From a virus, in IMG/VR virus record IMGVR_UViG_3300035042_000032: a stretch of 32,431 nucleotides of DNA. The stretch is one strand, 5' to 3'. The notes beneath the pieces were generated by a model that did not search any database, was not told the origin of the DNA, and worked only from the letters and a program-made list of their open reading frames with translations. The position numbers and the translations under genes are program-made. Shown in pieces: positions 1 through 32,431 of this stretch. Position 1 is the stretch's first letter, and every line of letters starts with the position of its first letter.

Positions 1-127
1 TATCTTGGTCTTGTGCTACAATAAGCCCAAGAACATTAGCCACCTCTTTGGGTTTTTTCATCCCACCACTCATCAGCCTATCATAGGCTTCGGCTTTTTC
101 TTTGAGGGCAGAGATTTCATCACACTG
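1..127. repeat. Terminal direct repeat (copy 1), identical to 32305..32431; the contig closes on itself
   Basis: Both ends compared base by base: 127/127 identical (tatcttggtcttgtgctaca...gatttcatcacactg). Fits an assembler overlap of a circular or terminally redundant molecule. Confidence 0.95.
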
Positions 128-172
128 CTTGGTGATTATCTCTTGGAACTTCTCAACGCTTTGTTTGTCCAT
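1..172 (-). CDS. Hypothetical protein, 5' part of an origin-spanning gene (complete gene on the circle = 128..172 joined to 32150..32431; 108 aa)
   Basis: ATG at 172-170 sits 5 nt after AAGGAGGA. The frame stays open to base 1. Through the 127-bp overlap it is the same frame as ORF 32150..32377 (MDKQSVEKFQEIITKQCDEISALKEKAEAYDRL+MSGGMKKPKE...). Confidence 0.6.
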   Translation of the reverse strand, partial: MDKQSVEKFQEIITKQCDEISALKEKAEAYDRLMSGGMKKPKEVANVLGLIVAQDQD

Positions 173-464
173 CTAAATCCTCCTTGATCCTCTCTATCAG
201 TTCCTTCGCTTCTATCGGGTGTGTTTTTGGATCGAGTAGAACTCTGCTGTTGCACTCCAGACTGCACACGGTAGCCAAATTCAAAGGGTGGTGTATCACG
301 TCCTTTCCGTATTGCTTCAAGTAGCTCTTGCTCTTGGGTATCCTATGTGCCAATTGTAGGTTTCCGAGGTGCAACGGTTTCCCGCACACCTCGCATCTGC
401 AACCACGCTCTACCATCAAGCGGATACGGTTCTCTTGGTAGTCCAAGCGTTCTCGTTCGGTCAA
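153..464 (-). CDS. HNH-family nuclease-like protein (103 aa)
   Basis: Motifs CRCEVCG ... LQLAHRIPKS ... IHHPLNLATVCSLECN give a Cys pair plus H-N-H spacing. TTG start overlaps the ssb stop (translational coupling). Confidence 0.65.
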   Translation of the reverse strand: MTERERLDYQENRIRLMVERGCRCEVCGKPLHLGNLQLAHRIPKSKSYLKQYGKDVIHHPLNLATVCSLECNSRVLLDPKTHPIEAKELIERIKEDLDGQTKR

Positions 465-874
465 AATGGTATCAGCTCCGAGCTATCGTCAACAAAACTC
501 TCCGGTCCACTCTGTTGCTTCGGGTATCGGTTTTCTTCCTTCGGATCGCTCTTGCCACCCATGAGTTGAAGGTGGTTCACAATGATAACGACCTTGCTCC
601 GGTTCTGACCGTCCTTCTCCCAACGCTCTTGTCGGATTTCTCCGGCGATGGAGACCTGTTGCCCTTTGGTGAGGTATTGGTTTACGCTCTGTGCCATCTT
701 GCCAAACATAACACAGTCGTAAAATCCAGCTTCATCTTCCCACTTGTCGTTTTTCTTGACGCTACGATTTGAAGCGATAGAGAATTTGCCTATAGCCATA
801 CCGCTGTTGGTGTAGCTAAGCTCTGCGTCTCGTACCAGACGCCCATTGATTGCTAATACATTCATGTCGTTCAT
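461..874 (-). CDS. ssb: Single-stranded DNA-binding protein
   Basis: OB-fold SSB sequence (MNVLAINGRLVRDAELSYTNSGMAIGKFSIASNR...GEIRQERWEKDGQNRSKV) with an acidic tail ...DDSSELIPF. Start moved to ATG 874 behind AAAGGAG. Confidence 0.92.
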   Translation of the reverse strand: MNDMNVLAINGRLVRDAELSYTNSGMAIGKFSIASNRSVKKNDKWEDEAGFYDCVMFGKMAQSVNQYLTKGQQVSIAGEIRQERWEKDGQNRSKVVIIVNHLQLMGGKSDPKEENRYPKQQSGPESFVDDSSELIPF

Positions 875-958
875 ACAATCTCCTTTACTAAGGTCAGTAA
901 CCATATGAGATAACACCTATCTCAAACTTTAAGTCGTTCATGCTTTCTCCTTTACTAA
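866..958 (-). repeat. Duplicated translation-initiation region: 866..891 and 933..958 are 22/26 identical
   Basis: Minus strand TTAGTAAAGGAGA[ttgt/aagc]ATGAACGAC occurs twice, 67 nt apart. The second copy heads ssb, the first heads a 15-codon uORF. Confidence 0.8.
894..941 (-). CDS. 15-codon upstream ORF (MNDLKFEIGVISYGY) ahead of ssb; possibly only a duplication remnant
   Basis: ATG 941 behind AAAGGAGAAAGC. It stops 20 nt before the ssb ATG. It contains the hairpin GAGATA-ggtgt-TATCTC (plus 907..923). Confidence 0.25.
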   Translation of the reverse strand: MNDLKFEIGVISYGY

Positions 959-986
959 ATTATACCACAGATATGGCATATTGCAA
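959..986 (-). promoter_or_regulatory. Sigma70-like promoter with extended -10, upstream of ssb
   Basis: Minus strand TTGCAA (986-981), 16 nt, TGgTATAAT (-10 at 964-959). Lies in the only gap between ORF 989..1471 and ssb. Confidence 0.55.
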
Positions 987-988
987 GC

Positions 989-1471
989 CTATTCTTCCAT
1001 ACCACGCAAGATTTCTTCCCACTTCCTGGAGTTGATTCCTGCAATGGTTGCTTCTCGTATCACTTCATCGATTGCGTCCTTTCTTTGCTCAACGGTAAAG
1101 TCAGCCCAGCTTTTCGGCACCTCAGCATATCTGCCTTTCACATCATCAAGGCTCTTTACATGGCGCACCTTCCCGTTTTCTATGAAGATGTATTCATCAG
1201 CTCCGGCGGCCCTCAGCTTGAAAGTGTCTCGCATATCATCATAGGATTCGTAACTTGAAAGGCCACTTTTCCAATATTCGCCAAGAAGTGCATGAAAGGC
1301 CCTGTTTTGTGCGTCACTACCGACACGTTCCGGCTCACACATCTTGATAGTTATGTATCCACCATGCTTCTTGTCGGTCTTTGAGAACAGCTCCTTTACC
1401 TTGTCCTTGTGGGATGGTGGGACTATTGCTAATCCCACCTCCTCTTGCTTAACCGTCCACGATACGGTCAT
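989..1471 (-). CDS. Hypothetical protein, tentatively NinB/Orf-like recombination mediator (160 aa)
   Basis: GGAGGA RBS and an ATGA overlap with the upstream gene. SDAQNRAFHALLGEYW resembles the lambda NinB SLDQNRKLWACLGDV motif. Sits in the recombination module. Function call is weak. Confidence 0.5.
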   Translation of the reverse strand: MTVSWTVKQEEVGLAIVPPSHKDKVKELFSKTDKKHGGYITIKMCEPERVGSDAQNRAFHALLGEYWKSGLSSYESYDDMRDTFKLRAAGADEYIFIENGKVRHVKSLDDVKGRYAEVPKSWADFTVEQRKDAIDEVIREATIAGINSRKWEEILRGMEE

Positions 1472-1767
1472 AAGTCCTCCGGATCAAAATAGATTTGTCT
1501 TAGAAACTTCAGCTTTGGTTTAAGGGTTCCCCTTGCCACCCAACTGTGTACCGTCTTGGTCTTTACCCCTTTCATCTCTGCAACCTCTTCCACAGTCAAG
1601 AGTCCTTTTGGAATTTCCATGAAGCGTTTGAGTTCTTCTTGGCTAATCTCAATTTTGTTGTTTGGGGTGCTGTAGGGTCTCGTTACCTTCAACTCTCCGC
1701 TTCGCACGTAATTGTAAATGGTTTTTTCATGGCACCCTACAATCTTTGCCGCATCTGCTACTGTCAT
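1468..1767 (-). CDS. DNA-binding protein with two excisionase/MerR-type helix-turn-helix repeats
   Basis: MTVADAAKIVGCHEKTIYNYVRSGEL... and LLTVEEVAEMKGVKTKTVHSWVARGTL... are two HTH_17-like units. Start set at ATG 1767 (GAAGGAGGAAGC, ATGA overlap). Confidence 0.7.
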   Translation of the reverse strand: MTVADAAKIVGCHEKTIYNYVRSGELKVTRPYSTPNNKIEISQEELKRFMEIPKGLLTVEEVAEMKGVKTKTVHSWVARGTLKPKLKFLRQIYFDPEDL

Positions 1768-2441
1768 GCTTCCTCCTTCATGCCAAATGGTGTTCCGTCT
1801 TCGAATTTGTAATAAGTAAAAGCGTCTATCCAACAAATTCTTTCCCCTTCAACAATGATTCCTTCATCGTAATAACCATCATGCTGAAATATCACATCCC
1901 TCATTTTTAACCACTTCTCACGATATGGCTTGAACTCTTCTGCGTTTTTGAATGGGCGGTAGGATGGTTCCTTGATGACTTCTAGCACTGTGAATGGACA
2001 CCTCCAATTTTCCACATGTACTTCGACAAGAATACAATCATAATAAATACCAGTTACTCGTCCAACTTCCCCTACAATTTTTTTCTTACCAACATTTTCT
2101 GTCTCAAAAATACAGTTTGAATCATCTTCATCTGGTGTAAAATCCCTAATTATTCGTACTTTTGTACCTATACATACCTTGTTCTTCACCACCCATTCTT
2201 TTTGACGTTCCTTGTATGTTGGTTCCGGCTCAGGGTAGAAAAGTAACTCTGCACCATATTTGTCGCTTACAAATCTAGTGGTTACATTTTCCCCACGAAT
2301 GGACAATAGTGTTATCTTTTTATCTTCTTTTCCAAAACTGTATTTCAAGTCGGATAATGTCGAGCCGATCCAGCCCTTCTGTCCGACCTTTGCCTGGTCT
2401 GCTGTTACACTGGTCAAAATCTTGTTCTTGTCAAATTCCAT
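1764..2441 (-). CDS. Hypothetical protein (225 aa)
   Basis: Long ORF, AGGAGGAAGTT RBS, no motif recognised. Confidence 0.8.
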   Translation of the reverse strand: MEFDKNKILTSVTADQAKVGQKGWIGSTLSDLKYSFGKEDKKITLLSIRGENVTTRFVSDKYGAELLFYPEPEPTYKERQKEWVVKNKVCIGTKVRIIRDFTPDEDDSNCIFETENVGKKKIVGEVGRVTGIYYDCILVEVHVENWRCPFTVLEVIKEPSYRPFKNAEEFKPYREKWLKMRDVIFQHDGYYDEGIIVEGERICWIDAFTYYKFEDGTPFGMKEEA

Positions 2442-2450
2442 AACTTCCTC

Positions 2451-3194
2451 CTAAAAATCAGCCTTAGGCTGTTCACCCTTTGCAAGTGCTACAAAGGGAT
2501 TGTTCTTCAATCTGCGGTTTTTTTGCAGATAGTACACCATTACCAAGTGATTGAAACATGCGGTCATTCTGTCAATATCGGTTTCGATGGTCTTGAAAGT
2601 AGGTTCTGCGGTTTCCTTGTCAAGGTGGAGCAAAGCGATATTTTCAAGCCTTTCTTGCCCCTCATGGAGCCCTTCATTGTATGCTTGGAGATATGCACAG
2701 AGCTGGTATTTCATTTCATCGTAGATACCCTTGCTCGTCTTAAAATCCACCAAGTACTTATGCCCATTAATCAGTGCGATTGCGTCAAAGCGTCCCGCAT
2801 ATCCGACATTATCAGAAAACACCTCGCATTCCGTTTCCAACCACTTAACATGGTTCTTCTCTTCCCAGCTCTTGAAGGCCGAGAAAGCGGTTCTTGCTTG
2901 GTCACATTGAAGGAATTGCTCTGGGTCAAGACCATTGATATACGCTTCAATGGCATGGTGTGCTTGCGTTCCGGCCGAAGCTGCATCGTCCCTTTTCTGT
3001 GCGTATGCCTTCCTTGCTTGCTCCAAAACCTGTTCCCCACGATGCACATCCAATGGGTCTTTGATCGCTTCCAAGTTATCTGCTATGAAGTCTACTGCAC
3101 AATTACTAGCCCAACCCAGCAAGGCTGGCTTGTCCAACAATCCTAGAATCGTAGTCACTGAAGGGTATTGCACCCCGTTTCTCTCGTATGCCAT
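2451..3194 (-). CDS. PD-(D/E)XK (RecB/Cas4-like) phage exonuclease
   Basis: YPSVTTILG...GTQAHHAIE...GRFDAIALINGHKYLVDFKTSKG...YQLCAYLQAY gives the D...D/E-x-K plus QxxxY layout. Start at ATG 3194 (AAAGGAGAG; TAATG overlap with the upstream gene). Confidence 0.75.
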   Translation of the reverse strand: MAYERNGVQYPSVTTILGLLDKPALLGWASNCAVDFIADNLEAIKDPLDVHRGEQVLEQARKAYAQKRDDAASAGTQAHHAIEAYINGLDPEQFLQCDQARTAFSAFKSWEEKNHVKWLETECEVFSDNVGYAGRFDAIALINGHKYLVDFKTSKGIYDEMKYQLCAYLQAYNEGLHEGQERLENIALLHLDKETAEPTFKTIETDIDRMTACFNHLVMVYYLQKNRRLKNNPFVALAKGEQPKADF

Positions 3195-3892
3195 TACTTC
3201 TCTCCTTTCATTGCGGTCATGAGGTCTTGCCATCCGGTTGTCTCGCCAATCTCTACGGTCATGGGGACGGTTCCTGTTCGGTCTTTTGAGTCAAAGTTAC
3301 CACCCTGCGTTGGGGTGTAGAGAACACGCTTGTAGTCCTCACCTTCCTTTCTGATCCCCAAGTAAGAGATAACATCAACCATGTTTGGGATTTCATCGGA
3401 GAGCTTGGTTGCTACCTGTATCCTATGTTCGATGGTTTGATCGTTCTGGATTTCACTCACATGCGACACGATAATGACATTCTTCTTGGTGTCACGCAAA
3501 AACTTGATGAAGTTCCGCATCTGCTTTTTGACCTCACCCCATCCTGCCATGGTGAGCCCACCGTCTCCGGTTCTATACTTCGGCCCTTTGATTTCTGGTG
3601 AGTCAATGAGCTTGTCCATGGCCTCGCCAAGAGGGTCAATGACAATGGTGTCGTGGTCTTGCAAGAGATTCAGCAAGTCCTTTTTGTCCCCACTGTTGAG
3701 CCAATGGTCTAATCTGACTACATCGGCACTAATCCCACGTGAACCAAGATATTTCGTACCGTTCTCGAAGTCCAAGATAAGTGGTCGTGGAGCGGTAGCC
3801 GCAAAGGTAGTCTTTCCTGTTCCACCCTTCCCATAAACCAGCATTACCAGATTGTTTTCCGGTATGATTCCGCTTGTGTTCTCTAACGTCAT
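3194..3892 (-). CDS. Sak4-like (AAA_24 / RecA-fold) ssDNA-annealing ATPase
   Basis: Walker A VYGKGGTGKTTFAA, PLILDFENG, Walker B TIVIDPLGE, NVIIVSH. Start at ATG 3892 behind GGGAGGA. Confidence 0.8.
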   Translation of the reverse strand: MTLENTSGIIPENNLVMLVYGKGGTGKTTFAATAPRPLILDFENGTKYLGSRGISADVVRLDHWLNSGDKKDLLNLLQDHDTIVIDPLGEAMDKLIDSPEIKGPKYRTGDGGLTMAGWGEVKKQMRNFIKFLRDTKKNVIIVSHVSEIQNDQTIEHRIQVATKLSDEIPNMVDVISYLGIRKEGEDYKRVLYTPTQGGNFDSKDRTGTVPMTVEIGETTGWQDLMTAMKGEK

Positions 3893-3908
3893 AATGTCCT
3901 CCCTATTC

Positions 3909-4001
3909 CTATTGCGATAACAGCCCCATATAGAGCCAAAGCCCAATGCTGGCGGTGATAATCCAACCAGCCACGAAACTAATTGATTTGATCGCTGTCA
4001 T
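3909..4001 (-). CDS. Small hydrophobic peptide (30 aa), below the ORF-track cutoff
   Basis: ATG 4001 behind AAAGGAGAG. MTAIKSISFVAGWIITASIGLWLYMGLLSQ has one predicted membrane helix and fills the 3893-4018 gap. Confidence 0.4.
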   Translation of the reverse strand: MTAIKSISFVAGWIITASIGLWLYMGLLSQ

Positions 4002-4018
4002 ATGCTCTCCTTTGATAA

Positions 4019-4222
4019 TTAATACGTATGAATATAGATTATTCTACCACCATCCTCAAATGCCTTTTCAAGCATCCCAATTTGTTTTTCCAGATGCAAT
4101 ATATACTCTTCTGGAGTATATTCAACTCTTTTTTCGCAATCAGCTTTATAGTCATTCCAGCTTATTGCCACCTTCAACAAATTACCAGATTCATCATACC
4201 AACACATTTTTGTTTTTGGCAT
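4019..4222 (-). CDS. Hypothetical protein (67 aa)
   Basis: AAAGGAGAATACGAAA RBS, compact spacing. Confidence 0.65.
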   Translation of the reverse strand: MPKTKMCWYDESGNLLKVAISWNDYKADCEKRVEYTPEEYILHLEKQIGMLEKAFEDGGRIIYIHTY

Positions 4223-4248
4223 TTTCGTATTCTCCTTTGATGTGATGC

Positions 4249-4467
4249 TTAGTCTCTGATTGCCAACAGAAAAGCTGGTTCAACACCAAACTCTCTCATG
4301 TGCTTGTTACAAGCCTCTACAATTGATCGGTTAAAATCAACATTAATGCCTTGCTCAAGATTTACTTGTGCGATTCTCGCATTGTAATGCTCTTCAGCAA
4401 ACAATCTCTTAAATTCTGCGTCCTTTCCATTGCTCTTTGGTTTAAGTCCATTTCCGCCTAACATCAT
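4249..4467 (-). CDS. Hypothetical protein (72 aa)
   Basis: AAAAGGAGATTACAACG RBS; first gene after promoter 4529-4501. Confidence 0.65.
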   Translation of the reverse strand: MMLGGNGLKPKSNGKDAEFKRLFAEEHYNARIAQVNLEQGINVDFNRSIVEACNKHMREFGVEPAFLLAIRD

Positions 4468-4500
4468 CGTTGTAATCTCCTTTTCTTTCCTTGATAATTA

Positions 4501-4529
4501 ATACTACACCCTATAGTATTATTTGTCAA
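4501..4529 (-). promoter_or_regulatory. Sigma70-like promoter (TTGACA-17-TAGTAT, GGTG just upstream of the -10)
   Basis: Minus strand TTGACA (4529-4524) aataatactatagGGTG TAGTAT (4506-4501). Intergenic and correctly oriented. Shares ACTAyAGGGTGTA with the promoter at 8418-8390. Confidence 0.6.
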
Positions 4530-4725
4530 ACCCTATTTCACAGATATATACATCTTTTTTGTCTTTTCGTTCGTGGGACATGCAAGCGATACCCAATCTC
4601 TCACAAACCCCTTGCGCTATGCAGTGATTGCAGAGGATTTGCGTAGAGGGTATAGCTGTGCTGTCCTTGATGATTCCATGCTTCCCATTTACTTTTACTT
4701 TGGTTCCTATGTCTAAATCAATCAT
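4519..4725 (-). CDS. Hypothetical Cys-containing protein (68 aa)
   Basis: AAAAAGGAGCAAACA RBS. Confidence 0.65.
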   Translation of the reverse strand: MIDLDIGTKVKVNGKHGIIKDSTAIPSTQILCNHCIAQGVCERLGIACMSHERKDKKDVYICEIGFDK

Positions 4726-4738
4726 TGTTTGCTCCTTT

Positions 4739-5578
4739 TTAGATACCTAGAATATTTTTCGTCTTGACAAAATCACTACGCCCATTCTTCAACCTGTGCT
4801 TTGTCTGTTTTACCTCGATAGGGTGACAACGCTCCAGAATCCTTGAAAAGATACGCTTGTTGGATATGTCCTCGGGATTCTTTATGTCCTCCAGTGATAA
4901 ATTCGTGGTGATAATCATCGGCAGCTTTGCGGTGTATCGTGTATCAACAACCCCATAAATAACCTCTTGCATGTAATCCGTTCTACGCTCCGTTCCCATA
5001 TCATCAATAAGCAATAAGTCATAAGTGTTGAAAGATGTGTAGAACTCCGTCTTGTCAAAGTCCGCAAATGACTTACTTGCTAGGTCTGGAAAAGAAGTGC
5101 CCTTGCACTTATAACCTTGGTCAAGAAGAGCGTTGAGAATGCAGTTGGCAAAGAAGGTCTTTCCACCGTCAACCAATCCATAGAACAACAATCCTCTACC
5201 CTCTCCTAAGAAGGTTTCGAAGTGCTCTACATACTTCTTGCAAGCGTTGCTTATTGTGGGAAGTGAGTTGTCGTCTTTTTCAAATGTGTTTTCAAGAAGT
5301 GAAACATCATTGTAGCAATTCGCCTTGTTCAGCTCTATACGCTCCACAAGCCTTTTCTTCCTATCCGCTTCCTCCTGGTTACACACTTCCTCCGCTTGAC
5401 AGTCACACATACAACCAAAGGTTTTCTCAGTCCCTAGAAATATTTTCTTGAGCTGCTTTGGTGTGTGACATTTCCCACAATACAATATATCATCTTTGAT
5501 ATAATCGCCTTCTTCCCTAGTTGCCTGCAAATTCATGAATACCTGTTCAATTGCTGATTTTGCTTTCAAAATGGACAC
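4739..5578 (-). CDS. DnaC/IstB-like AAA+ helicase loader
   Basis: Walker A GLVDGGKTFF, Walker B LLLIDDMGTE, IITTNL; N-terminal CGKCH...CMCDC. Start uncertain: GTG 5578, TTG 5569 (7 nt after GGGGAG) or ATG 5536. Confidence 0.8.
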   Translation of the reverse strand: MSILKAKSAIEQVFMNLQATREEGDYIKDDILYCGKCHTPKQLKKIFLGTEKTFGCMCDCQAEEVCNQEEADRKKRLVERIELNKANCYNDVSLLENTFEKDDNSLPTISNACKKYVEHFETFLGEGRGLLFYGLVDGGKTFFANCILNALLDQGYKCKGTSFPDLASKSFADFDKTEFYTSFNTYDLLLIDDMGTERRTDYMQEVIYGVVDTRYTAKLPMIITTNLSLEDIKNPEDISNKRIFSRILERCHPIEVKQTKHRLKNGRSDFVKTKNILGI

Positions 5579-6363
5579 TCCCCTTTTTCTTTGAATGGAT
5601 CAAACTCTGTTCCATGCTCGGTGTAATACTTACCGTCCTCTATCCTAAAAACGCCCTTTGCTTGGAGTTCTGGTGATACATCGTTGCCTTTAATCTTTGA
5701 AAATCCTTTCTCGTTGAGATAGCTTTGGAATTTCGTAGCATTGAATAGCGTTGAAGGTCTTAGATACTTTTCCCATTCTGTGCCTTTCCATGTCTTGACC
5801 TTTTTGTCAATGACAGTGAAGAAGTCCTCTTTCGTGAATCCTTCATTTAACCTTTCATTGATGAATCCTTTATGTGCTTTGGTTGCTTTGAATCTTGATG
5901 AAGTCTTTTCATTGAGATAGGAAATTATTTCCTCGGAAACTTCACTATATATATTATCAGTACTTTGTTTATCAGTACTTTGTGAAGAGTTAGTACTTAG
6001 TAGCTGTTGATTGCCCGATTTCGGTTTATCCGAAAGTCGGTTTTCCATAGGGTCGGTTTTCTTTACCGATTCACTGATTGTATAGTCCCATCCAGAGAAT
6101 TTACCACCTTCTCCCTTACACCTTTCTTTTGTGATATATCCAAGTTTTTCAAGCTCTTTGAAAGCTGTATCTATTGCAGTGATACCTTCTGTGAAGTGAT
6201 TGTAAAGCTCTGATTTATAGAGCTTCCAATCATCTGGCAATGTCATGATGTAGGCATATATTCCCTTTGCTCTTGCTGAAACATCTGAGCGTTGGAAAAT
6301 CTCATTTGATACGATTGTGTAGTTGTCAGTTTTGTTTTTGATGCGTTGTATAGTTTGTTGCAT
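5566..6363 (-). CDS. Replication initiator/organiser (winged-helix N-domain plus DnaD-like conserved phage C-terminal domain)
   Basis: RAKGIYAYIMTLPDDW...ELEKLGYI, then IISYLNEKTSSRFKATKAHKGFINERLNEGFTKEDFFTVIDKKVKTWKGTEWEKYLRPSTLF. Start at ATG 6363, 1 nt after the HNH stop. Confidence 0.75.
   Translation of the reverse strand: MQQTIQRIKNKTDNYTIVSNEIFQRSDVSARAKGIYAYIMTLPDDWKLYKSELYNHFTEGITAIDTAFKELEKLGYITKERCKGEGGKFSGWDYTISESVKKTDPMENRLSDKPKSGNQQLLSTNSSQSTDKQSTDNIYSEVSEEIISYLNEKTSSRFKATKAHKGFINERLNEGFTKEDFFTVIDKKVKTWKGTEWEKYLRPSTLFNATKFQSYLNEKGFSKIKGNDVSPELQAKGVFRIEDGKYYTEHGTEFDPFKEKGECPF
5954..5998. repeat. Iteron-like repeats: 2 x 15-bp tandem TTATCAGTACTTTGT (5954-5968, 5969-5983) plus a third AGTACTT core at 5992-5998, next to a tatatatatta run
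   Basis: Read directly. Lies in the Ser/Thr/Gln-rich linker (..SSQSTDKQSTDN..) of the initiator gene. Confidence 0.7.
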
Positions 6364-6364
6364 A

Positions 6365-6901
6365 TTACTTCTCCATTTCTTTCTTGATAAGTTCTCTGAA
6401 CGAATCATTATCAGTATATTTTGCAATATATTTACAAGCAATCTCATACGCTTCATTGGCTTCTTGTTCTGTTTTATAACATCCTAGGAAAATCTTATTT
6501 TTATATATTACAATACGTGATTGCCAATCATTATATCCTTTACGATAGCATGCCCCAACCAATCTACCCGCTCTATGTATTTTCCTATTTTGTTGATTTT
6601 GCCTTCTTGTAACAAGTCTAAGATTTTCAATTCTATTATCTAGCTTATCACCATTTATATGGTCAATTTCCATACCTTGAGGTATATCTTTACCTGTTGA
6701 CAATATCCAGATAATAACATGGTAAGATATATGTATCCCATTAAGCTTTACTCGGCAGTAACCATCAGTGCAATTTTTTTTATTATCAACAACTGTCCAT
6801 TTTCCATTAGGATAATGATAATTAAGTCTTTCCAAATTCCCATTTCTAATCCTAAATACTTTCTTTAATTCATCAACATCAATTGGCTTTCTATTTGGCA
6901 T
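6365..6901 (-). CDS. Free-standing HNH homing endonuclease with AP2-type DNA-binding domain
   Basis: GYCRVKLNGIHISYHVIIW...MEIDHINGDKLDNRIENLRLVTRRQNQQN (HNH_3) plus GYNDWQSRIVIYKNKIFLGCYKTEQEANEAYEIA (AP2). By eye the gene is much more AT-rich than its neighbours. Confidence 0.85.
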   Translation of the reverse strand: MPNRKPIDVDELKKVFRIRNGNLERLNYHYPNGKWTVVDNKKNCTDGYCRVKLNGIHISYHVIIWILSTGKDIPQGMEIDHINGDKLDNRIENLRLVTRRQNQQNRKIHRAGRLVGACYRKGYNDWQSRIVIYKNKIFLGCYKTEQEANEAYEIACKYIAKYTDNDSFRELIKKEMEK

Positions 6902-6908
6902 AAAAAAA

Positions 6909-6994
6909 CTCCCCTATAAGTAGCCCCTGCTTCCGACCATTACAAATGCGAACAGGGTGCATTTTGCTTTGGACAAGGGCTACTTATAAAGGAG
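6909..6994 (-). promoter_or_regulatory. 18-bp stem (two G.U pairs) closing a 50-nt structured loop, followed by U7; it sequesters the HNH-AP2 Shine-Dalgarno and looks like a terminator
   Basis: RNA 5' arm CUCCUUUAUAAGUAGCCC (plus 6994-6977) pairs with GGGCUACUUAUAGGGGAG (plus 6926-6909). GGGGAG is the RBS. UUUUUUU-AUG follows (6908-6899). Inner hairpin AAAUGC/GCAUUU at 6944-6964. Confidence 0.6.
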
Positions 6995-7061
6995 TAACTC
7001 CTGTTCCGTACACCAACGGTGTAGATGGCTTGCTATCGGAAGATTGCTTACCATCTTTAAC

Positions 7062-7090
7062 AGTATACCCCATACCCCCTCATAAGTCAA
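7062..7090 (-). promoter_or_regulatory. Sigma70-like promoter ahead of the structured HNH-AP2 leader
   Basis: Minus strand TTGACT (7090-7085), 17 nt, TATACT (7067-7062). The -35 overlaps the last codons of ORF 7080..7331. Confidence 0.5.
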
Positions 7091-7331
7091 TCTTACCATT
7101 GTGCAAAAGCCTATGACAGTGCTTGCATAACCAGGTTACATCAAGAGGTCGTGAGTAGTCCTTGTGGTGCGCTTCGGTCTTTGTTGCCCCACATATCGCA
7201 CAAGGCTTAGGCACAAGCGTTCCGTTGCGCTTGGCTGTCCTTACCGCCTGTTCCGCCCTGTAGCGTTCGGGGTGGGTTTTGTAGTACCGCTTGTTCCAAG
7301 ATTTCTTGATCGCTTTGTCTTTGTATGGCAT
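7080..7331 (-). CDS. Small HNH-motif zinc-binding protein (83 aa)
   Basis: CAICGATKTEAHHKDYSRPLDVTWLCKHCHRLLH gives a CxxC...HH...CxxCH HNH core. GGAGGAACA RBS. Confidence 0.7.
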   Translation of the reverse strand: MPYKDKAIKKSWNKRYYKTHPERYRAEQAVRTAKRNGTLVPKPCAICGATKTEAHHKDYSRPLDVTWLCKHCHRLLHNGKIDL

Positions 7332-7501
7332 TGTTCCTCCAAGTCTACCAGCTTCTCTGCCTGCATCATTTCCCCTCTAGAATCATAGCCCAGATTGAAG
7401 GTCAGTAGGATTTTCCCGATGTCCTTGAATACTTTGTATGATTCTAGGGTGAACCCATGAGCTGCCCTCTGTACTCTTTCGTGAATGGTATTACTCTGCA
7501 T
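7241..7501 (-). CDS. Hypothetical protein (86 aa) whose last 91 nt overlap the next gene out of frame
   Basis: ATG 7501 sits 9 nt after GAGG. The N-terminal ~55 aa look protein-like. The basic tail lies inside ORF 7080..7331. Confidence 0.45.
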   Translation of the reverse strand: MQSNTIHERVQRAAHGFTLESYKVFKDIGKILLTFNLGYDSRGEMMQAEKLVDLEEQCHTKTKRSRNLGTSGTTKPTPNATGRNRR

Positions 7502-7688
7502 TGCATTTGACCTCTATGTCATATGTTCCGGTAAGGCAATCATTGGGTCCTCTGGTTGTAGAATACCCTGCAAAGAATTTGCAACGCTTGCACCACGTGG
7601 ACCCGATACGCACATCGTAGCTCTTGAAATAATGTGGACAAGGTTGTTGAGAAACCCCGTTGACTGATTTGCCTTTGATAACCTTCAT
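7491..7688 (-). CDS. Hypothetical Cys-rich protein (65 aa)
   Basis: GGAGGGTATTAGC RBS. Confidence 0.6.
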   Translation of the reverse strand: MKVIKGKSVNGVSQQPCPHYFKSYDVRIGSTWCKRCKFFAGYSTTRGPNDCLTGTYDIEVKCNAE

Positions 7689-7745
7689 GCTAATACCCTC
7701 CAGAATGCACGAGGATTGCGCCTAGTCAACGCAACCCATTGTGGA

Positions 7746-7934
7746 TTAGTAATCTTTAAACGAATCCTCTAGCATCTTGAATAGAGCTAGCACCGTTTCC
7801 GCTAGAAGATGCTCGTAGAGGTCTGGAGAGTTGCCTACTTTGATCGTATGTATCTCCATGTTTGTACGTGCATCATCGTCCCAATCGTAGCCTACAAGCC
7901 ATTCGATTCCGTTGTACTCTAGTATCTTTTCCAT
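7746..7934 (-). CDS. Hypothetical acidic protein (62 aa)
   Basis: AAGGAGGACCC RBS. Confidence 0.65.
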   Translation of the reverse strand: MEKILEYNGIEWLVGYDWDDDARTNMEIHTIKVGNSPDLYEHLLAETVLALFKMLEDSFKDY

Positions 7935-7963
7935 GGGTCCTCCTTGTATCGCCTAAACTGTGG

Positions 7964-8116
7964 TTAGATAACACCATCATTATAAGCATCAACAGCAACT
8001 CCGCCATTATCGCAATAAAGGCTTTCTCTTGCTGTGTAAAAGTCCTCATCACTGTCTGGGTCAAGACCCCAATCCAATACTCTCTGCATGATTTCATTCT
8101 CTGTGAAATTTCTCAT
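7964..8116 (-). CDS. Hypothetical acidic protein (50 aa), below the ORF-track cutoff
   Basis: ATG 8116 behind AAAGGAGACCGAT; MRNFTENEIMQRVLDWGLDPDSDEDFYTARESLYCDNGGVAVDAYNDGVI. Preferred over the overlapping 74-aa ORF 7873..8097, which has no RBS. Confidence 0.5.
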   Translation of the reverse strand: MRNFTENEIMQRVLDWGLDPDSDEDFYTARESLYCDNGGVAVDAYNDGVI

Positions 8117-8140
8117 ATCGGTCTCCTTTAAGTATCGCCT

Positions 8141-8184
8141 AAATCCTCAGTAAGGATTTGAGCAATACCCCCTCCGAAGAGGGG
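8141..8184 (-). other. Two intergenic RNA hairpins: CCCCUC-UUCG-GAGGGG (8169-8184) and AAAUCCU-uacug-AGGAUUU (8141-8159)
   Basis: Perfect inverted repeats read directly. No U-tract, so more likely stabiliser or processing elements than terminators. Confidence 0.4.
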
Positions 8185-8194
8185 ATAAGTTGGG

Positions 8195-8359
8195 TTAGTA
8201 TCCTCTTTGCTCAGCACGCATTTCCAGATAAACCTCACAGCACACGCAATCCTCACCAGAGCAGTGTTCGCAAGGGTCATAGCTGCTCTGTGATTCTTTA
8301 GGGCTGAATCCTAGATACTCATTTTCTGCTTCCATCATATCCAATTCGTATTCGTCCAT
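8195..8359 (-). CDS. Hypothetical acidic/Cys protein (54 aa), first early ORF
   Basis: ATG 8359 behind AAAAGGAGAACGAT; MDEYELDMMEAENEYLGFSPKESQSSYDPCEHCSGEDCVCCEVYLEMRAEQRGY. Confidence 0.55.
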   Translation of the reverse strand: MDEYELDMMEAENEYLGFSPKESQSSYDPCEHCSGEDCVCCEVYLEMRAEQRGY

Positions 8360-8389
8360 ATCGTTCTCCTTTTCTTAACTGATAACTCA

Positions 8390-8418
8390 TGTTACACCCT
8401 GTAGTAAATTCTGTCAAG
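8390..8418 (-). promoter_or_regulatory. Sigma70-like early promoter (TTGACA-17-TAACAT)
   Basis: Minus strand TTGACA (8418-8413) gaatttactacagGGTG TAACAT (8395-8390), in a 190-bp non-coding gap. Confidence 0.65.
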
Positions 8419-8459
8419 GGAATAGTTGATACTAGTAGAAGTATTTTGGCATAAAGATG

Positions 8460-8494
8460 CCCTGCCTGGAAAAGGAGGAAAACCAAGCAGGGCA
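8460..8494 (-). terminator. Intrinsic-terminator-like hairpin at the end of the late operon
   Basis: GCCCUGCUUGG-13 nt loop (UUUUCCUCCUUUU)-CCAGGCAGGGC: 11-bp stem with one mismatch, then AUCUUUAU. Confidence 0.6.
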
Positions 8495-8524
8495 AAAAGG
8501 AGGTATGAAACGAAAGATACCTAA

Positions 8525-8552
8525 ATCATACACCTTATATCCAATGTGTCAA
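8525..8552 (-). promoter_or_regulatory. Sigma70-like promoter placed upstream of terminator 8494-8460
   Basis: Minus strand TTGACA (8552-8547) cattggatataaGGTG TATGAT (8530-8525), 16-nt spacer. The -35 overlaps the stop of ORF 8549..8848. Confidence 0.55.
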
Positions 8553-8848
8553 GCATAGTCAAAGGAATAGTCGTGATATTCGTCCCCTACATTGATAAGA
8601 TTCCGTATTCGGTACACCTTGATACCTGTTTCTTTCTCTGCGTCAAGAATACTCTTCACCACCTTAACCTTCTTGCCCTTGTAGAATATCATTATTCTCT
8701 GTGGCTTATCATCTGTCTTGACGGTATAACCATCAAAGGCCTCTCCGGTTGATAGATAGATATTGAGGGTGTAGGGTGAGATACCCAAGTACTCGTAGGC
8801 TTCCTTCTTGGTCTCAAACATCGCTTCATACTTGTAGATTTTAATCAT
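8549..8848 (-). CDS. Protein made of two NUMOD1-like HTH repeats (homing-endonuclease DNA-binding module without a nuclease domain)
   Basis: FETKKEAYEYLGISPYTLNIYLSTGE and VKSILDAEKETGIKVYRIRNLINVGD both fit the NUMOD1 pattern (F/V.S..eAa..lGI....I...l..G). Confidence 0.6.
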   Translation of the reverse strand: MIKIYKYEAMFETKKEAYEYLGISPYTLNIYLSTGEAFDGYTVKTDDKPQRIMIFYKGKKVKVVKSILDAEKETGIKVYRIRNLINVGDEYHDYSFDYA

Positions 8849-9138
8849 ACTTCCCCCAAGTCAATAAGCGAACCGCTAGATGTCTCTGTACCTATCCAGA
8901 GCTTCCCGCTGACCACCTTTGTATCAATGGTTGCTATGTCGGTGAGCTGGTAGCCTGTGACGATCAAATGTAACATCCCTTTCGGCCCATAGTGTGCAAT
9001 AAATATATCTAGGGAATAATCGCCTACCGTTATCTTGGTAAAGTCGTTGATGATGTAGGTGGTGTGGTTCCCCTTCACTGTGTTGTTCTTGTCTACCTTG
9101 AATGCAGACATTTTTTCTTCTACTTCTTGTCTGGTCAT
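8845..9138 (-). CDS. Hypothetical protein (97 aa)
   Basis: AAAGGAGACAAC RBS; ATGA overlap with the next gene. Confidence 0.65.
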   Translation of the reverse strand: MTRQEVEEKMSAFKVDKNNTVKGNHTTYIINDFTKITVGDYSLDIFIAHYGPKGMLHLIVTGYQLTDIATIDTKVVSGKLWIGTETSSGSLIDLGEV

Positions 9139-9167
9139 GTTGTCTCCTTTGCTCCTTTGATAGATAC

Positions 9168-9196
9168 AGTATATAGCTAGTAGTAAAATATATCAA
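9168..9196 (-). promoter_or_regulatory. Possible internal promoter (TTGATA-17-TATACT) after a weak hairpin/U-run at 9205-9235
   Basis: Minus strand TTGATA (9196-9191), 17 nt, TATACT (9173-9168). AAGCAG/CUGCUU hairpin plus UUCUUUU spans the o-spanin stop. Confidence 0.35.
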
Positions 9197-9225
9197 GGGA
9201 AAGGTTAAAAGAAAAGCAGATATTT

Positions 9226-9513
9226 CTACCTGCTTATAATCTCTATGACCTCCAAGTAATACCCTTCCATGTCCTTGATATACACCTCTTGCTTTTCGAT
9301 GTGAGAGAGGGTATTGGTGAGCCTTATACCAGCGTCCTTTATGGTCTCTATTGGTGCAAGGTAGGGTCGCTCGGGTGGTGCTACAAGCTCGGAGTACGGG
9401 GTGATTGAGGGTGGTGGAACCGTCTTACACCCTACGGTTAAACTTATCAAGCATAGAATTGATAGCGTCAAGAGTCTCGCTGTCGTCTTGTGTCTCCTGG
9501 ATTGCCTGTTCAT
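9226..9513 (-). CDS. o-spanin-like outer-membrane lipoprotein (95 aa)
   Basis: Signal peptide with lipobox LTVGC, then a Pro-rich mature part (KTVPPPSITPYSELVAPPERPY). AAGGAGGTGGAGA RBS. The start lies inside the 3' end of the i-spanin gene in another frame. Confidence 0.7.
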   Translation of the reverse strand: MNRQSRRHKTTARLLTLSILCLISLTVGCKTVPPPSITPYSELVAPPERPYLAPIETIKDAGIRLTNTLSHIEKQEVYIKDMEGYYLEVIEIISR

Positions 9514-9727
9514 TCTCCACCTCCTTTTGATCTATTTCTTTCTCGTGCTGCACCGCTTCCTTGACGGTCTCGGTTTCCAGTTCCTTGACTTTCTCGGTTG
9601 CAAGCTCTTTTTCTTTGTCCTCCAGCTTCTTCTCAGCCTTCTTGGTCTTGTGCTTCTGCCACGAAAAGAGAGCGTAGAAGATGGCGGTGAGGACTCCTAG
9701 GATACCATAGATGATGTTACTTATCAT
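9425..9727 (-). CDS. i-spanin-like type II membrane protein (100 aa)
   Basis: N-terminal TM helix IIYGILGVLTAIFYALF followed by a long charged coiled region. Overlaps the o-spanin gene by 89 nt. Confidence 0.65.
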   Translation of the reverse strand: MISNIIYGILGVLTAIFYALFSWQKHKTKKAEKKLEDKEKELATEKVKELETETVKEAVQHEKEIDQKEVENEQAIQETQDDSETLDAINSMLDKFNRRV

Positions 9728-9905
9728 GCTTGTATTTCTCCAAGGCCGAATTTGCCCCGATGGATGCTATGAGGGTCATGTATAGTGGTGCAAAGCCCTT
9801 GAGAAAGTTCACATACCCTTCCATGTCGAACGCTTCAAACCATGAGCCTACCAAGCCCATGATGAACCCTATCGCCAATATCGCTAGTGTCAGATTCTTA
9901 GCCAT
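9717..9905 (-). CDS. Small two-TM membrane protein, holin-like (62 aa)
   Basis: LTLAILAIGFIMGLVGSWF and FAPLYMTLIASIGANSAL helices with a charged C-terminus. GGAGGAATAA RBS. Sits in the lysis cluster. Confidence 0.55.
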   Translation of the reverse strand: MAKNLTLAILAIGFIMGLVGSWFEAFDMEGYVNFLKGFAPLYMTLIASIGANSALEKYKHDK

Positions 9906-10223
9906 TTATTCCTCCATCAAGATTTGCTCTTTGCAAACCTTCCTTGAAAACTCGTCAATGGTGCTCTTTGCTGTACGGATTTTGTTCTTGGTTCTCTCGG
10001 CATTACCGTTCAATACACCCTTCTCATGCAAGGCATCGACAAGGCTTTCCTGTGCTTCAAGCACCGCACCAATAGCGGTTGTGAGCATGTGTATCTGCCC
10101 TGCTTGCCTGTTGTTCAGCTTGACCAATGTGCTTACCTTGTCTCTTTTCTTAATCATATACATCAGAAATCCATTCGATGCTAGGAGGAACCCAAGTCCC
10201 ACTACCAATAACTCTTGTATCAT
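9906..10223 (-). CDS. Membrane-anchored protein (105 aa) in the lysis cluster, function unknown
   Basis: Start moved to ATG 10223 (MIQELLVVGLGFLLASNGFLMYMI = one TM helix), then a helical soluble part. No catalytic motif recognised. Confidence 0.5.
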   Translation of the reverse strand: MIQELLVVGLGFLLASNGFLMYMIKKRDKVSTLVKLNNRQAGQIHMLTTAIGAVLEAQESLVDALHEKGVLNGNAERTKNKIRTAKSTIDEFSRKVCKEQILMEE

Positions 10224-10224
10224 C

Positions 10225-10464
10225 TTACACCCCCAAAACCGTACATGCAACCACAATTCCCAGAATATCTGCAATCAAATCAGCCACACTGAGTTTGCCA
10301 TATCGCAGCTTGTCCCAAATTTCCTTTGCCACACCAAGCAAGATACCTACCGCAATCGCACCGTTTATGTCCCACTTGTCTGCCAGCGTGTACACCAAAG
10401 CGTAGGTGATGGCAAAATGTGCTACTTTGTCGATGTGCTTTACTAATAGATTCTCAATAAGCAT
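10225..10464 (-). CDS. Three-TM membrane protein, possible holin (79 aa)
   Basis: Hydrophobic segments VAHFAITYALVYTLA, GAIAVGILLGVA and LIADILGIVVACTVLGV. Confidence 0.5.
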   Translation of the reverse strand: MLIENLLVKHIDKVAHFAITYALVYTLADKWDINGAIAVGILLGVAKEIWDKLRYGKLSVADLIADILGIVVACTVLGV

Positions 10465-10474
10465 TATTAAGCGT

Positions 10475-10636
10475 TTAATAGCACCTCCGTAGTACCTCCC
10501 CGATGCCTACCGTAAGATTCCGCATCTGCTCACCAAGCGCATAGCGCTCGCTTTTCGGTAGCTGTGTCACTACACACTTGAGGATGTATTCAGCCATGTC
10601 CTCCCACTTCTGGTAAGCAATCAGTGTATTCCCCAT
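10475..10636 (-). CDS. avd: Truncated Avd-like (DGR accessory, four-helix-bundle family) stub, 53 aa
   Basis: MGNTLIAYQKWEDMAEYILKCVVTQLPKSERYALGEQMRNLTVGIGEVLRRCY fits the N-terminal Y..W......LPK.E+Y.L..Q+R pattern of Avd/23S-rRNA-IVS proteins, but those are about twice as long. GGGAGGAC lies before an internal in-frame ATG. Sits directly 3' of the VR-bearing gene. Confidence 0.5.
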   Translation of the reverse strand: MGNTLIAYQKWEDMAEYILKCVVTQLPKSERYALGEQMRNLTVGIGEVLRRCY

Positions 10637-10653
10637 ATTCCAGTCTCCAGTGT

Positions 10654-11883
10654 TCAGTTGGTCAGTGTACGATAAAAAGCGGGACGGAAACCGAAGGTGT
10701 TGTGCGAGAACGAGCGCTCGTTGTTCGCGCTGCGATACCCGAGCCCAGCGCGCGACGTGTCGTACCAGTAGCCACCGGCGCAGCCGAGCCGTTCGCCTAC
10801 ATTGCGCATGTACTGCGTTCCCAGCGGTGAGTTCGCGAGTGGAGGCATGATGCCTAGCACACGAAGAATGTCGTGAACAGTTACACCTGCTTTTGCTGCA
10901 AGAGTCGAGAATGTATTCACGCCGTATGCGCTAGTATCTGGAGCGGCATTTTCAATGGCGATATTCAGCCTGAATCCCGCCGTACCAGCTGGAGCTGGGA
11001 CACTTACATAATCCCATTTGTAGGTGTCTGTCGTTCCGGGAGCCACGAGAGACCCGTCTTGGAGGATGGCCTTCCAAAGTGTGGATACTGCGCTCTGGTC
11101 CTTGGTGTTGTCAGCTGCATCGTTGTTCTGGATTACCTGCAATTCGCCTTCATTGATGCGGTATCCTCCGTTCCATTCACGCACATTTCCTCTAAGGTCA
11201 GCAGGTGAGAAAGGAGTACCATCAAGATGCCAGCCTACTGGTCCACTACCGGTAAGGGTAGGACCTATCTTGCCATCACTATAGACATACGAGTCGCCAG
11301 CGCTTCCGAACTCAGTAGAGTCCTGATAGCTCTTGCCATAGTAGTCATTCCCTCTCGGCTGGTATCCTTCACGGATTGCCAGCAGGGAAAGATATGCCCA
11401 CTCAGCATGCGTCATTAGGTGATGACCTACGCCCTTTGCAGCACATAGAGAAAGCGCATTGTCAAATGTAGTGTAATTGGCTGGAGACAATCCCCTGAGA
11501 GATACCGCATGATTCGTACCTGCTACCTTTCCAGCAAGATATTTGCCTACAAGGATTTCAACGATGCTTCCGTTTACCATGAAAGCAGGATGCAACGTGT
11601 TCACTGATGTGAAGTGCGTTCCACCGTTGCTGAGATAATCAAGCCTTGCTTTCTCGTCTGGCTTGTACACAGTGTATACACTCGGCTTGCTGTTTGCATC
11701 GAAAATGACAGTATTCCGCCCGAGCGACAGGTCCTCGATTCGGGCCTTGTAGTCCGCCTGTTTGGTTGCATCGGTGATGGCGAGAGCGGTTCCTGCAAGG
11801 GCTTCCTTGGTGAGTGCTTCCTCTACCTCAATAATATTGTCTAAAATCTGTTTGGATGTGTATTGTCCGCTTACGTATGTCAT
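10654..11883 (-). CDS. Tail-fibre/receptor-binding protein with FGE-sulfatase (C-type-lectin) fold; DGR variable-protein type
   Basis: HLMTHAEWAYLSL...PADLRGNVREWNGGY are FGE/CLec hallmarks. C-terminus ...GGYWYDTSRAGLGYRSANNERSFSHNTFGFRPAFYRTLTN. Last gene of the tail-fibre block. Confidence 0.75.
   Translation of the reverse strand: MTYVSGQYTSKQILDNIIEVEEALTKEALAGTALAITDATKQADYKARIEDLSLGRNTVIFDANSKPSVYTVYKPDEKARLDYLSNGGTHFTSVNTLHPAFMVNGSIVEILVGKYLAGKVAGTNHAVSLRGLSPANYTTFDNALSLCAAKGVGHHLMTHAEWAYLSLLAIREGYQPRGNDYYGKSYQDSTEFGSAGDSYVYSDGKIGPTLTGSGPVGWHLDGTPFSPADLRGNVREWNGGYRINEGELQVIQNNDAADNTKDQSAVSTLWKAILQDGSLVAPGTTDTYKWDYVSVPAPAGTAGFRLNIAIENAAPDTSAYGVNTFSTLAAKAGVTVHDILRVLGIMPPLANSPLGTQYMRNVGERLGCAGGYWYDTSRAGLGYRSANNERSFSHNTFGFRPAFYRTLTN
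10681..10790 (-). other. Variable-region (VR)-like segment of the DGR-type target gene
   Basis: GC-rich island (about 10675-10850), unlike anything else in the window. It encodes the GGxW...N/x-rich...GFRPA terminal loop typical of DGR VRs and retains AAC codons (AACAAC, CACAAC). Confidence 0.55.
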
Positions 11884-12101
11884 ACGATTCCCTCCATATG
11901 GTCATGTTCCTCAACTACTGGAAGAGGGAACAATTCTGCGTGATTCTCTCGGAAATCCCTCGCAAGGGTGGGGACGTAGGCGATCGCCTGCTCCTCCGTT
12001 CCAATTACCGTGTTGCTGGCGCCCTGTTGCACCCCTTCATCCATGAATGAGACGGATACCAGCCATTTGTTGGCCTCGATGTTTGTTATGGTGTGTGTCA
12101 T
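11880..12101 (-). CDS. Hypothetical tail-fibre-associated protein (73 aa)
   Basis: ATGA overlaps on both sides within the fibre block. Confidence 0.65.
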   Translation of the reverse strand: MTHTITNIEANKWLVSVSFMDEGVQQGASNTVIGTEEQAIAYVPTLARDFRENHAELFPLPVVEEHDHMEGIV

Positions 12102-12445
12102 AATTCGATTACCTCCACCTTTACTTCTGCCCCTGTTGCGATTGCATAAACGTCCTGTACGTTGTTCGGATCAAGCAACACCTTGACCGTTTTCTTCGGG
12201 TCTAGAAGGAACCCGATTTTCTCGGTGATTGAAGTAGAGCCGATTCTCACGGTTCGTACCTCATCGAGATTGGTGACGACCATGACCCTGCGTCCGACCT
12301 TTGCGGATGAGGGTACCTTGGCCTTGGTTGATGTGACGGTCTGGATGGTCACCACAGGAGCACTCGTCATATCGAGTGTATCCGGGGAAACGTCCACCAT
12401 CTGTTGCATCTGGATGCCGTTGGGCAACAAAATATCTATAGCCAT
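12098..12445 (-). CDS. Hypothetical structural protein (115 aa)
   Basis: Tightly coupled ORF in the tail operon. Confidence 0.65.
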   Translation of the reverse strand: MAIDILLPNGIQMQQMVDVSPDTLDMTSAPVVTIQTVTSTKAKVPSSAKVGRRVMVVTNLDEVRTVRIGSTSITEKIGFLLDPKKTVKVLLDPNNVQDVYAIATGAEVKVEVIEL

Positions 12446-12823
12446 TTAGACTACCTCCGTATATGTGGTCACTAGATGACCGTTCTCAATTTTTCTGCTT
12501 ACCATGTATGTAATCCCCTCGTAGGTGAGGGTGTCCAAGCCTGTGAGACGTTCATCAATCGGCTCCACCGCATCCTTGACACTCTTGGCTACTGAGCCTT
12601 CGGTTTCGGAGTCAGCTTCCAAGGTATCAAGTCTTGTCTCATGGTCAGCAAGCGTGCCCTCTGCGTCAGTAATTCCAAGGGTTGCTTTTGCGTTGGTCTT
12701 GGTTATCGGTTTGATTTTCTGTTCCGACACATCTTCCATGACAAAAACATCATCATCTTCTAGGGCTGTTGCGTACTCCCTCTGTGACGGTCGTTTAATA
12801 TCAGCATCTGTAAGTGTTGCCAT
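12446..12823 (-). CDS. Hypothetical fibre-like protein (125 aa)
   Basis: Acidic, coiled-looking repeats (LADHETRLDTLEADSETEG...DERLTGLDTL). TAATG overlap with the upstream gene. Confidence 0.65.
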   Translation of the reverse strand: MATLTDADIKRPSQREYATALEDDDVFVMEDVSEQKIKPITKTNAKATLGITDAEGTLADHETRLDTLEADSETEGSVAKSVKDAVEPIDERLTGLDTLTYEGITYMVSRKIENGHLVTTYTEVV

Positions 12824-14652
12824 TATCTGCTCCTTAGCCTTAGCTCAATCTCGTTGCTATCCGGTAGCCATTGTATCCCAATGACTTGCCCTGTCAGTGT
12901 CCCAAAATACTCACGTACATTATCATCATAGCTATACGCTTCTGTAAAGGTCTCGTCGTAGACTTCACCAATCACCCCGTCAGCGTCACCCAAAACCCCG
13001 ATTGTATCCCCTAGCAAGTATGTCCAGAGGGAAGGGATGATGTCGCCTTGAGTGAGCAGTGATACCGTAGCCGATACCATGTCGTATATTCTTGGTGTGG
13101 GATAGGTCTTTGCGTCCACCCGAAGCGTTACGATTGGTCGTACTACCGATATATCTTCCATGACCCTTAGAGCCTTTTCTTCTGCGTCAGCCTGTGATGT
13201 TAGGATACTCTCGTATTGCTGTACCTTTTCAATGTGGTGCTCGTTTATGACATCTGATTTGTAATCGGTGTTCTCGGTGTACTGATACCTTCCTGTCCGG
13301 TGATTCTTTGCATATTTAACCTTGCACGATGAAGCGTACAATTCGGCGTTGCGTAGAACAGGCATGTCGGAGTTGCGGATGTCAATGGCTGTGATGGTTG
13401 CGGATATGCTTCTGCTCGGATCGTCTCGTCTTAGCGTGATTCTCTCCAAGTCCTCATATCTGAATCCCCAATTACAACCGTTCTGGATCAGTTCAATCCA
13501 TTCGTAAACCTTCTTAGCTTCGTCCATGTAGAGATACACATCATCCAAGTAAGCCTTCTCCGCTTCCCACTCGGTGGTGTTGTAGTTGCTGTCGTTGTAG
13601 GCTATCCCATTCACCCTAGAATTGAGGTCTGCGATTATATCCCCAGGATTGCTGTAATCCCTCATGCGTCCGGTGACATAGACTGCTTTCAATCCGTTGT
13701 GTGGGTCACTCCCATCCCTAGCGCATTGGGCATCGGTGAGGGTGAAGGTGCCGGAAGTTGAGAACGCTGCATGGCTTACCTGTGTCAAAACATCGTCATA
13801 GGTGTAGACCTGTGAGATACTGGTAGCTACCTCAGCCCAACGGAATGTGACCGTTCCGGAGTTGTCTGCTATCGGGAATGCCGGAACCTGTATGACGTCC
13901 CCGTAACCGTCTGGTAACAGCTCGCTCTTTGTATCCCATCCGTCTGTTGTGTCGTATGCGTCCAGAACAGTGAACTCCTTGCTAGGTGTTTCTACCTGTA
14001 ATCGCTCCCTCTTGTCCGCTACCTCAACGTTGAACTCGCTTGTGGTGAGAGTGTAGTCCCGGATGTATCCAGTGAACATGAGGATTAAATCATCATAGGT
14101 ATCGCCCTCGTCCCCCATCTTGATTCTTAGGATGTTACCGTAGAGCTTCTCGTCCACATCAAAAAGCCCGTTGTCATTGACTAGGGAAACTGTACCACCA
14201 CCAAAGCTCATGATTCCGTATTGCAAGGGGTCGGCTTGGTCAGAGAGTGAGGGAATGCTTTTGATCAAAGGTTGGTAGAGTTGGTTGCGGAAGTATCTAA
14301 CCGTATCAGAGGTGAATCCGTAGGCAACACCTGTCAACTCAATTACGCTGTCCGGTGTCCAGTCATGAGGGTAGTGGATATAGAGGGTTTGGGTGTCGTA
14401 GTCAAAGTAGAAGCTGTTCTCTTGGTTTACACAATCTGCAATGCTGTCAACAACCTCTACTTGGAGCGTATAGGATAGCATGACAGAGGTGATATTTAGG
14501 ATTGTGGTAGGGTATGTCCCGTCTGCCCCGAAGGTATCAGTCCAGTAGGAAGCAACAACACCAGACACGACAGAAGAATACACAAATGGGGTGTATGGGT
14601 TGAAGGTGCCTGTATAAAGTGCTGTCTTGTCTATCTCTACTACTGTGTACAT
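12823..14652 (-). CDS. Large tail-tip/baseplate-hub-like protein (609 aa)
   Basis: Called on size and position downstream of the tape measure/distal tail genes. No catalytic motif recognised. Confidence 0.6.
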   Translation of the reverse strand: MYTVVEIDKTALYTGTFNPYTPFVYSSVVSGVVASYWTDTFGADGTYPTTILNITSVMLSYTLQVEVVDSIADCVNQENSFYFDYDTQTLYIHYPHDWTPDSVIELTGVAYGFTSDTVRYFRNQLYQPLIKSIPSLSDQADPLQYGIMSFGGGTVSLVNDNGLFDVDEKLYGNILRIKMGDEGDTYDDLILMFTGYIRDYTLTTSEFNVEVADKRERLQVETPSKEFTVLDAYDTTDGWDTKSELLPDGYGDVIQVPAFPIADNSGTVTFRWAEVATSISQVYTYDDVLTQVSHAAFSTSGTFTLTDAQCARDGSDPHNGLKAVYVTGRMRDYSNPGDIIADLNSRVNGIAYNDSNYNTTEWEAEKAYLDDVYLYMDEAKKVYEWIELIQNGCNWGFRYEDLERITLRRDDPSRSISATITAIDIRNSDMPVLRNAELYASSCKVKYAKNHRTGRYQYTENTDYKSDVINEHHIEKVQQYESILTSQADAEEKALRVMEDISVVRPIVTLRVDAKTYPTPRIYDMVSATVSLLTQGDIIPSLWTYLLGDTIGVLGDADGVIGEVYDETFTEAYSYDDNVREYFGTLTGQVIGIQWLPDSNEIELRLRSR

Positions 14653-15024
14653 CTATATTTGTACCTCAAATCGGGTGTATCCACCTTGCAAACCGCTCCA
14701 ATGGGACTGCGATACTACAGGGTGCATACACATATGTTCTAATCTTATTGTCGCAAAGTCAAAGTCGTAAGAAGCACCAATGGTATAGAAGTCTTGCTTA
14801 GGTGCAAAGCGGAATGGTTGCCATCGTGAGAAGTCCATTTCATTGCGGTAATTGCCATATAAGGAAAGATTACCGATTGGTTGAGTTAAGGTAATATCTA
14901 CATAGAACTGTCCTTGCTCTCTACCATTCAGTGTGTAATCTTGCACACCAAATGTGACGCTAGGAGTGATTGCGTAGAGACTGAACAAGATGGATATAAC
15001 GGCAATTAATAATAGTTTTTTCAT
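14653..15024 (-). CDS. Secreted or outer-membrane beta-rich protein with N-terminal signal peptide (123 aa), embedded in the tail operon
   Basis: MKKLLLIAVISILFSLYA signal peptide without a lipobox Cys. Alternating beta-strand-like segments (FYVDITLTQ, LSLYGNYRN, FYTIGASYDF, GYTRFEVQI). ATGA/TAGATG coupling to its neighbours. Confidence 0.6.
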   Translation of the reverse strand: MKKLLLIAVISILFSLYAITPSVTFGVQDYTLNGREQGQFYVDITLTQPIGNLSLYGNYRNEMDFSRWQPFRFAPKQDFYTIGASYDFDFATIRLEHMCMHPVVSQSHWSGLQGGYTRFEVQI

Positions 15025-16079
15025 ATTACCACTTTTGTTAAGTTATTGTTATATTTTGTAGGCAGACCAAACATAATACGCTGTAGTGTATAAGATAAGT
15101 CATCCGTATACCTTTTAGCTCTAAGCTCATACTCAACCTCAGCCATCTGTGACCCTCCTCCACCATATACAAAAAGATAGAACAATGCATCCTTCCCAGA
15201 TATCGTAAAACTATGCGTGTTTTCTAAGACCTCCGTTTCATTTATCACTTCGCTTGTGTAAAAGGCAGTTGAAACTCCATTGTTATAATACCTTGCGGAT
15301 AAATACACATTACCACTTCCACCCTTATTATTGTCTATATGAATATAGAATTGATAATCACCTTTAGGTAAAAAAAGCTCTATGAGGTAACTAGTTGTAG
15401 ACCCATCAATGGCCCAATAAAAATCGGTGGTTGTAAGTTGATGTATGATAGAGTACGTTGAACTCTGTAATGTACTTGGGTTCCATCCACCCCCTTTCAT
15501 TGTTACTTGTTCAAAGGTAGGGCTTGATGTAGTATTTACAGCTTGATTGACACGCCCGTTCAATGTGTCAAGCTCACCATCTATATCATGTCCGTCTACC
15601 GTACCGCCAAGAGTTATGTTGTCGGCTACGTTTAAGCTCTTGAATGTCCCTAGTGATTGATTGTGTTGCTCAAATCGGTATTTTGTCCAACTCGTGCCAC
15701 TCTTGATTAGCATGTAGGGCAAGAGGGTGTAGGAACCGCTTATCATGGCGTTGTACGCACTGTTCCAAGCGTATGAGGATATGTCGGTTACATACTCCGC
15801 TGTGAGGGTGTCCGTACCGCTTACTCTGATGTATACCGTACCATCTGATGGGCTTCCGCTTATCGTTGCGTCTGCGGTGTCCACGATGTATAGGCTACCC
15901 CCATGGGAGATATACGCCCCTTGCTTTATCGTGGGTGCAGTTGTCCCGTTTGGGTCGCTTATGATAAAGGCTTGTGAGTTTATCTGGTTGATGAAAGCCA
16001 TGAGGTGGGAGTTTTGCGCTTGGTAGTCTGCAACGGTTGCAGGAATTGAACTTGGTGCGGTTATCTTGGTTATTGCCAT
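15021..16079 (-). CDS. Tail fibre/receptor-binding-like protein (352 aa) with an AT-rich C-terminal half
   Basis: Conserved-looking N-terminal half, then ..NTTSSPTFEQV.. and an AT-rich C-terminal domain (about 15021-15540) rich in Y/N/G/S. Confidence 0.6.
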   Translation of the reverse strand: MAITKITAPSSIPATVADYQAQNSHLMAFINQINSQAFIISDPNGTTAPTIKQGAYISHGGSLYIVDTADATISGSPSDGTVYIRVSGTDTLTAEYVTDISSYAWNSAYNAMISGSYTLLPYMLIKSGTSWTKYRFEQHNQSLGTFKSLNVADNITLGGTVDGHDIDGELDTLNGRVNQAVNTTSSPTFEQVTMKGGGWNPSTLQSSTYSIIHQLTTTDFYWAIDGSTTSYLIELFLPKGDYQFYIHIDNNKGGSGNVYLSARYYNNGVSTAFYTSEVINETEVLENTHSFTISGKDALFYLFVYGGGGSQMAEVEYELRAKRYTDDLSYTLQRIMFGLPTKYNNNLTKVVI

Positions 16080-16771
16080 TAATTTACCTCCGTAAAGCTA
16101 AAGCTAACATCATCCCCATCATAGCGGTGGGTTACCGAGAGGGATGAAGTGAATACCCCATAGAGGGGTGAGAACATGGTAGGAGAGGATTCCCACAAGT
16201 CAAGGAAGAACGGAACAATCAAACCACAAGCAATGAAGGCTTGTTCCAATGCTTCACGCTCTGAGTAGGACAGAATGGGGATGGATACCGTGCCACTTCT
16301 TAGGACGCTTCCCCTACGTCCTGCCACTTGGTAATCGCTGGAGAAGGTTGCAACATCAGTGCTGTTCATCGGCATGTCTTGATCGGCTTCCTTGTCGTAT
16401 TGGAGGGAAGAGCCTAGGAAGATTGTCCCCACGTAAAGCGTAACCGGAGCCGATAGCTCTATCTCAGCCTTGTATGCCAAGACCTCCCCATGTGCCCTGT
16501 TATTGGTGATTGTCCATGTGTCCAAGAGGGTATCGGCTAGGTCGTAGAATCTGACCTCTATAGCAGTAGCGTTGTGGTAGGCTATGAAGAATGAATTGAT
16601 CGTTACATCTTTTCCGAAATTGACACTGATGGTTGCGCTTAGCACTCCGTCTACTGTGCGGTATACCTTGCGCTTCCAAGGGTCATGGATGTTGGCTAGT
16701 GGGTAGTTGGCATTCTCGCTCGTTGTGGTTATCGTTGCGTCCTTCAGTTTGTTGTCATATGCTAATATCAT
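16079..16771 (-). CDS. Distal-tail-protein-like (230 aa)
   Basis: Immediately follows the tape measure (ATGA overlap). Called on position and size only. Confidence 0.5.
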   Translation of the reverse strand: MILAYDNKLKDATITTTSENANYPLANIHDPWKRKVYRTVDGVLSATISVNFGKDVTINSFFIAYHNATAIEVRFYDLADTLLDTWTITNNRAHGEVLAYKAEIELSAPVTLYVGTIFLGSSLQYDKEADQDMPMNSTDVATFSSDYQVAGRRGSVLRSGTVSIPILSYSEREALEQAFIACGLIVPFFLDLWESSPTMFSPLYGVFTSSLSVTHRYDGDDVSFSFTEVN

Positions 16772-19455
16772 TTTACCACCCTCGCTGATATTCTTCCGTA
16801 CTGTCCGGCATTGATTCCCCTTACGGTAGTTTCGCCTATCACCCTTCCATCCAATTCTACCACAAGATGGATTGGTACGCTAGTGTTACCACCACTCGGA
16901 GCAATGGTAACGCCCTCCTGCCTAGCCTGTTCTGCGATAGGAGCAGGAAGTATCATTTCATTTCTATGCACTACCGCCTGTGTGTCGTCTGGTATGCGGA
17001 TGGAGCCGACATTGAAGGATGGGAGTGGTTCACTTTGGATTGCGGCAATCTGCGCCGCTCCGGTCCCTACTGCCATTGCTGACAATCCAACGCCTGCAAA
17101 CCCTCCAGGATTGGCAAGGAAACCAATAACTGCTGATGCAGTATCAATAATCGCTTGGAATGTGCCTTGTGCTTTCTTACGCTTCAAATCCTCTATTGCA
17201 AATTGCTTCTTGGCTTCTTGCAACTCTTCTTCTGTGGCTCCTTCCTGTTCCATCCGTTGCAATTCTGATTCATGTGCATTGCTCTGGACCTTATTGATCG
17301 AACCCCACATGGAAGCGATAGAACCACCCACATCAAATGCGTAGTCTATCCAAGCGTCTCTTGCCCTTTCCGCTTCTTCCTTTGCCTTGTCTGCCTGTTC
17401 TTCATTGAGTTTAGCAAGCTCTTCCTTCTGCCATTTTGCAACATCTACAATTGAAACACCAGCTTTAAGAAATGCGTCTGCCTGTTCTTGTATCGATTGC
17501 ATTTCCTTGTCATAGTCCGATTGCCTATAAGAGTCCAAGAGCTTGTAAGCGTCAAACATGCTTTGTGTGCGCTCGTTGTAGCTGTCTTGGATAGCTTTGT
17601 TTCTAGCATCTGTTTCAGCTTTTACCTTAGCGGTCTTTTCTTCTTCAAGAGCTTTTTGCTTATCGGCTTCCTCTTTGGCCTTAGCAGTTTCTTCCTCTCG
17701 GTATTTCGCTATCTGTTCCGCTTGCCATTCTGCAACTTCCTTGATAGACACCCCTGCTTTGAGATATTCATCAGCTTGGTCTTGGATAGCCTTGAAAGCC
17801 TTTTCCTTGTCGGTCATACGTGATTCTTCTATGCTCTCGTATGCCGATTTTCTCGCTTCTGATTCCTTGTTGAACGCTTCTACTGCGGCGTCCGCTTCTG
17901 CCTGTCTTTGCGCTTCAAGCTCCTCTGATTTCTTTACCGCTTCTGCATCTGCCTGTGCCTGCGCTTCCCTGCGCTTTGTAAGCTCTTCGGTAACAAGGCG
18001 GAGAAGTTCCGTAGAATAGGTGTTCTCACCATTCAGCCTTAGAAGCTCCTCTGCATTTTTAAGTTCTGCATCAGTTGCGCCCTTGAGATTTTCAAACTCC
18101 TTCCTTGCGTTTTCCAGTGCCTTGTCTCTTGCCTGTAATTCCTCTACCTGTAGTCTCACGCTTTCTGCGAAGTTCTCATTTATGTTTGCAAGGGTGGATA
18201 TTTCAACTTGTCCGTTAATGACTGCATTAGCTATGGTAAGTAGACTTGACTCAAAAGAAGCGTTCTCTTCAATGAGGTCGCTTTGGGTTTCGAGGAGTTT
18301 AAGCTGTGCTTTTTCTAGGTTCTCTTGTGCAGTTTTCAGCTTCTTTTTCTCACGGAGAAGCGGTGTTATTTGGCTTGTTTGTTGTTGATAGTTATCTATC
18401 TCTTCACGCTGTTCTTCGCTGTAGCTGTTGATAATGGCAAGCGATTCATCTATTGTCTTTTGATACCCTTCTTCCTCACGCTTGAGGTTGGATATACTTC
18501 TTTGGGTATCTTCGTAGTTCTTACCTACCTCAGCAATCGCTCGATTTACCTGTAGATTGATACGCTGTTGTTGTATCTCTAGCAGAGCCTTTTCTGATTC
18601 GGTAAGATTCCCTATGGGATCGTTTAGCTTTTCGGTTACATCTTTGTACGCTTGCATGGACTCTGCAAGGTTTAGGGTAGATTCTTCTAGCTTTATTGCA
18701 GATGAATCTTGCCCCAACATCTTATCGGAGAGTGTGACCATAACCCCTAGGATGGGTTCTATTGCTTGGTTCTTCCACCCTTGGTAAGCACGCTTCAGCT
18801 TATCTATGTTATCCGTCAGCACTACGCCTTGGTCTACAAGCTCGTCTCCCATGACCAAGCCAAGCTCATGCGCCTTGCCACGCATTTCTTCTATGGCGTC
18901 CCCACCTGCATTAAAAGCAGGGGAAAGCTCTGTTGCACTTCTTCCTAGGAGTCTGTTTGCTATCGCTGTCCGTTCGGTCTGGTTCTCCATGTCGGAGAGT
19001 GCAATAAAAACCTCATTGAATAAGGTTTCTTGGTCTTTCATCTTCCCGTCAACATCTGTGACGGATATGCCTAGCTTGTCAAACTCATCCTTGTATTCGG
19101 CTACCCCGTCCTTGGCTTCAGCTGCGGCATTGGATAGGGTTTTCACCCCCATCTGTAACCCATCTACGCTCGCACCACTTTGGGAAAGGATAAAATCCCA
19201 CTCCTGGAATGCTGTTCTGCTGATACCGATTTTCTGGGACATTTTATCGACACGATCAAGAGCTGTTGAGGTTGCTATAGCCAAATCACCAAGTTTCTTG
19301 ATTGAAGCTGCGATAGCGGCAACGGTAACACCTGCAAAAATCTTGTCAGCAACACCTCCAAACTTTGTTACCTTGCCTTCGCTCTTGTCGATTGACTTGT
19401 CAAAGCCTGTGTTGTCTCCGGTGATTTTATATACTAATTGCTCTATGATTCTCAT
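16768..19455 (-). CDS. Tail tape measure protein (895 aa)
   Basis: Long helical E/K/A/Q-rich protein with a Gly-rich hydrophobic segment near the C-terminus (GFLANPGGFAGVGLSAMAVGTGAAQIAAI). Preceded by the frameshifted chaperone. Confidence 0.9.
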   Translation of the reverse strand: MRIIEQLVYKITGDNTGFDKSIDKSEGKVTKFGGVADKIFAGVTVAAIAASIKKLGDLAIATSTALDRVDKMSQKIGISRTAFQEWDFILSQSGASVDGLQMGVKTLSNAAAEAKDGVAEYKDEFDKLGISVTDVDGKMKDQETLFNEVFIALSDMENQTERTAIANRLLGRSATELSPAFNAGGDAIEEMRGKAHELGLVMGDELVDQGVVLTDNIDKLKRAYQGWKNQAIEPILGVMVTLSDKMLGQDSSAIKLEESTLNLAESMQAYKDVTEKLNDPIGNLTESEKALLEIQQQRINLQVNRAIAEVGKNYEDTQRSISNLKREEEGYQKTIDESLAIINSYSEEQREEIDNYQQQTSQITPLLREKKKLKTAQENLEKAQLKLLETQSDLIEENASFESSLLTIANAVINGQVEISTLANINENFAESVRLQVEELQARDKALENARKEFENLKGATDAELKNAEELLRLNGENTYSTELLRLVTEELTKRREAQAQADAEAVKKSEELEAQRQAEADAAVEAFNKESEARKSAYESIEESRMTDKEKAFKAIQDQADEYLKAGVSIKEVAEWQAEQIAKYREEETAKAKEEADKQKALEEEKTAKVKAETDARNKAIQDSYNERTQSMFDAYKLLDSYRQSDYDKEMQSIQEQADAFLKAGVSIVDVAKWQKEELAKLNEEQADKAKEEAERARDAWIDYAFDVGGSIASMWGSINKVQSNAHESELQRMEQEGATEEELQEAKKQFAIEDLKRKKAQGTFQAIIDTASAVIGFLANPGGFAGVGLSAMAVGTGAAQIAAIQSEPLPSFNVGSIRIPDDTQAVVHRNEMILPAPIAEQARQEGVTIAPSGGNTSVPIHLVVELDGRVIGETTVRGINAGQYGRISARVVK
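17354..17799 (-). repeat. Internal duplication in the tape measure (about 17354-17502 and 17651-17799)
   Basis: KAIQDQADEYLKAGVSIKEVAEWQAEQIAKYREEETAKAKEEADKQ versus QSIQEQADAFLKAGVSIVDVAKWQKEELAKLNEEQADKAKEEAERA. Confidence 0.7.
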
Positions 19456-20023
19456 TTAGTGTAATCCCTTGGTGATACCGTTACTTTCTGCTTTTTCCGC
19501 AAGATATACTTGTCCCAAATCTCTTTAGGGATGAAAGCTCCTGCGCTCTCCAAGTCTTTGATGTCCATCTGATTCCAGAATTCATCCTTGTTGTTGACAA
19601 CACCTTCTTTCTTGAGTGCAAAATACAGCCTATCCCAATCAAGCTCTGCTAGGCTTTTAACATTGCCATGACTTTTTTTTTACTGTCGTCTGCGTTTTCT
19701 ATAACAGCCCGTACAAATTCCAGTTGCATTTCAGCATCGGTGTGTCCTTCCCACCATTCGGCATCGTAGACATATCCGTTTGCTTCCATGATAATCTGTA
19801 TGATTTCCCTTAGCAATTCATCTTCATCATCAGAGGATATGGCATCGATCATTTCCTTGCGTTTCTTCTTATTCTTTATTTTAAGTGCTTCAATCATCTC
19901 TTCAACCCTAGTCCAGAAGTCAATGTATTTCTTCCTAGCAATGTTAGGGATGAAGTAAAGCGTAAAGGTCTGTGTTGATACTTTTATGTCAAATCGTGGT
20001 CGGTCAATGCCTATCTCTCTCAT
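19452..20023 (-). CDS. Tail assembly chaperone, -1 frameshift fusion product (gpGT analogue)
   Basis: After slipping -1 on the A9 run, the frame stays open for 66 codons (SHGNVKSLAELDWDRLYFALKKEG...SPRDYTK). It ends at a TGA overlapping the tape-measure ATG. Confidence 0.7.
19649..20023 (-). CDS. Tail assembly chaperone (gpG analogue, 124 aa)
   Basis: Position between the major tail and tape measure genes; GGAGAGAAC RBS; ends ...DDSKKKVMAMLKA. Confidence 0.75.
   Translation of the reverse strand: MREIGIDRPRFDIKVSTQTFTLYFIPNIARKKYIDFWTRVEEMIEALKIKNKKKRKEMIDAISSDDEDELLREIIQIIMEANGYVYDAEWWEGHTDAEMQLEFVRAVIENADDSKKKVMAMLKA
19673..19681 (-). promoter_or_regulatory. Slippery A9 run (AGT AAA AAA AAA GTC) for programmed -1 ribosomal frameshifting
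   Basis: Nine consecutive T on the plus strand, 8 codons before the zero-frame stop. Confidence 0.7.
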
Positions 20024-20031
20024 GTTCTCTC

Positions 20032-20847
20032 CTATGCTATAAACAGCTTCATCAGCCGATAGCCTTCGTCTGGGTCTGGTTCTGCGGTGAACCCTACAGT
20101 AAGCTCATTAACCCCGTCCTCATTGATTCCCTTGAAGTTGAAAGCAGCTCCACTGTCCAATGTTGCATTGTAGAGGGTGAATTGCCATTCAATGGAATTG
20201 AACGCTGTTACCGATACTCCCGAAGCATTGACCTTTGCGTCTGCGAGGTCAACATAGGTTCCGCTTGCCACGATCAAATACAAGTTGGTTGCATCGGTGT
20301 AAAAGTGTCCCTGCGCACCTACCGTATTTGCATCACTGACATGTACCTCGTGCATTCCTGCAATATTAACATATCCGTCAATCTCGGTTGTCCATGGAAG
20401 TGAAGTGGTAAACACCGTCTTGGGGATGGTGACAAAATCATTGATTGTGTCAGTATTCAAAGCGGTAATATCGTCCTCTACTATGACATGGCTATCCTGT
20501 CCATCAAAGTGCGTCAATCGGTATGATGCGCTTCTAAGGTCAGTGACATGATTGGGTGTGTTGACCAAATCACCTGCTGACATTTCTGTTACGCCACCCA
20601 AGATTTTATCAAAGATGGATAAATCCCAATTCCAGATTGCAGACGGCGAGAGTTGGAAGGAGAAGTTCTTGATTTTTTTGATCACTTCCTTGTAATTCCC
20701 ACCGTCCAGAATCATTACATCCCAGTTGAGTGTGCCTGTCGCCCCGCCAGCGACAAGACCCACATCTTCGAATCCGTCCCCGATATTCACAGCTAACTGA
20801 AAACCATCGGGAAATATGTATTGTTTGCTAGCGGTTTGTCTAGGCAT
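20032..20847 (-). CDS. Major-tail-protein paralogue with ~90-aa internal insertion (271 aa)
   Basis: N-terminus (MPRQTASKQYIFPDGFQL..ATGTLNWD..GNYKEVIKKIKNF..WNWD) and C-terminus (WQFTLYNATLDSGAAFNFKGINEDGVNELTVGFTAEPDPDEGYRLMKLFIA) align with ORF 20856..21410. Confidence 0.7.
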   Translation of the reverse strand: MPRQTASKQYIFPDGFQLAVNIGDGFEDVGLVAGGATGTLNWDVMILDGGNYKEVIKKIKNFSFQLSPSAIWNWDLSIFDKILGGVTEMSAGDLVNTPNHVTDLRSASYRLTHFDGQDSHVIVEDDITALNTDTINDFVTIPKTVFTTSLPWTTEIDGYVNIAGMHEVHVSDANTVGAQGHFYTDATNLYLIVASGTYVDLADAKVNASGVSVTAFNSIEWQFTLYNATLDSGAAFNFKGINEDGVNELTVGFTAEPDPDEGYRLMKLFIA

Positions 20848-20855
20848 ATATCCTC

Positions 20856-21410
20856 CTAAGCCTTGAAGAGCTTCATGAGCTTGAAACCATCTGCTGGGTC
20901 GGGTCGTCCGGTGAAAGATACGGTGATTTCATCAAGTCCATCTTCATTCACACCCTTGAAGTTGAATGATGCCCCTGCGTCCATGTTGGCATTGAACAGG
21001 GTAAACTGCCAGTCAACCGTGGTCAAGGAAGCATCACTGTAGTGAGTCATTCTCACTTGGACGTCGGAGAGGTCAACGACATGGTCGGCTCCTGCAAAGT
21101 CCAAATCATCACCAGCGGAAGGGGTGCTTGCGATGGTCTTGGTGAGAATCCCATCAAACACCTTCACGATGGTTGCAGGGTCCCAGTTCCACAAGGCCGA
21201 TGGCGCAAGGGCACAAGTGAAGTTCTTTGCTTTCTTGATAAGGTCTTTGTAGTTGCCTGCATCAAGCCTAATCTCGTCCCAGTTAAGGGTTGCTGTAGCA
21301 CCTGCTGCTACAATACCGATGTCAGTCCACGTGACCCCATTGTCTGTTGATACTTCCAACTGGAAGCCGTCTGGAAACTGATAATTCGCTTGGTCTGTCT
21401 GTCTAGGCAT
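20856..21410 (-). CDS. Major tail protein (184 aa)
   Basis: Position after the tail-completion genes and before the chaperone; size; paralogous to the next gene. Confidence 0.7.
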   Translation of the reverse strand: MPRQTDQANYQFPDGFQLEVSTDNGVTWTDIGIVAAGATATLNWDEIRLDAGNYKDLIKKAKNFTCALAPSALWNWDPATIVKVFDGILTKTIASTPSAGDDLDFAGADHVVDLSDVQVRMTHYSDASLTTVDWQFTLFNANMDAGASFNFKGVNEDGLDEITVSFTGRPDPADGFKLMKLFKA

Positions 21411-21414
21411 TGCG

Positions 21415-21795
21415 TTATCTCCTGTAATTTACTTCTACTGGACAAAGCCAGTGGTAATCCTCATAAGCAGGTGGTTGTATGACCGCTTGCATATATCCAT
21501 CATAAAACACCCTATTGAGTGCATCGTATACTTTCTGTGCTATCTCTATAGCCTTCGCTTCGCTTGTTGACCGACAGGACACTTGGAAGGTCTGCGGTCT
21601 GTAGTCTCCCGATCCAAAACTGGAAACAGGGAATATCTGTATGGTCTTTTCAAGGTCTTGGAATTGCGTTGGTATAACCTGGTTATTGAATATAGCAGGA
21701 TAGGTGGTAGCCCCTACGGTGAATGAAGAAAGCAAAGAGGTTACAGAGGTGTCAACGCTCAAAATCTCATAGATGTTAAATCTTGCTGTTTGCAC
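21415..21795 (-). CDS. Tail terminator/completion-like protein (126 aa)
   Basis: Position only. Confidence 0.45.
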   Translation of the reverse strand: MQTARFNIYEILSVDTSVTSLLSSFTVGATTYPAIFNNQVIPTQFQDLEKTIQIFPVSSFGSGDYRPQTFQVSCRSTSEAKAIEIAQKVYDALNRVFYDGYMQAVIQPPAYEDYHWLCPVEVNYRR

Positions 21796-22204
21796 GTTCT
21801 GCCTCCATTGCCTTTCGGCTGTATCGCTTCAAAATGTCCGCCACATCACCACCATCCACCAGCTCTTTAGCAGGTCTAAGGTAGGGTTGTGCAGGTTGCT
21901 TCACCGTTCCGTATTCTTGGAAGTATGCGTGCTCCACATTCGACCCTACATACACCTCGTTTTCCTTCAGCCCTGCCTTGTCAAGCGGTGGTGCTTTCTG
22001 GTCACTAGAGCGGTTGTTGAGCAATGCGCTTTTGGTATGACTTATCACGCTGATGGAGTTCCTAAGCTGTCCTTGGTCAACAGGAGCAAGCACCTTCGCC
22101 TGTGAAGCAATGACCCTGCCGTATTCAAACGCTGTCTCTACATTGGCACGCTCTACTGCCTTCTTTACATTGACCAGCTTTGTTCTGGTTATCTTGGTCT
22201 TCAC
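21776..22204 (-). CDS. HK97 gp10-family head-tail joining protein
   Basis: QAKVLAPVDQGQLRNSISV...VGSNVEHAYFQEYGT...QPAQPYLRPA matches the gp10-family pattern. Confidence 0.7.
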   Translation of the reverse strand: MKTKITRTKLVNVKKAVERANVETAFEYGRVIASQAKVLAPVDQGQLRNSISVISHTKSALLNNRSSDQKAPPLDKAGLKENEVYVGSNVEHAYFQEYGTVKQPAQPYLRPAKELVDGGDVADILKRYSRKAMEAERANSKI

Positions 22205-22608
22205 AGTATACCCCCACTATCGCCTAGGACAATGTAATCTTCCGGTGGAGTATCGGTAATCACCTGTGTATCAATACGCTCTGCACCAATGACACACACG
22301 CTTCCTGCAAATCCGACATTGTCGGGGAAGACTATCTTGTACCAGAGTTGATCGTGCCAGATAATGTTCTCCGGTGGAGGTGCGAAGCCTTGGTCAAAGA
22401 TAAACACCTTGTCTACCGTATCCCATACCTTTTCATTGAGCAGTCCCTTCAAAGCGTTCTTCTGGTATCCATGGGCCGCTACCTTGTAGTCGTATTCGTA
22501 TGATGATTCCATTTCCCCTGTCATTGGGTTGTAGGAGGAGAGCGGAGCGTAGAAAAGAATGTCTGTGGTTGGAAAGTCGTTGAAGTGCGATAGGATATTA
22601 CTGAACAT
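22201..22608 (-). CDS. Head-closure/head-tail adaptor-like protein (135 aa)
   Basis: Position only. Confidence 0.45.
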   Translation of the reverse strand: MFSNILSHFNDFPTTDILFYAPLSSYNPMTGEMESSYEYDYKVAAHGYQKNALKGLLNEKVWDTVDKVFIFDQGFAPPPENIIWHDQLWYKIVFPDNVGFAGSVCVIGAERIDTQVITDTPPEDYIVLGDSGGIL

Positions 22609-22652
22609 TACTCAACCTCGTGCCCTTGCGCTACAACCGAAAATCAGCTTTT

Positions 22653-23240
22653 TCATAGCATATACCTGTTGGTCGTATTTGTGTACGGATTGCGCATTGA
22701 CCCTACATCAATCTGTGTTCGCTTGAATCGCTTTATCAAAGCAATCAAGGCTTTTGGATAGCCCCAGTTTTGATCTATCTTGTTGCTGTCGTCATAAGAA
22801 ACACTTAGAACGCCCATGCTCTTTGAAGTAACCCCACTCTGGTTTGCGCTGTCTACCGTAGAGCTTTGGATGTCGTACAAAACCATCTTAGCCACTGCAA
22901 GTTTAAGGGCACTTGGAACAGGGGAGACAGTGAGCGTAAAGCTACCACTATCGGTTGCCCTCTTGTCTATGGTGATACTGTGCTCACAGAAAGAGTAGAT
23001 GGAAGCATCGGGAATGTTGTCCCCTTGTACCTCTGCCCCTTCGTATACGTCATAGAATGATTCTGTGGATTCCAGAATGTATGAATCAGTCGTTGAGGTT
23101 ACATCGAAGGTAAGCCCATAAGACACCCTTGTAATCTGCTTAACCACATCAGCCACGATAGGCTCGTATATGGCAAACAAATCATCGTAGGTGTCACCGC
23201 TTATTTGCAGTAGGCTTTTGAATTCGCTTAGGCTTAGCAT
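22653..23240 (-). CDS. Head-tail connector (gp6-like) protein (195 aa)
   Basis: N-terminus LSEFKSLLQISGDTYDDLFAIYEPIVADVV resembles gp6-like connector N-termini; position after the capsid gene. Confidence 0.55.
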   Translation of the reverse strand: MLSLSEFKSLLQISGDTYDDLFAIYEPIVADVVKQITRVSYGLTFDVTSTTDSYILESTESFYDVYEGAEVQGDNIPDASIYSFCEHSITIDKRATDSGSFTLTVSPVPSALKLAVAKMVLYDIQSSTVDSANQSGVTSKSMGVLSVSYDDSNKIDQNWGYPKALIALIKRFKRTQIDVGSMRNPYTNTTNRYML

Positions 23241-23337
23241 CTGCTACCTTCTTGTTTTTTGGGTTCTCTGCACATCGTGGAATGTGAATCCGACATACGC
23301 TATCTGAATACTCTTGCTTGCAAAATGGACAAATCAT
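23194..23337 (-). CDS. Possible small zinc-ribbon protein (47 aa)
   Basis: ATG 23337 behind GGAGCGATT; MICPFCKQEYSDSVCRIHIPRC then a basic tail. The 3' 47 nt overlap the connector gene, so this is uncertain. Confidence 0.3.
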   Translation of the reverse strand: MICPFCKQEYSDSVCRIHIPRCAENPKNKKVADAKPKRIQKPTANKR

Positions 23338-23351
23338 AATCGCTCCATGAA

Positions 23352-23373
23352 GCCCCACCCCGAAGGGCAGGGC
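23352..23373 (-). other. Stable UUCG-tetraloop hairpin just after the major capsid stop
   Basis: GCCCUGCCC-UUCG-GGGUGGGGC (9 bp including two G.U pairs); no U-tract downstream. Confidence 0.5.
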
Positions 23374-23381
23374 TGTAAAAA

Positions 23382-24518
23382 CTAACCTAGGACACGAACA
23401 GCGAGTTCTGGATACAGGGTCTTTACCCCGTAGAGAATATCCATTCTCCACTTGTTTGCGTCATTGTCGATGTCGTAATCCCTTACGACCCGAAGGCTCA
23501 GACCATCGTATTTGACGGTGTAGGACTCAGCCCCTTCAGCCGGAGCAAGCGGAGCGGTTGCAAAACAGAAAGCGTCTCTCTGGAATGCAATGTTCGCTAC
23601 GTGTGCGCTAGCAGATACATCGGGGAAGGTTACAGCTGCGGAGGTGAAGTCCCCAAAGGCAACCGGAAGGGCTGGGTAGATAGAAACAGCGGCAATGACA
23701 CCGGCTACAGCAGCAGCGGTGTCCGCTGTCACAGTAAAGGTGTAATCGTCAATCTTCAGCAAGTCACCCTTGAGCAACTTTCCGGTGGAAACACCAGCAG
23801 CACTGGTAAGCGCAATCGAGGTTGCTCCAGCTGCGCCAGCGGTAATGGTCACATCTGCCAAAGCAGCATAACCACCTGCGGTGTGGGTCTGGATGTCTGC
23901 ATCAGCTGCCAAAAGCATACCGTACACACGACCGATTGCGGCGTTGCGGAGAGCAGTGTTTGTGCCACTCTTGTCAACCTCTACAAGGCTATCGAGCTGG
24001 AGGAACTTTGCTTCTGCGTCAAAGTCCATGAGGAATGCTCTCCCGTCCCTTGGTGCACGATTCTTGTTGAGCATCTTGTTGATGTTCGCAAGGTCGTCCA
24101 ATCCATCGGGAGTTACACCGGATGTTCCTACATAATAAGGAATGTCAACGTAGAGGGCAGCAAGCGAGTTGTTGACCTTCTCCGCTAATGCAATAGCCGA
24201 TGGCATGATAACCTGTCTGGTAAGGTCGTCAATGTTGAGGGTCAGCTCCTTGCTTGACAACTTGAACGGTACGGTTCTCTGATTGGAGAGCTGTACCTCT
24301 ACTGCGGTTTCTGCAACCTCATTGTATGCCGAAGCAATGGAAGCCGAACCGTCAGCGGTGGAATAGCGAGCAGGTTTGATGACCTGAATAGTATCCCCTG
24401 CCTTACGGAAGGTGTTGTCGAACTGCCGATTGACAAGCGGCAAGAACTTGATTTGATCCTTGAGAATAGGCAATGCTCTTTCTGCAATGAGCTTTGCGGT
24501 TACGAATGAATTACTCAT
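23382..24518 (-). CDS. Major capsid protein (378 aa; P22-coat-like/HK97-fold family)
   Basis: Position after the scaffold. N-terminus MSNSFVTAKLIAERALPILKDQIKFLPLVNRQFDNTFRKAGDTIQVIKPARY is typical of this coat family. Ala/Thr-rich insertion domain. Confidence 0.8.
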   Translation of the reverse strand: MSNSFVTAKLIAERALPILKDQIKFLPLVNRQFDNTFRKAGDTIQVIKPARYSTADGSASIASAYNEVAETAVEVQLSNQRTVPFKLSSKELTLNIDDLTRQVIMPSAIALAEKVNNSLAALYVDIPYYVGTSGVTPDGLDDLANINKMLNKNRAPRDGRAFLMDFDAEAKFLQLDSLVEVDKSGTNTALRNAAIGRVYGMLLAADADIQTHTAGGYAALADVTITAGAAGATSIALTSAAGVSTGKLLKGDLLKIDDYTFTVTADTAAAVAGVIAAVSIYPALPVAFGDFTSAAVTFPDVSASAHVANIAFQRDAFCFATAPLAPAEGAESYTVKYDGLSLRVVRDYDIDNDANKWRMDILYGVKTLYPELAVRVLG

Positions 24519-24530
24519 GTAAATCTCCTG

Positions 24531-25223
24531 TTAAAATGTGCCTGCTGCCTTCATGGAAGCCGCAAGGTCGAAGTCTGGTGCGCCCCCGTCTGGAGGTGTG
24601 TCGCTAGAAGCGTTCTGGGCTTTGATACTCTTCATGAACTCATCGTACTGCGCTGATACCTGCTTGATTCTCTCAACCGTCTCTGCTTCATCGTTTCCAA
24701 GATAGGCATCGAGATTGACAAACGGAGGGAGCTTTCTGTCGCCCAACTCTTTTTGCGCTACCTCTTTCAATGCCGCTCTGGTTGCTCTCTTGTCGCTCTC
24801 TTCCTTCTCATGTCGAAGGGTTTCAAGGTCTGCTTGCATCTTGGCGAATTCATAATCTCGCTTCCTTGCAGGTTTGTCCTTGTCGGGAGCGTCCAACCAA
24901 GCCTTTTTCAACGCTTCGAGGTCGTCCATAGGAACCTTTGCCCTTAGTTCTTCTAACTGTGTTGTGAGTTTTTGACGCTCTGAATCGAACTCTGTTTTCA
25001 GTTCCGCTTGCTTTGTATCAAGCGTCTTGTTGATTCTTGCGTCCACGTAAGACTTCAAAGGTGCGGTCTCTTCGAACAGCTTCACCTTCTCCGCATCGGA
25101 AAGCCCCGAAAGTGTTGAATCCAACCCCGCCAGTTCTTTCTTTACGTCTTCTAGTGTACTCCCTTCCTTGAGCGTTGTCAACTTCGAGAATACATGGTTT
25201 GCTACTAGTTCTGTTAATGTCAT
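24531..25223 (-). CDS. Scaffolding protein (230 aa)
   Basis: Highly charged helical protein between the head-morphogenesis and capsid genes. Confidence 0.6.
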   Translation of the reverse strand: MTLTELVANHVFSKLTTLKEGSTLEDVKKELAGLDSTLSGLSDAEKVKLFEETAPLKSYVDARINKTLDTKQAELKTEFDSERQKLTTQLEELRAKVPMDDLEALKKAWLDAPDKDKPARKRDYEFAKMQADLETLRHEKEESDKRATRAALKEVAQKELGDRKLPPFVNLDAYLGNDEAETVERIKQVSAQYDEFMKSIKAQNASSDTPPDGGAPDFDLAASMKAAGTF

Positions 25224-25256
25224 TTTGTGCTCCCTTGGGATTTCTCCCTTCTATAT

Positions 25257-26258
25257 CTAAGTAACCTTGGTTACTTCTTTTTTCCATTTGTCATAGTTCT
25301 TGTAAGTGATGATTGTAGACTTGCCTGTCACTGGGTCTTTACCCCTTCTCACTGTCGGCTCCAAACCTTCAATGATTTCAATGGTTGTGCATCTACAATT
25401 GATATTATTACGAGCTTCAGTAAAGTTGCCAGGATATAAGGCACGATCCGAACCAATGCGAAAGTATTCATCAATCCCTATCGTGGTTCCGTCCAACGCC
25501 CCATGCTCGTCTCTTGTCCTGTCGTCAAGGGTAGCAATCCAACGCTTTTTCTTGGATACATTGCTTGTCTTGGATTCTGTGTATACCCCTGCGTTGTAAC
25601 ATCGGTTCCCTTCTGTCCTTACTACTCTTTGGGTCTTAAAAGCGGAATTAGCAAAGATAGGTTTCAAAGACTCCACTTGCTTGTTGTAACTCACCCCACT
25701 GATAAAGCCTTGCTTCACCGTCTGCTGTATCTTGGTAAGGTCAGCGGTAGCATTGTCTGCCAATATCTGTTTGAGCGTCTTGCCTGTCTTGGGTACAATG
25801 CCTAGGGCAATCTCTTTGAGTCGTTCGTTTCTGATAGCCTTCCAGATATCCAAATCCCCCGTGACCGCAAGCTCTGTGACAAGAGGGTTGAGAAGGGGTG
25901 CAGTTTCCTTGATTCCCAGAATGCCACTGAAGGACTCTGTTACATATCTGCTCCGGTAATACCCCTCTTCCACAACATCGGTCAGCCCTTGTTTTACTTG
26001 TGCATAAGCCTTTCGGGTGGTGTCCAAGAAGATACCTTGCATTTCCTTGTTGAGCTTTTCTAGACGCTTGTATTGGTTCATGACCACCCAATAATCAGAT
26101 ACATCGGTGTTTACCAGATATTCTGCGTAGGTAGTCTTGAGCAGGGAAAGGATGGAGTCACGCTCAGAGCGGTAGAGCGCAAGGATTTCCCTTGCCTGTT
26201 GCTCTATCCGCTTGTCGGTGAGTTCATGCGCTTGCGTCTGTAAGCTCTGTATGCTCAT
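25257..26258 (-). CDS. Head morphogenesis protein, SPP1 gp7 / Mu F family
   Basis: WIATLDDRTRDEHGALDGTTIGIDEYF...NCRCTT is the family signature. ATGA overlap with the portal gene. Confidence 0.85.
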   Translation of the reverse strand: MSIQSLQTQAHELTDKRIEQQAREILALYRSERDSILSLLKTTYAEYLVNTDVSDYWVVMNQYKRLEKLNKEMQGIFLDTTRKAYAQVKQGLTDVVEEGYYRSRYVTESFSGILGIKETAPLLNPLVTELAVTGDLDIWKAIRNERLKEIALGIVPKTGKTLKQILADNATADLTKIQQTVKQGFISGVSYNKQVESLKPIFANSAFKTQRVVRTEGNRCYNAGVYTESKTSNVSKKKRWIATLDDRTRDEHGALDGTTIGIDEYFRIGSDRALYPGNFTEARNNINCRCTTIEIIEGLEPTVRRGKDPVTGKSTIITYKNYDKWKKEVTKVT

Positions 26259-27538
26259 AGCTCTATCTGTGGTGCCTCCGCACTCTTGCGTTCTGCGATT
26301 TCCTCAGCGTCCATGTTGGGGATACGCTCTATCAAGGTTTGGCTGTCTACATACCCTGCCATGAGGTTATTCTCTTCCAGGATAGCCTTCACATTGTCCG
26401 GTATGTTCCGCTCTATCTTGATGGTCAAAGGCTCTACCTTGGTATTCACCCCCATAACCGTCATGGATTCAATGAGAGTGTCTATCAGCTCGTAGCGTCT
26501 TTCAAGACCTTCTTGCCTGTATGCCACAATCTCACTTGCCTTGAGTTCCATCGGATAAATGCGGTATTTAAGAGCAGTACCTGAAGGGTCTTGCCCTAGA
26601 TCAAGTTTTGTGAAGTCGAAGATACCGCTAATCTTATGAAGCTCGTTGATGAAGTGATTGAGCATTGCTTCACGTAGGTCTGGGTCAAGGTTCTGTTCCA
26701 CAAAGTCAAAGAAGTCCTTCCCGTTGCCTTGGTCTCCCTTCTCCATGCCAAAGACAGCATTGAGAGCAGAGAGGTTCTTCACAAGCTCGTCCGTCTTTTC
26801 TAGTGAGGTTATCAGCGTTCCCCTAGCATGTCGGTCAAGAGCGTTGAGTGTGTTGGTCTGTAATGCGTCTATGATGTCTACATAGTTTTTGACACACAAC
26901 CATGTCGGGGTGGAGGTGGAATTATTTTGGGTAATGACCCATGGGACCATGCCATAGTCATTCGGCACTTCCTTGTCAAACTCCCAAACACCTTCAACCT
27001 TGGTGTACACATCTGTTCTATCTGCGTAATACACACGCATCATTGTTTCCTGTTGCCAGATAACCGATAGGAGTTCCTTTGCTATTGATGTGCTATAGAC
27101 AGGCTCAACTTGCATCGGGGAGACGTCAACGAATCTGGGTATTACCTTGTCCCCGTCCTTTTCTATGAAATGCAGCTCGCATGATTTACCGAAGATACCA
27201 GCTTGCTTGATTTGCTTTGAGGTAAGGGTGTTCTCATGGTTCTTCTTATTGATCGCATCGATAAGCTCTTTGTATTTGCCTTCACCCACATAATTGATTG
27301 ACTCTGGGCTCCCCATGTATCCTGCCATGATGTCAACGATGTATCTTGGATAACCGGAGGGTGAGAAATTGTTTGGGCTAATTCGTGAGGCTTCCCGATG
27401 ATTCCAAATCTTCCTAAGCTCAGATGGGTCACCATTATAATACGATTCCCATTCCCTAAGATTGTCACATTCTATTGCGAAGCCCTCTACATCGGGCACA
27501 TACATCTTATTCTTAATCTTTACCAAATCTGCTCTCAT
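26255..27538 (-). CDS. Portal protein (427 aa)
   Basis: Directly downstream of terL (ATGA overlap); its size and N-terminal region look like SPP1-type portal proteins. Confidence 0.85.
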   Translation of the reverse strand: MRADLVKIKNKMYVPDVEGFAIECDNLREWESYYNGDPSELRKIWNHREASRISPNNFSPSGYPRYIVDIMAGYMGSPESINYVGEGKYKELIDAINKKNHENTLTSKQIKQAGIFGKSCELHFIEKDGDKVIPRFVDVSPMQVEPVYSTSIAKELLSVIWQQETMMRVYYADRTDVYTKVEGVWEFDKEVPNDYGMVPWVITQNNSTSTPTWLCVKNYVDIIDALQTNTLNALDRHARGTLITSLEKTDELVKNLSALNAVFGMEKGDQGNGKDFFDFVEQNLDPDLREAMLNHFINELHKISGIFDFTKLDLGQDPSGTALKYRIYPMELKASEIVAYRQEGLERRYELIDTLIESMTVMGVNTKVEPLTIKIERNIPDNVKAILEENNLMAGYVDSQTLIERIPNMDAEEIAERKSAEAPQIEL

Positions 27539-28737
27539 AATCCGAGTGCCCCCATGTTTATATTTTCTGCCTGTGGTTTACGCTCTTTATATCGCTCTGT
27601 TGCGTACCTAAGGCTGTCGATTAGATGGTTGTACTTATCTTCCGGTATCGGCATGATATCCCCAGTAGTGGAGTTTACCTTGTAGGAATACAGCTTGAAT
27701 TCCTCTATCGTGTGCTTGCAGCGAGGATGGATAATGACCTTCTTGAAGTTCCTTATGCGCTCTATCCCTGCGTTGATAGAACCCTTGCCCTTCTTGGCTG
27801 AACTTATCCTAAAGCCTTGACGCTTCATGTAGCTAATCAGCTCCGGCCTTGCGCTATCTGCGATGATAGGCCATGAGCGAGTGGTTGGGATGGTATCGAA
27901 CAAAGCCGGATGATCGTCTATCTCCACCCCTACGCCATATGCTTCTGCGTCAATGTACAAGCACCCCTCGTGTGCGTAACATCGGATAACAGCGGTTGGA
28001 TCGTGAGCAAATCCCCAGTCAGCACCGTGCATGTAGTGAGGTTCTGGAATGGTTGTGAAGTCGTCAACAATAAACTTCCCTGCGAAGATACAAGAGTCAG
28101 AGAAGTTGCGAGGTTTCCCTTCCCACACCCAAAGGTATTTGTCATAGTTGTATTCCTTGTCGTTCTCCATTTCCTTACGGAGGACTTCTGGGAAGTATGG
28201 GTTATCCAAGAAGGTTTGGAACAATACAAAAGCGTCCTTGTTCTTGTGCTTTACGAACATGCGATAAACAGGGTCGTCTTCAGTATCGGTGTTGAAGTCT
28301 ATGTAGAACTTTGATCCCTCTGCCCTTATCGTGGGAATGAGCTTGTCCCATGAGGACTGTGGCACCTTGTCTGCTTCTGCAACCCATACCCTGGTTATCC
28401 CTTCCATGCTCTTGATGGAGTCGATGTTGTGCCTTAGACCCTTGAAGATAAACTCGCTTCCGGTTATTGAAGTGATGGAAGTCTTTTGGATTGTGAACAG
28501 CTTATCAAGGCCCAACATGCTTATCTGTTCAACAAGGGTATAGTATACGGATTCATTGATGGAGTTCTGGAACTCTCTGGTACATAGGATACGGTGTCGC
28601 TTTTCAATCGCTTCTACCAGCAATCCTCTAGCAATAGACCAAGTAGCTCCCTTTCCCCTTCCACCGTATACCACATTGTATCGGTAGAGGTCGGTGAAGA
28701 ATGGCTTGTATTGGTGAAGGATTCCTACTTCTGCCAT
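27535..28737 (-). CDS. terL: Terminase large subunit (PBSX/Terminase_3 type)
   Basis: YNVVYGGRGKGATWSIARGLL (Walker A), ILCTREFQNSI, WVAEAD (Walker B), C-terminal nuclease region ...IIADSARPE... Confidence 0.92.
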   Translation of the reverse strand: MAEVGILHQYKPFFTDLYRYNVVYGGRGKGATWSIARGLLVEAIEKRHRILCTREFQNSINESVYYTLVEQISMLGLDKLFTIQKTSITSITGSEFIFKGLRHNIDSIKSMEGITRVWVAEADKVPQSSWDKLIPTIRAEGSKFYIDFNTDTEDDPVYRMFVKHKNKDAFVLFQTFLDNPYFPEVLRKEMENDKEYNYDKYLWVWEGKPRNFSDSCIFAGKFIVDDFTTIPEPHYMHGADWGFAHDPTAVIRCYAHEGCLYIDAEAYGVGVEIDDHPALFDTIPTTRSWPIIADSARPELISYMKRQGFRISSAKKGKGSINAGIERIRNFKKVIIHPRCKHTIEEFKLYSYKVNSTTGDIMPIPEDKYNHLIDSLRYATERYKERKPQAENINMGALGL

Positions 28738-29183
28738 GTTACCTTGATTGGTTCTCCGTCTTTGCCTGTCATTTCAATATCTTGTTTGTCACGCCAGCTT
28801 TGAGGTCTACGGTTCTTGAGCCAGAAAAAACATGCAGTAGAGTCTGGTGGTTGGTATCGTGCTACCATCTTTGTCTCAAGTTTCTCTATCTGTCTACCTT
28901 CTTCATCATAAGCCTTGCACTTAAACCCTATCTCTTCCATATAGGAGAATCCACTAGCTCTTGTGAACAGTGCTTCTGACACTATAGAATCAGATACTAT
29001 CTTACCCTTTTTTAAGGACTCCGAAAAATCCTTATGCTCAAGTTTCCAAAGGTTGAATGTTGATACACTCACCTCAAAAAAGTCTGCCATTTCCTTGTCA
29101 GTCGCACCAAGCCTACAAAGCTTTTCAGCTTGTTTACAATACTCTTCCTTGAATTTGCTTGGTCTCCCTACATTCTTAGCCAT
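28725..29183 (-). CDS. terS: Terminase small subunit
   Basis: MAKNVGRPSKFKEEYCKQAEKLCRLGATDKEMADFFEVSVSTFNLWK is the typical HTH N-terminus of this terS family, with ...WLKNRRPQSWRDK. Overlaps the terL start. Confidence 0.8.
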   Translation of the reverse strand: MAKNVGRPSKFKEEYCKQAEKLCRLGATDKEMADFFEVSVSTFNLWKLEHKDFSESLKKGKIVSDSIVSEALFTRASGFSYMEEIGFKCKAYDEEGRQIEKLETKMVARYQPPDSTACFFWLKNRRPQSWRDKQDIEMTGKDGEPIKVTWQK

Positions 29184-29189
29184 GCTTTA

Positions 29190-29217
29190 ATTATAACACC
29201 TTTTACTTATATGTCAA
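29190..29217 (-). promoter_or_regulatory. Consensus sigma70 promoter abutting the terS start codon
   Basis: Minus strand TTGACA (29217-29212), 16 nt, TGtTATAAT (-10 at 29195-29190), then TAAAGC-ATG. The A of the ATG (29183) is the 7th nt after the -10. Confidence 0.7.
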
Positions 29218-29230
29218 CTATACAAGAAAA

Positions 29231-29262
29231 CCCTAGATACCGCACAGGCTAAATATCTAGGG
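29231..29262 (-). terminator. Intrinsic terminator closing the early region
   Basis: CCCUAGAUA-14 nt-UAUCUAGGG (perfect 9-bp stem) followed by UUUUCUUGU. Confidence 0.65.
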
Positions 29263-29297
29263 TCATTGCTATGAATTGTGAATTCCAGAAACTATAG

Positions 29298-29471
29298 TCA
29301 GTATAACATGGGCTGGTGAGTTGTCAAGGATTGTTTTCCTTCATGGCGTATCCTTCTCCGCATTCTCTTTTTGATCGTGCTTGCGCTGCGTTCCATGTAT
29401 CTAAAGGCATGACGCCAATACAGCAAGTCCCATTCATCGCCTGTCTTTGCTTTTTGTCTTGTTCCCATCAT
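29298..29471 (-). CDS. Hypothetical basic protein (57 aa)
   Basis: Start set at ATG 29471, 7 nt after GGGGGAGAG. Arg/Lys-rich C-terminal part (IKKRMRRRIRHEGK). Confidence 0.6.
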   Translation of the reverse strand: MMGTRQKAKTGDEWDLLYWRHAFRYMERSASTIKKRMRRRIRHEGKQSLTTHQPMLY

Positions 29472-29583
29472 ATAGCTCTCCCCCACCAGTCATAGTATCA
29501 CCTTTCCTAGGTTACTCTACTCAGTGGCTTACCAACACAAGTTGGTCTTGCTCCCCTACGAAGAGTGGCTGGTTTTTATAGTG

Positions 29584-29898
29584 TTACTCCTTATCAATCC
29601 AATCCACTTCACCAGTAATAACTATTTGCCGTTTGCCTGTCGCATACTTGATAAATCCGTATTCATTTTCAGTTGGCTTTGGTGTTACTGTCATTTCCAT
29701 ATCGGCAAGATGAAACCCATACCCTATGAGAAACTTCTTAACCTCCTCTAGAAATTCATCTGGGGCAAAAGACCCATTTCTTTATATGGTGTTTGATATT
29801 TCAGAATCCGCTTTTTTGAACTCTTCTGAACTAACACCGGATTGTGCAATAATCTCACTAATAGCAAGCGCATTCTGTTGTAACTCTTTGTTTGTCAT
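29584..29898 (-). pseudogene. ORF interrupted by one in-frame TAA (29782-29784): 38 codons, stop, then 65 codons
   Basis: ATG 29898 behind AAAGGAGGGTAAAAGCA gives MTNKELQQNALAISEIIAQSGVSSEEFKKADSEISNTI*. The same frame continues RNGSFAPDEFLEEVKKFLIGYGFHLADMEMTVTPKPTENEYGFIKYATGKRQIVITGEVDWIDKE*. The distal part has no RBS or convincing start of its own. Confidence 0.5.
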
Positions 29899-30049
29899 TT
29901 GCTTTTACCCTCCTTTTAAGTTTATTGACTTGTCTTATTGCTATTCCAATAGTATTGCTGTTGTATGAAGGGTCATTTTGTAAATAGCCTATTGGCGATA
30001 TAGCTTTTAACGTTCTTTTTAATACCTTAACCGCAACTCGTTTTTTCAT
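29858..30049 (-). CDS. Hypothetical basic protein (63 aa)
   Basis: ATG 30049 behind AGGAGGGTG, overlapping the Lar-like stop (TGATG). The last 41 nt overlap the next ORF's RBS and start. Confidence 0.45.
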   Translation of the reverse strand: MKKRVAVKVLKRTLKAISPIGYLQNDPSYNSNTIGIAIRQVNKLKRRVKANDKQRVTTECACY

Positions 30050-30411
30050 CACACCCTCCTGTTCCAAGCGTCGATGGCTTGTTGCCTGTCATGCCACCAA
30101 CCAACTTCGATCAAAACACTGCACTCATGCTCAACAGTGTAGATTGCTTCATCATTCTCATCGGATTCTTCTATCAAATCTGGATACTCTTTACAGAAAG
30201 GACAAGGCAAGCACCCATCCTCATTCAGCACACCAAGGTCTTTGATAATCATGGTCATACAATCAAAATCACGCTCACTCTGGTTGTGGTCTGAACACCA
30301 TATTGATGTACAGAAAACACAACCACTACATTTGTTGGTCTGCTTGACTGCTTTGACCATGTGAGGCTTCCCGTCAATCTCTTCGACCCACTGTTCGCCT
30401 AACTTTCTCAT
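30049..30411 (-). CDS. Cys-rich protein with C-terminal Lar-family (restriction-alleviation) domain
   Basis: LPCPFCKEYPDL...YTVEHECSVLIEVGWWHDRQQAIDAWNRRV matches the Lar pattern (CPFCG...C..C...EAi..WN+R). AAAGGAG RBS. Confidence 0.65.
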   Translation of the reverse strand: MRKLGEQWVEEIDGKPHMVKAVKQTNKCSGCVFCTSIWCSDHNQSERDFDCMTMIIKDLGVLNEDGCLPCPFCKEYPDLIEESDENDEAIYTVEHECSVLIEVGWWHDRQQAIDAWNRRV

Positions 30412-30801
30412 TCAATACTCCTTTCCATGCTTGTGAGGTCTTGACTCGTTGTATTTCATCTTTGCCTTGATGTGCGATTCCAGGTCAATGCCAAGATATC
30501 CACACATGTCTGCTACACGAATAACCACATCTGCAAGCTCGTCTTCGAAAGTGTCCTTGACCTTCTCGATGAACATCATGTCGAAGGTATCTGCATCATC
30601 GTCTGTCTTTCTGTTTGCGTAGATTGATAACCATTCGGTATCCTTCCGATCAAAACGCTTTCCCTTCCTATCCGCTTCCAACGCTTCCCCCAACTCTGAG
30701 ACAATGAGCATGAGCATTTCCCCGATGTTCTGTCCCCTGTGGTGAAAGCCATGCTTGAGCGCATTAGCAAACGCTTTGTCCTGCATCTTCTTGATGGTCA
30801 T
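30412..30801 (-). CDS. mazG: MazG-like nucleoside triphosphate pyrophosphohydrolase
   Basis: IGEMLMLIVSELGEALEA...KDTFEDELADVVIRVADMCGYLGIDLESHIKAKMKYNESRPHKHGKEY. Start at ATG 30801 behind AAGGAGGAATC. Confidence 0.8.
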   Translation of the reverse strand: MTIKKMQDKAFANALKHGFHHRGQNIGEMLMLIVSELGEALEADRKGKRFDRKDTEWLSIYANRKTDDDADTFDMMFIEKVKDTFEDELADVVIRVADMCGYLGIDLESHIKAKMKYNESRPHKHGKEY

Positions 30802-30814
30802 GATTCCTCCTTGT

Positions 30815-30852
30815 AGAAAAATGGTCGGGGAGAAGCTAAGCAACTCCCCACC
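30815..30852 (-). terminator. Intrinsic-terminator-like hairpin 13 nt upstream of the mazG start
   Basis: GGUGGGGAG-11 nt-CUCCCCGACC (9 bp with one bulge) followed by AUUUUUCU. Confidence 0.65.
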
Positions 30853-30954
30853 ATAGCTCTTTGCTAGTCACTTGGAGCGTCCAAGTCGTATCAATGCCAT
30901 TCTATGGTAGACTTACCCGCCGTTCTCCGAAAAGATACGGTGCGCTTGTAACAA

Positions 30955-30983
30955 ATTATACCATGGTTTTACTAAACTTCCAA
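30955..30983 (-). promoter_or_regulatory. Strong sigma70 promoter with extended -10
   Basis: Minus strand TTGGAA (30983-30978), 17 nt, TGgTATAAT (-10 at 30960-30955). The -35 overlaps the last codons of ORF 30972..31220. Confidence 0.65.
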
Positions 30984-31220
30984 GACATACTTTTGCGCTC
31001 TTTCGATAATTTCCATTGTCCTATTGAGCAATGCAAACATTTCACCAGACATGTTATCTGGTATTGCTTCCCCCTTTACATCGGTGCATGCAACACCAAA
31101 ATACTTTTCCCTCCTGTCTACAACTATCCTATCAAGGGAGACAGCCATTTCGTAAGTCCTGCCAATGATTGACCTCAAATCGTCCATAAAACCCTGCGCT
31201 GCTTTTGCTTCTTCATTCAT
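30972..31220 (-). CDS. Hypothetical protein (82 aa)
   Basis: AAGGGGATTTT RBS. Confidence 0.65.
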   Translation of the reverse strand: MNEEAKAAQGFMDDLRSIIGRTYEMAVSLDRIVVDRREKYFGVACTDVKGEAIPDNMSGEMFALLNRTMEIIERAQKYVLEV

Positions 31221-31236
31221 AAAATCCCCTTTGTGC

Positions 31237-31677
31237 TTATAGCACTGATAAATCGTATCTACAATGCACCCTCATTTTTCTCTGTGGGATACATAGCCCA
31301 TATTCCCTGCAAGTCTCGATTGATAGGCTTGCCCTTGTTTGTAGCTCTTCTCTGACCGTCTCAGCACCTATTAACCATGTCTCGTTTTGATCACGAAAGT
31401 TGATGATAAAAGCAGGGATGGTGCCTACTTGATTAATATCCGCCAACTTGTCCGCTTGCTTCAAGCAGCTTGCCGGAACGCTCTTACCCTTGTGGCTCTT
31501 TAGCTCTAGCAAGTACAGAGTGCGCCTAGAAAACACAAGACAGTCACAGAGGTTGGAGGAAGTGAAGCGTAGGTCGCTAGATGTTGACCACCCTCCTGCG
31601 TCCTTCAGCCTTAAGTAGAGTTGATCGGGAAGAACGCTTGCCTTGAAGTCTGCTTCGAACTGCTTACCTGGTTTCAT
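31237..31677 (-). CDS. RecU-like Holliday junction resolvase (PD-(D/E)XK)
   Basis: GKQFEADFKASV...CDCLVFSRRTLYLLELKSHKGKSVP...Q...IPAFIINFRDQNETWLI parallels the RecU D...ExK core and layout. Start at ATG 31677 behind GGGAGGAAGC. Confidence 0.6.
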   Translation of the reverse strand: MKPGKQFEADFKASVLPDQLYLRLKDAGGWSTSSDLRFTSSNLCDCLVFSRRTLYLLELKSHKGKSVPASCLKQADKLADINQVGTIPAFIINFRDQNETWLIGAETVREELQTRASLSIETCREYGLCIPQRKMRVHCRYDLSVL

Positions 31678-31831
31678 GCTTCCTCCCATGTTGCATTGCA
31701 TTTATCTCATCAAACGACCTTCCAAGAATCTTTCCATCTTTCTTTGCATCGACCTTACATTTCTTTGTCTGTTCTTCATCTAATTTGCAATAGTCTTTAT
31801 GCTTGCAATCTTTTTGACAATATTTGTTCAT
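31664..31831 (-). CDS. Hypothetical Lys/Cys-rich protein (55 aa), below the ORF-track cutoff
   Basis: ATG 31831, 7 nt after GAGGAG; MNKYCQKDCKHKDYCKLDEEQTKKCKVDAKKDGKILGRSFDEINAMQHGRKHETR. Fills the 31702-31834 gap. Confidence 0.45.
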   Translation of the reverse strand: MNKYCQKDCKHKDYCKLDEEQTKKCKVDAKKDGKILGRSFDEINAMQHGRKHETR

Positions 31832-31834
31832 TGC

Positions 31835-32029
31835 TTAGCTCCTCGAAAAATCCGCTGTCTTGGTTATTCTGTTTAGGCAAAGAGCAATACTGGTTGCTTG
31901 ATATTTTGTAAAATAGATGATGTCCTTATCCCCATTGTGATAGAAAGCTCCTTCCTCACCGAGGTACATTTCCTTGCCACGAATATTGGCCTTGACTCGA
32001 TACACTCTCAGTTCATCGTCCATTTTCAT
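31835..32029 (-). CDS. Hypothetical protein (64 aa)
   Basis: Start set at ATG 32029 behind GGGAGGACAAGCA. Confidence 0.6.
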   Translation of the reverse strand: MKMDDELRVYRVKANIRGKEMYLGEEGAFYHNGDKDIIYFTKYQATSIALCLNRITKTADFSRS

Positions 32030-32148
32030 TGCTTGTCCTCCCATCCATCCGGTATATATTCTTCTGATTCCTCAACACCCATTAACTCTTCCCAATACTG
32101 GTCGAATCCTTCAGCTTCAACACATGATTCAGTTTCATTGTCCCACAT
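32026..32148 (-). CDS. Hypothetical very acidic protein (40 aa), below the ORF-track cutoff
   Basis: ATG 32148 behind GGGAGGGTTAAT; MWDNETESCVEAEGFDQYWEELMGVEESEEYIPDGWEDKQ. ATGA overlap with the next gene. Confidence 0.45.
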   Translation of the reverse strand: MWDNETESCVEAEGFDQYWEELMGVEESEEYIPDGWEDKQ

Positions 32149-32149
32149 A

Positions 32150-32431
32150 TTAACCCTCCCATTCATCGGGCAGGGTGAGGGAGTCCTTCCAGTCGCCGGA
32201 GTAATCTAATTCAATAGGAAGGAAACTAAAACGACCCTCAGTCGACATCCAGTATCCTGCTTCTTCAGCAAGCACTGGTTCTTTGACATATACCCACCAT
32301 AGTTTATCTTGGTCTTGTGCTACAATAAGCCCAAGAACATTAGCCACCTCTTTGGGTTTTTTCATCCCACCACTCATCAGCCTATCATAGGCTTCGGCTT
32401 TTTCTTTGAGGGCAGAGATTTCATCACACTG
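32150..32431 (-). CDS. Hypothetical protein, 3' part of the origin-spanning gene (see 1..172)
   Basis: The frame of ORF 32150..32377 stays open to the window end. The true ATG is at 172 of the repeated copy. Confidence 0.6.
   Translation of the reverse strand, partial: QCDEISALKEKAEAYDRLMSGGMKKPKEVANVLGLIVAQDQDKLWWVYVKEPVLAEEAGYWMSTEGRFSFLPIELDYSGDWKDSLTLPDEWEG
32305..32431. repeat. Terminal direct repeat (copy 2), identical to 1..127
   Basis: 127/127 identity read directly. Confidence 0.95.

Follow-up and report, generated by a model that had tools for sequence, protein, structure and literature searches.

The diversity-generating retroelement (DGR) of Bordetella phage BPP-1 (mtd-avd-TR-brt) comprises a tail-fibre variable protein with a C-terminal variable repeat (VR), the accessory variability determinant (avd), a template repeat (TR) and a reverse transcriptase (RT), which is also the ancestral order of the locus described here. 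The BPP-1 variable protein, Mtd, has the same C-type-lectin fold as our target and was found by fold search, but the two proteins share about 10% sequence identity and their global superposition is poor (TM 0.29). The closest solved structure is that of TaqVP from Thermus aquaticus (PDB 5VF4), which is 33-34% identical over nearly the full length. TaqVP belongs to a chromosomal bacterial DGR in which both TR and RT are present, whereas our target lies in a phage tail module from which both are missing. Homologous targets (31-38% identity over 85-98% of the length) were also found in the DGR phages VHML and VP585 (Vibrio), FP_Lagaffe (Faecalibacterium), Saumur (Clostridium) and Bise (Pseudomonas), and in Bise, FP_Lagaffe and Saumur the annotation places an Avd/four-helix-bundle gene and an RT right after the target. 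All of these phages are distant, and those examined contain complete cassettes. A DGR phage without its core has been engineered: BPP-1 deleted for avd-TR-brt (delta-ATR) takes homing from a donor plasmid (PMC3240598). The present locus is a natural counterpart, with a natural deletion that keeps 46 avd codons in a siphovirus-like 32-kb phage. A published DGR detection pipeline begins with a candidate RT; therefore, RT-less loci would escape it. No description of naturally RT-less DGR remnants was found in the literature searched.

The window, that is, the whole stretch of 32,431 nucleotides analyzed here (IMG/VR virus record IMGVR_UViG_3300035042_000032), carries a 127-bp terminal direct repeat and thus represents a closed circle of 32,304 bp. 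It contains a degenerate form of a known DGR system (Table 1). This locus is very probably a DGR remnant whose VR was written from a TR of the type found in the intact relative L004 (IMG/VR contig 3300042257_000076), whose core was deleted from avd codon 46 onwards, and whose module was then recombined into its present background. An earlier note, made from the DNA sequence alone, had read the locus as a decayed DGR, and this reading was borne out by the target, the avd stub, the absence of TR and RT, and the intact cassettes of relatives.

Table 1. Features of the DGR remnant and its surroundings (positions in the window)
Feature	Position	Strand	Basis or remark
DGR variable (target) protein gene, 409 aa	10654..11883	-	ORF, PHROG 2889 and 5VF4 fold match
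VR, 110 nt, encodes ...GCAGGYWYDTSRAGLGYRSANNERSFSHNTFGFRPA	10678..10787	-	match to L004 TR
GC-rich island, 67.5% GC, coincides with VR	10679..10798		GC scan
avd remnant, codons 1-46	10499..10636	-	identity to L004 avd
Seven non-Avd codons (EVLRRCY) and stop	10475..10498	-	sequence; overlaps next gene's ribosome-binding region
Truncation junction (allele A), ...GGCATCGG / GGAGGTACTACGGAGGTG...	10499..10500		end of homology to intact relatives
DGR-phage-type fibre module, 2.06 kb, in non-DGR backbone	10500..12558	-	96.0% identity to L004 positions 2986-5040
73-aa gene travelling with target	11880..12101	-	91% aa identity to L004, L005, L006
115-aa gene travelling with target	12098..12445	-	94-100% aa identity to L004, L005, L006, L011
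Chimeric 125-aa fibre/adaptor gene	12446..12823	-	holds module's left boundary, about 12554-12558
79-aa membrane protein gene, first after junction	10225..10464	-	weak VanZ / DUF2279 / YfiM-like

The target gene, its strand and coordinates, and the peptide strings quoted from it in the earlier note were all confirmed. PHROG 2889 matches the protein over residues 12-406 (E 3e-92), i.e., in full length, and a profile hmmsearch against the PDB matched 5VF4 (E 9e-100; query profile positions 40-398). With an AlphaFold model of the target (pLDDT 90.9), Foldseek returned TaqVP first (5VF4; E 1e-40, TM 0.80-0.88), followed by Mtd (1YU0) and TvpA (2Y3C); EgtB and PvdO were weak matches. No Pfam family was detected for the target at E <= 1. 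This includes FGE-sulfatase (PF03781), the family that the note had proposed to search, although homologues of the target at 43-47% identity do contain PF03781. The 409-aa protein is thus a TaqVP/Mtd-type DGR variable protein with the C-type-lectin fold that the note had proposed, and is presumed to be a tail protein for receptor binding.

The VR lies at the C-terminal end of this C-type-lectin/FGE-like fold (about residues 366-402), as expected for variable proteins with this fold. Of its 110 nt, 97 agree with the L004 TR (locus positions 5277-5386), and all 13 mismatches fall on TR adenines, of which there are 28 (hypergeometric P = 1.4e-9). In intact relatives the TR follows the VR at a distance of 415 nt, and the two repeats likewise differ in an adenine-specific manner. 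The GC island that the earlier note had seen at the end of the target gene is genuine and coincides with the VR; scans over 120, 170 and 200 nt all place the highest GC content of the window here, against a window mean of 45.3% (sd 5.7%). [quoted passage not shown] Unlike BPP-1, the locus has no GC-rich hairpin after the VR; no stable hairpin was predicted there (-3.7 kcal/mol, worse than shuffled sequences). The number of non-adenine mismatches was considered as a decay clock and dropped: intact relatives also have 0-2 internal non-adenine mismatches, and for the phages truncated at avd codon 40 (see below) no cognate TR is available.

The 53-aa ORF next to the target (10475..10636), described in the earlier note as an Avd stub that stops 10 nt ahead of the next ORF (which starts at 10464), begins with a genuine Avd sequence; its coordinates, on the minus strand, and the peptide strings quoted from it were confirmed as well. 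Its residues 1-46 are identical (46/46) to the Avd proteins of L004, L005, L006, L008 and L011, and the L004 gene, which encodes a 121-aa Avd, starts with the same nucleotides (137 of 137). Weak matches were found in independent profile libraries, all at the N-terminal end of the profile only: Pfam bAvd PF22296 (E 8e-6, positions 1-38 of 107), Pfam 23S_rRNA_IVP (E 1e-4), PHROG 3206 "Avd protein of DGR" (E 2e-5) and NCBIfam DivGenRetAVD (E 1.5e-5, positions 2-42 of 104). Scores were below the curated cut-offs of PF22296, PF05635 and NF033474 (26.7 vs 40, 22.8 vs 33.8 and 25.3 vs 80 bits, respectively), so that the assignment as an Avd N-terminus is based on the 100% identity to full-length relatives. 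The Avd proteins of these relatives match PF05635 and PF22296, and that of L004 matches DivGenRetAVD over positions 2-104 of 104. Compared with a full-length Avd (a four-helix bundle of about 105-125 aa), only residues 1-46 of the stub are Avd-derived. The remaining codons and the stop overlap a GGAGGT...GGAGGTG ribosome-binding region of the next gene; intact relatives have the 3' end of the RT at this place.

Further examination of the closed genome revealed neither an RT nor a TR/VR pair, in agreement with the earlier note. An adenine-tolerant scan of both strands detected no TR (the best non-self match had at least 12 non-adenine mismatches per 60 nt), and no second copy of the VR was found with or without adenine tolerance. 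Searching the window by tblastn with four DGR RTs gave a best E of 0.08, and an HMM built from 12 DGR RTs gave a best E of 2.6 against its six-frame translation, the positive control (L008) being recovered at 1.8e-184.

In contrast, an intact target-avd-TR-RT cassette occupies the same place in L004 (96% nt identity) and in seven other relatives (L005, L006, L008, L011, L031, L032 and L033), a comparison that the note had also suggested. These cassettes encode an Avd of 119-121 aa and an RT of 355-411 aa, followed by a membrane-protein gene whose start is overlapped by the RT 3' end; the stretch removed in the window (avd 3' half, TR and RT) corresponds to about 1.5-1.6 kb. The window shares with these phages the 115-aa and 73-aa genes, the target and the Avd N-terminus (96% nt identity to L004 over 2,062 nt), and its VR conforms to their TR, whereas their upstream structural genes differ and L031 and L033 contain a polyvalent protein of 2,600-2,900 aa. 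Every relative examined, whether its cassette is intact or truncated, has the 73-aa gene upstream of the target, and the 115-aa gene weakly matches PHROG 8501, a minor tail protein (E 0.005). No near DNA relative was found among GenBank phages, the only match being 139 nt of Pseudomonas phage Bise. The sole host clue comes from L033, which is a prophage end in a Sphaerochaeta sp. MAG; a search of genome contigs with the target protein gave two remote matches in alphaproteobacterial MAGs (27-30% identity), which are useless for host assignment. Pfam searches with ten further ORFs of the window (structural, lysis-region and other unassigned genes) returned nothing useful and no integrase.

Besides the truncation seen in the window, three other avd truncations were detected among the relatives. 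In L034-L039 avd is cut at codon 40 and fused to the last nine codons of the membrane-protein gene; in L043 and L044 it is cut at codon 75, where a 6-nt microhomology links it in frame with the final 14 RT codons, so that about 1.47 kb has been cleanly deleted in situ; and in L049 it is cut at about codon 80. Counting all alleles, the DGR core was lost on at least four occasions within a single phage clade. All four alleles keep at least 40 avd codons and the native ribosome-binding site, a regularity that is subject to ascertainment bias because the alleles were found via the Avd N-terminus.

At the truncation junction of the window (allele A), homology to seven intact relatives (L004, L005, L006, L008, L011, L032 and L033) ends at position 10500, and avd codon 46, which continues as TGTACATATTGC in intact genes, continues as GGAGGTACTACGG. 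The same junction was found in L007, in L040-L042 and in the Logan assemblies L021 and L022, which are 100% identical to the window over 10.4 and 6.9 kb, respectively; allele A is thus present on three genomic backgrounds (window, L007 and L040). The stubs measure 53, 51 and 58 aa, as their tails vary by carrier; over the truncated alleles the C-terminal tails are EVLRRCY, EVLRR, EVLRRYYETIHH and PIAFLIVGV. Between the window and L007, the 46 avd codons show 12 synonymous differences, with no amino-acid change among the carriers. Up to the junction, L007 and intact L008 are 99.7% identical (7,387 nt), and all but one of their 24 differences lie in the VR. L007 was nevertheless rejected as a simple deletion derivative of L008, as there is no match downstream of the junction.

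It is unlikely, in our view, that this junction arose several times at a hotspot rather than once, with subsequent spread. The three carriers have three avd 5' haplotypes, each matching its own intact relative up to a point at most 29 nt from the junction; therefore, a single origin needs gene conversion that extends as far as the heterology border, or else the junction arose more than once. Moreover, deletions in this interval recur, with four distinct left breakpoints, and L040 has only about 17-22 nt to the right of the junction in common with the other carriers. However, the first 17 nt on the right-hand side (GGAGGTACTACGGAGGT) are identical in all three carriers, and no parent of this sequence was found in any intact relative examined, RT 3' ends included. 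With up to 3 mismatches allowed, an 18-nt right flank returned only carriers among all fetched loci, and the exact junction with its right flank was found in the L007 contig only in IMG/VR and in none of the JGI metagenome contigs. The window and L007 also have a specific variant in common for about 80 nt past the 17 nt, and no known right-hand parent could be shown to share microhomology with the region of avd codons 44-46. Gene conversion up to the heterology border is the simpler account. An RT ending in ...GAGGTACTACGGAGGTGA would mark the parental right end of the deletion.

The surroundings of the module suggest that the deletion did not take place in this genome. On both sides (14658-12554 and 10479-7076) the sequence is 88-92% identical to that of L023, L024 and L025, where a 557-aa fibre and a 123-aa ORF stand in place of the module, which comprises the fibre C-terminus, the 115-aa and 73-aa genes, the target and the avd stub. 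As the closest relatives of the backbone, L023 and L025, carry a different fibre, the module was probably recombined in. Its left boundary lies within the 125-aa gene, whose residues 1-98 are 83-87% identical to the N-terminus of the L023/L025 557-aa fibre and whose residues 80-124 are 73% identical to the C-terminal end of the L004 fibre (373 aa); backbone homology stops at 12554 and L004 homology starts at 12558, with the crossover at a TTGATAC microhomology. On the right, the 79-aa gene (Pfam VanZ, weak, E 0.002) is a positional and weak (27% identity) homologue of the 83-aa gene after the RT in L004. It is itself a mosaic, L007-like in its first ~80 nt, L024/L025-like in the middle and 100% L023-like in the last third, and the window has ATT in place of the ancestral ATG. 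A simple in-situ deletion in the window genome was rejected, since both flanks of the module are of another backbone type. Thus, the loss of the avd 3' half, TR and RT that the earlier note had proposed holds, but its probable site was another genome.

The most economical reading is that a DGR phage suffered the deletion and that the truncated module then spread by recombination. The VR would have been written by adenine-mutagenic retrohoming from a TR of the L004 type. A deletion, most probably in a DGR-carrying phage, would then have removed the avd 3' half, TR and RT and joined avd codon 46 to roughly 20 nt containing the ribosome-binding site of the next gene. Later, the truncated module was probably recombined into the 32.3-kb backbone, by an in-frame microhomology junction within the fibre gene at the left end and by homologous exchange within the membrane-protein gene at the right end.

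Because the genome has neither TR nor RT, self-driven rewriting of the receptor-binding site would no longer take place. The three consensus assemblies of this phage all have the same VR, which suggests that the VR is a frozen snapshot, barring ordinary mutation, recombination with DGR-proficient relatives, or a helper DGR. We consider it quite unlikely that, as in the alternative offered by the earlier note, a co-infecting or resident relative that shares the TR and the target-recognition sequences still diversifies the VR in trans with its own avd-TR-RT. The identity to L004 of the VR 3' end, stop codon and flank indicates that the recipient elements adjacent to the VR are unchanged, and BPP-1 without avd-TR-brt is still homing-competent from a donor plasmid (PMC3240598). 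The IMG series 33000422xx contains intact L004, L005, L010 and L011 beside carriers of the junction (L040-L042) and relatives of the backbone (L024-L026). Two RT-less carriers, L040 and L042, differ at one TR-AAC codon only, and the VRs of the RT-less codon-40 contigs are very different, mostly at TR-adenine sites. Nevertheless, the unchanged VR in the three assemblies speaks against ongoing renewal. In addition, the difference between L040 and L042 lies at the 5' end of the VR only, and their other adenine sites are shared. Retrohoming starts at the 3' end and would re-randomise those sites too. The differences among carrier VRs are equally well accounted for by import of VRs through recombination, which is rampant here.

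For the clade as a whole, RT-less phages might conceivably be long-lived "free-riders" whose homing-competent VR is renewed by DGR-proficient relatives, an idea that we also regard as unlikely. Such renewal could be direct, by trans retrohoming in co-infection or in a lysogen, or indirect, by recombinational import of fresh VRs. Three side observations may be regarded as hints: the old junction occurs on three backgrounds with a different VR on each, adenine-site differences are saturated among the VRs of the codon-40 carriers, and L040 and L042, otherwise identical, show a single adenine-codon difference.

The 53-aa ORF would be a by-product of the deletion, non-functional as Avd. That it is a selected small protein, e.g., an Avd fragment that interferes with the DGR of competitors, is very improbable. 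The retention of at least 40 avd codons and the native ribosome-binding site in all four alleles, and the 46 codons free of amino-acid change among carriers against 12 synonymous differences between the window and L007, are what such selection might leave. However, the former is affected by the ascertainment bias mentioned above, and intact avd genes have the very same synonymous variants, which points to selection on full-length Avd. Moreover, the C-terminal tails differ among alleles, and the 46 residues cover a small part of both four-helix-bundle models. Finally, a chimeric assembly is hardly credible as the source of the junction: although the region is a mosaic shared with co-occurring phages, a setting where assemblers build chimeras, the identical junction and flanks occur in assemblies that are independent of one another and were made by different pipelines (two Logan runs, one IMG/VR contig, three JGI samples), and the contig closes on itself.

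These results indicate that a phage can keep a DGR-written receptor-binding gene and yet discard the mutagenesis machinery, and that one loss allele persists on several genomic backgrounds. A VR-like C-terminus together with an Avd stub is a usable signature for former DGR targets. The locus also raises testable questions about the cost or dispensability of the DGR core, and about whether receptor specificity in such phages is frozen or refreshed by relatives.

Both the target ORF and the ORF of the avd stub lie on the minus strand where the earlier note had placed them, and the motifs and C-terminal sequence that it quoted are found in them. Pfam gave no match for the 409-aa target protein itself; PHROG 2889 matches it over the full length (E 3e-92), and its homologues number in the hundreds, with PF03781 present in those at about 45% identity. 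By tblastn, homologues of 31-38% identity were identified in the DGR-bearing phages VHML, VP585, FP_Lagaffe, Saumur, and Bise, and in the last three, genes annotated as Avd/four-helix bundle and as reverse transcriptase (RT) come after the target homologue. Comparison of a 32-homologue profile with solved structures resulted in one strong match, 5VF4 (E 9e-100), which the fold search describes as the Thermus aquaticus DGR variable protein TaqVP and which is also cited in a paper about the crystal form of that structure. The AlphaFold model of the target protein (pLDDT 90.9) superposes on 5VF4 with TM scores of 0.80-0.88, and BPP-1 Mtd and Treponema TvpA rank next in the fold search. Because of this sequence and fold match, the matches to Mtd and TvpA, and the homologues in DGR phages, the target is a C-type-lectin-fold DGR variable protein, as had been proposed.

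The proposal that the 53-aa ORF is an Avd stub also holds. Its N-terminal part alone matches the profiles bAvd, 23S_rRNA_IVP, PHROG 'Avd protein of DGR', and NCBIfam DivGenRetAVD, all weakly (E 1e-4 to 8e-6, every score under the curated cut-off). Decisive sequence evidence for an Avd N-terminus comes from the IMG/VR relative L004, in which a target protein 97% identical to that of the window is followed by a 121-aa Avd, a template repeat (TR), and a 411-aa RT. The stub is identical to this Avd over its first 46 residues, and to the L004 avd gene over its first 137 nt; beyond ...GGCATCGG the two sequences are fully unlike. Blastn homology to seven relatives with an intact target-avd-TR-RT order (L004, L005, L006, L008, L011, L032, and L033) stops at window position 10500 in every case, and the next ORF after the stub begins 10 nt on, at 10464.

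The GC-rich island reported near the end of the target gene is real: 10679-10798 reaches 67.5% GC (window average 45.3%), and no other part of the window is as rich in GC at any of three window sizes. The TRs of the intact relatives align with window 10675-10787. Between the variable repeat (VR) of the window and the TR of L004, which codes for the usual AAC-rich GYAGGNWNNTSN... stretch, there are 13 mismatches, all of them on the 28 TR adenines (hypergeometric P = 1.4e-9). The intact relatives have their own TRs 415 nt downstream of the VR, and their VR/TR mismatches are likewise adenine-specific. An adenine-tolerant scan detected no TR in the window, and tblastn found no RT there, nor did a DGR-RT profile HMM run against every six-frame fragment (the positive control worked), in agreement with the initial reading. 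The ancestral element is a canonical target-avd-TR-RT phage DGR. The window locus, which retains the features of a DGR variable protein and lacks those of a functional DGR (RT and TR absent, Avd truncated), is a DGR remnant.

Features of the window and avd loss alleles of the phage clade
Feature	Window position	Strand	Length	Description	Basis or carriers
Target ORF	10654..11883	minus	409 aa		
Avd stub ORF	10475..10636	minus	53 aa		
VR	10678-10787		110 nt		comparison with L004 TR
Chimeric fibre gene	12446-12823		125 aa	crossover about 12554-12558, in frame, TTGATAC microhomology	
Membrane-protein gene	10225-10464		79 aa	mosaic of at least three relatives, 50-100-nt scale	
Recombination set	461-3946			Sak4-like annealing protein, exonuclease, SSB, NinB/Orf-like mediator	PHROG
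Structural genes				terminase, portal, major head protein, tape measure	PHROG
Replication/nucleic-acid genes				replication initiator, DnaC-like loader, HNH endonuclease	PHROG
Allele A				avd codon 46 to about 20 nt that contain the ribosome-binding site of the next gene	window, L021, L022, L007, L040-L042
Allele B				avd codon 40 to last 9 codons of membrane-protein gene	L034-L039
Allele C				avd codon 75 to last 14 RT codons, in frame, 6-nt microhomology	L043, L044
Allele D				avd codon about 80 to a right end no more than 5 nt from that of allele B	L049

The junction at which avd breaks off is neither an assembly artefact nor unique to the window. Two other runs, SRR11801449 and SRR11802023, gave Logan assemblies that agree with the window at 100% identity for 10.4 and 6.9 kb, VR and junction included, and the same junction is present in IMG/VR contig L007 (stub of 51 aa) and in three JGI samples (L040-L042, stub of 58 aa). 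L007 and the intact L008 share 99.7% identity over 7,387 nt, ending exactly at the junction, with 23 of their 24 differences inside the VR; downstream of it they do not match. Three carriers (window, L007, and L040) have three avd 5' haplotypes, one each, and every one of them is identical or nearly so to a different intact partner (window/L004, L007/L008, and L040/L006) until 29 nt before the junction. To the right of it, L040 has just about 17-22 nt in common with the other two. Either a single old allele has had its identical-by-descent tract worn down by conversion as far as the heterology border, or the junction event recurred.

Further truncated Avd alleles were collected from the 90%-identity cluster of the stub. 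The truncations at codons 40, 75, and about 80 are independent of that in the window and belong to the same phage clade; alleles A-D therefore represent repeated loss of the DGR core in this clade. The 49-aa stub of allele B is on record in 10 contigs. Allele C results from a clean loss of about 1.47 kb in situ, which leaves an in-frame Avd-RT fusion; the gene after it is the same 83-aa one that follows the RT in L004. All four alleles have their right-hand breakpoints close together, shortly before the point where translation of the next gene starts; in intact relatives this start overlaps the RT stop codon. We read this clustering as survivorship.

The surroundings of the remnant are mosaic. 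The nearest relatives of its flanks (14658-12554 and 10479-7076, 88-92% identity) are L023 (a 32.6-kb contig), L024, and L025, which hold a 557-aa fibre and a 123-aa ORF, and no DGR target, at the position of 2.06 kb of the window. Window 12558-10500 is instead 96% identical to L004. In the chimeric fibre gene, the N-terminal ~89 residues resemble the 557-aa backbone fibre of L023/L025 and the C-terminal ~35 the 373-aa fibre of L004; the in-frame joint at TTGATAC suggests that the product is probably an adaptor between the imported receptor-binding module and the resident baseplate. The membrane-protein gene is L007-like for about 80 nt, then L024/L025-like, and 100% L023-like in its last third, which points to very frequent recombination there. 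At 10464-10473, its ancestral ATG (ATGAAACGC in L007, L025, and L026) is ATT, a substitution that also gives the stub its TAA stop; the listed ORF starts at an internal ATG at 10464 without an obvious Shine-Dalgarno sequence, so a start at ATT behind a strong GGAGGTG is possible. A single sample, IMG 3300042269, contains both parental types (L005 and L025), and the window phage itself encodes Sak4, exonuclease, and SSB recombination genes. The decayed-DGR interpretation is supported by these results and can be refined to deletion plus recombinational transfer: the DGR core would have been deleted in a DGR phage, and the module, already truncated, would then have recombined into the present backbone.

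VRs also differ among relatives that have no RT. L040 and L042 show no difference in about 1,130 nt of flanking sequence, and L040 differs from L041/L042 in one TR-AAC codon near the VR 5' end (VR positions 17-18, TAC vs GGC). The VRs of the codon-40 carriers L034-L039 differ at 15-25 sites, mostly adenine sites, and their flanks differ far less. These differences fit both import of VRs by recombination from DGR-proficient relatives and diversification in trans. The latter could work in principle, since BPP-1 devoid of avd-TR-brt still undergoes homing from a donor plasmid (PMC3240598), but we consider it unlikely: a change limited to the VR 5' end is unlike a retrohoming event, and the VR of the window phage is the same in three assemblies.

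The window has a 127-bp perfect direct repeat at its termini (1-127 = 32305-32431); because this repeat is the overlap of a circular assembly, the genome is a closed circle of 32,304 bp. PHROG matches identify it as a complete tailed-phage genome. No ORF of integrase size exists among the unassigned window ORFs, whereas a Phage_integrase gene is present in the intact relative L032. In the tail region, the minus-strand neighbours 20032..20847 and 20856..21410 have similar 3' parts (20029-20192 vs 20853-21016, 164 nt at 70% identity) and an apparent common C-terminal domain, as if tandem paralogues; the former has no match in PHROG or Pfam. Both independent Logan contigs of the window phage end at 7454, beside an imperfect inverted repeat (7377-7404 / 7420-7447, 71% complementary); the site may mark strain variation or a branch of the assembly graph. 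In the intact relatives L031 (1-2925) and L033 (1-5880), the fibre genes are closely preceded by a gene for a 2,600-2,900-aa polyvalent protein with an ART-PolyVal domain. L033 is a prophage end beside host genes (PPDK and short-chain dehydrogenase) in a Sphaerochaeta sp. MAG, the sole host clue for the clade.

In a limited search, the available text of PMC5758913, PMC8144416, PMC6199706, PMC8008677, and PMC12135933 contained no description of RT-less remnants or recurrent loss alleles; a DGR detection pipeline outlined in this literature begins with a candidate RT. The window locus is a natural analogue of the laboratory phage BPP-1 delta-ATR. This kind of system is well known, and the window provides a clean, well-documented degenerate case of it with a modest evolutionary twist.
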